NCBI GenBank assembly: GCA_963740355.1 | Contig: CAVUDW010000002.1 | Coordinates: forward strand, 1,440,001 to 1,504,000 | From: an uncultured Gemmatimonadaceae bacterium | Lineage (GTDB): Bacteria; Gemmatimonadota; Gemmatimonadetes; Gemmatimonadales; Gemmatimonadaceae | DNA length: 64,000 nucleotides | Direction: 5' to 3' | Shown here: piece by piece, positions 1 to 64,000 of the stretch | Layout: each line of letters begins with the position of its first letter | Numbering within the stretch: position 1 is the stretch's first letter | Program-made: the position numbers and the translations under genes | The notes under the pieces: model-generated | Told to the model about the DNA's origin: nothing | Database searches by the model: none | The model's input: the letters and a program-made list of their open reading frames with translations, nothing else

Positions 1-1106
1 TCGGGACGTCGTACGCCGCCCAGGAAGCAGGTGAGCAACACGTAGCCATCAGGCGCGCGACCGTCGAACAACGTGCTCGAAAAGAGGACGCCCAGTGTGC
101 TGCGACGCTCGGCACTGGGGATCAGGCACCCGAATCCATCCAGCGCATGCGCCACATCGGCGCGTCGATAGCCGAGCGCGAGTGAGGCGACAGCGGGGTA
201 GGGCAGTGTGCCCAGCTGCGCCACTGCACGCTGGGTCGACGGCGGCAACTGGATCGACGCGAAAGCGTGCACCGGCAACGTCGACACCACCGCGTCGGCA
301 CAGAGGGTGACGACGGCGCCATCCTGCTCGATCGTGACCTCGGTGCCGTTGATCGTTTTCGCGATCGCAGTGACACGTGCGCGTCGCAGGATGGTGGTGC
401 TGCCCAGGTCGTCGGCGATCGCCTGCGGCAGGGTGCCCATGCCATCCACGAACGACACCATCGTGGAACGACGGCCGCTGAGCCCCGGCTGTCCACGCGC
501 CACCCGACTCTTGCGAGCGGCAGCGATCCCGCCGCGCACCAGAGAACCATGCTCGCGCTCGAGCGCGGCAAGGCGCGGGAAGGCATGCGCGACGCTCAAG
601 CGCTCGGGATCGCCCGCGTAGACGCCCGACACGAACGGATCGACGGCGTAGGTGAGCGGTTCCGTACCGAGCCGACGCCGCACGAAGGCGGCCACCGATT
701 CATCACCGGCTGCAGTCCGTCGCCCGACGAATGGTTCGGCCAGCAGGCGCAGCTTCGCCCCGACACTGAACAGTGGCGAGCGCAGCATCGAGCCCGGTGA
801 CGACGGTACTTCCAGCGCGCGCCCGTCGCGCACGATGTAACGGCGCTGCGCCTGCGGTGCCGCGGGGCGGAGCAGTGGCGTCAATCCGAGCGCGTCGACG
901 AGGTGCGCGAGCTCGCCGGTGAGCATGCAGGAGTTCGGGCCATGCTCCACCAGGTAGCCGTCGCGCGATGTGCTGCGCATCACGCCACCGACTGCGTCAC
1001 TCGCCTCGACCACCGTGACATCCGCGCCACTGCGGCGCAGGTGCCAGGCGGTGGTGAGTCCGGTCAGACCGGCACCACAGACGATGACATGAGGAACCGA
1101 CCGCAC
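1..1106 (-). CDS. hemY: protoporphyrinogen oxidase, HemY/PgoX type (runs off the window edge)
   Basis: Not in the ORF track. Manual translation from GTG at 1106 gives VRSVPHVIVCGAGLTGLTTAWHLRRSGADVTVVEASDAVGGVMRS...DGYLVEHGPNS, an FAD-binding GxGxxG plus the ExGPNS motif; directly follows hemF. Start uncertain. Confidence 0.85.
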   Translation of the reverse strand, partial: MRSVPHVIVCGAGLTGLTTAWHLRRSGADVTVVEASDAVGGVMRSTSRDGYLVEHGPNSCMLTGELAHLVDALGLTPLLRPAAPQAQRRYIVRDGRALEVPSSPGSMLRSPLFSVGAKLRLLAEPFVGRRTAAGDESVAAFVRRRLGTEPLTYAVDPFVSGVYAGDPERLSVAHAFPRLAALEREHGSLVRGGIAAARKSRVARGQPGLSGRRSTMVSFVDGMGTLPQAIADDLGSTTILRRARVTAIAKTINGTEVTIEQDGAVVTLCADAVVSTLPVHAFASIQLPPSTQRAVAQLGTLPYPAVASLALGYRRADVAHALDGFGCLIPSAERRSTLGVLFSSTLFDGRAPDGYVLLTCFLGGVRRP

Positions 1107-1111
1107 GGCAG

Positions 1112-2104
1112 TCAGTCGGCGAGCCAGTCGCGCGGTGCGAGCATCGCCACCAGTTCGGCTTCGAAGCTGCCCGCCGCCCAGGTGGGCGCATACGGCCACG
1201 CTGCCAGCGGCGGGAGGCTCATCAGCACACTCTCGATACGTGCCGCGGTGTGCAGCCCGAAATGTGTGCCGCGATCGTGCACGAGGTTGAACTCGACGTA
1301 GCGGCCGCGACGCACCAGCTGGAAGTTCCGTTCGCGCTCACCATACGGCGTGTCGCGGCGCTTCTCGACGATCGGGCCGTAGGCCTCGGTCAGGCTGCGC
1401 GCGATCGCGTCGACGAACTGCATCGTCGTCTCGACGTCCATTCCACTTTCGTCTTCACCCGGCCGCATGTGGTCGAAGAAGACGCCGCCGCAGCCGCGTG
1501 CCTCGTTCTCACGATGGGTGTTGCGGAAGTACTCGTCGCACCACGGCTTGAACCGTGTGTGCAGCGACGGATGAAAGCGATCGCAGATGGACGCCAGCGT
1601 GCGATGGAAGTGCTGCACATCTTCGGCGAACGGGTACATCGGGGTGATGTCGGTGCCACCGCCGTACCACGCGTCACGGAGATTCCCGTCGTCGTCGGTG
1701 AGCTCGAAGTAGCGCACGTTCAGGTGCACCGTCGGGATCATCGGGCTGCGCGGATGGAAGACGAGGCTCATGCCGGTGGCGAAGAACTGCGATTCGCCAT
1801 CCGACACACCGCGTCCACCCAACTTTGCGGCAGCGGCCGCGGGAAGGCGACCGTACACCACGCTGCGATTGACACCGCCCTTCTCGAACGTGGCGCCGTC
1901 GGTGAGCACGCGTGAGTGCCCACCGCCACCCTCGGCCCGATCCCAGCGATCCTCGCGGAAATCCGCTCCACGATCGAGCTGTGTGAACAGTGCCGTCACA
2001 TCGTCGTGCACGCCGGCAATCCAGGCGATGGCGCGGGCACGCCGCGCGTCACCGGAATTCGCGTTGTCAGTGGACGCGAGCATCGGGGACGCGGACGACG
2101 TCAT
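1112..2104 (-). CDS. hemF: oxygen-dependent coproporphyrinogen III oxidase
   Basis: FEKGGVN, HPRSPMIPTVHLNVRYF, RRGRYVEFNLVHDRGTHFGL and RIESVLMSLP motifs; ATG at 2104 overlaps the hemE stop (ATGA). Confidence 0.95.
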   Translation of the reverse strand: MTSSASPMLASTDNANSGDARRARAIAWIAGVHDDVTALFTQLDRGADFREDRWDRAEGGGGHSRVLTDGATFEKGGVNRSVVYGRLPAAAAAKLGGRGVSDGESQFFATGMSLVFHPRSPMIPTVHLNVRYFELTDDDGNLRDAWYGGGTDITPMYPFAEDVQHFHRTLASICDRFHPSLHTRFKPWCDEYFRNTHRENEARGCGGVFFDHMRPGEDESGMDVETTMQFVDAIARSLTEAYGPIVEKRRDTPYGERERNFQLVRRGRYVEFNLVHDRGTHFGLHTAARIESVLMSLPPLAAWPYAPTWAAGSFEAELVAMLAPRDWLAD

Positions 2105-3234
2105 GACGCGAGGCGATCCTTGGGACGCTGCACTGGCACCGATGCCTGCGGGGCACGCCACTCACGCACGGTGTCGATGAACGCCTTCGCATTCTGCACC
2201 GGGATGTCCGGCAGGATGCCATGGCCGAGATTCGCGATGTGGCCGCGGCCACCGAACTCCTCGAGCATGCGCAGCGTACGGGCTCGGATGGTGCTCGGCG
2301 GCGCATACAGCAGGCAGGGATCGAGGTTGCCCTGCAGTGCGACCGGCAGGTGCTCCATGCGCTTCTTCGCCTCGGCGGCACTGATCTGCCAGTCGACGCC
2401 GATGACATCCGCCATAGTGGCCTGCGCCAGCTCTTCCATCGCCCAGCCAGCGCCGGGTGCGAACACGATCAACGGCACACCGGCGGTGCGTGCGATCGAT
2501 GCCACGCGCGCCAGGTACGGCAGCGCAAACTGACGGAACTCGTGCGGCGCGAGTGCGCCGGCCCAGCTCTCGAAGATCTGCAACGCCTGCGCGCCAGCTG
2601 CTGCCTGCGCGACGAGGAAGTTGCCGACTGCGGTCGCGAGCTTGTTGAGCAGCGCGTGTGCGTCCTGCGGTGCTTCGTACAACATGCGCTTGGCGACGGC
2701 GAACTGCTTCGTCCCCTTGCCCTCGACCATGTACGCCGCGAGGGTCCACGGGCCGCCGGCAAAGCCGATCAGCGGCACACGACCATCGAGTTCGCGACGC
2801 GTCATGCGGACGGCATCCAGCATGTAGCCGAGGCCCTCTTCCGGCACCACCGGATTCAGGCGCGCGATCGCATCGCCATTGCGCAGCGGGGACGAGAATA
2901 CTGGTCCGACGCCTTCATCGACCGTCAGGTCCATGCCCATCGCCTGCGGCACCACCAGGATGTCGCTGAAGATGATGGCCGCATCGACGCCCATGATGTC
3001 GACCGGCTGCAGCGTCACTTCGGTCGCGAGTTCCGGGTTCCGGCACATCTCGAGGAATCCACCCGACTTCGCACGCACCGCGCGGTACTCGGGCAGGTAA
3101 CGTCCGGCCTGGCGCATCATCCACACCGGCGGGCGTTCCACGATCTCACGGCGGCAGGCACGCAGGAACAGGTCGCTGCGGCGCGTCGTCGACGGCGCCT
3201 CGGCGAGCGCAATCGGGGTCGTCTTGATCGTCAT
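2101..3234 (-). CDS. hemE: uroporphyrinogen decarboxylase
   Basis: PVWMMRQAGRYLPEY, AAIIFSDIL, LIGFAGGPWT, QGNLDP and NLGHG motifs. Confidence 0.96.
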   Translation of the reverse strand: MTIKTTPIALAEAPSTTRRSDLFLRACRREIVERPPVWMMRQAGRYLPEYRAVRAKSGGFLEMCRNPELATEVTLQPVDIMGVDAAIIFSDILVVPQAMGMDLTVDEGVGPVFSSPLRNGDAIARLNPVVPEEGLGYMLDAVRMTRRELDGRVPLIGFAGGPWTLAAYMVEGKGTKQFAVAKRMLYEAPQDAHALLNKLATAVGNFLVAQAAAGAQALQIFESWAGALAPHEFRQFALPYLARVASIARTAGVPLIVFAPGAGWAMEELAQATMADVIGVDWQISAAEAKKRMEHLPVALQGNLDPCLLYAPPSTIRARTLRMLEEFGGRGHIANLGHGILPDIPVQNAKAFIDTVREWRAPQASVPVQRPKDRLAS

Positions 3235-3244
3235 TGGCGCTGGT

Positions 3245-4576
3245 TCAGGAGTTCGGTGGTACGAAAGCCGACGCTCCGTCGCGCGTCATCGGCATCGCTG
3301 AGAAATCGGACGGCACTCCGCGACGCGGGGTGCTGGCGAACAGCTGATCGAGGTGCACCGCGAGGTCGTCCACGTTTTCACCGCGTGCGATCGCATCGCT
3401 GAACACATTCATCGGGCGGGCGAGCAGCTTGGCCACGATCCGCTCTGCGGTGCGCTCGGCCACGTTGTCGCCGGCCACGAAGGCCACTTCGCGACGGCAA
3501 AGGTCCACCAGCGCGTCGTGAAGCGACCGAATCGCAAGCCGTGCCGCGCCGGTCGCCAGCCAATGCCGCAACCAGCGCATTTCATGGTCGACGATGCGTT
3601 CGGCATCTGGCACGGCCGAGAGCCGCGCCGCTTCGGCGGCCACGATCGGCTGGTGCAGCGAATCGAGGTCGACGAGCGTGATGCCGGGCATTGCCGTGAC
3701 ACGCGGGTCCACGTTGCGTGGCATCGCGAGATCGAGCAGCAGCAGGGGGGCGTGATCGTAGCCCACGTTCACCCGTGCCGTATGCAGCTGGTCGGCGATG
3801 AGTGTGTGTGTCGCGGCACCCGTTGCAATGATCACGACATCGGCGAAGGCCGCCTCGACGTGCATCGTGTCCATCGGCGCCACGCGGCCGCGCAGGCTCT
3901 CGGCCAACTCCTGTGCGCGTTCGATGGTGCGGTTCATGAGCACGATGTCCACCGCGCCGAGCTTGGCCAGCTGGCGTGCGGCGCGCGTGCCGGTCTTGCC
4001 GCAGCCGATGATCAGGCAGCGGGCATGCTGCAGTGACCCGAAACGGTGCAGCGCGACGCTGGCGGCTTCGGCACCGATCGAATTGCGACCGGTGGAGAGA
4101 TTCGTGTCCGACTGCACGCGACGACCTGTGCGCAGCGCAATCTCGAACAACCGGTGCAGCATCGGCCCGACGGTGTTCATCTCGCAGGCCGTGCGATACG
4201 ACGAGCGCACCTGGCCGAGGATCTGTCCATCGCCAAGGATCTGGCTTTCGAGGCCCGCGGCGAGGCGGAGCAGGTGACGGCCCACTTCATCGCCGATGCG
4301 GATGTTGAGCGACTTGAGGAGCGCCTGACGTTCAGTCGGATGTGGCATCCAGACGGAGGTCAGGTGGTCCACCGCCGTCTCGAGCGCCGCCTGGCCGCTC
4401 GATTCAGTCCAGACGTACAACTCGGTGCGATTGCAGGTCGAGACGAGTGCGAGTTCGCACACGCCGCCACCGAGCAGCGCGCCGTACATCTCGCCCAGTC
4501 GCTGCTCGGCAACGTGAAAACGTTCCCGCGTGGCAACGTCCGCGCTGCGATAGTCGACAGCCAGGCAGATCAGCAT
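3245..4576 (-). CDS. hemA: glutamyl-tRNA reductase (C5 pathway of ALA synthesis)
   Basis: STCNRTE catalytic Cys motif, GLESQILGDGQILGQV, Rossmann IGCGKTG, DLAMPRNVD. Confidence 0.93.
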   Translation of the reverse strand: MLICLAVDYRSADVATRERFHVAEQRLGEMYGALLGGGVCELALVSTCNRTELYVWTESSGQAALETAVDHLTSVWMPHPTERQALLKSLNIRIGDEVGRHLLRLAAGLESQILGDGQILGQVRSSYRTACEMNTVGPMLHRLFEIALRTGRRVQSDTNLSTGRNSIGAEAASVALHRFGSLQHARCLIIGCGKTGTRAARQLAKLGAVDIVLMNRTIERAQELAESLRGRVAPMDTMHVEAAFADVVIIATGAATHTLIADQLHTARVNVGYDHAPLLLLDLAMPRNVDPRVTAMPGITLVDLDSLHQPIVAAEAARLSAVPDAERIVDHEMRWLRHWLATGAARLAIRSLHDALVDLCRREVAFVAGDNVAERTAERIVAKLLARPMNVFSDAIARGENVDDLAVHLDQLFASTPRRGVPSDFSAMPMTRDGASAFVPPNS

Positions 4577-4580
4577 GCGT

Positions 4581-5069
4581 TCACCGGTGTGCGAAGGGAG
4601 CGTTGCGTCGTATGATGGCGATGTTCAGCACGGTGGCGAACATCACCCAGAGCAGGTACGGCACAAACGCCCACGCCGCGCGCTTGTCCAGCGGCGCGAC
4701 AGTCACAGTCAGCAGCACGATGCTGCCGAAGAAGGGCACGATCTCGATCAGGGCCAGATCCGGCCGACGTCGACCGAAGAACAGAAAGCTCCACAGCGTG
4801 TTCAGCCCACCGTTGAGCGCGAACAGCCCGAACAAGCGTGCCTTCTCGCCCGTCGTTGCCAGCTGTTCCCACGACACCACGAAGGCGAATCCCATGCAGA
4901 GAAAAATCGTCGTCCACGCCGGACCGAAGAGCCAGTCCGGCGGCTGCCAGCTCGGCTTCGACAACCCGTAGTACCACGGGCCGAGTTGTGTCACGAGTGC
5001 GCCACCGGCGGCTGTGACCACCAGCCCACCCGCGGCGAGCGCAATCGCCGTGACCGAATACCCGAGCAT
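4581..5069 (-). CDS. tspO: TspO/CrtK tryptophan-rich sensory protein
   Basis: WYYGLSKPSWQPPDWLFGPAWT, LNTLWSFLFFG and PYLLWVMFATVLN; ATG at 5069 overlaps the bchP stop (TGATG). Confidence 0.92.
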   Translation of the reverse strand: MLGYSVTAIALAAGGLVVTAAGGALVTQLGPWYYGLSKPSWQPPDWLFGPAWTTIFLCMGFAFVVSWEQLATTGEKARLFGLFALNGGLNTLWSFLFFGRRRPDLALIEIVPFFGSIVLLTVTVAPLDKRAAWAFVPYLLWVMFATVLNIAIIRRNAPFAHR

Positions 5070-6262
5070 CAAGCAACCGGCGCCAAGCCTGTCAAATGTC
5101 CGATGTTCTTGAAGAAGATGCGCGCGTGTGCGAGCGGCTTCCCACGTACCAGCTTTTTCCGCATGTAGGCATCGAACGTCAGCTTCTGGATGTCTTCGTC
5201 GCGACACATCGTCACGAACCGTTCGCGACGGTTGTCGGTCGTGTACCAGAAGTTCTGCATCACATCGAGGACCTTGAATACCTGGCCGTGCTCCCAGAGG
5301 AAGCGGCGCCTGGCGGCGCGCAGCTTGCTCGACTTCCCGGTGCGAATCGCATCGGCAACGGCATCAGCAGTGAATCGGCCACAGGTCATTGCGTAGAAGA
5401 TGCCCTCACCTGACGCCGGCGCTACCACCCCGGCCGCATCTCCGCAAACTGAGACGTCTTTCCCGTTCTCCCACCACTTGAGCGGGCGGAGGGGAATTGG
5501 GGCGCCCTCCCTGCGGATCGTCTCACATCCGGCCAGCCCGGTCTCCTCCCGAAGGCGGGCCACGGCGGCCCGCATGTCGAAGCCCTGCTGGAACGTCCCG
5601 GTCCCGATGCTGGTCACGTCGCCGTGGGGGAAGACCCAGGCGTAGAAGTCGGGGGAGTACTTGCCGTCATAGTAGATGTCAGCGCGCCGGGCCTGAAAAT
5701 CGTCGGTTTCGACGCTCGGCGACTTCACGATCTCGTGGTAGGCCGTCACACGGTTGCCGCCGGCATACGCGATCGGGATGGCCTGACGCGCCACGCCACT
5801 GAGCGCGCCGTCGGCGCCGATCAGGTGCCGGGCCTTGATCGTCTCCAGCACACCCGAGCGGGAGTTGCCCGCTGCGTAGTGAATCAGGAGCCGATTGTCG
5901 GTGTCGTAGCTGAAATGATCGAAGAAGCCGGTGATCCGATCGGCGCCGTTCGAGCGGGCGCGTTCGCGCAGCCATTCGTCGAACGTGCCGCGGTCCACCA
6001 TCCCGACGTAGCCCTTGCCGACCGGGATGTCGACCTTCTGCCGGTGCGGCGAGACCATACGTGCGGTCCCGACACGGGCCACCAGCAGTTCGTCAGGGAT
6101 GTCGAAATCGACCATCGCCTGCGGGGGGACGGCGCCGCCACACGGCTTCACACGCCCCGCCTTGTCCATCAACGCAACCGAGAAGCCTTGCGTCGCCAGG
6201 TCATTCGCTGCCGTCGCGCCCGACGGTCCACCGCCAATCACCACCACGTCGTACATCTTCAT
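5069..6262 (-). CDS. bchP: geranylgeranyl-bacteriochlorophyll reductase
   Basis: GGGPSGATAA, KPCGGAVP, SPDFYAWVFPHG and GDAAGVVAPASGEGIFYAM; start taken at MKMYDVVV. Confidence 0.95.
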   Translation of the reverse strand: MKMYDVVVIGGGPSGATAANDLATQGFSVALMDKAGRVKPCGGAVPPQAMVDFDIPDELLVARVGTARMVSPHRQKVDIPVGKGYVGMVDRGTFDEWLRERARSNGADRITGFFDHFSYDTDNRLLIHYAAGNSRSGVLETIKARHLIGADGALSGVARQAIPIAYAGGNRVTAYHEIVKSPSVETDDFQARRADIYYDGKYSPDFYAWVFPHGDVTSIGTGTFQQGFDMRAAVARLREETGLAGCETIRREGAPIPLRPLKWWENGKDVSVCGDAAGVVAPASGEGIFYAMTCGRFTADAVADAIRTGKSSKLRAARRRFLWEHGQVFKVLDVMQNFWYTTDNRRERFVTMCRDEDIQKLTFDAYMRKKLVRGKPLAHARIFFKNIGHLTGLAPVA

Positions 6263-6327
6263 TGCGGCTCCCCAGATCCCTGGTGCTGCAGGTTCTCGCA
6301 CGGTTCGGTGGTCATGTGAGCCATGAC

Positions 6328-7662
6328 TCAGCCTGCCGCTGCGAGGAGTGATTCAGTCGACTGCGCGCGGCCAGCCTGCTTGGCCGCCGAGGCGAGGACG
6401 GCGGCGCCGACGAACAACGCCGCTTCCATCGCGAACACGCTTCCATATCCAAGGCGATCGGAGTCGAACACGGCGCGCATGACGTCGCTCGCACCCGCGC
6501 CGAGTAGTCCACCGGCTGCCATCGCGATGGCCTGCGAGGCGCCAAAGACGCCCATCCGCACGCCAGTCTGCGATTGGTCGGCTGCCGTCGACAGCGACAT
6601 CATCGAGCCGATCGCACCGATCGCGAACGCTCCATTCGCCACGCCCAGCGCGAACAAGGCGCCTTTCAACATCAGCAGGCTGTCGAGCACCGGCGCCGCC
6701 GCAATGGCCAGCAGCGCGAAGGCCGACGCCACGCAGCCCCACCGTGCCCACCCCGCCAGGGTCCCGACGCGCGTCGACAGCATCGCGGTCAACAGCATGC
6801 CGAGCAGCGAGCCGCCCTGATGCAATCCACTGATGCCCGTCGACTGCGCGGGCGTGAGGTTGAACACCGAGCCGGCAAAGGGCTCGAGAATCAGGTCCTG
6901 CGTGCTGTACGCCAGCATCGACAGGCCAACGAAGAACGAGAAGCGACGTGCGATCGGATCGGACCAGACCACGCGCAGCGCCTCGACGAATGGCATCGCA
7001 GCCGCGCGTGCCTTGACTGCGGCGCTGCGTGGTGCGTCCAGCCCGACCAGTGCGAGCGCCGTCAGTGCGACGCAGGCTCCACCGATGATCATGGTGGCGC
7101 GCACCAGCGTCGGAAACGAGAACGGATCGAGCAGCTTGCGCGCGACCACCGTGCAGAGAATGAAGCCGGCGATCATGCAAAGCCAGACAGTCGCAGCTGC
7201 GCGGGCATGCCGCGCTGGCTCGACACGCAATGAGAGCAGCGTGAGGAGCAATGTCCCGGCCGTGCTGACACCCAGTCCCACCAGGATGAAGGCAACGATC
7301 ATCAGCGGATAACCGATCATCGGGGCCGACTTCAACGACGGGAGCAGCACCGAAATCGCGATCACACCGGTGGCCAGCATCACCATGCCGAGCACGATCC
7401 ATCGCGTCAGGCGCCCATGCTGGTCGGCGAAATGCCCCATGCGCGGGCGCAACCAGAGCTGTACGCCGTAGTGCAACGCCACCAGCGCACCCGGTACCAT
7501 CGCCGGCAACGCCAACTCCACCACCATCAGCCGGTTGATCGTCGCAGTGATCAGCACGATCAGGGCACCGAGACAGGCCTGGACGACGCCGAGACGCAAC
7601 ACCGAGCCGAATCCAAACGACGAGGACGCAGGCGTCGGCATGGCGATCGCGGCGCTGCTCAT
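6328..7662 (-). CDS. PucC/BCD-family MFS protein (bch2 position between bchG and bchP)
   Basis: Multi-TM protein with LRLGVVQACLG, INRLMVVEL and QDLILEPFAG motifs; ATG at 7662 overlaps the bchG stop. Confidence 0.9.
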   Translation of the reverse strand: MSSAAIAMPTPASSSFGFGSVLRLGVVQACLGALIVLITATINRLMVVELALPAMVPGALVALHYGVQLWLRPRMGHFADQHGRLTRWIVLGMVMLATGVIAISVLLPSLKSAPMIGYPLMIVAFILVGLGVSTAGTLLLTLLSLRVEPARHARAAATVWLCMIAGFILCTVVARKLLDPFSFPTLVRATMIIGGACVALTALALVGLDAPRSAAVKARAAAMPFVEALRVVWSDPIARRFSFFVGLSMLAYSTQDLILEPFAGSVFNLTPAQSTGISGLHQGGSLLGMLLTAMLSTRVGTLAGWARWGCVASAFALLAIAAAPVLDSLLMLKGALFALGVANGAFAIGAIGSMMSLSTAADQSQTGVRMGVFGASQAIAMAAGGLLGAGASDVMRAVFDSDRLGYGSVFAMEAALFVGAAVLASAAKQAGRAQSTESLLAAAG

Positions 7663-8588
7663 GCGGCACCGCCCAGGCTGCGCACTGCGTGTGCGCACAC
7701 CATCATGCCGAGCACGGAGAACGGCACACCGAATCCGCTGTACCACAACGCCTTCTTCACCGGGTCACGGAGGAACGTCGGCAGCAACAGCTGCTGGATG
7801 GTGATCAACACCAGCAAGGCGACCGCATGCGCTGGGCGCTGCCAGGCGAAGAGCAACAAGCCAAACGCAATCACCTGCGGAAGCACGATGACGATGCCAG
7901 CCAGTCGTGCGGCGCGGTCGGGGCCGAGTTGCACTGGCAGCGACCAGACACCGAGTTGCCGATCACCCTCGATTGCCTTGAAGTCGTTGAGCGTCATGAT
8001 GCCGTGGGCACCAACGCTGTAGAGCAAGGCGAGCGTGACGACGCGGATGTTCGGCCAGGTGCCGAGCATGACGACGGCGCCGGTGATCCACGCCAGTCCT
8101 TCATAGGTGAGGCCGACTGCGGCATTGCCGAACCAGCCGTCTGCCTTGAGGCGCAGCGGCGGCGCGCTGTAGGCCCATGACAGTGCCACGGCGATGCAGG
8201 TGGCAATCAATCCGGCCTGACCGAAGGCCGCGCCCACGGCGATCGTCGCAGCGCTCCAGAGGATCGCGATGATCAGGCCCCACGCGCCGGGAATGCGGCC
8301 GGACGGAATGGGGCGCTGCGGTTCATTGATGGCGTCGACATGGCGATCGAACCAGTCGTTCACCGCCTGGCTGCCGGCGCAGGAGAGCGGGCCGGTGAGC
8401 GCGATGCCCAGCGCGAACAATCACCAGCGGCCCTCCATGCTGACTCCGGCACTGACCACCCCGCAGGCGAATGCCCACATCGGGGGGAACCAGGTAACCG
8501 GCTTCAGCAACTCGAGCACGGCACCGGGGCTTGGGAAGCGCCGGTCGTGCGAGTGTAAACGAGGGCTGACGGATTCCAGTGTCAACAT
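7659..8588 (-). pseudogene. bchG: bacteriochlorophyll synthase with an in-frame TGA at codon 56 (8421-8423)
   Basis: One frame from ATG 8588 reads ...ELLKPVTWFPPMWAFACGVVSAGVSMEGRW*LFALGIALTGPL...VNDWFDRHVDAINEPQRPIPSGR...YSAPPLRLK...LNDFKAIEGD. The rest is intact, so this may be a sequencing error or readthrough. Confidence 0.85.
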
Positions 8589-8597
8589 TTCCTGACA
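8554..8597. promoter_or_regulatory. tandem PpsR/CrtJ operator at the bchG start
   Basis: TGTCAACATTTCCTGACA (8580-8597, perfect TGT-N12-ACA) and TGTAAACGAGGGCTGACG (8554-8571, one mismatch), 8 bp apart. Confidence 0.8.
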
Positions 8598-8644
8598 GTG
8601 CGGCGAAAAACGACGGTCCGCAAGGTGCCAGACGGGTACAGCGG

Positions 8645-10069
8645 TTACTCGGGTGTGGAGAGGGCGTTGTCCGGGCTATCCAGCAGCCGGTGACGCCGCA
8701 ATTTGACGTAGAGACTCTGCCGGCTCACGCCCAGCACTTCGGCGGCGGAGGTGCGGTTGTCGTCGGTCAATTCCAGGGCCGCTTCGATGAAGTGGCGCTC
8801 GACCAGGTCGGTCGTGTCGCGCACCAGTTCCCGAAGCGAGACTCGACCCACCAGCGAGGTCAACTGTTCCACCGCGCGCGTCAGGTCGCGCGCGCCCTGT
8901 GGGCCGGCTGCCAAGCGGCGGCCAACATCGCGCAGCATGAAGCCGATGGCTGGGTGATCGGAGTCCGGCAGCCATGCCGCCGACACCTCGACCTCGGTCG
9001 CCAGGCCATGAACGCCGCGCGCAGATGTCAACGCCAAGCGGACTGCGCCATTGCGCTTCAGCATCGTCAGGAAGACATCGAAGTCCGCCCCTGGCCGACC
9101 GATCCAGGCGCTGATGTCCTCGCCTCGCACCTGCTCATCCGATGCCAACTGCACCAGGTCGAGGAAGGCGCGGTTGGCATACGTCACCGAGCCGGAGATA
9201 TCCGTGATCACGAACGCGTCCGGCGATTGCTCCAGCAGGGCCGCAATCCGGCTCCGCTCGCCGCCGTCGCCGAGATGCCGTTCGCCTTCGACAGGTGAAA
9301 ATCGAATCAACAGCAAGGTGCTGCTGTCCTGCCGGAACGTGGAGGCGCTGACGCTGTATGGCACAGCACCTCGGGCGAGATGCACCCGGACATCGCTGCT
9401 CTTGCCGACCGCCCGCGCGTTCGCCACCGCATCACCAACGGCCCGCAAATCCTCCGCGGCAATGCCGAAGGGAAAGCTGCGTCCCGTCAGTTTTTCCGGT
9501 GCTTCGCCAAAGAGCTTCCCCGCCGAGGCGTTCGCATCCATGACCTTCATCGTCGCACTGTCGACGACGAGAATGGTTTCCGCCGCGAGCTGGAAGAGCA
9601 GGCGATAGCGCGTCTCGACGTGCCGCAGGCGCCAGTAGTCGCGTTCCATCGCCTGCTGCGCCTCGACCAATCGCTGCTGCAGCGCCGAGACGGTGCGCAT
9701 GTCCCGGCCGGCCGCCACGAAAGCTCCGTCTCGGCCAACCCGCATCACGGTGTAGGATACCGGCAGGTCGTTCCCGCCGGGCAGCACATGGTTCACCTGG
9801 CGCCGTCGTCCGGAGGACTTGCTCCCCGCATCACGCAGCAGTGCTTCGACCTTGCCGCGGGTCTCCGTCGTGACCGTCTGTGCCCAATGCTGGCCAACCC
9901 ACTTGTCGATGCCCGCGTCGCGCAGTTCCGCGTCGGTCGCGACCACGGCGCGGACGACGCCCGTACGGTCGACGATCACCGCCAGATCGCCCGTGTTCGC
10001 GACCAGGTCGGCCGCGAGCTGTGGGTCGAGATCCGCGAGGCCACCGTCGACGGCGCGGGAAGAACTCAC
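8645..10069 (-). CDS. ppsR: photosynthesis repressor PpsR/CrtJ
   Basis: PAS domains, Q-linker LQQRLVEAQQAMERDY, and C-terminal Fis-type HTH IEAALELTDDNRTSAAEVLGVSRQSLYVKLRR. Confidence 0.95.
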   Translation of the reverse strand: MSSSRAVDGGLADLDPQLAADLVANTGDLAVIVDRTGVVRAVVATDAELRDAGIDKWVGQHWAQTVTTETRGKVEALLRDAGSKSSGRRRQVNHVLPGGNDLPVSYTVMRVGRDGAFVAAGRDMRTVSALQQRLVEAQQAMERDYWRLRHVETRYRLLFQLAAETILVVDSATMKVMDANASAGKLFGEAPEKLTGRSFPFGIAAEDLRAVGDAVANARAVGKSSDVRVHLARGAVPYSVSASTFRQDSSTLLLIRFSPVEGERHLGDGGERSRIAALLEQSPDAFVITDISGSVTYANRAFLDLVQLASDEQVRGEDISAWIGRPGADFDVFLTMLKRNGAVRLALTSARGVHGLATEVEVSAAWLPDSDHPAIGFMLRDVGRRLAAGPQGARDLTRAVEQLTSLVGRVSLRELVRDTTDLVERHFIEAALELTDDNRTSAAEVLGVSRQSLYVKLRRHRLLDSPDNALSTPE

Positions 10070-11067
10070 GGTGACGGTGCGGAAAGGGGCGGTGATGAGT
10101 CGTCAAGCGAAGCGCGGCGCGCATGAACCAGCGTCCGGGCGACCATCGGCCCCTGTGCCGCGTCTGGCGCCGACGCATCGGCACCGACGACACCCACGAG
10201 CGATGGGTCGTTCAGGAACGCTTGCCCACCCACCATGATCGCGAGATCGGCGTTGAGCGAGGCTTCCCGAATACTAGTGACTAGCTCCGTGATTTTCGGG
10301 ATGCGCTCGACGAGCCCCGCGGAGAGGCCGACGACATCGTACCAGTGGACAGCGATCTCATGCACAACTTCCGAGTTGCCGAGGGGATGGCCGACAGTCA
10401 CGCCCCAGCCGTCCGCCACGAAAAACTCCGCAACCATGGCCAGCCCGAGGGAGTGCTGCTCGTCGGGCATGGCGCAGAGAAACGCCTGTCCGGCATCCGC
10501 CGACATGGGTGTCTCTGCCGCTACCCGGCGGCCCAGATCCCGCACCACGCGCTGCATCCGGCCGAGGCCGAGCGTCACCTCGAGGAAATCGGCCTCGTCC
10601 TCCTCCCACATCGTCCCCAGCGTTCGGGCCGCGGGCGCGAGGAGCTGCAGGCAGATCCGCTCCAGCGGCTGCCCGCTGTCGATCATCTCGGTGATGATGC
10701 TGGGGCAGCGCTCCTCGTCGTGCGACAGGCAGGCCGCCACGAAGCGATCCACATCGGCCGGCGTGATTTCCTGCCCAGCCCGTGCGGGCCAAGTCGCCTC
10801 GGTCCCGGCCCCGCGCGCATGGGCGAGCAGGCGCGGAATGAGCTCCAGCTCCATGGCACGTCCTACGGAGGCGCCTCGGACACGTGGCACCTCGCACTCG
10901 GCGTGCGGTTGGTTACCGAAGGACGGATGTAGCGAGGTTGACAACGGGCCCCTCCGGGCAGGGACTGATGGGACACCTACCGGACGCCTACGATTCCGCC
11001 TGGGCATCGTTGCCGCAAGTCTGGAGTGCCGGTGAGGTGAAGAAACCCGCACTCCGCTAGTTGTCAA
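10066..11067 (-). CDS. aerR: B12-binding antirepressor AerR/PpaA (true start probably downstream of 11067)
   Basis: LIPRL, LLAPAARTLGTMWEEDEADFLEV, EQHSLG and IMVGG motifs; immediately upstream of ppsR. Confidence 0.88.
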   Translation of the reverse strand: MTTSGVRVSSPHRHSRLAATMPRRNRRRPVGVPSVPARRGPLSTSLHPSFGNQPHAECEVPRVRGASVGRAMELELIPRLLAHARGAGTEATWPARAGQEITPADVDRFVAACLSHDEERCPSIITEMIDSGQPLERICLQLLAPAARTLGTMWEEDEADFLEVTLGLGRMQRVVRDLGRRVAAETPMSADAGQAFLCAMPDEQHSLGLAMVAEFFVADGWGVTVGHPLGNSEVVHEIAVHWYDVVGLSAGLVERIPKITELVTSIREASLNADLAIMVGGQAFLNDPSLVGVVGADASAPDAAQGPMVARTLVHARRASLDDSSPPLSAPSP

Positions 11068-11104
11068 ATTCCGGACGGGTCTCGAAGTCGATTTCCGGCC
11101 AGAG

Positions 11105-11122
11105 TGTCAGCTTTCCTTGACA
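11105..11122. promoter_or_regulatory. PpsR palindrome in the aerR/bchF divergent region
   Basis: TGTCAGCTTTCCTTGACA = TGTC-N10-GACA. Confidence 0.8.
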
Positions 11123-11193
11123 CTTTCCCTCCCGCGGGTAGCCTCGAATGCAACGGTTACTCGGAGTGCGACGCAGTGATTGATGGTGGATTG

Positions 11194-13022
<1,829 letters not shown>

Positions 13023-13026
13023 TTTC

Positions 13027-14727
13027 ATGCAACTGACGCTCTGGACCTACGAAGGGCCGCCACATGTTGGTGCGATGCGCATCGCGACATCGATGCGCGA
13101 CGTGCACTACGTGTTGCACGCGCCGCAGGGTGACACCTATGCCGACCTGCTGTTCACGATGATCGAGCGGCAGGACAAGCGGCCTCCGGTGACCTATACC
13201 ACGTTCCAGGCACGGGATCTTGGCGGTGACACGGCCAACATCGTGACCCGCGCCGTGCAGGATGCCGTCGATCGATTTGCGCCGAAGGCACTGCTGGTGG
13301 GTGAGAGCTGCACCGCCGAATTGATCCAGGACAACCCTGGCAGCCTGGCGATGGGCATGAACCTGTCGATGCCGATCGTGCCGCTCGAGCTGCCGTCGTA
13401 TTCGAAGAAGGAAAACTGGGGTGCGGCCGAGACGTTCTACCAGCTGGTGCGCACCCTGCTGCTGGAACGCTCCAAGACGCGCGAGCCACGCCCGACACGC
13501 GACGGGCGACGTCCGCGCGTGAACCTGATGGGTGGCACGATCCTCGGATTCCGTTGCCGCGACGACATCGCCGAAGTCACCAAGCTGCTCAACAGCATCG
13601 GCGTGGACGTACACGTGAGCGCCCCGCTGGGTGCGGATCCTGACGATCTGCGACGAATTCCGGATGCCGACGCGAACGTCTGCCTCTATCCGGAAATTTC
13701 GCTCACGACCTGCAGCTGGTTGAACCGCACCTTCCAGATGCCGACGATCACGACGGTGCCGATCGGTGTTGGGGCCACGCGCGATTTCATCGCTGAAGTC
13801 GGGCGCGTTCTCCAGATCGACGTCTCGATGGTGCTGGGCGGGGAGACGGCGGGTGCCGCCTCGCTGGGCAGCAGCCAGTCGCGCATGCCGTGGTACTCCC
13901 GTTCGGTGGACGCCACGTACCTCACGGGCAAGCGCGTCTTCATCTTCGGCGACGGCACCCACGTCGTGGCAGCCGCGCGCATTGCGAGCGAGGAGCTGGG
14001 CTTCAAGGTGGTCGGCGTCGGCACCTACAGCCGCGAGATGGCGCGTGACGTGAAGGCCTGCGCCGAGAAGTACGGTGTCACCGCGCTGATCACGGATGAC
14101 TATCTCGACGTCGAGCGCACGGTGGCTGAACTGCAGCCGGAACTGGTGCTTGGCACGCAGATGGAACGCCACATCGCGAAGCGGTTGGGCGTGCCGTGCT
14201 CGGTGATCTCCACGCCGATCCACGTGCAGGACGTGCCGGCGCGGTATTCGCCGCAGATGGGCTTCGAAGGCGCGAACGTGATCTTCGACGCCTGGGTGCA
14301 TCCGCTGATGATGGGGCTCGAGGAGCACCTGCTGCAGATGTTCCGCGAGGATTTCGAGTTCGGCGACGGCGCCACGCCGTCGCATCTGCATAGCGTCGCG
14401 CCGACGAGGCCTGAGGCCTCTGCCGGTGTGATGGTGCCGACGTCGCAAGACGCCGTCATCACGCCCGTCGTCTCGGAGCCGGCGCACGCGTCGGTGCAAA
14501 CGCCCACGGCCACCACTGTGGTCGAGGCGTCGGGTGCGCCCAGTGTCACGGCGACCGAGGTGGCGGCGCCGGTGTGGTCACCCGATGGCGAAAAGGAACT
14601 GTCGAAGATCCCGTTCTTCGTGCGCGGCAAGGCCCGCCGCAACACGGAGAAGTACGCCGTCGCACAGGGGATCGGGCTGATCACCGTCGAGACGCTCTAC
14701 GAGGCCAAGGCGCACTATGGCCGGTGA
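13027..14727 (+). CDS. bchB: DPOR subunit B
   Basis: [39 protein letters not shown], and C-terminal [15 protein letters not shown]. Confidence 0.97.
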
Positions 14728-17700
14728 GACGTTGCCGCCGCTGAAGTTCGTCATCATCACGCTGGATTCACATCTGGCGGGCGCCGTCGCGGAAGCGGCG
14801 GCGATCGTGGTGCGGCAGCTGCCGTCTATCGACCTTCGGGTGCACGTGGCGTCTGACTGGCCGGAGAATCCGGCATCGCTCGATCGCTGCAAGGCCGATA
14901 TCGCCACTGGCGACATCATCGCCGTCACACAGTGCTTCCAGGACGAGCAGGTGTCGGCGATTCGCGAGGCGCTGCTGGCGCGGCGCGATCACTGCGACTC
15001 GATGCTCGTTGCCGTATCCGCCGCGGAACTCGTGCGATGCACGAAGATGGGCAAGTTCGATCTGGGTGGCGCAGAAGAAAAGAAGCCGAAGCCCTGGTCG
15101 CCCCTCGGCATCCTGAAGAAGCTGCGCGGTAGTCGCGGTGACGGAAAGTCGAGCGGCGAGCGCCAGATGACGGCGCTGAAGGCGATGCCGAAACTGCTCA
15201 AGTTCATTCCTGGGCCAGCACAGGACGTCCGCGTCTACCTGCTGAGCATCCAGTACTGGCTGGCGGGCACCTCGGAGAACATCGCCAACCTTATCCTGCT
15301 GCACGTCGAGAAGTACGCGAATGGTCCGCGAAAGGTGTTGCGTGCGCAGGCCAAGGCCGAGCCGCCGCGCAACTATCCCGAGGTCGGACTGTGGCACCCC
15401 GAGATGAAGGGTGAACACGGGATCACGGAGTCGCTGGCTGCGCTGCCGACGAGTGGTGCCGCGGGGACCGTGGGTGTGCTGCTCGGCCGCAGCTACCTGC
15501 TGGCCGACAACGTCGCGCATTACGTGGCGGTCGTGCGGGCCTTCGAACAGCGCGGGCTGCGCACCATTCCAGCCTTTGCCAGTGCGCTCGATGCGCGACC
15601 GGCGATCGAGAAGTACTTCCTCGATGCGAACGGCCGGTCGCGTGTGGATTGTGTGGTGTCGCTGACCGGCTTCTCGCTGGTGGGCGGGCCCGCGTACAAC
15701 GATGCGATCGCTGCGCAGGCCACGCTCAGTCAGCTCGACGTGCCGTACTTCTGCTTGCAGACGCTGGAGTTCCAGTCGACGCCCGAGTGGCAGAACGATC
15801 CGCGCGGGTTGAATCCGCTGCAGGCGACACTTCAGGTCGCGATCCCGGAACTGGACGGTGCGATTGGTCCGACCGTCTTCGCCGGCAAGGTGGGATCGGC
15901 GAAGGGCGTGGAAAACGCGGAATCGCTGCCGATCACGGAACGCGTCGAGACGATGGCCGACCGCGTTGCGAAGATGATCCGCATGCGCCGCACCGCGCGC
16001 GCCGAGCGGAAGGTGGCGGTGGTGTTGTTCAACTTCCCGCCCAATGCAGGCAATACGGGTAGCGCCGCCTACATCGACTGCTTCCACTCGCTGTACAACA
16101 CGATGGTCGCGATGCGCGAGGCCGGCTACACCGTCACGGTGCCGGACTCGGTGGATGCGCTGCGGAACGCGGTGATCCAGGGCAATCGGGAGCAGTACGG
16201 CTCCGTCGCCTCCGTCTTTGCGCGCGTCCCGACCGATGACCATGTGCGGCGCGAGCGATACCTGCCGCAGATCGAGGGCGCATGGGGTGCCGCGCCAGGC
16301 AAGCAGTTCGCGGATGGCTACGGCATCCAGATTCTCGGCGCCGAGTTCGGCAACGTGTTCGTTGGCGTGCAACCGTCGTTCGGATGGGAAGGGGATCCGA
16401 TGCGGTTGCTCTTCGAGGGCAACTTTGCGCCGACGCATGCCTTCAGTGCGTTCTATCGCTGGCTGCGTGAGGATTGGGGCGCTCATGTCGCGCTGCACTT
16501 CGGCACCCACGGCGCGCTCGAGTTCATGCCTGGCAAGCAGGCGGGGCTCACCGATCAATGCTGGCCGGATCGCCTCATCGGCGACCTGCCGAACGTCTAC
16601 CTCTACGCCTCGAACAACTCGTCCGAAGGGACGTTGGCGAAGCGTCGCGGTGGTGCTACGACGCTGATCAGCTATCTCACGCCGTCTGTCTCGGCGGCTG
16701 GCCTGTACAAGGGCCTCCTCGACCTCAAGGCGACGTTCGAGCGCTGGCGTGGCATGGACGAGCGCACCAGCGAGGGCGAGCGTCTTTCGGTCGTGGCACT
16801 GCTGCAGGAACAGGCGTGTGCACTCGAACTGACGACGCCGATTCCACAGTGGACGCCAGCCGATGGCGTCGTGATCGAGCAGGTGCGCCAGAAGCTGCTG
16901 GAAGTCGAGCAGGCGCTGATTCCGGTCGGCCTCCACATCGTGGGTAAGGTGCCGACGGTGGAGGAACGCGCCGACATGCTGCTGGCGATCGCGAACGTGG
17001 GCCGACCCGACGCCGATGTGGCGCCGTTCGGCGACACGGTGCGATCGGCCGCACGGAGCGCGATGACGGTCGAGCAGCTGGAACATGCCGCCCGCGAGAT
17101 CGTGATGGCTGCGGTCTCAGCGGGCGATGCGTCGACGGGCATGCGGGTGGCCGAGAGCCATGGCATTGCGGCCACGTCGCTCGAGCCGACACTGCGCGGG
17201 CTGATGGCGCTGGACGAGATGCTGGCCGTGGATTCGGAGATTCCGGGCATGCTGCGCGCGATGGACGGCCGCTACGTGACGGCGGCGCCGGCGGCAGACC
17301 TGGTGCGCAACACGGCGGTATTGCCGACGGGGCGCAACCTGTATGGCTTCGATCCCTACAAGGTGCCGAGCCCGTACGCGCTGAAGGAAGGTTCGATTCG
17401 TGCCGAGCAACTCATCGCGCGGCATGTGGCGGACGGCAATGACTTCCCCGAGACGGTGGCCTTCGTGCTCTGGGGCACGGACAACATGAAGTCGGAAGGC
17501 ACTCAGCTGGCGCAGGTCCTGGCGCTGATGGGTGTCGTTCCGCGCTTCGATGGGGTCGGGCGGCTCTGTGGTGCGCGCCTGTTGACGCTCGAGCAACTCG
17601 GTCGGCCACGCGTGGACGTGGTCGCGTCGCTGTCTGGCATCTTCCGTGACCTGCTGCCGCTCCAGGTGAAGCTGCTGGCCGAGGCAGCATTGCTCTGTGC

Positions 17701-18514
17701 CAGCGCGGACGAGCCAGAGGCGCAGAACTTCGTGCGCAAGCACACGCTGGCCGCGATGCGGGATGACGGCGTGGATCTCGAGACCGCCGCGCTCCGCGTT
17801 TTCGGCAACTCCGAAGGCACCTATGGCTCGAACGTGAACCTGCTGCTCGAGACCGGGCGCTGGGAAGACGAGGACCAGCTGGCCGACCTGTTCGTGCAGC
17901 GCAAGGGCTTCGCGTACGGCGTGGACGGCAAGTGTCGCGCAGGCCAGAAGATGATGAAGCGTGCCTTGGGCACCGCATCACTGAGCTTCCAGAACGTCGA
18001 CTCGGTGGAGCTTGGCGCCACCGACATCGACCAGTATGTCGAGGCGTTGGGTGGTGTGAATCGCGTCATCGAGCAGCAGCAGCAGAAGAAGGTGGCCTGC
18101 TACATGGGCGACCACACTGGAAAGGACGGGAAGATTCGCACGCTCGAGGAACAGGTGGTGCTCGAGACGCGAACGCGCGCGTTGAACCCGAAGTGGTATG
18201 AAGGGCAGCTGGTGCACGGTTATGAAGGGGTGCGCAACATCGCCGGTCACATCGCCACGACCGTGGGTTGGTCATCCACCACGGGCAGCGTACCGGGGTG
18301 GGTCTACGGCGACATGGCGCAGACCTTTGTGCTCGATGCCGAGATGCGCGACCGGTTGGCAAGCCTCAATCCCTCGGCCGCCGCAGGCATGGCGACCAAG
18401 TTGCTGGAGGCGAATGATCGCGGGTACTGGTCGCCGGACGCCGCGACGCTGGATGCGTTGCGCGATGCGTCGGCCGAGCTGGAAGACCGTCTCGAAGGTG
18501 TAGTGGCCCGATGA
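14717..18514 (+). CDS. bchH: magnesium chelatase subunit H
   Basis: [41 protein letters not shown] and [11 protein letters not shown]; 1265 aa. Confidence 0.97.
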
Positions 18515-19498
<984 letters not shown>

Positions 19499-19501
19499 GC
19501 C

Positions 19502-20254
19502 ATGGCAGCACCATCGACGGACGCTGGGACACCCGGGAGCGCCTCGTACACTGAGCGGCGCGCCTGGCTGCACGAATATTTCGACCGGACGGCGGCCGGG
19601 GCCTGGGCCACGCTGACGTCCGACAGCAAGGTGAGCTGGGTGCGCCGGACCGTCCGGGAAGGCCGGGAGCGGATGCGGCATACGCTTTCCGGGTACCTGC
19701 CGGCCGACCTGACGGGGCTTCGGGTGCTCGACGCGGGGTGTGGCACAGGGGTACAGGCGGTCGAACTGGCCCGGCGCGGGGCCTCGGTTGTTGCGATTGA
19801 CCTCTCGCCAACGCTGGTGGGGCTAGCCGAGACGCGGTCTGCGGGGAAATTCGAGGGAGGAACGATCGAGTGGCGGTCGGGCGACATGCTCGACCCACAG
19901 CTCGGCTCGTTCGATTTCGTGGTGGCGATGGATTCCCTCATTCACTACACGCTCTCTGACATGCTGGATGCCTACGCCGCCTTGGCGGCGCGCACTCGGA
20001 TCGGGATGGCCGTGACGTTCGCTCCGCGGACGCCATTGCTGGCGACGCTGCACGCGGTGGGCGGGATGTTTCCGCGCCGCGATCGCGCGCCGCAGATCGA
20101 GCCGGTGGCGCAGGCTGCGTTGCTGGCGGGTGTGGCTGCCGATGCGCGGCTCGCCAACTGGCAGCCGGGCCGGACGCAGCGCATCGAAAGCGGGTTCTAC
20201 AAGTCGCAGGCGCTGGAACTGCGCCGCGCAACGGGGGCGAACGCGTGTGGATAG
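19502..20254 (+). CDS. bchM: Mg-protoporphyrin IX methyltransferase
   Basis: YFDRTA, VRRTVREGR, VLDAGCGTG, AMDSLIHY and GFYKSQALEL. Confidence 0.95.
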   Translation: MAAPSTDAGTPGSASYTERRAWLHEYFDRTAAGAWATLTSDSKVSWVRRTVREGRERMRHTLSGYLPADLTGLRVLDAGCGTGVQAVELARRGASVVAIDLSPTLVGLAETRSAGKFEGGTIEWRSGDMLDPQLGSFDFVVAMDSLIHYTLSDMLDAYAALAARTRIGMAVTFAPRTPLLATLHAVGGMFPRRDRAPQIEPVAQAALLAGVAADARLANWQPGRTQRIESGFYKSQALELRRATGANACG

Positions 20255-20308
20255 TCCTGCTCATTTTTGCGGCAATCTGGTATTTCTCTCGGGAGCGGAA
20301 GTGACGGC

Positions 20309-20638
20309 ATGATGACGATGCAGAACCTGCTGATCGCGATCCTCGTGCTCCTCGGTGTCTGGTTCCTGTACCGCCGCACGATCGATGTGCCGGCGACCAT
20401 CGACCTCGAGGCCACCGATCGCGAACTGCATGCGCACGTGATCCTCGAAGGTGTGGAAGTGAACGAGGGCGATGAAGTCCTGGTCCATGGCGCCCCGACG
20501 CACATCGCGCTGAACGAGAAGCGCACGATGGCAGCGCGGGCCACGGTGTCGAAGGCAAGCCTGCCGCGCCGGATGTGGGAGCGCGTCATGGGACGGACGC
20601 GCATCACCGAACTCTACGAAGTCGGATTCGAGGGCTGA
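20309..20638 (+). CDS. BciE-like cyclase accessory protein with an N-terminal TM helix
   Basis: VPATID..LHAHV..GDEVLVHGAP..ATVSKAS..WERVMG..ELYEVGF resembles BciE as recalled; lies directly upstream of acsF. Confidence 0.7.
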   Translation: MMTMQNLLIAILVLLGVWFLYRRTIDVPATIDLEATDRELHAHVILEGVEVNEGDEVLVHGAPTHIALNEKRTMAARATVSKASLPRRMWERVMGRTRITELYEVGFEG

Positions 20639-20644
20639 GACGAT

Positions 20645-21733
20645 ATGTACAACGTTGCAGATGAACGCGCGGAGCTGACGGCAGACGTCACATCCACCGC
20701 AGAAAGCACCGCCGTCGCGGCGCAGGATGCGGCGCTCAACCCGCGGTTCTACACCACGGATTTCGATGAACTGAACAAGCTCGACTTCTCGTCGATGCGC
20801 GCGCAGTGGGACGCGATGGTGGAGGAGTTCCGCTCCGACCCCAATCGCAACCACTTCAAGCGGACGGCGGAATTCGACGAGGACTTCTCGAAGCTGCCGC
20901 CTAAGCTGCGCCAGGAGTTCGTGGACTTCCTGATCAGCTCCGTCACGGCCGAGTTCTCCGGCTGCATCCTGTACGCCGAAATCAAGAAGCGGTGCACGAA
21001 CCCCGATGTGCGCGAGCTGTTCGGGTACATGAGCCGCGACGAGGGCCGGCACGCCGGCTTCATCAATCACACGTTGAACGACTTCAACGTGCGTGTCGAC
21101 CTCAGCTTCCTCACGCGCGCGAAGAAGTACACGTTCTTCAAGCCCAAGTTCATCTACTACGCGACGTACCTGTCCGAGAAGATCGGCTACGCGCGCTACA
21201 TCACGATCTTCCGCAACTTCGAGCAGCAGCCCGACAAGCGGTGGCACCCGATCTTCAAGTGGTTCGACAACTGGTGCCACGATGAGTTCCGGCATGGCGA
21301 GGCGTTTGCGGTCCTGATGCGCGCCAACCCCGAGACGCTGCAGGGGATCAACAAGTACTGGATCCGCTTCTTCCTGCTGGCCGTGTTCTGCACCATGTAC
21401 GTGCGCGATCACATCCGGGCCTCGTTCTTCGGCGCGATGGGGATGTCGGTGGACGAGTACGACCGCAAGGTGATCAAGCTCACGAGCCTGATCAGCAAGC
21501 AGGTCTTCCCGGTCAGCCTCGACCTCGAGAGCCCGCGCATCTGGGAATTGTTCGAGAAGATGTTCCAGATCACGCAGGCGATCGAGGCCACGAAGCGCAT
21601 TCCCGGCATCGGATCGGCGCTGCGCCGTGCGATGCTCAAGGTCTCGGTGGTGACGACGTTCGTGCAGCTCTACTTCCTGCCAGTCGAGTCGAACGAACTG
21701 CCGGCGAACGTGCGGATGGAGCCGGTGTGGTGA
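20645..21733 (+). CDS. acsF: O2-dependent Mg-protoporphyrin IX monomethyl ester cyclase
   Basis: PRFYTTDF, SVTAEFSGCILY, RDEGRHAGFIN, YATYLSEKIGYARY and WCHDEFRHG diiron motifs. Confidence 0.97.
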   Translation: MYNVADERAELTADVTSTAESTAVAAQDAALNPRFYTTDFDELNKLDFSSMRAQWDAMVEEFRSDPNRNHFKRTAEFDEDFSKLPPKLRQEFVDFLISSVTAEFSGCILYAEIKKRCTNPDVRELFGYMSRDEGRHAGFINHTLNDFNVRVDLSFLTRAKKYTFFKPKFIYYATYLSEKIGYARYITIFRNFEQQPDKRWHPIFKWFDNWCHDEFRHGEAFAVLMRANPETLQGINKYWIRFFLLAVFCTMYVRDHIRASFFGAMGMSVDEYDRKVIKLTSLISKQVFPVSLDLESPRIWELFEKMFQITQAIEATKRIPGIGSALRRAMLKVSVVTTFVQLYFLPVESNELPANVRMEPVW

Positions 21734-21767
21734 TGTCGGGGCTCAACCTCTACGGTGTGGTCGTGTC

Positions 21768-23213
21768 GTGAGCACGTCCGCCGCGAGCAAGACGCCGATG
21801 GTGGCCCGGCTGGTGTCGAAGTTCGGCCCCAGCATCCTGCCGTTTGCCGATGTCGCGACGACGGAACTTCCGTTGCCGCGGCTGTTGCGGCTGGGCCTGT
21901 TGCAGTTCACCGTGGCCCTGGCCACGACGCTCCTCGCGGGCACGCTCAATCGCGTGATGATCGTGGAGCTGAAGATGCCCGCGCTGATCGTGGGCCTGAT
22001 GCTCGCGGTGCCGCTGATCTCGGCGCCGCTGCGGGCCTTGATCGGCTACAAGTCCGATACGCACGTGTCGGTGCTCGGCTGGCGCCGCGTGCCGTACATC
22101 CTGGTTGGGACGATCCTGCAGTTCGGCGGCCTGGCCATCATGCCGATGGCGCTGATCCTGCTCTCGGGCGATTCACACGGGCATCCGGCCATCGGCATCG
22201 GGGCGAGCTTCTTCGCCTTCCTCTGCGTCGGCATGGGTTCGCACATGGTGCAGACGGCTGGCCTGGCGCTGGCGACGGACATCACGCCGGAGAAGGATCA
22301 GCCGCGAGTCGTGGCGCTGTTGTACGTCATGCTGCTGCTCGGCATGGTCGTCTCTAGCCTCGGCTACGGCGCCGCGCTGCGCAACTTCAACAAGATTCGC
22401 CTGATCCAGGTGATCCAGATGGCTGGCTTCCTCACGATGACGCTCAACATCGTGGCGGCATGGCAGCAGGAAGTTCGCGGCTCGGCCCCGACCAAGGCGC
22501 CGGAGAAGGCCCGTCCGCCGTTCATGGTGGCGTGGCGTGAGTTCGTGCGTGAATGCCCACAGCTGATCCGACTGCTGGTGGCGGTTGGCGTCGGCACCTT
22601 CGCCTTCACCCTGCAGGATGTGCTGCTCGAGCCGTTCGGCGGCCAGGTGCTGAAGCTTGGCGTGGCGGCCACCACATCACTCACTGGTGTGATGGCGATC
22701 GGTGCCATCGTCAGCTTCGCGCTGGCGCAGCGACGTGCCTCACAGGGTGCTGATCCAATCCGGCTCTGCGCGGTTGGTGCCCTCGTCGGCGTGGCGGGAT
22801 TTGCGCTGATCATCATGTCCTCGCCGCTGCTGTCCCCGGCGCTGCTGATGTCCGGCGCGCTGCTGATCGGCTTCGGCAATGGCTTGTTCAGCGTCGGCAC
22901 TCTGCTGCGGGTGATGTCGCTGCCGCATCATGGCGAACATGGGCTTGCCCTGGGCGCGTGGGGCGCGGTGCAAGCCACGTCGGCTGGCGTCGCCATGGCC
23001 GTTGCTGGATTCATCCGCGACTACTTCTCGGCCGGTGCGCTGAATCGATCGTCGCAGCTTGCAGATCCGTTTCCCGGCTTTGGGTACGTCGCGACGTATC
23101 TGGTGGCGGTGATTGGATTGTTCGTTTTGTTGGTGGTGCTTGGTCCGCTCACGGCGAGACGCCGCGCGGACGTGGTGCCGATGCCGTTTGGTATCGCCGA
23201 GTTCCCGGCGTAG
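21768..23213 (+). CDS. lhaA: LH1 assembly factor LhaA (PucC family)
   Basis: [47 protein letters not shown] and [10 protein letters not shown]; upstream of puhA. Confidence 0.93.
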
Positions 23214-23265
23214 GCCTGTTCAGCAGTCGGATTTCGTTGCAGTCCCTCACATGGAAGGAGTAGTC

Positions 23266-23475
23266 ATGTTCAGGAATTTCACGCCGTACATCGACGTCAC
23301 ACAGATGGTGCTGTACGCGTTCTGGTTCGGGTTCTTCGGCCTGATCCTGTATCTCCGTCGTGAGGACAAGCGCGAAGGGTATCCGCTGGTGTCGAACGAC
23401 CCGAATCGCCTGCATCAGGGCTACCCGGCATACCCCGGGCCGAAGGAGTTCATCCCCACCCACCCGGAGCACTAG
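23266..23475 (+). CDS. puhA: reaction centre H subunit, transmembrane part (Ht), 69 aa
   Basis: [39 protein letters not shown] ribosome-binding site. Confidence 0.9.
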
Positions 23476-23478
23476 TCC

Positions 23479-24069
23479 ATGTCAGAAGTCATCATTCCGA
23501 AGTACGAGGTTCCGAAGAACGCGAGGCCGGTGGATTCGAACTTCGGTGCCCCGCTGGAACCGATCGGAAACCCGTTGACGGCTGGTATCGGGCCAGGCGC
23601 CTGGGCCGATCGCGCCGACCGTCCGGACCTCACGATCAAGGGAATTCCGCGCATCGTGCCGATGCGTGTGGCGACGGACTTCTTCGTTGCCCATCAGGAT
23701 CCCGATCCACGTGGCCTGGAAGTCCGCGGCATGGATGGAGCCGTCGGCGGCAAGGTCGTGGATCTGTGGGTCGATCGCAGCGAGCCGTGCCTGCGCTACG
23801 TGGAGGTGGAAGTGACTGGTGGTGGTCGTCGCCTGGTGCCGGTGCCGTTCATGCGCATCCCGCGTCCCGCGAACTGGTTCCCGTTCATGAACGACGGTCC
23901 GCAAGCCTCCCACGTGCAGATCGATGTGTTGAAGGGTGCTGACTTCGCCGGCATTCCGGAAACCAAGTCACCCGATCTCGTCACCCTGCTCGAAGAGGAC
24001 AAGATCAGCGCGTACTTCGGCGCCGGATCGCTCTGGAACTCCGAGCTTCGCTTCGGCCCACTGGTGTGA
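23479..24069 (+). CDS. puhA: reaction centre H subunit, cytoplasmic PRC-barrel part (Hc)
   Basis: PIGNPLTAGIGPGAW, DPDPRGL, DLWVDRSE..RYVEV and TLLEEDKISAYFGAG. Confidence 0.92.
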   Translation: MSEVIIPKYEVPKNARPVDSNFGAPLEPIGNPLTAGIGPGAWADRADRPDLTIKGIPRIVPMRVATDFFVAHQDPDPRGLEVRGMDGAVGGKVVDLWVDRSEPCLRYVEVEVTGGGRRLVPVPFMRIPRPANWFPFMNDGPQASHVQIDVLKGADFAGIPETKSPDLVTLLEEDKISAYFGAGSLWNSELRFGPLV

Positions 24070-24746
24070 TGATGGAGATTGTCGAACACGTTGGCCCCGA
24101 TGGGGAGGTCAGTCGCCTCCCCGCGGGGGAGCGCGTCCTCTGGACGGGCGCCCCGGACCAGCGATCGCTGGCGCGGTATTTCCTGCGTGAACGCTGGGTG
24201 CTCGCGTTCGTCGGTGTCTCGTTCGCGCTCGGTGCGACCGAGGCGTTGCAGCACGCCGATGGCGCCGTGCCGCGATTGGTTGGTGTGGCGACGCTGAGTG
24301 CCATCATGGCGTTGATCGCCATCGTCAGCATCCGGTTCTTCGCCTGGCGATTGGCGAAGTCGTCGAAGTACGTCATCACCGACAAGCGCGTCTACTTCAA
24401 CATCGGCATCGTGATGCGCGCCGATGCGAACATCCCGTACTCGAGTGTCGAAGGCGTAGACCTGATGCGTCGGCCCGATGGCTCGGCTGACCTGATGGTG
24501 ACGCTCACCGGCGCACAAGAGATTCCGTGGTTGTTGCTGTTCCCGCACATGACGTGGCGCGGTAGCCGACGTGGGCGCCCGACGTTCCGTGCGCTGCTGG
24601 CCCCTGACGTGGCGGCAGACGCCGTGGTCGGGGCACTGCGCGCCTACGTGCAGCCCAGCGCCCCGGATCTGTCCGGCGCCACCGCCGCATCGGTGCCTGG
24701 CACGGTCCGACAGTCCGTCTCGGCAGTCACTCCGTCGCCCGCGTGA
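24066..24746 (+). CDS. puhB: photosynthetic complex assembly protein PuhB
   Basis: LPAGERVLWTGAP, YVITDKRV..IG and LFPH..W..PTFR; follows puhA. Confidence 0.85.
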   Translation: MMMEIVEHVGPDGEVSRLPAGERVLWTGAPDQRSLARYFLRERWVLAFVGVSFALGATEALQHADGAVPRLVGVATLSAIMALIAIVSIRFFAWRLAKSSKYVITDKRVYFNIGIVMRADANIPYSSVEGVDLMRRPDGSADLMVTLTGAQEIPWLLLFPHMTWRGSRRGRPTFRALLAPDVAADAVVGALRAYVQPSAPDLSGATAASVPGTVRQSVSAVTPSPA

Positions 24747-24774
24747 GCACGTCGCGGACCAGGGGCACCACGGC

Positions 24775-25683
24775 ATGGTGACGTTCGAAAGTCTGGTCTG
24801 CGGGAACATCGTACGTCGCCACGCGCGCACCTTTGCGCTCGCGAGTGCGTTTCTCCCGCTCACCAAGCGGCGCGGCACCTATGCGCTGTATGCGTTCTGC
24901 CGATTGGCTGACGATGCGGTGGATCGTGCCGGCCCCGGTGGGCGCGACGCGGTGCGGGCGTCGCTGCGCAGCTTGCGATCGCAGCTCGACGATGCCCTGA
25001 CCGGTGGATTCGCCGGCCCGGTGATGCACGAAACGGCGTGGGCTATGCGCCGATTCGGGATTCCGATGGCGCCGATCGACGAACTGGTGGACGGCGTGGC
25101 TCGCGACCTCGACCCAACCGACTATCGCGACTGGCCCTCACTCAAGGCGTATTGCGAAGGGGTCGCAAGCAGCGTGGGTGAACTCTGCACGCATGTCTTC
25201 GGTGTGGTGGGCGGTGAGGGCAATCGTGATCGTGCGATCGCGTTCGCCCGGACGCTGGGGGTGGCGATGCAGGTCACGAACATCCTGCGCGACATTGGTG
25301 AGGATGCGTCCAACGGCCGGTGTTACCTGCCGGACGATGCGCTGAGTGCTGTCGGTCTGTCACGCGAGCAGGTCATGGCGCGTGACGTCGATGTGCGATC
25401 GCCTGCATGGCGCGCCATGATGCGCGAGTTCGTGGCACTGGCGCGCGGACTCTATCGCGAGGCGTTGCCGGGCATCGGGATGCTTTCGCCAGATTCGCGA
25501 CGCTGCGCGCAGGCGTGCGCGGTAGGGTACGCGGCGATCCTCGAGGCGATCGAGGAGGCGGATTACGACACGGTGTCGATGCGCGCGCACATCGGGTTTC
25601 GCCGCAAGACGCGCCTCATGCTGTCGCTCTATCGCGTGAACGATCCCGCGATGCTGGTGGCCGGCCAGCCAGCCGTCGCCTGA
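24775..25683 (+). CDS. crtB: phytoene synthase
   Basis: HARTF, LYAFCRLADDAVD, YCEGVASSVG and LGVAMQVTNILRDIGEDASNGRCYLP. Confidence 0.88.
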   Translation: MVTFESLVCGNIVRRHARTFALASAFLPLTKRRGTYALYAFCRLADDAVDRAGPGGRDAVRASLRSLRSQLDDALTGGFAGPVMHETAWAMRRFGIPMAPIDELVDGVARDLDPTDYRDWPSLKAYCEGVASSVGELCTHVFGVVGGEGNRDRAIAFARTLGVAMQVTNILRDIGEDASNGRCYLPDDALSAVGLSREQVMARDVDVRSPAWRAMMREFVALARGLYREALPGIGMLSPDSRRCAQACAVGYAAILEAIEEADYDTVSMRAHIGFRRKTRLMLSLYRVNDPAMLVAGQPAVA

Positions 25684-25695
25684 CGGCTTACGACG

Positions 25696-26532
25696 TCAAT
25701 CCGGAAAGCGTGAGCGCAGCCAGTCCGTGAGTTGACGGATTGGGGCGGCACGCTCGACCTCGTTGAACAGTTCGTGGTAGAAGCCATCGAAGCGCTGCGC
25801 CGTCACGAGTGACGCGGGCGCGGCGGTCGCGAAGTCCTGCGAGCCGCTGGGATTCACCAGGCGATCGTCGCCGGCATAGAGCAGGAGCGTCGGAATCCGC
25901 CACTGCGGTGCGGCACGCCGGGCTGCGTCGCCGGCGGTCATGATCGCCTTCGCCAGCCGCGACGACACCCGGTCGTGCACGAGGGGGTCGTTCTTGTACG
26001 CCTCGACCACGGCGGCGTCGTGCGAGATGTACTTGACCTTGAGCCCGTTCGAGACGGCCGTGTTCGGGCTGATGCGCAGCATGGTGCCCATCAGGAGGCG
26101 CTGGAAGGCGCTCAGGTCGGCTCGCAGCGCTGGGGACGACAGGATGAGGGCGTCGGCCGCCTCAGGGGCGTGCGCGGCCGCCCAGGCGGCAAAGGCACCG
26201 CCCATGCTGTGGCCGAGCAGCACCACCGGGCCGCGATTCATGCCACGGGCAAAGCTCAGCGTCTCCAGCACATCGTCGCGGATGGCTTCCTGCGTCGGTA
26301 CGACGCCGCGGGCCCCGGAGGTGCGGCCATGTCCACGCTGGTCGGCAGCATGCACCTCCCACCCGAACGCCGTCAGCTCGTGCGCCAGGTCACGATAGCG
26401 GCCGCCATGTTCGCCCAGACCATGCACGATGACCACCGTCCCGCGTGGCGGTTCCGAAGGCGTCCAGACGCTCAGGACGAGCTTCGTGCCATCGCGCATG
26501 TTGATCCGTCGTTCGACGGGGGTGATCGGCAT
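25696..26532 (-). CDS. alpha/beta hydrolase, lysophospholipase/monoglyceride lipase family
   Basis: VHGLGEHGGRY, DQRGHGRT, GHSMGG and FYHELFNE; start may be 26595. Confidence 0.85.
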   Translation of the reverse strand: MPITPVERRINMRDGTKLVLSVWTPSEPPRGTVVIVHGLGEHGGRYRDLAHELTAFGWEVHAADQRGHGRTSGARGVVPTQEAIRDDVLETLSFARGMNRGPVVLLGHSMGGAFAAWAAAHAPEAADALILSSPALRADLSAFQRLLMGTMLRISPNTAVSNGLKVKYISHDAAVVEAYKNDPLVHDRVSSRLAKAIMTAGDAARRAAPQWRIPTLLLYAGDDRLVNPSGSQDFATAAPASLVTAQRFDGFYHELFNEVERAAPIRQLTDWLRSRFPD

Positions 26533-26636
26533 CGATCGGGCTTCTGGAAGGGCAGGCGGAGGGGTCGTCGGCGACCGACGGTCGTCTGGCGCCACAGCGA
26601 CGACAGGGAGGATAGTGCCGCTGTCCCTGAACGCGC

Positions 26637-26672
26637 CACGCGCCCGGATCGCTAGTGCGACCCGGGCGCGTG
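26637..26672 (-). terminator. strong hairpin downstream of pufC
   Basis: Minus-strand CACGCGCCCGGGTCGC-ACTA-GCGATCCGGGCGCGTG, a 16-bp stem with one G-U pair; no clear U-tract. Confidence 0.5.
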
Positions 26673-26697
26673 ACGAGGGCGATGTACTGCGGAGTTC

Positions 26698-27870
26698 TTA
26701 CGGCGTCGAGCGGGCGGGCACCTGGGTCGCTGCGGGCATCGCAGCGGCGGGTGTGGTTCCCATCGCAACTTCGACTCCGGCTGCATTCGCCTTCATCGGC
26801 GCGACACTCAGCTTGGCGCCGACAGGCGTCGGCACCGGGGCGGTGAGTGGGGCACCGTCGTAGAGCGGCTTGCCACTGGCATCGAGCGGGCCAGTGGTCG
26901 CATCCCAGCCAGGAGCGCCCCAGAGAGCAGGGTAGTCCTTGACCATCTTCGCGCCATACAGCGGCTTGTAGATGCCGTTGTGACACGTGACGCACTGCGC
27001 CTTGGGAGCATCACCATGCTCGCCGAGACGACTGCGGGGATACACAGGCTGCAGCGGGTTCAGGTAGTTCATGTTCATGTCGCGGAGCATGGCCGATCCG
27101 TAGAGCGCCACCACGCGCTTCGGTGTCGACTCTTCCCATGACCCCATCGCGCGCGTGTTGTGACAGTACGTGCAGTTCACACCGAGCGCCTTGGACTGCG
27201 TGACCATCAGGGCGTAGGTGTTGTACGTCTGCCGGATCGACGTGCGATTGGCTGCGGCGCCCGGCAGCGGTTCCACCGTGTGGCTCTGCACACGGATGTC
27301 GTCGCGGTCGAGGTAGTGCCGCAGGATCTGGTTTTCGTTGCTGTAGAACCAGAGGCCATTCGGCAACGGCTGCCCGCGATGACAGGTGTAGCACGTGACA
27401 CCGGTGCCAGCTACATGTTGCGTGTAGTCGCTGTTGATGCGCTGCGTCATGCGGAGCATCATGCGAGCCACCAGCTTCGTGTAGATCGGCTGACCCTTGT
27501 TGGAGTCAGCCGCGAAGTTCGCGGTGTTGTGGCAGTAGGCGCAGTTTCCTGCGCCGCCGGCCACCCAGGAGCTCATGGCCGTCATCGTGCGCCCGAACTC
27601 GGCGGCGCTGATGTTGGTGAGCACCTGCACGTTCTTGTACTGTCCCATCGGGCCAGGCGGAGCCGGCGGAAGCGGTTTCGGAGCCTGGTTGTACGCCGCC
27701 GTCTTGGCGATGTCATCCGGGTCGTAGTTCGTTTCCATGGCGACGCCGCGGAAGCCGTGCTGGGCGATCTGCTTCGGTCCCGGCTTGAGGACATCCGGTG
27801 ACTTCTTGCAGGCGCCCAGCGCCACCAGCGAGAGCAGTGCACCGATGCGCACAGTGTGACGTGTGATCAT
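26698..27870 (-). CDS. pufC: tetraheme reaction-centre cytochrome c subunit (lipoprotein)
   Basis: Four heme motifs CAYCH, CYTCH, CTYCH and CVTCH; lipobox LGAC; KPLYGA. Confidence 0.95.
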
Positions 27871-29381
27871 GGTGTCGTCTCCGCTGGCAGTACGACCTTG
27901 CCTTCGCTGGCGATCTCGACGCGGCGGTTGCGGCGACGGCCTTCCGGTGTGTCGTTCGACACCGAGGGCTTGGTCTGTCCGAATCCGCGCGACTTGATGC
28001 GGTCTGCGGCGATGCCGTACTTGGTGGTGAGCATGTCGCGCACACGATCTGCACGACCTTGCGACAGCGTGAGGTTCGCCGTCGGGTCGCCGACATTGTC
28101 GGTGTGACCCTGCACCTCGACCTTGAGCGTCGGGTACTTCGTCATCAGGGCACCGAGGTTGGCCAGCTCGGCATCCGACTCGCCGCGCAGGGCATCCTTG
28201 CCGGTGTCGAAGTAGACCGCACTCATGATGAACAACCCGTCAGCGTTGAGCGAGTCGCGCATGTTGTCGGTCGACAGCACGGGCTTGTTGAAGACTTCCA
28301 AGTCGCCGGTGAGTTGTGCACCCTGCGGCACGGGGAGCTGCTGCGGCACCAACCGGCCGTTGGCATCCCGCATCATGCCCGGGAAGCTGTCCGGCGCCAC
28401 GCCCATGTACTGGCCGCGGAGGTACGGAGCCTGCTCTGCCTTCACTTCGTACTGCACCGGGTAACTCGGTGCCACGCCGTGCTTCTGTGCCCACAGGAAC
28501 CAGTTGTCGACGGCCGTCCCGGTCAGGAGAATGCCGATGCCACCGGTCAGTGTGGTCAGGGTCGCGAACCAGAATGCCCAGCGATGGATGGATTCCGTGG
28601 TGGCGTTGAAACCCATCGTCCAGCGCCAGAACAATCCCATGCGTTCGCCGGCGGTGCCACGATCCGTGATCTGTTCGATTTCGCGTTCCGCGCCGTAGCG
28701 ACTGGCGGCAAGGACTGTCGCCGCGTGCATCGCGAAGAGCAGGGCCGAGCCGTAGAGGAACACGATCGAGAGCATGTGGAACGGATTGTAGAACAGGTTC
28801 CCGTAGCGAATGGAGAATGACGCCGTCCAGTCGAGGTGCGGGAAGATTCCGAACGGCACCGCTTCCGACCAGCTGCCGACCATGATCGGGCGAATGAAGC
28901 CCAACACCAGGTAGAGCCAGATGGCTGACGCGAAGGCCCAGACGATGTGTGAACCCATGCCCAGCGCACGTGTGCGCTGATACATGCGGACCCACCAGAG
29001 CAGGATCGCGAGCGTGAGGAAGAAGCCGGCCAGCAACCACCAGCCACCCTGATTGAGCGGCGGAATGTGCAAGCCGTACTTCGGTGCCGGCGGTTCGAGC
29101 GAGAGCCACGGCAGTTGGCGAATGAACTGGATGGGACTCCAGCCCACGGACCGCCACATGTTGAGCCCGATGATCTCGAACGCGATGAAGCCGAAAATCA
29201 GCGAGAAGACGCCGGTGGTGCCGAGGTAGATCGGCCCAATCTGCGCATCGCCGAACTTGCCGGCCCAGTAGTTGAGAATCGGCTTGCCGTCGCGACCCCA
29301 GGTGCCACCGCGGAGCGGCACACCTTCGTCGACGGGTGCGTGCACCTGCACGCGGGTCCAGAGGTTCTGATATTCAATCAT
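27867..29381 (-). CDS. pufM: reaction centre M subunit fused to a C-terminal OmpA-like domain (504 aa)
   Basis: [46 protein letters not shown] and ESIHRW; residues ~386-490 read [34 protein letters not shown]. Confidence 0.97.
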
Positions 29382-29387
29382 TCGACA

Positions 29388-30218
29388 TTACCTCGGGGCC
29401 CAGAAGGGCAGGTAGAGCCACCAGTTCCACCAATCCTGCCAGCCGCGCGTCCAGAACGGACCGCTGAGGAGGATGCAGACGGCGCTCCAGAAGCCCGCAT
29501 TGAGGGCGAGGAAGAGGCCGAGACGGTGAATACCGATTGCGCCGATGGAGTAACCCACGGCGTCGCGGAAGAACGAGTTTTCATGTTCGCTCGTCTTCAC
29601 CGCTTCACCCTTCGGCGGCGCCGTCACTGACAGGATCAGTGAACCGTGCATCGCGAGGGCGAGGTTGTTGGTGAAGAAGAACGTGATCGCCAGCATGTGC
29701 GCCGGGTTGTAATGGAAGTGCTGGAACTGATAGCCGACGTTCGACACCCAGTCGAGATGACTGAGAATGCCGTACGGGAAGCCATGGCCCCATGCACCCA
29801 GCAACACCGGGCGGATGATGACGAGGGAGATGTACGCGAACACCGCGACGGAGTACGCCACGGGGACATGGTAGCCCATGCCCAGTTTGCGGCTGATTTC
29901 AGCCTGGCGCAGCACCCAGGCCACGAAGGCCACGGTCGCGCACATGGTGATGATCTGCCAGAGTCCGCCATCTCGCAGCGGCGCGAGGCGCAGCCCGTAA
30001 CTCAGGTCGGGCGGGGCGATATTGATCTGCCAGAGATTCCAGGTGGGGCCGATCGCTGCGCCATAGACGCAGAGGGCGGTCCCGAGTACTGCTGCAAACG
30101 CCGCCACCACGCCGAAAAATCCGACGTAGAACGGGCCAATCCAGAAATCGAACAAGTCACCGCCGAGGAGGGTGCCGCCTCGCACGCGATACTTGTATTC
30201 GAAGGACATCATCGCCAT
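29388..30218 (-). CDS. pufL: reaction centre L subunit
   Basis: [42 protein letters not shown] and GIHRLG. Confidence 0.98.
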
Positions 30219-30261
30219 CGATTGTCGCTCCTTGCAAGCAAGCAGTAGCGCCGGCGTGCGA

Positions 30262-30321
30262 GGCTATGGCGCCGGATGGCTATACGTGGTCTGGACACAT
30301 GAAGCCATCCGGGCCGCAGCC
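30262..30321 (-). other. pufA-pufL intercistronic stem-loop
   Basis: CCGGATGGCT (30272-30281) pairs with AGCCATCCGG (30303-30312), with extended flanking pairing. Confidence 0.6.
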
Positions 30322-30333
30322 CGCGCGCCGAAG

Positions 30334-30528
30334 TTACTTGCTGGCCGGCATCGGGGTGAGCGCGTCTGCCGTCGACACCTTGGCTGCGTTCCCATCAGGA
30401 TCGAGCCAGTTGTAGCGTGTGGTGCTGAGCAGAATGAAGTGGATGACCAGCGCCAACGCGAACATGAACGCGAAGATGCCGACCATCAAACGCCGGGGGT
30501 CGAAGCCCTGCCACATTTTATAAAGCAT
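30334..30528 (-). CDS. pufA: LH1 alpha subunit
   Basis: [10 protein letters not shown]...[17 protein letters not shown]. Confidence 0.95.
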
Positions 30529-30538
30529 GGGTTTCTCC

Positions 30539-30739
30539 TCAGCTCAGGAAGCGGGTGGCGTGGTGCGCGGCGTCCATCAACTGTGCAGCTCCATAGGAGA
30601 GCGGCTTGCCGAGCCACGGGCGCCACTGCCAGCACAGGTAGTGCGCAATAGCGGCGAAGAACGCGAAGCCTACAAACGTCAGCATTGCCAACGAATGCAC
30701 GCCACGTGCTTCTTCGTCTGTCATCGGGGGCTTATCCAT
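30539..30739 (-). CDS. pufB: LH1 beta subunit
   Basis: [10 protein letters not shown]...[17 protein letters not shown] upstream of ATG 30739. Confidence 0.93.
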
Positions 30740-30859
30740 TCCAACCTCGAGAAATGGGGTGCTGCACGCTCCTGGCGCAGCGCAGGGCACGACATTGGAT
30801 CCCGTCGTGCAGGGTCGAACGATCCACCAGCTTGCGCCGGCCCAAACTCGAATCGTTCG

Positions 30860-30877
30860 TGTTGACCAGACACCACA
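30860..30877. promoter_or_regulatory. possible PpsR palindrome in the pufB/bchO divergent region
   Basis: TGTTGACCAGACACCACA = TGT-N12-ACA; single site lacking the inner C/G. Confidence 0.45.
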
Positions 30878-30891
30878 CCAAGAGGGCATGC

Positions 30892-31779
30892 GTGCCTGAT
30901 ACTGAAGGCCCACTGCCGGCACTGCCGGCAGACTGGCCACATATCGACTGTTCTTCGTTCATCACGGCCGCAGGACTGCGCTGGCACGTCCAGCGTGCCG
31001 GCAGCGGACCGACGGTCGTGCTCATCCACGGCACTGCGGGCGCCACGTTCACCTGGCGCGCCCTCTTTCCATTGCTCACGCCGTGGGCCGATGTCATCGC
31101 CTTCGACCTGCCGGGCCATGGCTTCACCACCGGCGCCACCACGGAGCAACTCTCGCTCGACGGCATGACCAACGCCGTCAACGCACTGCTCCGGGCGCTC
31201 GATGTGCGGCCCAGCATCGGTGTCGGACACTCGGCGGGGGCGGCAGTCCTGCTGCAGCTTGCGTCGTCCCACGAGGTCACACCACAATCGATCATTGGTG
31301 TCAACAGTGCACTCGTTTCCATCAATGCACTAGGGCAAATCATGCTGCCATTTTCACGCGCGCTCTTCGATGTTGAGAGCGTACGCTCAGCAGTCGCTGC
31401 ATTGCTGCGAAACGGCACCATCGCACGCACGCTGCTGCGCTCCACCGGCACCACACTCGACCCGGTGCAGGAAGCGCGATACGTCGCCATGCTAACCGAT
31501 GAAACGCGTGTTGGAGCGGTACTGCGCATGATGGCACGCTGGGACCTGCCGACACTGCAGGCGCAGTTCCCACGCGTCAGGGTGCCGGTGACGCTGGTGC
31601 ACTCGCGCAACGAGCCGTGGGTGCCATTCGACGAACTGCTCGAGGCGACCCGCACATTGCCGATGCGCTCGGTGATCGACGTGACCCCTGCGGGCCACCT
31701 GATCCCCGACGAGCAAGCACCGCGACTGGCCGAGATCATCGCCTCGGCCGTCGCGTCACTCGCTCCACGCACCGACTGA
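30892..31779 (+). CDS. bchO: BchO, alpha/beta-fold hydrolase
   Basis: DWPH..S.F..AAGLRWHVQ, HGTAGATFTWR, DLPGHGFT, GHSAGAA and MMARWDL; GTG start inferred. Confidence 0.85.
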   Translation: MPDTEGPLPALPADWPHIDCSSFITAAGLRWHVQRAGSGPTVVLIHGTAGATFTWRALFPLLTPWADVIAFDLPGHGFTTGATTEQLSLDGMTNAVNALLRALDVRPSIGVGHSAGAAVLLQLASSHEVTPQSIIGVNSALVSINALGQIMLPFSRALFDVESVRSAVAALLRNGTIARTLLRSTGTTLDPVQEARYVAMLTDETRVGAVLRMMARWDLPTLQAQFPRVRVPVTLVHSRNEPWVPFDELLEATRTLPMRSVIDVTPAGHLIPDEQAPRLAEIIASAVASLAPRTD

Positions 31780-31782
31780 CCA

Positions 31783-33240
31783 TCACGCATAAGCACCGCC
31801 GCGCATCGCTCTCCGCGATGCGAGCACATGATCGCGTGTGACCGATGAATCCTTCAGCTCGCGTGCGTCACGCTCCGCCAGGTCGCGAATCCGCTTCGCG
31901 GCCGAGATCCGGATGAGCACGGGCTGCTCCTCGAGCAGTTCCTCGAGCGCGGCACTGGCCTCATCCGTCCACGGCAGCTCCTGGTGCAGGCGCGACGGCG
32001 TGGCTTCCACCTTGTCCATGTCGCTGGCCAGCGGCAGGATGTTGAACAGCGCGTCGAACAACGCGTTGCACACTTCCTGGATCAGGTACGTGGCACCGGA
32101 GTAGCCCATGAACGGCGTGCCGGTGTGCCGACGGATGATCGCGCCAGGGAACGAGGCGGGGATGTACATCGCCCGCGCGCCCTGTTCCGCCATGTACATG
32201 CGTTCGTTGTAGCTGCCGAACATGATCAGCGGCGGCGTGGTGCGAATCGCGTCACGCACTGCGGCGTTGTCTGGCTTCACGCCCGGCCGACGCGCGAACG
32301 CGAAGGTGCAGGGGAGCCCCATCTCGGTCTCGAGAAAGTGCCGCACACCGCGTGAGTACGTCTCGTTCGCCACGATCGCGAAGCTGGCCGTTCCGAAAAA
32401 GTCCTGCGTCACACTCCGCCAGAGATCCCACAGCGGCTTGATGGTGGTGTGCTTTTCCTTTTCGATGAACGGCTCCGGATCGAGGCCCAGCAATTCCCCG
32501 AGCTTGCGGAGGAACTTGGTCGTCGAGTGAAGGCCGATCGGCGCCTGCAGGTACGGCTTGTCGAGCGACTCGCAGAGCATGCGACCGAACTCGCGGTACA
32601 TGCAGATGTTCACGTCGCCATCGACCAGGCGGGGCACGTCGGCGAGGTGGCTGCCGAGTGGGAACACCATGTTGATGTCTGCCCCGATGCCCTCGACGAG
32701 GCGGCGGATTTCCGCGAGGTCGGACCAGGTGTTGAAATAGCCGTACATCGGGCCGATGAGGTTCACACGCGGCTTCGCCCCTTCGGCGCGCTCCGTGCGC
32801 TTCGGCATCACACCCTTCTTCAGGCCGTACTCGGTCCACAGCCAGTAGAGTGCGCGATCAGCGGCTTGCCACTGATCTTCGTCGATGGTGCGCGGCAGGA
32901 AACGCACGATGTTCGTGCCTTCCGGCGTGACACCACCACCGATCATCTCGGCGATGCTGCCGGTGACGACGACCGCCGGCAATTCGGGATCGAGCGTCTT
33001 GTGTGCGCGGCGCATGGCGCCTTCGGTGCCGTGCTGCCCAAGCTCTTCTTCCGACAGGCCGGTGACGACTACCGGCAACTCATGCGGCGGGAGCGCATCG
33101 GTGTAATGCAGCACCGACGTGACCGGAAGATTTTCGCAGCCGACCGGACCGTCGATGACGACCTGCAGTCCCTTGATGGCGGTGAAGGCATACACAGCCC
33201 CCCAGTATCCACCAGCGCGATCATGATCGAGAACCAGCAT
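31783..33240 (-). CDS. bchZ: chlorophyllide a reductase subunit Z
   Basis: [26 protein letters not shown] and [10 protein letters not shown]; start overlaps the bchY stop. Confidence 0.96.
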
Positions 33241-34874
33241 CAGACCATCTCCTCCGCCTTGCGCTGCTTGGCCAGCTTCGCGAGATGACGACGATAGTGC
33301 TCGCGGAACTCGGGACGATCGACCGGGACCTCTTCCCACACGCCAGCGTTGTGACCTTCGCCGACGCCATCGAAGAACGCCTTCATCTCGTCGAAGCGAT
33401 GCTGGTTGCCAAGCGCCGCGTTCACGACCGTGGCCAGTGAGCCAGCGCCGGCGGGGCCCATCAACGGGCGCGCCGAGATCAGGTTGGTGAAGTAGAGCGA
33501 TGGAATCGCGAGCTCCTTCGCCTTCTGCACCACCGGTGTCGTGCCGATCGCGAGATCGGGCTTGAACTCATGCATCGCGGCCAGGTCCTGCTCGAGTGAG
33601 GCGCGGAATTGCACGTGCACACCCTTCGCCTCGAGCCATTCGCGATCCGCCGTGCTCCACTGTGTCTTGGGACAGGCACTCCCGACATAGCGTACATCGG
33701 CACCGCTCTCCACCAGCAGGCGCGCCACCAGCAGCTCGGACCCTTCGTAGCCGCTCATGGTGATACGGCCCTTGATCGGCTTCGCCGCCAGCGCGCCCTT
33801 GATCGCGGGCAACACGGCATTCTGTGCCGCGGCAATGCGATCGGCGCCGACACCCGCCGCTTCGCCGATGTTGCGCAGCCAATCGGCGGTGCCATCGTGA
33901 CCGACAGGAGCGGAACCGACGATCGTGCGACCAGCGTATTCGAATTCGCGGAAGGACGCGGTGTAGAACGGATGAATGGCGGCGACGACGGCGCAATCGA
34001 GCGCCGCATAGAGTTCACGCCACTCGCGCGTCGGCACCACGGGTCCCGCCGCCAAACCAAGCGGCGCGAGCATCATGCCGATGCCGACGGGATCAGCCGG
34101 GAACATCTCGCCGACCATCGTCACGGTCGGCTTCTCGCTGCGACCACCGCGCGGTGCAGCCACCGGACCCTGCTCGGCCTCCGTGCGTGCGTACCGCAGC
34201 ATCGCGCCGGAGAGCACATCCTTTGCTTCCGCATGCGTCGGCACGCCGAACCCTGGCACGTCGATACCGATGATGCGAACGCCGTTGATCTCCTTCGGCA
34301 GCAGCTGCAGCGGCACGCCGGAGGCGGTCGGCACACAGAGATTCGTGATCACGATCGCATCGTACAGCGCGGGATCGGCCATCTTGAACACCGCGTCGCG
34401 GATGTCCTCGAACAGCTGACCCGTGACGAGCGTCTCGGAATTGAACGGCACGTAGCCCACCGTGCGTCGCGCGCCGTAGAAATGGCTGGTGAACGTCAGG
34501 CCATAGACGCAGCACGCCGAACCGCTGAGGATCGTGGCGGTGCGGCGCATGCGAAGGCCGACGCGCAGCGAGCCGAAGGCGGGACACATCGACTGCGGCT
34601 GGTCATGCGGACCCTTCGGATAGTCCACCGCATACTGGTCGAGGATCGCACTCTTGCCGCTTGCCATCGCCGCCGCCTTCATCTGCTCGGCGCCGGAATG
34701 GCAGCCAGCGCCGTCCGTGGGCGGGGCAGTGATCACCGGCAGTGCGCTTCGCCCGCTGCCCGCACCGAGATCGAGCCCGGTGGGCAACTGGTTGTCGTTG
34801 GCCATCGGGGCGAGGGCGGCATCGTCGTAGCCCGCCTCGCGTGATGGAGTGTTGATCATCTCATCGGCCGACAT
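33240..34874 (-). CDS. bchY: chlorophyllide a reductase subunit Y
   Basis: [32 protein letters not shown] and [12 protein letters not shown]. Confidence 0.96.
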
Positions 34875-34885
34875 GTGACCCTGCC

Positions 34886-35905
34886 TCAGACAGTATCGTA
34901 GACGACTTCGAGCGTCGCCTTGTTGGACTCTTCGCGGCCGCACATGTCGAGGAAGCTCGCGGGCTCCAGCACGACGTTGCGACCGACGGTGTCCGCGGAG
35001 AACAGGTTGAGCAGCTCGTCCTGCGAGAGCGGATGCGGGCGCACCGGCGGCGCGTCAGCAACATTCTGCGCCAGCTCGGCAAAGAGGTCGCCCCAGTCGC
35101 CGCCAGGAATGCCGATGATCTCGTAGTTCGCGCTCTTCTTCCGGATGTCGTCGTTCGCCGGAATCTTGGCGAGGATCGGAATGCCGACCTTGTTCGCAAA
35201 GGCCTCGGCTTCACCGGTGCCGTCATCCTTGTTGATCACGACGCCCGCCACGCCCACGTTGCCACCGAGCTTGCGGAAGTATTCCACGGCCGAGCAGACG
35301 TTGTTGGCGACATACAGCGACTGGAGGTCGTTCGACGCCACCACGATCACTTTCTGGCACATGTCGCGGGCGATCGGCAGGCCGAAGCCACCGCACACAA
35401 CGTCGCCGAGGAAGTCGAGCAGGACGAAGTCGAAGCCCCATTCATGGAAGCCAAGCTTTTCCAGCGTCTCGAAGCCGTGGATGATGCCGCGACCGCCGCA
35501 GCCGCGTCCGACTTCCGGACCGCCGAGCTCCATCGCGAAGACCCCGTCGCGCTTGAAGCAGACGTCGCCGATGGCCACCGCTTCGCCAGCGAGCTTCTTC
35601 TTCGAGGACGTCTCGATGATGGTGGGGCAGGCCTTGCCGCCGAAGAGCAGCGATGTCGTATCGCTCTTCGGGTCGCAGCCGATGAGCAGCGTCTTCTTCC
35701 CTTGCTGCGCCATCATGTAGGAGAGGTTGGCGAGCGTGAAACTCTTGCCGATGCCGCCCTTGCCATAGATCGCGATGATCTGCGTTTCCTTGGTGATGGG
35801 GCGCTCCTCAACCGGCTCTGCGTCGGGGGCGTTGGCTTCATCGCGGAGTGCCTGGTGCATCGTCGCGAGCGCATCGTCCTGCGCAGGGGCCTGCTGTGTC
35901 GTCAT
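34886..35905 (-). CDS. bchX: chlorophyllide a reductase iron protein X
   Basis: [24 protein letters not shown] and GGPEVGRGCGGRG; ATG at 35905 overlaps the bchC stop. Confidence 0.96.
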   Translation of the reverse strand: MTTQQAPAQDDALATMHQALRDEANAPDAEPVEERPITKETQIIAIYGKGGIGKSFTLANLSYMMAQQGKKTLLIGCDPKSDTTSLLFGGKACPTIIETSSKKKLAGEAVAIGDVCFKRDGVFAMELGGPEVGRGCGGRGIIHGFETLEKLGFHEWGFDFVLLDFLGDVVCGGFGLPIARDMCQKVIVVASNDLQSLYVANNVCSAVEYFRKLGGNVGVAGVVINKDDGTGEAEAFANKVGIPILAKIPANDDIRKKSANYEIIGIPGGDWGDLFAELAQNVADAPPVRPHPLSQDELLNLFSADTVGRNVVLEPASFLDMCGREESNKATLEVVYDTV

Positions 35906-36846
35906 GCTGGGTGACTCCAGTTGAGGATCATCTTGACACACGTCGGATCACCAAACGCGGTGGCATACGCCGCGGCGGCATCGGTCGCGGGTACGCGATG
36001 GGTGATGATGTCGTCCAGCGACAGTCGTCCGTCGATGACCATCGCCGTGACATCGGCGAGGTCGGTCGGCGAGAATTCTGCCGCGATCTTGAGCTGCATC
36101 GCACGCATGAAGGCGAGCGGGAAGCCGAACTTCACGGGCTCGTGATAAAAGCCGCCGAGCACGATCTCGCCATTGCGCGCGAGGCGCGGGATGAGCGAGT
36201 CGAGAATGTCGTTGGCGCCGCTCAATTCGAGGATCGAGCGGTAGTCGCGCCGCGGATCATGATCCGGGTGCACGACGTCGTAGCCGGCTGCACCACTGAT
36301 GCGCGCCGGATTGATCTCCCACACGGTCGGGGCGGCACCGCCGAGCGCGAGCACCAGGCGCGCGGCGAGCCGCGCCAGTGATCCATGCCCGACGATGAGT
36401 TCGGGCAGCGCGCCGTTGCTGTGTGTGCGAAGCGCATGGAGTGCCGTTGCCGCCAGCGACAGCAGCACACCGCGATCGCCAAGCCCACGCGGAATGACAT
36501 GGGTCTTGTCGCCGGCGACGACCAGCTTTTCAGCGGCACCACCAAACAGTCCGCGCGTGGCACCGAAGCATCGCGCACCGGCGACGAAGACTTCGTCGCC
36601 GACGGTGCGCTGTGACAGCGGACCGGCCTGTGCGATGACGCCGACACTTTCGTAACCAGGAACCAGCGGATAGCCGAGGCCCGGGAAAGGCGGCATGGTG
36701 CCGGTGTAGAGCAAGCGCTCGGTGCCGGTGCTGATACCTGTGTGTCGCACGTGGATCAGGACGTCGGCGTCTCCCGGTTCATCGAGCGGCAACGCGCGCA
36801 ACGCGAGCGTTCTCGGTTCGTCGAACACGACAGCAAGAGAGTTCAC
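35902..36846 (-). CDS. bchC: 3-hydroxyethyl bacteriochlorophyllide a dehydrogenase
   Basis: GISTGTERLL..G.MPPFPGLGYPLVPGYESVG and AF.DPTCVKMILNW. Confidence 0.95.
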   Translation of the reverse strand: MNSLAVVFDEPRTLALRALPLDEPGDADVLIHVRHTGISTGTERLLYTGTMPPFPGLGYPLVPGYESVGVIAQAGPLSQRTVGDEVFVAGARCFGATRGLFGGAAEKLVVAGDKTHVIPRGLGDRGVLLSLAATALHALRTHSNGALPELIVGHGSLARLAARLVLALGGAAPTVWEINPARISGAAGYDVVHPDHDPRRDYRSILELSGANDILDSLIPRLARNGEIVLGGFYHEPVKFGFPLAFMRAMQLKIAAEFSPTDLADVTAMVIDGRLSLDDIITHRVPATDAAAAYATAFGDPTCVKMILNWSHPA

Positions 36847-36887
36847 CGTGCAGCTCCATCCAGCGGGGTGGGACCAAGGGGTACAAG

Positions 36888-36931
36888 TGTCAACCTACCC
36901 GTACAACAGGAACCGTCAATAAAGGTTGACG
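36888..36931. promoter_or_regulatory. tandem PpsR operator upstream of bchC
   Basis: TGTCAACCTACCCGTACA (36888-36905) and CGTCAATAAAGGTTGACG (36914-36931), 8 bp apart. Confidence 0.78.
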
Positions 36932-37036
36932 GTTTTTTCCTGACACGACTCGGGGCTGCATTTCTGCCTCTTTCGGCGCCCAATTCTGCACGGCGATCCC
37001 GTCGCAAACGGAACCACCGGGTCGAACTTTTGACGG

Positions 37037-38242
37037 TTACGCCTGTGCCGCAATGATGCCGGTGTGGACGGGATAACGCGTCGGGACGATGCGGGTCCGC
37101 GAGAAGCCGGCGGCGCGCAGCAACGCCTGGTGCTGCGCAATCGTGCGTGCGCGGCCACGACCCATCGCAAAGAGGTAGAGCCCGAAGTAGGCGTCGCCCA
37201 CTCGTTCGGCACCGCGGATGCCCGAGAACGGCTCGACCACCAATAGGGTCCCCCCCGGTTCGAGCGCCTCGCGGGCGCTCCGCAGGACGGTCAGGGCGAC
37301 TTCATCCCCGTGGTCGAGGAGCACCCGAACCAGTGTGATCAGGTCGGCCCCGGCGGGGAGCTTGTCCGTCTGGAAGTTGCCGGCGTGCACCGCGGTGCGG
37401 TTCGCGAGGCCATCGGCTTCCAGCTTGGCGCGGGCATGGACGGCGACGGCGGGCAGGTCGAAGAGCATCAGGTCGAGCGAGGGGGCGTGCTCTCCCATCA
37501 GCGTGAGGAAGGCGCCGATACCGCCGCCGACGTCCAGCAGCCGCCGGTGGTTCTTCACCGGATAGGCGTCAACGACCTCTTCCGCGAGCGGGGGGACCGT
37601 CGATGCCATGAGATCGCTGTACCGTGCGGCGGCCTCGGGATCGACGTCTTCGGGGCGTCCGGCCTCGCCATAGGGGAAGTAGGCGGCGATGGCGGTCTGG
37701 CTGCGGCGCGGATCGCGGAGCATGGCCACTGGGTCGAGCAGGTCCCGGTAGAGCAGCTGGTTGTGCTCGATCAGCTTCTCGAGGCCGGTGTTCGGTGCGA
37801 TGGAGGCTCCGTTCACCGTCAGACGCCACCGCCCGTCCTGGGTGGCCTCCAGCAGGTCGAGCGAGGCGGCCGCATGCACCAGTCGCTCCGTGCCCTCGAG
37901 GGGGAGCCCGACGGCGATCGCGATCTCCGCCATGCTGAGCGGGCCGTGCCGGAGCTTGCCGAACAGGTTGAGCTGAACCCCCGCGTACAGCACCTGCGAA
38001 TAGACGAAGCCGCTACAGAGGTCGAACAGCTCCCGGGCGTGTCGTCGAGCGATGAAGCGGGTGAGGAAGAACGAGCCAGCCCAGCGCTGGAAGCCCGGGG
38101 AGGCCGCCATCCGGTTCCGCCAGTCGGCGATGCGGTCGGTGAGTGAGAGGCGAGGGGCGCCGCTTTCGCTACGCTCTCGCACACCGGTTACCAGGGGCGG
38201 GGCGGCTGCGGCTACGGCCGACGGCTTCTGACGTTCAGACAT
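37037..38242 (-). CDS. crtF: carotenoid O-methyltransferase (CrtF-like)
   Basis: FQRWA..F..R.IARR..LFDLCSGFVYSQVL, LLDVGGG.G and YFGLYLFAMGRGRAR; canonical position before bchC; start uncertain. Confidence 0.88.
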   Translation of the reverse strand: MSERQKPSAVAAAAPPLVTGVRERSESGAPRLSLTDRIADWRNRMAASPGFQRWAGSFFLTRFIARRHARELFDLCSGFVYSQVLYAGVQLNLFGKLRHGPLSMAEIAIAVGLPLEGTERLVHAAASLDLLEATQDGRWRLTVNGASIAPNTGLEKLIEHNQLLYRDLLDPVAMLRDPRRSQTAIAAYFPYGEAGRPEDVDPEAAARYSDLMASTVPPLAEEVVDAYPVKNHRRLLDVGGGIGAFLTLMGEHAPSLDLMLFDLPAVAVHARAKLEADGLANRTAVHAGNFQTDKLPAGADLITLVRVLLDHGDEVALTVLRSAREALEPGGTLLVVEPFSGIRGAERVGDAYFGLYLFAMGRGRARTIAQHQALLRAAGFSRTRIVPTRYPVHTGIIAAQA

Positions 38243-38318
38243 GAAAAGACGCTGGGTCCTGACGAAAAGAGGGGCACCGGGCGGCCACGCGGGAAATCCG
38301 GCGGCTGCGATGCTGCTC

Positions 38319-38361
38319 TGTGATGCAAGCCAAACACCTACTCTGTCAAGCTTGCTGGACA
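38319..38361. promoter_or_regulatory. tandem PpsR operator in the crtF/bchI divergent region
   Basis: TGTGATGCAAGCCAAACA (38319-38336) and TGTCAAGCTTGCTGGACA (38344-38361), both TGT-N12-ACA, 7 bp apart. Confidence 0.75.
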
Positions 38362-38420
38362 GTGTCGCTGGGGGCAGCTTCTCCTGAGAAGGCAGGACTT
38401 CACCGTTTTCAGAGGACCGC

Positions 38421-39458
38421 GTGCGCGCAGCTTTTCCGTTCAGTGCAATCGTAGGGCAGGAGCAGATGAAGCTGGCGCTCCTCATCGCGACGGTGGATCC
38501 GTCGGTAGGTGGCGTGCTCGTCCTTGGCGACCGCGGCACCGGCAAATCGACCGTGGTGCGCGCACTCCCCGCGCTGCTACCCAGCATGAAGGCCGTTGAA
38601 GGGTGTCGCTACGGCTGCGACCCGACGGCGAACGGCGCACGATGTGACGAGTGTCGCGAACGCGCGCTGCATGTGGCGCGCGGGAAGCTTCCGGTCACCG
38701 ACAAGCGGGTCCCGGTCGTGGACCTGCCACTTGGCGCCACCGAGGATCGTGTGGTCGGGGCCCTCGACATCGAGAAGGCGCTGCGCAACGGTGAGAAGGC
38801 CTTCGAGCCCGGGCTCCTCGCGCGCGCGCATCGCGGCTTCCTCTACGTCGACGAAGTGAACCTGCTCGAGGATCATCTGGTCGACCTGCTGCTCGACGTC
38901 GCCCAGACGGGCGAGAATGTGGTCGAGCGCGACGGTGTGAGTGTGCGGCACCCCGCACGCTTCGTCCTCGTGGGCAGTGGGAATCCGGAAGAAGGTGATC
39001 TTCGTCCGCAGCTGCTCGACCGGTTCGGCCTCAGTGTCGAGGTGCGCACCAGTGATGATGTCGCGAGTCGCGTCGAGGTGATTCGCCGTCGCGACGCCTA
39101 CGAGCGCGATTCGGCGGCGTTCCTCGAGACGTGGGAACCCGCCGATGCCGCGGTGCGCACGAAGATCCTCGCGGCGCGCAAGCGATTGCCGACGGTGCAG
39201 GTGCCTGACGCGGTGCTGCACAAGGCGGTGCAACTCTGCGTCGAGTTGGGCACCGATGGTGTGCGCGGCGAGCTCACGCTGCTGCGTGCCGCGCGAGCGG
39301 CTGCGGCACTCGACGGCGCGAAGACGGTGACCGATGCACACGTCAAGACCGTGGCGCCGATGGCGTTGCGGCATCGCTTGCGCCGGAACGTGCTCGATGA
39401 AGGAGGGAGCGGCACACGCGTCGCTCGCGCCATTTCGACCATCTACGGCGCCGACTGA
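38421..39458 (+). CDS. bchI: magnesium chelatase subunit I
   Basis: FPFSAIVGQE, GDRGTGKST, LYVDEVNLL and GNPEEGDLRPQLLDRFG. Confidence 0.97.
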   Translation: MRAAFPFSAIVGQEQMKLALLIATVDPSVGGVLVLGDRGTGKSTVVRALPALLPSMKAVEGCRYGCDPTANGARCDECRERALHVARGKLPVTDKRVPVVDLPLGATEDRVVGALDIEKALRNGEKAFEPGLLARAHRGFLYVDEVNLLEDHLVDLLLDVAQTGENVVERDGVSVRHPARFVLVGSGNPEEGDLRPQLLDRFGLSVEVRTSDDVASRVEVIRRRDAYERDSAAFLETWEPADAAVRTKILAARKRLPTVQVPDAVLHKAVQLCVELGTDGVRGELTLLRAARAAAALDGAKTVTDAHVKTVAPMALRHRLRRNVLDEGGSGTRVARAISTIYGAD

Positions 39459-41242
39459 TGGCGACGGCGGTACCGGTGTCGACGCCGGCTGAAGACGTGA
39501 GTGCGGCGCGTGCGCGATCGGCCGCCGCGCTCTGCGTACTGGCCGTGGCCGCGCACCGCATTGGTGGCATCGTGCTGCGCGATTCGTCGGCCGGTGCGCA
39601 GCAGTGGATCGCCGCGCTGCGCCAGCGATTGCCTGCGAGTGTGCGGGTGGTGCGTCTACCGTCGTCGGCCACCGACGATCGTATCTTCGGTGGGCTCGAC
39701 CTGGCTGCGACGATCGCCACTGGATCACCGGTGGCCGAACGCGGTGTGGTGGCCGATGCCGACGGTGGCATGGTGATCATTCCGCTGATCGAGCGCATGC
39801 CGGTCGCAACGCAGGCGCGAATCGGTGCGGTGCTGGACACAGGTGTCGTTCAGGTGCTGCGCGACGGTGTGCGCGCCGAGTTCGATGCCGAGTTTGCGCT
39901 GATCGCGATTGACGAAAGTGAAGAGGATGTGTGGGGGGTGGCGGCGCCGTTGCGCGATCGCCTTGCGCTGGTGCTGGATGGTGATGTGCGCGTTGACGAG
40001 TCGATGCTGCCCGATGCCGCGGTGGTGGCAACCGCGCGTGCATTGGTTGCGCATGTGCAGGCGAGCGACGATGTGATGATCGGGATCGGCACGCTCTGCG
40101 TCGCGTTCGGCATTTCATCCGAGCGTGCGGCTCGGCAGGCGTTGTGGACGGCACGCGCGCTGGCCGCGTTGGATGGTCGGACAGAGATCGAGGAAGCGGA
40201 TGTCGCACTGTCGGCGCAGCTGGTGCTGGCACCGCGTGCGACGCGTGTTCCGACGCCTCCGCCCGATGAAAGTGAAGACGAGCAGGAAGCGCCGCCTGAG
40301 CCGACACCGCCCGAGGCGACATCGTCCGAAACGCCGCCCGATCAATCCGATGATCGTCCGATGGATGATCGTCTCGTTGAGGCGGTGACCGCGGCCATTC
40401 CGCCCGAGTTGCTCGCCGAGCTGCTGGCACGGGCGCAGAGGCCGAGTCAGGAGCAGGGCAAGGCTGGGGCCGAGAAGGAGAGTTGGACGCGTGGTCGGCA
40501 GGTGGCTGCGCGCCGCGGCAAGCCTGATGGTGTGCGTCGATTGCATGTGCTGGAGACGCTGCGTGCTGCGGCGCCGTGGCAGCGTGCCCGGGCGCGTGCC
40601 AGTGCGGCGCGCGACATCCCGGTGCGCTCACTGATCGTCGAGCGCGATGACTTCCGGATTCGCCGCTATGTGGAGCGAGCGGGAACGTCGGTGATCTTCG
40701 TGGTCGATGCGTCGGGATCGGCGGCCGCGCAGCGACTGGGCGAAGCGAAGGGCGCGGTCGAGGCGCTGTTGGCGGAGAGTTATGCGCGTCGCGACCGGGT
40801 GTCGCTGATTGCATTTCGCGGGACGACGGCCGAGGTGCTGCTGCCGCCGACTCGTGCACTGGCGCGCGCGCGCAAGCTGCTCGCATCGCTGCCAGGGGGT
40901 GGTGGCACACCGCTCGCCACGGCCATCGATGTGGCGATCACGTCGGGTATTGCGGCGCGTCGTGCGGGGACGCTGCCGGTGATCGTGTTCCTGACCGATG
41001 GTCGCGCCAACGTGGCGCGGGATGGCAAGGGCGGTCGTGTCGAGTCGATGCGTGATGCACTCGATGCGTCGGCGCAGTTTCGTCTGGCCAACCTGGCGGC
41101 GGTGCTGATCGATACCTCGCCGCGACCGGAACCGATGGCGCGCAAGATCGCGGACGCATTGGGTGCACGGTATGTACCGCTGCCGGTGGTCGATGCCCGC
41201 GCGATCGCTGGGGCTGTGGCCTTGGCGAAGGAAGTCGGATGA
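39458..41242 (+). CDS. bchD: magnesium chelatase subunit D
   Basis: GGLDLAAT, acidic Pro-rich linker, TLRAAAPWQ, and vWA domain VVDASGS, GGGTPLA, LTDGRAN. Confidence 0.95.
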   Translation: MATAVPVSTPAEDVSAARARSAAALCVLAVAAHRIGGIVLRDSSAGAQQWIAALRQRLPASVRVVRLPSSATDDRIFGGLDLAATIATGSPVAERGVVADADGGMVIIPLIERMPVATQARIGAVLDTGVVQVLRDGVRAEFDAEFALIAIDESEEDVWGVAAPLRDRLALVLDGDVRVDESMLPDAAVVATARALVAHVQASDDVMIGIGTLCVAFGISSERAARQALWTARALAALDGRTEIEEADVALSAQLVLAPRATRVPTPPPDESEDEQEAPPEPTPPEATSSETPPDQSDDRPMDDRLVEAVTAAIPPELLAELLARAQRPSQEQGKAGAEKESWTRGRQVAARRGKPDGVRRLHVLETLRAAAPWQRARARASAARDIPVRSLIVERDDFRIRRYVERAGTSVIFVVDASGSAAAQRLGEAKGAVEALLAESYARRDRVSLIAFRGTTAEVLLPPTRALARARKLLASLPGGGGTPLATAIDVAITSGIAARRAGTLPVIVFLTDGRANVARDGKGGRVESMRDALDASAQFRLANLAAVLIDTSPRPEPMARKIADALGARYVPLPVVDARAIAGAVALAKEVG

Positions 41243-42096
41243 GCGCGCCGCGCGATGTCGCCGTGACATCAGCGGCTGCGGAGCACGCGTCTGCACCAAC
41301 ACGCGTGCGTGGTCCGTGGGCCAGCTGGTGGCACGATCACTGGAGTGCCGTCGGCAAGGGCACGCTGGCCGTGGTGGGATTCTGGTGGTTGGTGACGGGT
41401 GTGATCGTCGCGCTGCAGCGGAATGAATGGACGAAGCTGGCCGCCTGGATCATTTCGACGGCGGTTGCGATCTGGGCGACGTACGTGATTCACGAGCAGC
41501 GCGAGTTGCGCACGGCACCGGCGGCGCGGCGCACCTTCCTCGCGTCGACGGCGATCTGGATGTGGATCAACGTCGGCCTCTATGGTGGCTGGATCGTTGG
41601 GCCGGGCCACATTGCGAGTGTCGCCGGCGAGGCGACGCTCTTGCGCGCGACCGAGGCGATCGTGTCACTGCTCTGGCACGAGTTGTTGTGTGTGCTGGTG
41701 CTGTTCGTGAGTTGGCTGCACGTGCGGAAATCACCCAACCGGCTCGCATTCGTTGCCTTGGCGACGTATTGGGCGGTGTTGCAGGTGGCGAAGCTGAACA
41801 TCTTTTTTGGCGTCGCGAATCCCGGGGCGCGCTTCCTGCCGCCCCATCTGCAGTTCCTGCTCTCGTATTACGGGCCGCCGGAAAACACCGGGTGGTTGCC
41901 GGTTTCCTTTTTTAGTGCGGTCGGCGTCGCGCTGATTTTCTGGTGGCGCGGCTGGCAGGCGAAGGATGCGTTTCTCCGGCAGAGTCGCGCATTGCTGGCG
42001 ATGCTGATCGCCCTTGCGGCGCTGGAGTACCTGCTGCTGGCCGTGCACAGCGATGCGCCGTTGTGGGAAGTGTTCCTGAAGGCGCGCGGGTTTTAG
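41239..42096 (+). CDS. puhE: PuhE-like photosynthetic complex assembly membrane protein
   Basis: WWLVTG, G.IVGP, LLWHEL, AKLNIFFGV.N..FLPPHL..L.SY, ALAALE and PLW. Confidence 0.75.
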   Translation: MSAPRDVAVTSAAAEHASAPTRVRGPWASWWHDHWSAVGKGTLAVVGFWWLVTGVIVALQRNEWTKLAAWIISTAVAIWATYVIHEQRELRTAPAARRTFLASTAIWMWINVGLYGGWIVGPGHIASVAGEATLLRATEAIVSLLWHELLCVLVLFVSWLHVRKSPNRLAFVALATYWAVLQVAKLNIFFGVANPGARFLPPHLQFLLSYYGPPENTGWLPVSFFSAVGVALIFWWRGWQAKDAFLRQSRALLAMLIALAALEYLLLAVHSDAPLWEVFLKARGF

Positions 42097-42159
42097 TCGC
42101 GCCGGGGACTGCCGGGGCGCTGTACAGCGCAAACGGCGCTCAAGTAGCGCAGGAGCATG

Positions 42160-42310
42160 GGGTTAGCCTCCGATCAAGGGGTCGGAGATCTTGATCGGGG
42201 ATGTTTGACGCCAAATCGATCAAGGGGTCAGAGATGTTGATCGGGGAAATTTGACGTCAAACCGTTGCGGTGGATGGTGTTAGCCTCCGATCAAGGGGTC
42301 AGAGATCTTG
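42160..42310 (+). repeat. three copies of the CGATCAAGGGGTCAGAGATCTTG repeat core
   Basis: Cores start at 42171, 42217 and 42288, each with 0-1 mismatch. Confidence 0.9.
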
Positions 42311-42344
42311 ATCCGATGATGGGGCAGAAATCCTGCTCCCAAGC

Positions 42345-43082
42345 CTACGCGCCGCGCTTCGCCCAGCGATACATGTAGGTCGGTTTGCGCCGACCGCCAA
42401 TACGGTGATCGGGCAGTCGCTCGACGAGCCCGAGTTCGAGCATTCGCTTCTGGAAATTACGCCGGTCGAGTGTGCGGCCCAGCACAGTCTCGTGGAGCTT
42501 CTGTAGTTCGGGCATCGTGAATGATGCGGGCAGCAGATTCGCCTCGAGTGGCAGGTCGTCGATCTGGGACCGCACCGCCATGAGCGCGCGCGCCACCATC
42601 TCATCGTGATCGATGATGAGCGCCGGTCGCTCCGCGAGGTCCCACCACTCGACGGATCGGGTCCAGGCATTCGGTGCGACCGTCGCACGACTGGAGTCCA
42701 CCACCGCGACGTAGCCGACGGAGACGACACGACCCAGCACCCAATGGTCGTGCGGCGCGTCAACGCCCATCGCGCGCAGTGCATTGGCGACAACCGCCTC
42801 GCCTCGCGCTGGCCCACCGAAGGTGTGGAACTGGCGCAGCGCAGTGTCCGACAGCCCGGTCATCTCGCGCAGCACACGGGTCGCGGCGTCATCGATCGAT
42901 TCCTCGCGGCGCACGTAGCCCCCTGGGAGCGACCAGTCGCCGGTTCCCTGGGACTGCATCAGCAGGACCTTCAGTGCGCCGGCGTGGGCACCGAAGATCA
43001 CGCTGTTCACCGAGAGGTGCGGCAGGCAGTCCCGGTCCAGTTCGACAAGGAGGTTCGAGAAGTCGACGGCGCTCATGGTCAA
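42345..43082 (-). CDS. NrtR-family regulator (Nudix plus winged HTH)
   Basis: LSVNSVIFG, WSLPGGYV..ESIDDAA.RVL.E.TG, LLPASFTMPELQ and DRRNFQK. Confidence 0.9.
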   Translation of the reverse strand: MTMSAVDFSNLLVELDRDCLPHLSVNSVIFGAHAGALKVLLMQSQGTGDWSLPGGYVRREESIDDAATRVLREMTGLSDTALRQFHTFGGPARGEAVVANALRAMGVDAPHDHWVLGRVVSVGYVAVVDSSRATVAPNAWTRSVEWWDLAERPALIIDHDEMVARALMAVRSQIDDLPLEANLLPASFTMPELQKLHETVLGRTLDRRNFQKRMLELGLVERLPDHRIGGRRKPTYMYRWAKRGA

Positions 43083-43093
43083 ACCATAGGTGA

Positions 43094-43140
43094 TGTGTAT
43101 TGACTACACAATAACCGCCGGCTAGTGTACCTCGTACACA
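43094..43140. promoter_or_regulatory. two NrtR-type operator palindromes
   Basis: TGTGTA-TTGAC-TACACA (43094-43110) and AGTGTA-CCTCG-TACACA (43124-43140), each with a GT-N7-AC core. Confidence 0.7.
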
Positions 43141-43186
43141 TCCCGGCCGGTCTCGTGTTCGGCCTTCGCTTCCTTCCGGACGCCGC

Positions 43187-45634
43187 ATGCGCCGACGACT
43201 TGCACACGCCCTTCTGTTTGCCGGGTTCACCGGCACTGCGGCTCGCGCCGCGATTGCACAGACCGCGGTCCCCTCGCTCCCGCAACTCGGCCGTGCGCCG
43301 CTGCGCGCCGTCGTTGCCGCCCTCTCCGATTCCGAGAAGGTGCGTCTCGTCGTGGGACGCGGGCTGATTCTCCCCGAGGGCATGCCGACGAACATGCTGC
43401 CGCCGGGTATGCTGGGCGGCGCGCGCACCGCGGACGATCGCCCGCTGCGGCTGCCTGGATCGGCTGGTGAAACGCACACGGTGCGACGCTTCGGCATCCC
43501 GGCGATCACGCTGTCGGACGGGCCGGCCGGTGTGCGAATCGATCCGATCCGCACCGGTGCCAACGGCAAGCCGGACAGTTCACGGACGTTCTACGCCACG
43601 GCGTTCCCGGTCGGGACTCTGCTCGCGTCGTCGTGGGACACGGCGCTCGTGCGGCGCGTTGGTGTGTCGTTCGGCCAGGAAGCGCGCGACTACGGTGTCG
43701 ATGTGTTGCTGATGCCGGGCATGAACCTGCACCGCAATCCGCTTGGCGGCCGCAACTTCGAGTACTACTCGGAGGATCCGCTCGTGACTGGGCTGATGGC
43801 GTCGGCGATGGTCGAGGGGTTGCAGTCGGCGGGGGTCGGCGCGTCAGTCAAGCACTTCGTAGCGAATGAGCAGGAGTTCAATCGCATGCGGATCAACTCC
43901 GCAATCGGCGAACGCGCGTTCCGTGAGCTCTACCTGCGTCCGTTCCAGACCGTCGTTCGACGTGCGAAGCCATGGACGGTGATGTCGTCGTACAATCTCG
44001 TCAACGGTGTGCACACGGCCGAGAATCCGGAACTGCTGAATGACATCCTTCGTGGTGAATGGTCGTTCGGTGGGCTCGTGATGAGTGACTGGTTCGGTGG
44101 TGAAGATCCGGTCGCGATGGTGAATGCCGGGAACGACCTCGTGATGCCGGGCACTGGCGCACAGGAAACCGCATTGCGCGCTGCACTCGCGAGCGGCAAG
44201 CTGTCGCGCGCCGCACTCGACGCGAGTGTCACACGCGTGCTCGAGCTGGTGCTCCGCTCGAACACCTTCCGCAAGGTTGCTGCGTCTGAACGCCCGGATT
44301 TGCGTGCGCACGCCGCCGTCGCCCGACAGGCGGCAGCCGAGAGCATGGTGCTATTGCGTAATGAATCGATTGGCACCGGTGCGTCGGCGCGTCCCGCGTT
44401 GCCGCTCGCGTCCGGGCAAACGGTCGCAGCGTTCGGCAACACGTCGTACGACCCGATCGCCGGCGGCACGGGCAGCGGCAACGTGAATCGTGCATACACG
44501 ATCTCGGTGGTGCAGGGACTGGATGCGGCCAAGGCTCGCATCGATACCTCGCTCAGTGCCACCTATGCGCGCTATCTCGCAACGGCCCGCTTGAAGCTGC
44601 CGCCAACCGGTCAGATGAACTTCTTCGCGCCGCCACCAGCGATTCAGGAAATGCAGTTGGATGCGGCCGTCGTGACAGAGGCTGCGGCACGCGCCGATGT
44701 CGGCCTGATCACGCTTGGACGCATCGCCGGTGAAGGCGGCGATCGCAAGGTCGCCGATGACTTTGCGCTGAAGGCGTCCGAGCGTGCGCTGATCGAGCAG
44801 GTATCGACGGCATTCCACGCCAAGGGCAAGCGTGTGGTGGTGGTGCTGAACATTGGCGGCCCGATCGAGATGGCAAGCTGGCGTGGCCAGGTTGATGCGA
44901 TCCTGCTCGCGTATCAACCGGGGCAGGAGGGAGGTCACGCCATCGCCGACGTACTGCTCGGCGCGGTGAATCCATCCGGCAAACTCGCAACGTCGTTCCC
45001 GATGTCGTACGAAGACATCCCCTACGGCGCGGACTTTCCCGGCCGCGTTCGCGCTGGTGCAGCGGCACCGAGCAACCCGATGAGTGGCCAGGCGTCGGAC
45101 AACTCGTACAACGAAGGCGTGTTCGTCGGCTATCGGTACGCGAGTACGTTCGGCAAGGCGCCGGCGTATGCGTTCGGCTTTGGGTCGAGCTACACGACGT
45201 TCCGGACCGGCGGGCTGCAGGTCACCGGTACGCCGACCATCGCTGCTGGGTCCATGACAGTGAAGGTGACGGTGACGAACACCGGCACCGTCGCCGGCCG
45301 CGAAGTGGCGCAGCTGTACGTCACCGCGCCGCGTGGCGCACTCGACATGCCGGAGCGTGAGTTGCGGGCCTTCGCGAAGACCCGGCTCCTCGCACCTGGG
45401 GCTTCAGAGACGCTGACCTTCCGACTCTCGGCTGCCGACATCGCGTCCTTCGATCCGTCGGCCGCGGCGTGGGTTGCCGAGCCGGGCACGTACACGGTGC
45501 GTGTGGCGAATTCGTCGGCCGCTGAGGGCGTTCATGCGACGGTGGCTGTTGCGAACCGCGTCATCGTCGAGCGTACGCGACATCTGGTCGCGCCGACGGC
45601 GCCGATTGCCGAGTTGAAGGCGCCGACGCGGTGA
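43187..45634 (+). CDS. exported GH3 beta-glycosidase
   Basis: Signal peptide, SDGPAGVR, RNPLGGRNFEYYSEDP, KHFVANEQE, nucleophile VMSDW, and C-terminal Fn3-like domain. Confidence 0.93.
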   Translation: MRRRLAHALLFAGFTGTAARAAIAQTAVPSLPQLGRAPLRAVVAALSDSEKVRLVVGRGLILPEGMPTNMLPPGMLGGARTADDRPLRLPGSAGETHTVRRFGIPAITLSDGPAGVRIDPIRTGANGKPDSSRTFYATAFPVGTLLASSWDTALVRRVGVSFGQEARDYGVDVLLMPGMNLHRNPLGGRNFEYYSEDPLVTGLMASAMVEGLQSAGVGASVKHFVANEQEFNRMRINSAIGERAFRELYLRPFQTVVRRAKPWTVMSSYNLVNGVHTAENPELLNDILRGEWSFGGLVMSDWFGGEDPVAMVNAGNDLVMPGTGAQETALRAALASGKLSRAALDASVTRVLELVLRSNTFRKVAASERPDLRAHAAVARQAAAESMVLLRNESIGTGASARPALPLASGQTVAAFGNTSYDPIAGGTGSGNVNRAYTISVVQGLDAAKARIDTSLSATYARYLATARLKLPPTGQMNFFAPPPAIQEMQLDAAVVTEAAARADVGLITLGRIAGEGGDRKVADDFALKASERALIEQVSTAFHAKGKRVVVVLNIGGPIEMASWRGQVDAILLAYQPGQEGGHAIADVLLGAVNPSGKLATSFPMSYEDIPYGADFPGRVRAGAAAPSNPMSGQASDNSYNEGVFVGYRYASTFGKAPAYAFGFGSSYTTFRTGGLQVTGTPTIAAGSMTVKVTVTNTGTVAGREVAQLYVTAPRGALDMPERELRAFAKTRLLAPGASETLTFRLSAADIASFDPSAAAWVAEPGTYTVRVANSSAAEGVHATVAVANRVIVERTRHLVAPTAPIAELKAPTR

Positions 45635-45664
45635 TCGAGCGGTTGGTGTACGGCGCGAAGGACT

Positions 45665-45993
45665 GGTAAGTCGCTGGTGGAGATGGCGTTAGCCACCGAT
45701 CAAGGGGTCAGAGATCTTGGTCGGGGGATTCCGGCGGTAAGTCGTTGCGGCGCATCACGTTAGCCGCCGATCAAGGGGTCAGAGATCTTGGTCGGGGGAT
45801 TCCGGCGGTAAGTCGTTGCGGCGCCTCGCGTTAGCCACCGATCAAGGGGTCAGAGATCTTGGTCGATCAAGGGGTCAGAGATCTTGGTCGCGGGATTCCG
45901 GCGGTAAGTCGTTGCCGCGCCTCGCGTTAGCCACCGATCAAGGGGTCAGAGATCTTGCTCCGGCACCGAGCAAGATCTCTGACCCCTTGATCG
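45665..45993 (+). repeat. 71-bp tandem repeat array ending in a 26-bp-stem inverted repeat (REP/BIME-like)
   Basis: Cores at 45697, 45768, 45839, 45864 and 45935, plus an inverted core at 45971-45993. Confidence 0.9.
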
Positions 45994-46052
45994 CGCTGGC
46001 CCCGTGATCGCTGCGCTCTTGCTCGGCAGACCACGACGCGCTTCCTCGCCCG

Positions 46053-47306
46053 CTACTCGTACCGCAACGCGTCCACCGGATCCAGCCGCGCCGCACGGTT
46101 GGCGGGAATGATGCCGAACAACACGCCGACGAAAATCGAGGACGTCACCGCCACGATCGTCAGCGTGACAGGAAAGCCGGTGGTGATCTCAAGCAACACC
46201 GTGGCGAGTTTGCCGAGCGCGCCGCCCAGCACGACACCGAGTATTCCACCAATGCCCGTCAACGTCGCGGCTTCGACCAGGAACTGCAGGCGGATGTCGC
46301 CGGTGGTGGCGCCGAGCGCCTTGCGCAGGCCGATCTCGCGCGTGCGATCGGTGACCGACACCATCATGATCGCCATCACGCCGATGCCCCCCACCAGCAA
46401 CGCGACGCTCGACAGCACGATCAACACGAGGAAGAAGACGCTGGTGAGGCTGTTGAAGGTGTCGAGCACCTGATCCTGCGTCACGAGGTCGAAGGTGTTC
46501 TTGTCGCGCGGCCGCAATTTGCGTCCTGCGCGCAGCGTCACCGTCACGTTCGCCTGCGCGTCACTCACTGCGACGCCGGGCTTCGGCTTGACGGGAATCC
46601 AGAGGCCGTTGGTTCGATCGATCTGGAAGCCCTTGTCGAGCGTGCGATAGGGGAGAATCGCACCGATCTCCGAGCCCGGCGGCGAGAAGATATTCCCCGG
46701 CTGCACATACACACCGATCACACGGTATGGTCGGCCACCGACTTTCACCAACTTGCCGATCGGCTCGAGACGCGCGAAGACCTTTTCCGCGATGGCATCA
46801 CGGAGCACTACCACGGGATCACCGCCCACGACTTCGGCGTGTGTGAACCATCGACCGGAGGCGAGCTCACCGCCCTGAATCTCCGTGAAGCCTTCATCGG
46901 CGCCGAAGATCGCGACTGTCTGCGTGCGTGATCCTTCGTACTCCACACGCGCCAGAGTCTGGCCCCACAGTGATGCGTAGGCAATACCTGGCAGTGCACG
47001 AATGCGCTGCGCCTCGACATCGGTGAGGTCGGGCCGAATGCGGATGTATTTCGGCAGGCGATCCGGGTTCACGGGCGTCTGCGAAAACACCTTCAGTACG
47101 TAGAACGTGGTCGGGCCAGCGATCTCGATGGTGCGCACGATCTGATCGCGGATGCCTTGCACGAGGCTCGCCATCGTCATCACGGTCGAGACACCGATAA
47201 CCACACCAAGAATGGTCAGCGCCGAGCGCAGCTTGCTGGCGCGAATGGCGGCAAGCGCGATCGCGACGTTCTGCCCGAGTTGCGAAACTGCGCGCGCCGT
47301 TGCCAT
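46053..47306 (-). CDS. MacB/FtsX-family ABC permease
   Basis: LRSALTILGVVIGV, VGGIGVMAIMMVSVTDRTREIGLRKALGA and DPVDALRYE. Confidence 0.92.
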   Translation of the reverse strand: MATARAVSQLGQNVAIALAAIRASKLRSALTILGVVIGVSTVMTMASLVQGIRDQIVRTIEIAGPTTFYVLKVFSQTPVNPDRLPKYIRIRPDLTDVEAQRIRALPGIAYASLWGQTLARVEYEGSRTQTVAIFGADEGFTEIQGGELASGRWFTHAEVVGGDPVVVLRDAIAEKVFARLEPIGKLVKVGGRPYRVIGVYVQPGNIFSPPGSEIGAILPYRTLDKGFQIDRTNGLWIPVKPKPGVAVSDAQANVTVTLRAGRKLRPRDKNTFDLVTQDQVLDTFNSLTSVFFLVLIVLSSVALLVGGIGVMAIMMVSVTDRTREIGLRKALGATTGDIRLQFLVEAATLTGIGGILGVVLGGALGKLATVLLEITTGFPVTLTIVAVTSSIFVGVLFGIIPANRAARLDPVDALRYE

Positions 47307-47309
47307 CGG

Positions 47310-48551
47310 CTATTCCGACCGCAACGCGTCGATCGGATCGAGGCGTGCAGCGCGCGCGGCGGGATAGACGCCGAAGAGCACGCCCACGCCCGCACCGAGT
47401 GCGATCGCGACCGTTATCGACCACGGCGTCACCCGTGCCGGGAGCGGAGAGAGGGTGGCCACCAGCCAGGCCAACAACGCACCCAAGGCGAGGCCGAGTA
47501 TGCCGCCGAGGGCGGAGACGAACACCGACTCGGCGAGGAACTGGCGCTGGATGTCGCTGCGCGAGGCGCCAACCGCCATGCGAATCCCGATCTCGCGCGT
47601 GCGCTCCGTGACCGACATCAACATGATGTTCATGATCACCACGCCACCCACCACGATGCCGATGGCAACGACGGCGGGGATGATCGAGAAGAGTGTCTTG
47701 GTCAGCTTCTTCCAGAAGTCGACCAGTGCGTCCGCAGTCTCGATCGTGAAGTCGTCAGGCTCGCCGGGCCGCAGCCGGTGCGCCAGCCGCATCGCCTCCT
47801 GCGCGCGATTCATCACGCTCTTCATTGCCGCCGGATCGCTGACCTTGACGCTGATGGTCGTCGTCAGCCGTCGACCGTAGATCGACTCGAAGGCTGGAAT
47901 CGGCATCAGCACGAAGCCGTCGAAGCTTTGGCCGAGCACGCGGCCCTTCGGCGCCACCACGCCCGCGATCGTGAAGAGTTCGCCGCGAATCCGGATGCTC
48001 TGCCCGATCGGATCGACACCTTCGAAGAGATTCTTCGCGATGTCGTTGCCCACGACCACGACATGGCGCCGCTCGCGGATGTCGAGGTCCGTGAGTGGTG
48101 ATCCCGCCTCGAACACGTAGTCCTGCACGCGCTGGAAATCCGGCGTCACGCCGAAGATCATGGCGCTGCCGACGGCACGGTCACGCCAGGTGATGTCGGC
48201 CAACGGGGTGGGGTAGCCGGACTGCAGGCTGATGGCCGCCGCGTCGGGAAGCGCCTCCTCGATCACGCTGGCGTCGAGCTGCGAAATCAGCGGACGTTTC
48301 CGGATCTTCAGCAGCATCTCGTCGTCCACCAGGCCCAGCGAAATCGGGCCGCGGCGAACCTGGAACACATCCTTCCCGATCATCGAGCCGGCGACCTGCT
48401 CGCTGACGTAGACGTTCATGCCGTTGATGATCGCGATCACTGCGACCAGGAAGGCCACCGAGACCATGATGCCGAGCAGCGTGAAGAAGGCGCGAAACTT
48501 GTTGGCGCGAAGCTGCGTGAAGGCGGTCAGGAAAACGTCATTGAGGCGCAC
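47310..48551 (-). CDS. MacB/FtsX-family ABC permease
   Basis: IMNIMLMSVTERTREIGIRMAVGA and DPIDALRSE; GTG start inferred. Confidence 0.92.
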   Translation of the reverse strand: MRLNDVFLTAFTQLRANKFRAFFTLLGIMVSVAFLVAVIAIINGMNVYVSEQVAGSMIGKDVFQVRRGPISLGLVDDEMLLKIRKRPLISQLDASVIEEALPDAAAISLQSGYPTPLADITWRDRAVGSAMIFGVTPDFQRVQDYVFEAGSPLTDLDIRERRHVVVVGNDIAKNLFEGVDPIGQSIRIRGELFTIAGVVAPKGRVLGQSFDGFVLMPIPAFESIYGRRLTTTISVKVSDPAAMKSVMNRAQEAMRLAHRLRPGEPDDFTIETADALVDFWKKLTKTLFSIIPAVVAIGIVVGGVVIMNIMLMSVTERTREIGIRMAVGASRSDIQRQFLAESVFVSALGGILGLALGALLAWLVATLSPLPARVTPWSITVAIALGAGVGVLFGVYPAARAARLDPIDALRSE

Positions 48552-48660
48552 CCTGCAATCATAACCCGCGCGGCGGGGACGGCTGAAACAGCCGGCTGCG
48601 ACACTCGTAGAATGGGTTGCTCGCAGAGGACCATGCACTCACCGTCGCCTGCCAACCGCC

Positions 48661-49707
48661 ATGTTTTCAGTCCGTTCGGCTGTCACCTCTCTCCTGGGCG
48701 CCGCCCTCTGCGCTGCAGCGCCCGTGGCACTGCAGGCCCAGCGCGAGGAGCCACCCGCGTCCGGCGATCGCCCGACACGCGCACCGATTTCCATCGGCAA
48801 CTACCCGGACGTCGCGGGGCTGCGGCTCAACTTTCGTGACCGGAATCTGGAGCAGGTGCGTGGCATCAACGCCACCATCTGGCAGCCGTATGAGCCGGCC
48901 ACCGGCATCGTCCGCGGCCTGTCACTCGGGTTGCCGCTGACGGGCGCTGGTCGGGTCGATGGGCTGGCCATCGGCGTGCTCGGTGCCTCGGCCTACGGCA
49001 AGATCCGCGGCATTGCGCTCGGCGGAATCGGCGTCGGATCGGGTGGCGGGATGCGTGGGCTGTCGATCGGCGGCATCGGTGTCGGCTCGGGCGGTGACCT
49101 GGATGGAATCACGCTCGGAGGGATTGGAGCGGGTGGCGGTGGGAATGCGCGCGGCCTGATCGCGGGTGGCATAGGCGCCGGCGTTGGCGGCAGCATGCAC
49201 GGCATTGCGATCGGCGGCATCGGTGTCGGCGCAGGTGGCGGCGTGCGCGGACTCGCCATCGGCGGCATCGGCGTCGGCACGAGCGGCAAGTTGTCGGGCA
49301 TCGCGATCTCCGGAATCGGCACGGGTGCTGGTGGCGACATCACTGGCCTGACCATCAGCGGCATCGGTACCGGCACCGGGGCGACGATGCGCGGCATCGG
49401 CATCGCAGGCGTCGGGTTGGGAGCGCCGCGGTTAGTCGGTGGCTTTCTCGCCCCGATGGTGGGTTCACTGAATGCCCACGCAATCGTGATCGCACCGATC
49501 TTCTTCAAGATCGAGAAGGGCGGCAGCTTCCGCGGTGGCGCTCTGAGCGCGGTGAACGACGTGCGCGGCACACAGCGTGGTCTGACGATCGGCATCGTCA
49601 ACTATGCGCGCACGCTGCACGGCCTCCAGCTCGGCGTGATCAACATCATCGCCGACCAGAAGTCACACTCGGTATTGCCGATCGCGAATTGGGGCAGCGG
49701 GCGATAG
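48661..49707 (+). CDS. secreted Gly-rich repeat protein
   Basis: Signal peptide; about ten 16-residue repeats like RGLAIGGIGVGxGGxx; ends GLQLGVINI...LPIANW. Confidence 0.8.
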   Translation: MFSVRSAVTSLLGAALCAAAPVALQAQREEPPASGDRPTRAPISIGNYPDVAGLRLNFRDRNLEQVRGINATIWQPYEPATGIVRGLSLGLPLTGAGRVDGLAIGVLGASAYGKIRGIALGGIGVGSGGGMRGLSIGGIGVGSGGDLDGITLGGIGAGGGGNARGLIAGGIGAGVGGSMHGIAIGGIGVGAGGGVRGLAIGGIGVGTSGKLSGIAISGIGTGAGGDITGLTISGIGTGTGATMRGIGIAGVGLGAPRLVGGFLAPMVGSLNAHAIVIAPIFFKIEKGGSFRGGALSAVNDVRGTQRGLTIGIVNYARTLHGLQLGVINIIADQKSHSVLPIANWGSGR

Positions 49708-49715
49708 CCTGACTT

Positions 49716-50111
49716 CTACTCGGCGTCTGCAGCCGCTGCTTTCGGGGTCGCCTGGCGCAAACTCCGTCGCAGGTACCAGGCACTCGCTGCCGCGATTGCA
49801 ATGAGGAGCGCCGCGCCGGTGCGCAGACCATCGCGGGCTGCAGGTTCGAGTTCCAGCAACGGGCCGAGCGCGATGATCATCGCCGCAGCGACCGCGCCCC
49901 AGATGCCAATCGCCCACGAGGTCCATTCGGCGCGCTGCCAGATGCCGATCACCGCGGCGAGCGACAATCCGCCGACCGCGAACTGCCAGTACATCAACGC
50001 GGCCGGCGCTTCCGCGGGGTGACGCAGGATCCTGAGCGCCTCGTTGAGCGCGTTGCCGCCGACGCAGGTGAACATCACGATCAGGAGCCAGTGGCCAATC
50101 GGTCGCCGCAT
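49716..50111 (-). CDS. hypothetical membrane protein, about four TM segments
   Basis: 131 aa with hydrophobic segments; GAGGA upstream. Confidence 0.65.
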   Translation of the reverse strand: MRRPIGHWLLIVMFTCVGGNALNEALRILRHPAEAPAALMYWQFAVGGLSLAAVIGIWQRAEWTSWAIGIWGAVAAAMIIALGPLLELEPAARDGLRTGAALLIAIAAASAWYLRRSLRQATPKAAAADAE

Positions 50112-50151
50112 CGGGTGTTCCTCGCGGATGTGAAACGCAGCTTACGGCCGG

Positions 50152-50195
50152 AAACAGAAACGCCGGTCCGCTCGAGGAAGCAGACCGGCGTTTTT
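50152..50195 (-). terminator. probable Rho-independent terminator of the exporter operon
   Basis: AAACGCCGGTC...GACCGGCGTTT stem with T-rich tails on both strands, just after the permease stop at 50207. Confidence 0.7.
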
Positions 50196-50206
50196 GTGCA
50201 TGGAGA

Positions 50207-51457
50207 CTACTCGTAGCGGAGCGCGACCACAGGATCGAGCCGCGCGGCCCTGAACGCTGGGATGATGCCGAACAGCACCCCGGTGAAGATGCTGCCGCCG
50301 ATCGCCGCCACCACCGAGATCAGCGGAATCTCCGCCGGGATCGGGAAGTTGCTTCGCACGACGAAGGCAACCAGTGCCCCAAGTCCGAGGCCAATCGCAC
50401 CGCCAATGCCAGTCAGCGTCGCCGCCTCGACCAGGAACTGCCAAAGGATCAGGCCCGCCGTCGCACCGAGCGCTTTTCGCACACCGATTTCCCGTGTACG
50501 CTCGGTGACGCTGATCATCATGATCGCGATCACGCCCACGCCACCCACCAGCAGGCCAACCGCCGAGAGTGAGAGCATGACGATGAAGAAGGTGCCGACG
50601 ATCTTGTTGTAGGTCTCGAGGATCTTGTCCTGCGTGATGATCGCGAAGTTGTTGTCGACGCCGGGACGGAGGCGGCGCTTGGCGCGCAGTGCCGCCGTGA
50701 CGTCATCGATTGCCTGGTCGCGGCTCACGCCGTCGCGGGGACGCACCGAGATGTTGATCCACCACGGCCGCGCGTTGAGCGCGGTGATCGAGGCCTGCAT
50801 CGGCATGTAGACGTTGGCGTCGTTGTCATTACCGAGCGGGTTGATCGGCTTGTCGTACAGGCCGATCACCTCGAAGGGCACGTCGCCGATCTGGATCTGC
50901 TTGCCGATCGGATCGCTGTCACCGAAGAGCTTCTCCCGCAACGCCTTGTTCAGCACCGCCACGCGCGACCCCGCGTTATTCTCCGCATCGGTCCACGAGC
51001 GGCCTGCGACGATGGTGCCACCGTCGATCATCAGCCAGTCGGTGCTGAACGCCTGCACCTGCACCGATGACAGGAAGTTGCCCCGGTACCGTGCGCTGGC
51101 GCCGGTGTTGATCTGCGTGATCACGGCCCGCACGGAGGGGAGCGAGCGGAACGTCGCTGCATCACTCACGTTCAGGCGCGGATTGCGGCGCCACTTGCAG
51201 GTGTCGTCGCTTCCGTCGCAGGCCTCGAAGCTGATCGGTGCCCGGGACACGAAGAAGGTGTTCGGACCGGCAGCCGAGATGTCCTTGGTCACGGCGTTGT
51301 TGATGCCCGTGATCATTGCACCGATCGCAACGACCACGAACACACCAACGGAAACGCCGAGGATCGTGAGGCCGGCACGCACCTTGTTGGCACGGATCGA
51401 CTCGAGTGCGATGCCGACACCCTCGACCGTGCCGCTGATTGTCGTCTTCACTGACAT
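50207..51457 (-). CDS. MacB/FtsX-family ABC permease
   Basis: NKVRAGLTILGV, SVTERTREIGVRKALGA and DPVVALRYE. Confidence 0.92.
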   Translation of the reverse strand: MSVKTTISGTVEGVGIALESIRANKVRAGLTILGVSVGVFVVVAIGAMITGINNAVTKDISAAGPNTFFVSRAPISFEACDGSDDTCKWRRNPRLNVSDAATFRSLPSVRAVITQINTGASARYRGNFLSSVQVQAFSTDWLMIDGGTIVAGRSWTDAENNAGSRVAVLNKALREKLFGDSDPIGKQIQIGDVPFEVIGLYDKPINPLGNDNDANVYMPMQASITALNARPWWINISVRPRDGVSRDQAIDDVTAALRAKRRLRPGVDNNFAIITQDKILETYNKIVGTFFIVMLSLSAVGLLVGGVGVIAIMMISVTERTREIGVRKALGATAGLILWQFLVEAATLTGIGGAIGLGLGALVAFVVRSNFPIPAEIPLISVVAAIGGSIFTGVLFGIIPAFRAARLDPVVALRYE

Positions 51458-51461
51458 GTGA

Positions 51462-52706
51462 TCACTCCGAGCGGAGGGCGACGACCGGGTCGAGCCGGCT
51501 GGCGCGTGAGGCGGGGTAGACGCCGGCGATGATTCCGACGCCAGCACCAACGAGCACCGCAAGGATGACGGACCAGAGCGCAATCGCGGCCGGCAGCGGT
51601 GTCAGGCTGGAGATGATCTTTGCCAGCAGCGCACCCAGACCCACACCGACGGCGGCGCCAAGGATCGAGAGCGTGGTGGATTCGACGAGGAACTGCGCCA
51701 TGATGTCGCGACGCCGGGCACCGAGCGACTTTCGCACCCCGATCTCACGGGTACGCTCGGCCACCGCCACGAGCATGATGTTCATGATCACGATCGCGCC
51801 CACGATCAGCCCGATCGCTGGCAACACCACACCGGCCAGCACCAGGTACTGCTTGATCTTGGCGAAGAACGAGAGTGCTGATGCCGACGTCTCGAGGACG
51901 AAGTTGTCCTTCTGGCCGGGCCGCAGCTTGCGAATGGAGCGCATCGCGGCCTGCACGTCCTGCATCGTGGCGTTCATCACCTGCTCATTCGGACTCTTGA
52001 CCATCACCGCGTCGATCACGCCCTTCTGGCGGTTCGTCAACCGGCGCAGCGGCGAGGTGTATGGTGCAATCGCGAACTTGTCGAAGGAGATGCCGAGGGC
52101 GCTGCCCTGTGATTCCGCGACACCGATGATGGTGTAGGGGAGGTTGCCGAGGCGCAGCTCCTTGCCGATCGCGTCGGTGTTCGGGAAGAAGTGTTCCTTC
52201 ACGTCCTTTCCGATCACGACCACCAACGAACCCATGGCATCTTCCTGCGGCGAGAAGATCCGCCCCGATGCCACACCCATCTTCTTGATCTCGAAGTAGT
52301 TGCGGGTCGTGTTGTAGATCTGGACACTCTTCGGACGACCGGTCACCGTCGTGGCCGTCGTGTTGTCCTGGCTCATCGGGGCCCACAGGATGCCTTCCGG
52401 CAATGCGGCCGTGATGAGCGGCACATCGGAGTCCATCAGGCGCGGGCGACGCTGATACTCGCGCCACTGCTCCTCGGTGGTGTTGCCGATGTTCACGTTC
52501 GGGCGCGAGCGGACTTCGAAGGTGTTGACCGCGAGGATCTTGCCGACGAGGTCATCCTCCATGTACCGACTCATCCCCTCGACGATCGCGACCACGGCGA
52601 TGAGGAAGGTGACGCCGATGCAGACGCCCAGCATCGTGAAGAAGCTCTTCAGCTTCTGCGTGCGGATCGTCTGCAGCGCGAGCAGGACGGCCTCGAAAAG
52701 CGGCAT
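51462..52706 (-). CDS. MacB/FtsX-family ABC permease
   Basis: IMNIMLVAVAERTREIGVRKSLGA and DPVVALRSE. Confidence 0.92.
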   Translation of the reverse strand: MPLFEAVLLALQTIRTQKLKSFFTMLGVCIGVTFLIAVVAIVEGMSRYMEDDLVGKILAVNTFEVRSRPNVNIGNTTEEQWREYQRRPRLMDSDVPLITAALPEGILWAPMSQDNTTATTVTGRPKSVQIYNTTRNYFEIKKMGVASGRIFSPQEDAMGSLVVVIGKDVKEHFFPNTDAIGKELRLGNLPYTIIGVAESQGSALGISFDKFAIAPYTSPLRRLTNRQKGVIDAVMVKSPNEQVMNATMQDVQAAMRSIRKLRPGQKDNFVLETSASALSFFAKIKQYLVLAGVVLPAIGLIVGAIVIMNIMLVAVAERTREIGVRKSLGARRRDIMAQFLVESTTLSILGAAVGVGLGALLAKIISSLTPLPAAIALWSVILAVLVGAGVGIIAGVYPASRASRLDPVVALRSE

Positions 52707-52708
52707 CG

Positions 52709-53509
52709 CTAGTGTCCCTGGCCCATGCGGCTGCGGAAGACTTCTCCGCTGTCATCGCTGGCGATGACACCATCACGCAACACGACAACGCGGCGTGCAT
52801 GCGCCGCGATGTCGGGTTCGTGCGTCACCATGATCACCGTTTGGCCCTGTGCCGCGAGGCTTTCAAAGACGCGCATGATTTCTTCCGAGGTCTGCGAATC
52901 GAGGTTACCCGTCGGTTCGTCGGCCAGGAGGATCGAGGGTTCGTTCACGAGGGCACGGGCGATCGCGACACGCTGACGCTGGCCGCCCGAGAGTTCGTTC
53001 GGCTTGTGCGACATACGCTCGGCCAGCTGCACGCGCTCCAGGGCCTGCGCCGCACGCTTCTTCCGCTCGCCGCTGGAAATGCCGGCATACACCAGCGGCA
53101 GCTCCACATTCTGGAGTGCGCTGGCACGCGGCAGCAGGTTGAATGTCTGGAACACGAACCCGATCTCCTTGTTGCGGACGTGCGCGAGCGCATCATCCGT
53201 CATCTTCGAGACCTGTTGTCCGTTGAGCCAATACTCACCGCTGCTCGGTGTGTCGAGGCAGCCGATCAGGTTCATCAGCGTCGACTTGCCCGAGCCTGAC
53301 GGGCCCATGATGGCGACGTATTCATTGCGACGCACGGCGAGGTCGACGCCACGCAGCGCGCGCACGATTTCGCCGCCCATCTCGTACTGGCGGGTGATGC
53401 CACGGGTGACGATGACCCAGTCCTTCTCCGGCGCGGCTCCCTGCGCCGAGGAGACGGCGCGGCGTTCCCCGGTGACGGTCAGCCCCTCGGGCGCAGATGG
53501 TGAACTCAC
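52709..53509 (-). CDS. ABC ATPase, MacB/LolD type
   Basis: [27 protein letters not shown] and VTH. Confidence 0.95.
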
Positions 53510-54795
53510 GCCTTCTTCTCCTTCTTGCCCTTGGTGGTGTCCGCCACTTCTTCCTTCACGATGGCGCCTTCATGCAACTCGCGGATTGCCTGGTACGTGC
53601 CAGAGACGATGCGGTCACCTGCCTTCAGGCCACCCAGCACCTCGAAGTAGCGGTCGCCGGCGATACCGACCTTCACGGGGCGGAAGCTGACGGTGTTGCC
53701 GGTGTTCACCACGAACACGCCTTCCACGTCGCGCTTGCCAACCTGCTTGCCGGCGGCCTTTCGGCCGGCCGGTGCCTGAGCCGTGTCGCCATTCACGATC
53801 GCCGAGTCTTCGCGCACGGTGAGCGCGATGATCGGGATCGAGAGCACCTTGGTGCGCACGTCCGTGATCACCTTCGCGGTGGCGGAGAAGTCAGGGCGCG
53901 TCTCGTTCGGCGCATTGACCAGCTGCACGACGACTTCATAGTCGACGGCCTGATCTGACGCCTGTGTGGTGGCCGCCGCCTTCACCGAGCTGTTGGCGAT
54001 GCGCACCACGCGACCCACGAAGGTGGTGTCGGGGAAGGCATCGATCTGCACCACGGCCGAGTCGCCGAGCTTGATGCGCGACACGTCGGTTTCGTCGACC
54101 TTGATCTTCGTCTCGAGGATCGAGAGATCGGAGATCGTCAGCAGCGTGGCGGCATCCTTGTTGAGCGTGCCCTGAATGGCGGTTTCACCATTCTCGACGT
54201 TCAGGCGCGTCACGCGACCGGACATCGGCGCGAGGATCGTGGTGCGGCTAAGCGCGAAACGGGAGTCACGCACGGCTGCTTCCGACTGCTCGACGCTGAA
54301 CTTCGCGGCATCGGACAGCGCCTGGTTCACCTCAACCTGCGTGCGGAGCTGCTCCAGCTGTTCATCGGACAGCAGGGTCGGCGTGGCCTTCTTGATCTCG
54401 GCCGACCGATCGTAGTTGCGCTTGGCCTGGATGAAGTTGGCGCTGGCCTGTGCGAACTGCGCCTTGGCCGAGGCCAACGCGGCCTGCGAGCGCTGCAACG
54501 CGGCTTCGTACTGCTGCGGATCGATCTGCAGCAGGAACTGTCCCTTGGTGACCAGGTCGCCTTCCTTCACCGACAGGCGAATGATCTTGCCCGTGATGTC
54601 CGCGCTGACGTCCACCTTGGTGCGGGGGCGCACCTGACCGCTGGCCGTGACGCTGGCCACCAGGTCACGTGCTTCGACCGCCTCGATCTTGACCGTGGCC
54701 GCCTTGTTGTTGCCCTTCTGCTTGGCCACATACGCTGCAGCACCCAGTGCCGCGATGACCGCGACTGCGATCCCGATCTTTACGCCTTTCGTCAT
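53506..54795 (-). CDS. periplasmic adaptor / membrane fusion protein (MacA-like)
   Basis: N-terminal TM anchor, lipoyl halves (V.EGD.V.KGQ.L and APMSG.V) and a coiled-coil hairpin. Confidence 0.92.
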
Positions 54796-54813
54796 GTGAT
54801 TCTCGTAGGTGGG

Positions 54814-56295
54814 TCAGCGCAGGCGACGGCCGACAGCTAGCTCAAGCGCGGCGAATGCCCGGTGGAAATCGTACACAGCGGTAATACGGTCGTTCTCGGC
54901 ACGCGCAAACACCGCGCGTGCATCCGCGACGTCGAGGAACGTCGCCTGTCCAACACGATAGCGGGTCTCGGCGAGGAGGAGTGCTTCGCGAGCCAGCTTC
55001 CCGTTGGCTTCCTGGATGGCGACGGTCTGCTGCGCGGCATCGAGGTTGAGATAGGCGGTGCGCACGGCCTGCTGCGCAGCCAGTTCCTGCTGACGGACGG
55101 CCTGCTTTGCGTTGTCGCGAGCGACTGCAGCCTCGGCGACACGCTGCTCACGCTGCCAGCCGTTGAAGATCGGCAGCGTGAATTGCGCATTCACGTTGTA
55201 CGGATTGCGCGTGTAGCTGAACGGGAACGCGTTGTTGGAAGCGCGCGCGGCCGAGATTTCTGCCGGCGTGAGTGCGATCGCGGCGCAGGTCGTGGGATCG
55301 AATGGCTGCCCCACGATCTGGAGCACGCTGCCGCGCTGGTAGCAGCCGCTCTGCTTGCTCGCGAGCGCCTGCGTGACGGGGAAGTTGTTGTCGGTGTACG
55401 AGTTCGTGAATCCGCCATACCCGGCCGAGAGCGAGAACTGCGGCAGGTATGCGGCCTTCGCGATGCGCTGGTTGACGGCTGCGGCATCTTCGCGGCCGCG
55501 GCGCGCGATGACGTTCGGGTTGGCGCGCTTCGACAACTCGATCAGGTCCGCGAGGCTGGTGCCGACGGGAGCGACCGCAAACGTGCTCGTGAGGGCGACG
55601 TCGGTGGCTGGCGGGCTGACGCCAAGATTCTCGAACAGGCGGAGCTTCTCGATTGCCAACGTATTGCGGGCCTGAATCACCTGCACGCGCTGCTGCCCGA
55701 GGGCGACTTCCGCGCGTTGCACATCGAGCGTGGTGGCGCTGCCGGCGGCGAGCTTGGCCTTCGCCAGGTCCACCTGCAGGCGGTTGCTCTCGAGCAGCGT
55801 GTCCTGCAGGATGGCGCGGGCCTGTGCTTGCAGCGCGATCACATACTGCTGTGTGACGGTGCTGCGCAGTTGCTGGGATGCGGCATCCGCTTCCGCCTCG
55901 GTCGCGCGCTCGGCGAGCTTCGACGCGCGCGGCTGCAGCAGCACATCGAGACCGTAGGTGAGCGAGGCATTGAGGCTGGCGCTGGAGCCGATCGTGTTCG
56001 CGTTGGCACCGAAGCCGACGCCGTTGAACACCTGCTGACGCCCTTCGCGCCAGGAGAAGCCCGCGGACGAACCGACGTTCGGAAGCAACTGTCCGTACGC
56101 GCTGCGTGTCGCAGCTGCAGCGGTACGGCGCGCGTTCAGTGATTGCCGGAGCTGGGGATTGTTCGCCAGAGCGAGCTCCACCGCCTGCTCGACGCTGAGC
56201 GCCGAGGGCGCTGGCGTGCCCTGCGCACCAGCCACAAGAGGGAAGAGCAGCGCGGCGGCGAGGCCACGAGACAGAGCGTTCATCGGCATTGGCAA
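54814..56295 (-). CDS. TolC-family outer membrane channel
   Basis: Signal peptide, A..ALANNP, AAYLPQFSLS, LPIFNG and RYRVG.AT.LDV. Confidence 0.9.
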   Translation of the reverse strand: MPMPMNALSRGLAAALLFPLVAGAQGTPAPSALSVEQAVELALANNPQLRQSLNARRTAAAATRSAYGQLLPNVGSSAGFSWREGRQQVFNGVGFGANANTIGSSASLNASLTYGLDVLLQPRASKLAERATEAEADAASQQLRSTVTQQYVIALQAQARAILQDTLLESNRLQVDLAKAKLAAGSATTLDVQRAEVALGQQRVQVIQARNTLAIEKLRLFENLGVSPPATDVALTSTFAVAPVGTSLADLIELSKRANPNVIARRGREDAAAVNQRIAKAAYLPQFSLSAGYGGFTNSYTDNNFPVTQALASKQSGCYQRGSVLQIVGQPFDPTTCAAIALTPAEISAARASNNAFPFSYTRNPYNVNAQFTLPIFNGWQREQRVAEAAVARDNAKQAVRQQELAAQQAVRTAYLNLDAAQQTVAIQEANGKLAREALLLAETRYRVGQATFLDVADARAVFARAENDRITAVYDFHRAFAALELAVGRRLR

Positions 56296-56375
56296 GGTAG
56301 GAGTGATCGGACTGAGCCAGCGTACGGGCTCGGTCGGGGTACGGTTTCAGGGCACCGGTGCGTTGGGCCAGCTGG

Positions 56376-57098
56376 CTAGGTCGGGGGATCGTCCCGGAGG
56401 ATGCGATTCCTGCCACTCCAGGTCACCCGGAGCAGGCGGCCTTTGGTGTCGCGCCACCAGATGAGCGGCACCGACAGCCCCGTCACCGTCACCGGGGTGC
56501 CCGTGACCACCACCTCGGCGACCGACAGTTCCACTGGTGCGCCAAGCATCAGGGCCCCAGTGGAGAGGGTGCCGCGGCGGACGTCGAGAAACGCCATCGA
56601 CGCGGCGCCCCGCTGGGAGAGGGCGGCCAGCAGCACGAACGGGACGATCGCCGCAGTGTCAAGAATTGCAACATCCCGCTGGGCGAGAAATTCCCGCACC
56701 ATTCGCCGCGATGGCGTGACCCGTTCCAGCGTGATGCGACCGCCGGCACTCGTGACTTGCACCCGATCGATCACCTTGCCAGCGCTGTCCCGCGATTCCG
56801 CCACGTAGCGACGCAGGCCATACACCGAGTCGGTGCGGAGCTCGGCGGTGACGCGGAGCCCCCGACGCACCACGATGCCGCTGGCGAGCAGTTCGAGATC
56901 GCTCCCCGTGCGAACCTGCCGGAATCGCATCGAGCCGCGGGCCACCATCGTCGAGTCGAGTTGGACCGTGATCGACAGGGCATCCAGCAGGGGAGTGGGC
57001 TGCGCGGCTTGGCCGCCTGCACGCTGACTTCCGGCAAAAAGCACGGCGAAGCAGAGGGCCCAGGTGGTCGCACGAGGTGTATGGAGGAAACGCGTCAC
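56376..57098 (-). CDS. hypothetical exported protein
   Basis: 240 aa, signal-peptide-like N-terminus, co-directional with tolC. Confidence 0.55.
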   Translation of the reverse strand: MTRFLHTPRATTWALCFAVLFAGSQRAGGQAAQPTPLLDALSITVQLDSTMVARGSMRFRQVRTGSDLELLASGIVVRRGLRVTAELRTDSVYGLRRYVAESRDSAGKVIDRVQVTSAGGRITLERVTPSRRMVREFLAQRDVAILDTAAIVPFVLLAALSQRGAASMAFLDVRRGTLSTGALMLGAPVELSVAEVVVTGTPVTVTGLSVPLIWWRDTKGRLLRVTWSGRNRILRDDPPT

Positions 57099-57137
57099 CC
57101 TGTAAACTGACCTGTCTCAGCCGTTGCGCGCGACATT

Positions 57138-60100
57138 TTGTCGCCGATTCCCGCTTTCGCTCCCCGTCCACTGCCCTCGATCACGTCGCCCGAGCCGCTT
57201 CTGACCCCGCGTCGCCGCTGGTTGTTTCCCGCTGCGGTCGGTGTGGTCTGCGCTGCGCTCTGGCTCCGATCACCGTCCATCCCGTGGCTGATCGCGGTCG
57301 CCGCCACGGTGGTGGTCACGGCGCTGATGGGGCAGTGGGCGCACCGTCGGCGATCGCCGCGAATCGTGGTGCTGCTCGGCATCCTGTTCGTGGCGACGGC
57401 CTCGTGGCAGCAGAACGAACTGCACCAGATCGACATCCACTTCGAGGACTGGACCGCCGCCGCCATTCGCCGCGGTGATGCCAGTGCGGCGCGTGCACTC
57501 CCGATTGCCGCGGCGCGGGTGCGACAGCTGGCCGAAAAGGCGCTCGATGCCCCCGCGTCCAGTGGGGCAGGCTTCCGGTACCTCGCGTCGCTCGACGGGA
57601 TCGATCCTCGCACGAGCGTCGTGCTCTATCGGAATGGGCTGCCCGTGTCGTGGGCCGGTGAGCCACGCGCGGTGCCTGAAGTGCTGCGCGGCGACATCGG
57701 CGTCGAGCGGCTGCGATTCTATCTCGTGTTGTATGCCGCCGAACGGCGCGGTGATGCGGTAGCGGTGGCAACGATGGTGCTCGACGCGGATCCGCCGGCG
57801 CGGCATCTGGTGAAGGGTCTCGGGGCTGATCTCGCGGAGCGCGCTGCCGTCGGTGCGATCGAGTTCGCGCCGCCAGGACCGGCGGATGAAGCGGGCTTCC
57901 GCCCCTGGCTTGTGGATGGCGAATCGCTCCTGCGGTATCGCGCGACTGCACCGACGCGTGGCAACGCGATCACCGGACAGCTCGAAACGGCGCGTGGACT
58001 TGGTGGAGCCGTGCTCGCCGTGTGGGCGTCTGGCCCTGATCGTGGTGGCATGGCGCCGCCGGCCATCACTGGCCGAGCAGCTTGGCGCGCTGGCTGCGGG
58101 CGCCGTGGTGGTTGGACTGGTGCCACTTGGCGCGCTGAGCAACGTGTCGTGGGTGTTCGATCCGAGCCTGTTCTTCGTGCGCGTCGGGAACGTGACGATC
58201 GCCGGCCTGGCGGCGCTGCTGCTGTCAGGATCATTGCTCGCACTGGCGGGACTTGCACTGCGACGGGCGCGACCCGAGTACCAGTCGCGACTCGTGCCGG
58301 GGCTGGTGCTGCTGGTGCTGGTCCCGCTTGGCCCGGTGTTGCTGCGTGCATTGGGCAACGGCATCACGCTCCCGGTCACCGGCACGCCGACGACGCTCTG
58401 GCTCGCGTGGCAGCTCGGCATCTTTCTCTTCGCGGTGGTGGTGCTGCTCGGTGGCGCGGCTGCTGGTCGCGCCTGGCTGCGTGACGATCGCGGCGTCGAT
58501 CCGATGGTCGGTCCGTCGCTGGCTGTGATTGCGGCAGCGCTGGCGCCGCGCCTCTGGCAGCCCGAGACGGCGTGGAACAACGCCTACACGCTGCTCTGGA
58601 TTGCAGTGATCGTCTTCACCGCGCTGTCCCGGCCGACGCGTGCGGTGCTGCTGCAGGTAGGTGCCGTGGCAGCGTTGGGCGCGACGGTGTTGACGTGGGG
58701 CGGTGTGATGCGCCGCACGGTGGAACTGGCGACGTTCGAGACGGGTCGTTTGACCGCGCCCGATGTCGATGCGTCGCAGTTGCTGGAACGATTCGCGTCG
58801 CAACTCGTGTCGCAGGCGTCGCCCCGTTCGCGCGCTGACCTGCTCGATCGCGTAGCCGCGAGTGACCTCGTCGCACGCTATCCGCTGACGGCCGCAACCT
58901 GGAAGCTGGATGGAACGTTGCTCGCGTCGCTTGATGTCTTCGGGCAGACGGAGCAACTCGATGTGCGGGAAGTGGTGGAGAGTGCGGTCCGCAGCGGCCG
59001 GCCGGCCACCAGCGACGTTGTTGGTTATCCTGGGATCTATCAGGTGCTGGCCGTGCCGTTCGCCGACAGCACCATCACGACGGTGATCGTCGAACCGCGC
59101 GCGCGATCGTTGGCGACACCCGCTGTCGCCGCGTTGCTGGGTTATTCGTCGCCGACTTCAGGCGCACCGCCCTATCGGTTCGAATTGGGCGAAGTGCAGG
59201 CGGATCGCAAGGAACACGACGGCATGCGCTGGACTCGCGAGCGTGGTGTTTTCGATGGCTCGCGTGTCGTGCCGACCGTGCTCGGACCACTGCAGGCCCA
59301 CGCGCGGATCGATGTGCCGGCTGGTTGGTCGCTGATTCAGCGCGGCACACTGCTCGTCGCCGCAGACCTGGCCTTGCTGTTCGCACTGTCGGCTGCAGCA
59401 GGCTTGACCCGAGCCGGTGCCTTGCGATGGTGGCGGCAGCGGCGTCGCTCCTTCCGCGGCAGCTATCGACTGCGGCTCACGGGCGTGTTGCTTGCCTTCT
59501 TCGTGGTGCCGCTCGGTGTGCTCACCGTCTGGAGCTTTCAGCGCCTGCGCATCGACGATGCGGAGAAGCGCGAGTTGTTGGTGCGTGAGTTCCTGCGCGC
59601 AGTGGATCGATCGGGTGAACGTCCCGAGCTGGAACAAGCGAGTCGCCGCATCGGTGTGCCGCTGCTCGGCTACTCGGTTGGTCGCCTGGTCGACGTGAGC
59701 GATGAACTCTTCGGCGCGCTGGCACCAGTGGGACTGTTCCTGCCACCGGATGTGGCGCAAACGCTGGCGCCCGGTGGTTCCCTCACTGCCACCAGCACCG
59801 TGCAGGTGGCCGGCACGAATGTGTTGCTCAGCTATCTCAGCACGCGTGGTTCGCGCGGCGAACGCATCGTGGTCGCGGCGCCTGCGGTGCTGGAAGAGGA
59901 AACATTCGACCAACGCCGTGAAGACCTGGTGATGTTGCTGCTCTTCGGTGCCTTGAGCGGTGTGTTGGCAGCGCTCTGGCTCTCGGGGCTCGCAGCGCGG
60001 CAGTTCGCGCGACCGATCGGCGCGCTGCGCGACGCGGCCGTGGCCGTGGCGGCGGGTGAACGTGCGCCGCGCCTCGACGAAGCGCCGCCGAGCGAGTTCG

Positions 60101-61188
60101 TGCCGGTGTTCAACGCCTTCCGCAGCATGGCAGATGACCTGCGCGCCAGTGAACGTGCACTCGATGCCGCACGGCGCCGCACCGATGCCGTGTTGCGCAC
60201 GGTGGCCTCCGGTGTGATTGCGCTCGATGCCGAGACACGTGTCGTGCTGGCCAATCCACGCGCCGAATCGCTGCTCGGCGGCAGTGTGCCGGCGGGGACG
60301 TTCCTGCAGATCGTGTCGCCGTCCCTGGCGCAGCGTGCGATTGCGTTCGCGGCCTCCGCAAAACGTGACGATGCGTTCGAGGAGACGTGGGGCGATGCCA
60401 CGGTGCAGGGACGATTCACGCGCCTCGATCTTGGTGGCGTGGTCGTGACGCTGGACGACGTGACGCAGTTGGCGCACGCCCAGCGCGTGCTGGCGTGGGG
60501 CGAGATGGCGCGACAGGTGGCGCACGAGATCAAGAATCCGCTGACGCCGATCCGGCTCGGTGTGCAGCACCTGCGTCGCGCACGTGACGATGGTCGCAAG
60601 GATTTCGACGCCATTCTCGATCGCAATGTCGGCACCATCCTGACGCAGATCGATCGCCTCGACGAGATCGCGCGTGCGTTCAGCCGCTACGGCACGTCGC
60701 CCGAGACCGCGCCGATTGCCGAGCCGACGGACGTGGTCGCCGTGGTACAGGAGGTGATGGACCTCGAACGCATGGCTGAAGGTGCCGTCTCGTGGGAACT
60801 GAGCGTTCCGCCTGACGGCGTCGCGACCGCAATGGCCCGTGGGCCGGAGCTGCGCGACGTGTTGCTCAATCTCCTCGAGAATGCGCGGCAGGCCGGTGCC
60901 ACCGTGGTGCGGGTGCAGGTGGAGCGCGACGCGAGTGCCGTGCGAATCGATGTCCGGGACAATGGCGGCGGTATTCCGTCGGCGGTCTTGTTCAAGGTCT
61001 TCGAGCCGCACTTCTCGACACGGACCAGTGGGAGTGGGCTCGGCCTGGCGATCAGTCGGCGTCTGGTGGACGGCTGGGGGGGCTCGCTGACGATCGAGCA
61101 GAGCGGGCCGGAGGGCACCGTGGTGGCGATGGTACTGCGACCCAGTGTGTCACTGCCGACACTATCTTCAGCAAATGACCGTTCCTGA
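57138..61188 (+). pseudogene. large multi-TM NtrY-like sensor histidine kinase, frameshifted near 58020-58030
   Basis: ORF 57138-58484 is protein-like up to GLGGAVLAVW, and ORF 57853-61188 from LALIVVAW onward; HAMP, PAS-like region, AWGEMARQVAHEIKNPLTP, NLLENA, DNGGG and GSGLGL. Confidence 0.8.
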
Positions 61189-62938
61189 ACGCGCCTCGAT
61201 GCTGACGCCTGCCGGCGGTGTGCCACGCGTGCTGCCCACGCTGCCGCCACACCTGCAGCCGTGGGTCTTGCCGCCGGGCTGGCGATGGGGACGTGGCAGT
61301 GTGCGCAGCGCGGTGCGGCACTATCAGGAAGTGATCGACGCGCTGGGGCGTTCGCTCTCGCTCGTGACGGTCCCGGATGCGGCACATCGCCCATGGTTGG
61401 CCGCCGAGGCGCGCCAACTCGCGCATCAAAGCCATCCGGCCATCCCGACCACTTATCACTACTGGACCGACTCGCCCGAGGTGGCGCGCGGACCAGGCTA
61501 TCTGCGCCGCTGGATCGCGGGCGAAAGTGTCGAGGGACGGACCAAGCGCATCGGGCCGGATGATGCGCCCGGCATGCTCAACCTGTTGCGCACGGTCGGC
61601 ACGCTGCTCGTGTACTTGCACGACCAGAACCTGCCGCACGGTGCCATCGGCACGGGCAGCTGCTGGATCACGCCGACCGGCCGTCTCTGGCAGCTTGGCT
61701 GGGAGTGGGCGTTGCCGGAAGTGTTGCGGCCACCGGCCGTGGCACCACCGGAGTCGTTCATCCCCTACGCCCCTGAGTGGGTGAACGGTTGGCAGCCGAC
61801 GATGCTCAGCGATCAGTGGCAGCTGGCGGCGCTGGCATTCGCGATGATGAGCGGAGAGCGTCCGCCAAGTGACGAAGCACCACCACCGCTGGCGTTGGTG
61901 CGCCCCGATTGTCCCGCGAAGGTGGCGACGATCATCGATCGTGCGCTGTCTCGCGATCCCGGCGATCGACACGCCACGGTTGCCACGATGCTACGCGCCC
62001 TCGAACGAGTCGCCAGTGTCCGCACGAGTGTGATCGGCATCGAGCGCGTTGCGCCGACTGCGCGTCGGGCCGCGGACGAGGAAGAGGTGCGGCTGCGCTG
62101 GGCCACGGGTGACGACTACGAAGTGTTGGCGCGACTCGGTGCCGGCACGTTCGGCAGTGTGTGGCGCGTGCGCGACCTCTCGCTCGAACGCGAAGTGGCG
62201 ATGAAGGTGCTGCATCCGAGCGTGGCCGACGACGATGCCGCGGTGGCGCGTTTCCGGCGCGAGGCGAAGCTTGCGGCACAGCTCGCGCATCCGGCGATCG
62301 TGCCGATCTACGACTGGGAAACGCGCGACGGCATCTCGTGGTACACGATGGAACTCGCGGAAGGTGGTTCCGTCGCGAGCCTCGTGACGCGGGCCGGTGC
62401 GCAACCCGCCGTGGATATTGCGACGCAGGTCGATGGCATCCTCGATGCACTCGATGCGGCGCATGGCGTAGGCATCGTGCATCGCGACCTGAAGCCAGAG
62501 AACGTCCTCATCGATCGCAACGAGCGCTGGCGCCTGACGGACTTCGGCATCGCACACGGGCCCGGCAGTGCGGAGCGGCATCGCGGCACCGGTACGCCGG
62601 AATTCGCGGCGCCGGAGCAGATCATGGGCGAACCGCAGGGACCGAGTGTCGACCTGTTCGCACTTGGTGCGATCGTCGCATTCACCCTCACCGGACGACC
62701 GCCGTTCGGCAGTGGTGATGCGCGTGTGATCGTGGCGCGCCAGTTGAAAGGCGAGATGGATCTCGACGGCGTTCCTGCACCGCTGATCCCGTTCCTCGTG
62801 CGCGCACTCGCGCCGCAGGCGGAGACCCGTTTCGCCGATGCGGCAGAGATGCGCACCGCCTGGCACGCTGCACTCGACGAATTGCAGGACGAGGCTGAGC
62901 GTGGGCAGTGGTGGTGGCGCTGGCTGGGTGGGAACTAG
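61175..62938 (+). CDS. Hanks-type Ser/Thr kinase with an N-terminal degenerate kinase domain
   Basis: C-terminal GAGTFG, VAMK, HRDLKPEN, DFG and GTPEFAAPE; N-terminal HPAIP, YAPE, SDQWQLA and R.L.RDP.DR. Confidence 0.88.
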   Translation: MTVPERASMLTPAGGVPRVLPTLPPHLQPWVLPPGWRWGRGSVRSAVRHYQEVIDALGRSLSLVTVPDAAHRPWLAAEARQLAHQSHPAIPTTYHYWTDSPEVARGPGYLRRWIAGESVEGRTKRIGPDDAPGMLNLLRTVGTLLVYLHDQNLPHGAIGTGSCWITPTGRLWQLGWEWALPEVLRPPAVAPPESFIPYAPEWVNGWQPTMLSDQWQLAALAFAMMSGERPPSDEAPPPLALVRPDCPAKVATIIDRALSRDPGDRHATVATMLRALERVASVRTSVIGIERVAPTARRAADEEEVRLRWATGDDYEVLARLGAGTFGSVWRVRDLSLEREVAMKVLHPSVADDDAAVARFRREAKLAAQLAHPAIVPIYDWETRDGISWYTMELAEGGSVASLVTRAGAQPAVDIATQVDGILDALDAAHGVGIVHRDLKPENVLIDRNERWRLTDFGIAHGPGSAERHRGTGTPEFAAPEQIMGEPQGPSVDLFALGAIVAFTLTGRPPFGSGDARVIVARQLKGEMDLDGVPAPLIPFLVRALAPQAETRFADAAEMRTAWHAALDELQDEAERGQWWWRWLGGN

Positions 62939-62969
62939 CTGATCGCGCCTCAGCGTGCACCCGCCGCGA

Positions 62970-64000
62970 TCAGCGCGGCAGGCCCCGGACAGTCTTGATG
63001 TTCGCGAACGCTGACAGTCCGGCCGCTCCAAGCTCCCGGCCGTAGCCACTCGCCTTGATGCCGCCGAACGGCAACGCGGCATCGGAGACGACGGGCTGGT
63101 TGATCATGACGCTGCCCGCCTCGAATTCCGCCGCGCAGCGCGCTGCGACATCCGCATCGTTCGTCCAGACGCTCGAGCCGAGCCCGAAGCGTGTGCTGTT
63201 GGCGCGTACGATGGCGTCGTCGAGACTGTGGACGCGCCAGACACCGGCCACCGGGCCGAACAGCTCCTCGACCGCCATCGGCGAATCGTCGGGAATGTCG
63301 GTCACGATCGATGGTGGATACCACGCAGTGGGGCTGCCGGGATTGGTGCACCCGAGCTGCGCCACGGCGCCCGCATCGAGCGTCGCCTGCACCTGCGCAT
63401 GCAGGGCATCCCGTGCGGCAAGTGACACCAGCGGGCCGACGTCGGTATCGATCGCACGCGGATCGCTGACCTTGAGGGCTTGCATCGCGACGATGAATGC
63501 CGCCAGAAACGCATCGTAGACTGAGTCGTGGACGAGAAAGCGCTTGGCGGCGATGCACGACTGCCCGCTGTTGACGCAGCGTGCCAATGCTGCGGCCCGC
63601 GCCACGACGGGTATGTCCACATCGTGCCAGACGAGGAAGGGATCGCTTCCGCCGAGTTCGAGGACGCACGGCTTGAGCGCCGCACCAGCCGCTGCCGCGA
63701 CGGCAGCCCCCGCGCGTTCACTGCCTGTGATGGTGACGGCTGCGACGCGGGGATCCGCAATGATGCCCGCGGCCGCGTCCCGCGAGACGAGCAGCACCTC
63801 GAACAATCCGCCTGACAGCGGCGACTTGGCCAGCGCGTCACGCACGGCGTCCTCCAGCGCCAACGCACAGCCACTCACGTTTTCGGCGTGCTTGAGGACC
63901 ACGGTGTTGCCGAGCAGCAGTGCCGGGGCCAGCACGCGCACGACCTGCCAGTAGGGGAAATTCCATGGCATGATCGCGAATAACACGCCGATCGGGTCGT
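62970..64000 (-). CDS. NAD(P)-dependent succinate-semialdehyde dehydrogenase-like aldehyde dehydrogenase (N-terminus outside the window)
   Basis: IMPWNFP, LKHA, TGSERAG, LELGGSDP, NSGQSCIAAKR, EELFGPV and PFGGIKASGYGRE. Confidence 0.9.
   Translation of the reverse strand, partial: DPIGVLFAIMPWNFPYWQVVRVLAPALLLGNTVVLKHAENVSGCALALEDAVRDALAKSPLSGGLFEVLLVSRDAAAGIIADPRVAAVTITGSERAGAAVAAAAGAALKPCVLELGGSDPFLVWHDVDIPVVARAAALARCVNSGQSCIAAKRFLVHDSVYDAFLAAFIVAMQALKVSDPRAIDTDVGPLVSLAARDALHAQVQATLDAGAVAQLGCTNPGSPTAWYPPSIVTDIPDDSPMAVEELFGPVAGVWRVHSLDDAIVRANSTRFGLGSSVWTNDADVAARCAAEFEAGSVMINQPVVSDAALPFGGIKASGYGRELGAAGLSAFANIKTVRGLPR

Follow-up and report, generated by a model that had tools for sequence, protein, structure and literature searches.

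A reaction-centre M subunit fused to an OmpA-like domain in Gemmatimonadales, and a possible link between photosystem and cell wall

Introduction

Wall anchoring of a photosystem was reportedly proposed by Inoue et al. in 2004 (FEBS Lett 578:275) for the PsaB protein of Gloeobacter violaceus, and we know of no demonstration that the domain in question binds the wall. This PsaB carries a C-terminal OmpA-like extension of 155 aa (PDB 7f4v chain aB); PMC11565984 places the wall-anchor hypothesis in 2004 and describes the extension as detected in purified PSI, with the domain unseen in the cryo-EM map. A comparable layout, in which a membrane anchor is followed by a periplasmic linker and an OmpA-like domain at the C-terminus that secures an inner-membrane machine to peptidoglycan, is that of the MotB, PomB and MotS stators and of TssL and TagL of type VI secretion. 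MotB is also known to dimerise and to open under the control of a plug.

For reaction centres of the purple type, the only description found is recent and brief. Table S2 of a 2025 paper (Biomolecules 2025;15(11):1529; PMC12650329; bioRxiv 10.1101/2025.09.22.677880) contains three PufM proteins of PF00124|PF00691 architecture, all from Gemmatimonadota, two of which are 504-aa proteins of a 'Gemmatimonadaceae bacterium' with the tail motifs of the protein studied here. The paper gives PufM-OmpA three sentences, which go no further than a suggestion that the domain 'may function in photosynthesis' while leaving room for wrong gene models, and its main text mentions neither peptidoglycan nor Gloeobacter nor Gemmatimonadota. 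Table S4 of the same paper places PufC-OmpA in seven Burkholderiales neighbourhoods, for example those of Rivibacter subsaxonicus and Rhizobacter sp. AJA081-3; going by this table alone, OmpA is there attached to a periplasmic RC subunit encoded beside pufM, on another subunit and in another phylum. Literature searches joining Gemmatimonadota reaction center or pufM with OmpA returned nothing relevant by those terms. An earlier, sequence-only reading of the present locus knew of no description of the fusion; the published table shows that it had been described, and the wall-anchor idea is as old as the Gloeobacter proposal.

Results

The window analysed here is a stretch of 64,000 nucleotides from an uncultured Gemmatimonadaceae bacterium (GenBank assembly GCA_963740355.1, contig CAVUDW010000002.1, positions 1,440,001 to 1,504,000). 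Its pufM occupies 27867..29381 on the minus strand as a single frame of 504 codons plus stop, which joins a PufM core, a tail and an OmpA-like domain and in which no internal stop codons were found, just as the sequence-only reading had it. The core (residues 1-306, 28464..29381) matches the NCBIfam model TIGR01115 (pufM) at all 305 model positions (residues 1-305) with 524.8 bits, against a cut-off of 364.25, and the Pfam family Photo_RC (PF00124) over residues 51-303 (350.8 bits, E 5e-105). These matches, together with the motifs quoted in the earlier reading and recovered in the translation, confirm a normal PufM with intact cofactor motifs. Residues H182, H202, H219, E234 and H266, which we take to be the bacteriochlorophyll and non-haem iron ligands (Rhodobacter sphaeroides numbering), are all present and are invariant in an alignment of 31 fused relatives.

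Downstream of the core lies a conserved proximal tail (residues 307-335, YP...LRGxYxGxxPDSFP; 28377..28463), delimited by alignments to relatives and also found in the non-fused RC-M proteins of Gemmatimonas; the counterpart of its D-S-F site in G. phototrophica RC-M is Ser331, which is O-glycosylated. It is followed by a variable linker (residues 336-366, 28284..28376) that is of low prediction confidence, appears disordered in the AlphaFold models and differs in length between clades, so that tail and linker together place ~60 residues between the core and the OmpA-like domain. The distance from LRGxY to GHTD is 79 residues in some fused relatives, compared with 104 in the window PufM. The G. 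phototrophica subunit (PDB 7o0u_M, 367 aa) aligns with PufM over residues 1-343, LRGRYQGTAPDSFP among them, and lacks an OmpA domain, in agreement with the shorter, similar tail that the earlier reading gave for it. More generally, the RC-M cores of G. phototrophica and G. groenlandica (PDB 7o0u, 9h19) are 69-72% identical to that of the window, and the proximal tail (YP..LRGRYQGTAPDSFP), a split puhA and the same operon are common to all of them, whereas the tails of the two Gemmatimonas proteins end after 60-90 low-complexity residues without an OmpA domain.

The remainder of the protein is an OmpA_C-like, putatively peptidoglycan-binding domain, recognized by profile and fold matches (residues 367-492, 27906..28283). 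Pfam OmpA (PF00691) covers residues 390-486 (27924..28214) with 69.8 bits (E 2.7e-19; gathering score 27.2 bits) and is matched at model positions 1-98 of 98; the domain is thus complete, as had been claimed, and the proposed profile search found Photo_RC and OmpA in one protein, both above curated cut-offs. The Asp of GHTD and the Arg of LSxxRA that the earlier reading had pointed to are Asp428 (codon 28098..28100) and, 15 residues on, Arg443 of LSQGRA (28053..28055). They align with the Asp of GHTD and the Arg of LSLARA in Acinetobacter baumannii OmpA, residues that we take from the alignment to be its Asp271 and Arg286; according to PMC5974059, these two bind diaminopimelate by its carboxylate. 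The xHTD Asp, like the Arg that stands 15 residues on, is conserved in 59/59 fused domains.

Structure prediction is consistent with this assignment. The AlphaFold model of the OmpA-like domain has block-mean pLDDT values mostly of 60-91. Foldseek gives 115 PDB matches with E <= 0.001; the model superimposes with an rmsd of 1.2 A over 104 columns on 5u1h, the C-domain of OprF, as well as on the A. baumannii OmpA structures 3td3, 3td4 and 3td5, at 36-41% identity and probability 1.00; the 3td3, 3td4 and 3td5 set includes complexes with diaminopimelate and pentapeptide. Inner-membrane anchors are also among the fold matches (3s0h, 9ljl, 7bba, 5m38; identity 22-40%). The MotB, MotD, MotS and TssL profile models match PufM only from residues ~372-385 to ~490, and far below their cut-offs. 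A PufM serving as a dedicated single-helix anchor of the MotB/TssL type was considered and rejected, the N-terminal part being a complete PufM. In the model of full-length PufM, built on 31 close sequences, mean pLDDT is 56 and the core is poorly predicted, so only the OmpA part of this model is usable.

The gene is set in a conventional operon. The order is pufB-A-L-M-C on the minus strand, with pufM between pufL (29388..30218, from its reading frame and profile match) and pufC, and with the LH1 polypeptide genes pufA (30334..30528) and pufB (30539..30739) upstream of pufL. The pufC gene (26698..27870; CytoC_RC, E 2.5e-98) encodes the tetrahaem cytochrome subunit, whose signal is of the lipoprotein type (..LGAC), and its ATG overlaps the pufM stop in an ATGA at 27867..27870, as noted earlier. 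Around the puf genes lie bchNBHLM, acsF, lhaA, puhA, bchZYXC, crtF and bchD. In 21/21 loci examined pufC directly follows pufM, and within 1.5 kb of pufM no separate OmpA frame was found in 15 non-fused loci; a separate gene for the domain in relatives is what the earlier reading had named as speaking against its interpretation. The genome, assembled in only 5 contigs, encodes other OmpA-domain proteins (Pal-like, YiaD-like and barrel-OmpA forms) as well as DapF, and the organism is therefore probably a diderm with a diaminopimelate-type wall. When four sequencing runs, all of them short contigs, were aligned with pufM, one run, possibly that of the source sample, gave near-identical pieces at 27905-28055, 28156-28283 and 28331-28491; no contig in the four runs spanned the whole linker, and a search of sequencing runs found no RNA run with the gene.

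An architecture search among relatives, as the earlier reading had suggested, recovered the same fusion from independent assemblies: it is present in 59 of 141 PufM sequences (121 proteins and 20 genome loci, with P0036, which reads AHTD, counted as fused by eye), and the 59 stem from JGI, ENA, NCBI and Logan assemblies. Fused pufM genes occur in 6 of the 21 pufM-bearing genomes of a 401-genome sample of the phylum and in 10 of the 44 of a 401-genome sample of the order, where the window's own genus is represented by five pufM-bearing genomes, all fused. All 10 fused genomes in the order sample have an open frame, and the two 'TGA inside' flags mark the stop codons that belong to the genes, where the match ends. 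A search of 50%-identity representatives with the whole PufM added no new lineage and returned mostly fragments or non-fused PufM; just three rows, all fragmentary (P0345, P0388, P0425), ran from the core into the domain. When genome contigs were searched with the tail alignment, 77 of the 80 loci listed were ordinary OmpA proteins carrying the generic GHTD pattern, and in 3 of the 80 the match began at tail residue 1.

At least six lineages in the PufM trees are without the domain, the cultured phototrophic Gemmatimonas among them, and the Gemmatimonas RC-M falls among fused relatives, so that it has probably lost the OmpA domain. The trees fit a single gain of the fusion in Gemmatimonadales followed by repeated loss, cultured Gemmatimonas included. 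Within the window's genus, the domain has a dN/dS of 0.08-0.19, the linker one of 0.055-0.14 and the core one of 0.035-0.057; the OmpA-like domain of PufM is under purifying selection. Its closest relatives, among the best 120, are ordinary wall-binding proteins of the OmpA family from Gemmatimonadota (46-53% identity). Acquisition of the domain along with photosynthesis genes from a proteobacterial donor was rejected, since it is in Gemmatimonadota that these nearest relatives occur. One cytochrome oxidase subunit II (P0313: COX2_TM + COX2 + OmpA) also ends in an OmpA domain, with 52% identity to the PufM domain.

No fusion of the PufC-OmpA type was found in the best 120 PufC relatives, the best 120 domain relatives or four Gemmatimonadota PufC frames; long open PufC frames that might have passed for one were upstream read-through in the four examined. 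The Burkholderiales PufC-OmpA is probably an independent event.

Discussion

Taken as a whole, the sequence-only reading is partly supported: its anatomy of PufM and its wall-anchor proposal are borne out as far as computation reaches, the suggested novelty is not. We consider it somewhat probable that PufM, through its periplasmic C-terminus, gives the RC-LH complex a non-covalent tether to peptidoglycan. In solved RC structures the C-terminus of the M subunit is periplasmic. By homology with G. phototrophica RC-M, the proximal tail segment of ~30 residues would run along the periplasmic RC face, and a flexible linker of ~30 residues would then lead to the OmpA_C-like domain, whose most likely ligand, judging from the aligned residues, is the peptidoglycan stem peptide with its diaminopimelate, bound non-covalently via Asp428 and Arg443. 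The RC-LH complexes of the cytoplasmic membrane would in this way each be tethered to the sacculus, by analogy with the MotB, PomB and TssL machines and with the proposal for Gloeobacter PsaB. As a likely outcome, photosystems would be immobilised or held in position, or membrane and wall would be kept at a fixed distance where the cytochrome subunit protrudes. The periplasmic location of the domain, its peptidoglycan binding, its retention in the mature complex and a physiological benefit are all things that we infer.

Several observations bear on this tether. The domain has been lost in sister lineages and is hence dispensable for photochemistry, and any benefit is conditional, given that at least six lineages do without it. 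With a tetrahaem cytochrome that extends a long way out from the membrane, the reach of the domain to the wall depends on the course of the proximal tail. The short linker of some fused relatives counts against a tether, as does possible cleavage after export, and so does the absence of the Gloeobacter analogue from its cryo-EM map. A complex prediction from the PufC alignment and the PufM tail alignment scored 0.00 and has no bearing either way.

Gloeobacter offers a parallel: in both cases a core RC subunit of photosystems in the cytoplasmic membrane carries an OmpA-like domain at its C-terminus on the periplasmic side, and the PufM domain is homologous to residues 752-869 of 7f4v chain aB (E 5.6e-15). 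Gloeobacter, however, is a cyanobacterium with a type-1 reaction centre and an independent fusion. Since the reaction centre is of another type and the PufM domain has its closest relatives in the OmpA family of Gemmatimonadota, the two fusions appear to share no common descent, and the likeness would be one of mode of action. The stators and the type VI secretion proteins differ in another respect, for their anchors are dedicated single-helix subunits, whereas that of PufM is a five-helix, cofactor-binding reaction-centre subunit.

The main rival readings accept the fusion and assign the domain another role. It might be a structural part of the photosystem that has either the cytochrome subunit or else the antenna ring as its docking site and does not serve as a wall anchor; it could, for example, assume part of the clamping role known for RC-S of G. 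phototrophica, an organism that, according to PMC8849296, holds RC and LH1 together with extra periplasmic polypeptides. The short linker of some clades, which would hold the domain near the RC surface, and the conservation of the linker itself within the window's genus (dN/dS 0.055-0.14) would suit such a role. We nevertheless regard it as rather unlikely, as the putative diaminopimelate-binding residues, which the fold as such does not need, are kept in 59/59 domains over deep divergence, and the nearest relatives of the domain, among the best 120, are wall-binding Gemmatimonadota proteins of the OmpA family at 46-53% identity. Little credence can be given either to a fusion that is a co-expression or export route, with the domain cleaved in the periplasm, free or separately anchored, and the mature RC untethered. 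Among the loci examined no relative was found in which the domain is a separate gene adjoining pufM, appending a domain to the C-terminus of a membrane protein with five helices would be an odd export route given Sec signals, and the Gloeobacter extension is present in purified PSI (PMC11565984); these points are set against the predicted disorder of the linker, the heavy processing of G. phototrophica RC-S, which loses 60% of its length (PMC8849296), and the Chloroflexota PufL-PufM fusions reported to become separate proteins (PMC12650329).

Binding of the domain to peptidoglycan could also have been selected for the sake of the envelope, as a strut between inner membrane and wall that rides on an abundant membrane protein. 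The cytochrome oxidase subunit II with its like C-terminal OmpA domain (P0313) favours this, its existence indicating that OmpA fusion to bioenergetic membrane proteins is not photosystem-specific. The idea seems improbable to us, however: conditionally expressed photosynthesis genes would make a poor general strut, and the independent PsaB fusion, like the PufC fusion of Table S4 (PMC12650329, that table alone), points to photosystems as the target. There is, finally, next to no chance that the fusion is an artefact, whether through chimeric assembly, an overlooked stop or frameshift, or neutral decay of a fusion. The authors of PMC12650329 could not exclude that the gene models of their three cases were wrong, but the frame open in 10/10 fused genomes from the order, the 59 fused sequences from several assembly sources, dN/dS well under 1 and a window genome in only 5 contigs all argue against it. 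The PufM-OmpA fusion at 27867..29381 is genuine and, as far as sequence data go, is no gene-model or assembly error, and the doubt left in print over Puf-OmpA gene models is settled by the analysis, which, beyond that publication, worked out the conservation, putative binding residues, selection, origin and losses of the domain.

A broader reading, which we put forward only tentatively and hold to be rather doubtful, is that wall-tethering of photosystems is recurrent in bacteria whose cytoplasmic membrane houses them, and that in Gemmatimonadales it was ancestral to the clade of all known fused and Gemmatimonas-type PufM and was lost several times. OmpA has been joined independently to PsaB in Gloeobacter, to PufM in Gemmatimonadales and, by the published table alone, to PufC in Burkholderiales. 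On this reading, the double-ring photosystems whose structures were solved from cultured Gemmatimonas would represent a derived, untethered state, and the tethered photosystems would be immobile and spatially ordered, perhaps leaving their electron donors a periplasmic gap of fixed width.

The wall-anchor hypothesis is directly testable: the domain is small and soluble, its two key residues are known and the non-fused sisters provide natural controls. About a quarter (10/44) of the order's sampled pufM-bearing genomes have a feature that is absent from the cultured model strains. If the domain does anchor the complex, a purple-type reaction centre would be fixed to the cell wall, which would bear on how photosystems are positioned, spaced and immobilised in bacteria without intracytoplasmic membranes, and on how a horizontally acquired photosystem is fitted into a new envelope.

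Results

Domain architecture and gene context of pufM

The gene encoding the reaction-centre M subunit, pufM, occupies 27867..29381 on the minus strand as one open frame of 504 codons. As the sequence-only reading had proposed, it joins a PufM core to an OmpA-like domain: Photo_RC matches residues 51-303 (Pfam, E 5e-105), the pufM equivalog model residues 1-305 (NCBIfam, 524.8 bits against a cut-off of 364), and the OmpA model matches over its full length at residues 390-486 (Pfam, 69.8 bits, gathering score 27.2). All of the motifs quoted in that reading were found in the translation, and the overlap of genes that it described was seen in the ATGA at which the start of pufC (26698..27870, minus strand; CytoC_RC) holds the pufM stop. 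Directly upstream of pufM lies pufL. The window as a whole is a photosynthesis gene cluster with bchN, B, H, L and M, acsF, lhaA, a split puhA, a phytoene synthase, pufBALMC, bchZYXC, crtF and bchD.

In the split puhA (23113..24069, plus strand), the frame 23113..23475 contains a small transmembrane part, and the cytoplasmic part (PRCH positions 83-134 plus a PRC barrel) follows at 23479..24069; a matching Ht/Hc split has been described in Gemmatimonas photosystems. Outside the window, some 520 kb away from the puf operon, the same genome has another pair of light-harvesting alpha/beta genes (G000:C2:918988-919230, plus strand; Pfam LHC 51.7 and 38.1 bits), which may encode the polypeptides of an outer antenna ring. 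PufC carries an N-terminal lipoprotein-type signal (..ALGAC) and a C-terminal tail of about 50 Pro/Ala/Thr-rich residues; with the PufM extension, both periplasmic reaction-centre subunits therefore have long C-terminal extensions. One PufC fragment, P0164, is 91% identical to the PufC of the window and bears the source name 'Aquincola sp.' (Burkholderiales); it is possibly a mis-binned contig, the other close PufC relatives among the matches listed all being named Gemmatimonadota.

Besides the PufM fusion, the host genome (5.45 Mb in five contigs, 94.5% complete, a single pufM) encodes five proteins with an OmpA domain, including two lipoproteins, one Pal-like and one YiaD-like, and a barrel OmpA that bears thrombospondin repeats; it also encodes diaminopimelate epimerase. 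This gene content fits a diderm with a diaminopimelate-type wall.

Distribution and selection

Among 5.8 billion protein clusters searched, at least 120 relatives were found, and, together with 20 PufM frames derived from genomes, the OmpA domain was present in 59 of 141 PufM sequences (one of the 59, P0036, which reads AHTD, was entered by eye). The fused sequences share 56-94% identity with the protein of the window, come from JGI, ENA, NCBI and Logan assemblies and, where a source name is given, belong to Gemmatimonadaceae, Gemmatimonadales or Gemmatimonadota. Among 401 genomes sampled across the phylum, pufM was found in 21 and was fused in six of these. A sample of 401 genomes from the order, screened with a profile built from fused sequences, yielded pufM in 44, with the match extending through the OmpA domain in 10: all five in the window's own genus, one of 15 in genus g9, and singles or pairs in g20, g39 and g73. 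The remaining 34 matches end near profile position 340-366; seven of them were read, of which six had low-complexity tails and one was a fused protein already counted. No fused frame contained an internal stop, two 'TGA' flags in the order sample being the genes' own stops.

Throughout the phylum sample pufC immediately follows pufM (21 of 21 loci), and its start overlaps the pufM stop in 18, as ATGA or GTGA in 17 and as a shifted GTGATG in L018; the overlap is absent in L014, L020 and L021. No separate OmpA frame was seen within 1.5 kb of pufM at any of the 15 non-fused loci, so that relatives encoding the domain as a neighbouring gene, which would have spoken against a true fusion, were not encountered. 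Within the window's genus (three genomes with unsaturated dS, deeper comparisons with saturated dS being left out), dN/dS ranged over 0.035-0.057 in the core, 0.055-0.14 in the linker and 0.08-0.19 in the OmpA domain. These last values identify the domain as maintained coding sequence and rule out a decaying appendage. The fusion is real, conserved and selected.

Structure of the C-terminal extension

The proximal segment of the extension, residues 307-335, is conserved in all fused forms and is shared with the non-fused RC-M, the PufM of G. phototrophica (PDB 7o0u_M, aligned over 1-343). Its D-S-F aligns with Ser331 of RC-M, for which an O-linked glycan is reported in the cryo-EM map (PMC8849296), which makes a position on the periplasmic face of the complex most likely for the segment. 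The linker that follows (residues 336-366) is predicted with pLDDT below 50 and differs in length by clade: from LRGxY to GHTD, 58 sequences span 79 to 106 residues, and the protein of the window spans 104.

Residues 367-492 adopt a predicted OmpA_C-like fold, with block-mean pLDDT mostly 60-91 in a tail-only model. Of 115 PDB matches at E <= 0.001 (Foldseek), the best were the OprF peptidoglycan-binding domain (5u1h) and the OmpA-like domain of A. baumannii with glycine, diaminopimelate and stem pentapeptide (3td3, 3td4 and 3td5, respectively), both with 104 columns superimposed at an rmsd of 1.2 A and an identity of 36-41%. In A. baumannii OmpA, the counterparts of Asp428 and Arg443 in the alignment are the aspartate of GHTD and the arginine of LSLARA, which are 15 residues apart, the same spacing as Asp271 and Arg286, the residues reported there as diaminopimelate-binding (PMC5974059). 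All 59 fused domains keep both the aspartate and the arginine.

Evolutionary history

Trees of the PufM core built with FastTree (133 cores) and IQ-TREE (106 cores, after 11 near-copies in the window's clade and 16 rows from proteobacteria were taken out) agree. The window's clade contains fused proteins only; a second clade holds 36 fused and 11 non-fused proteins, the Gemmatimonas-type ones among the latter, and a branch with SH-aLRT 96.9 sets the two clades together apart from the rows of proteobacteria and from another 37 non-fused rows of Gemmatimonadota type. The fused state requires at least eight changes on this tree, and a tree constrained to unite all fused rows is worse by 162 log-likelihood units (p-AU 7.8e-6, a weaker test in that the group was named post hoc). 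In the tree of the domain itself, a single branch separates the 59 fused domains from 22 paralogues of six genomes, weakly (SH-aLRT 79, 108 columns). Its closest non-PufM relatives among the matches listed are OmpA-family proteins of 400-450 aa (46-53% identity) named Gemmatimonadales, Gemmatimonadaceae, Longimicrobiales or Gemmatimonas.

With the tree rooted on the proteobacterial rows, the simplest account would be that a host OmpA domain joined PufM once, after the photosynthesis genes had reached Gemmatimonadales. Six or more later losses would then have left the short tails rich in D-S/T or in Pro/Ala/Thr. As an alternative, the pufM 3' end may have been transferred or converted between lineages. 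On the account of a single recruitment, the fusion is likely to be ancestral and to have been lost in the model strains.

All non-fused Gemmatimonadota-type PufM proteins read (loci L011-L018, L020-L027, L132-L136 and L138; proteins P0043-P0111) end in some 40-170 low-complexity residues and reach lengths of up to 513 aa. In Gemmatimonas-like forms the extension consists of D-S/T repeats, in the others of stretches rich in Pro, Ala and Thr. Since the D-S/T repeats resemble the D-S-F glycosylation site of RC-M, such tails may be heavily glycosylated.

Discussion

In every purple-type reaction centre of solved structure, M has its C-terminus in the periplasm, which puts the OmpA domain in the right compartment. 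Together with the right fold, the two right residues and selection, this leads us to favour, with some reserve, the view that the domain binds peptidoglycan and so would tether each RC-LH complex to the sacculus. The gain to the cell might lie in immobilised or ordered photosystems, in a constant gap about the protruding cytochrome, or in making a very large complex mechanically more stable. Against a simple tether stand the very short linker of some fused relatives and the apparent repeated loss of the domain, cultured species included. The domain could instead be a docked structural subunit of the photosystem, which we regard as unlikely, and cleavage from PufM after export appears just as unlikely; that it serves as a general envelope strut is slightly less probable still. 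The sole rival excluded is an artefact of gene model or assembly, to which we give practically no weight. Wrong gene models were left possible by the authors who named PufM-OmpA proteins (PMC12650329), yet the frame is open across independent assemblies and dN/dS is low.

That same paper, which suggested that the domain possibly functions in photosynthesis, means that the fusion is already in print, contrary to the novelty first claimed for it: Table S2 contains three PufM-OmpA proteins, all from Gemmatimonadota, and two of them are 504 aa long and belong to the window's clade. Its main text mentions neither peptidoglycan nor Gloeobacter nor Gemmatimonadota. Table S4 lists an 'OmpA;CytoC_RC' protein immediately behind pufM in seven Burkholderiales puf neighbourhoods, those of Rivibacter subsaxonicus, Rhizobacter sp. 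AJA081-3 and several MAGs being among them. The OmpA part of that protein is N-terminal according to the text and C-terminal according to the legend; if N-terminal, it would lie between the pufM and pufC cores, as in the window, but be read with the other gene.

As a functional precedent, PsaB of Gloeobacter comes closest: its 155-residue OmpA-like extension was matched directly in our PDB search (7f4v chain aB, residues 752-869, E 5.6e-15). Inoue et al. 2004 are reported to have detected this extension by mass spectrometry and to have proposed a peptidoglycan anchor, and it is described as unseen in the cryo-EM structure (PMC11565984). Term searches of the Gemmatimonas photosystem structure papers (PMC8849296, PMC12817894) returned no mention of OmpA or peptidoglycan. 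PufM of the window most probably works like the wall anchors of MotB, TssL or Gloeobacter PsaB; by descent it stands outside these families.

The domain search also returned P0313 (520 aa), a cytochrome c oxidase subunit II (COX2_TM and COX2) with a C-terminal OmpA domain at residues 404-500 that is 52% identical to the PufM-fused domain; it would be a second inner-membrane bioenergetic subunit with a predicted wall-binding end of the same type. The top scores went to giant proteins of 1565-1580 aa with an OmpA barrel (P0242-P0244) because of their repeats, P0242, the one scanned of the three, having seven tandem OmpA_C domains.

Proteins of the PufM-OmpA kind have been noticed previously and never characterised, and neither the existence of the fusion nor the anchor idea is new. 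What is new, as far as we have searched, is the proof that the gene models are correct, the breadth of the architecture, the likely ancestral status of the fusion with its loss in model strains, and the recurrence of fusions between wall-binding domains and photosystem subunits. The proposed tethering of the photosystem to the cell wall is directly testable.
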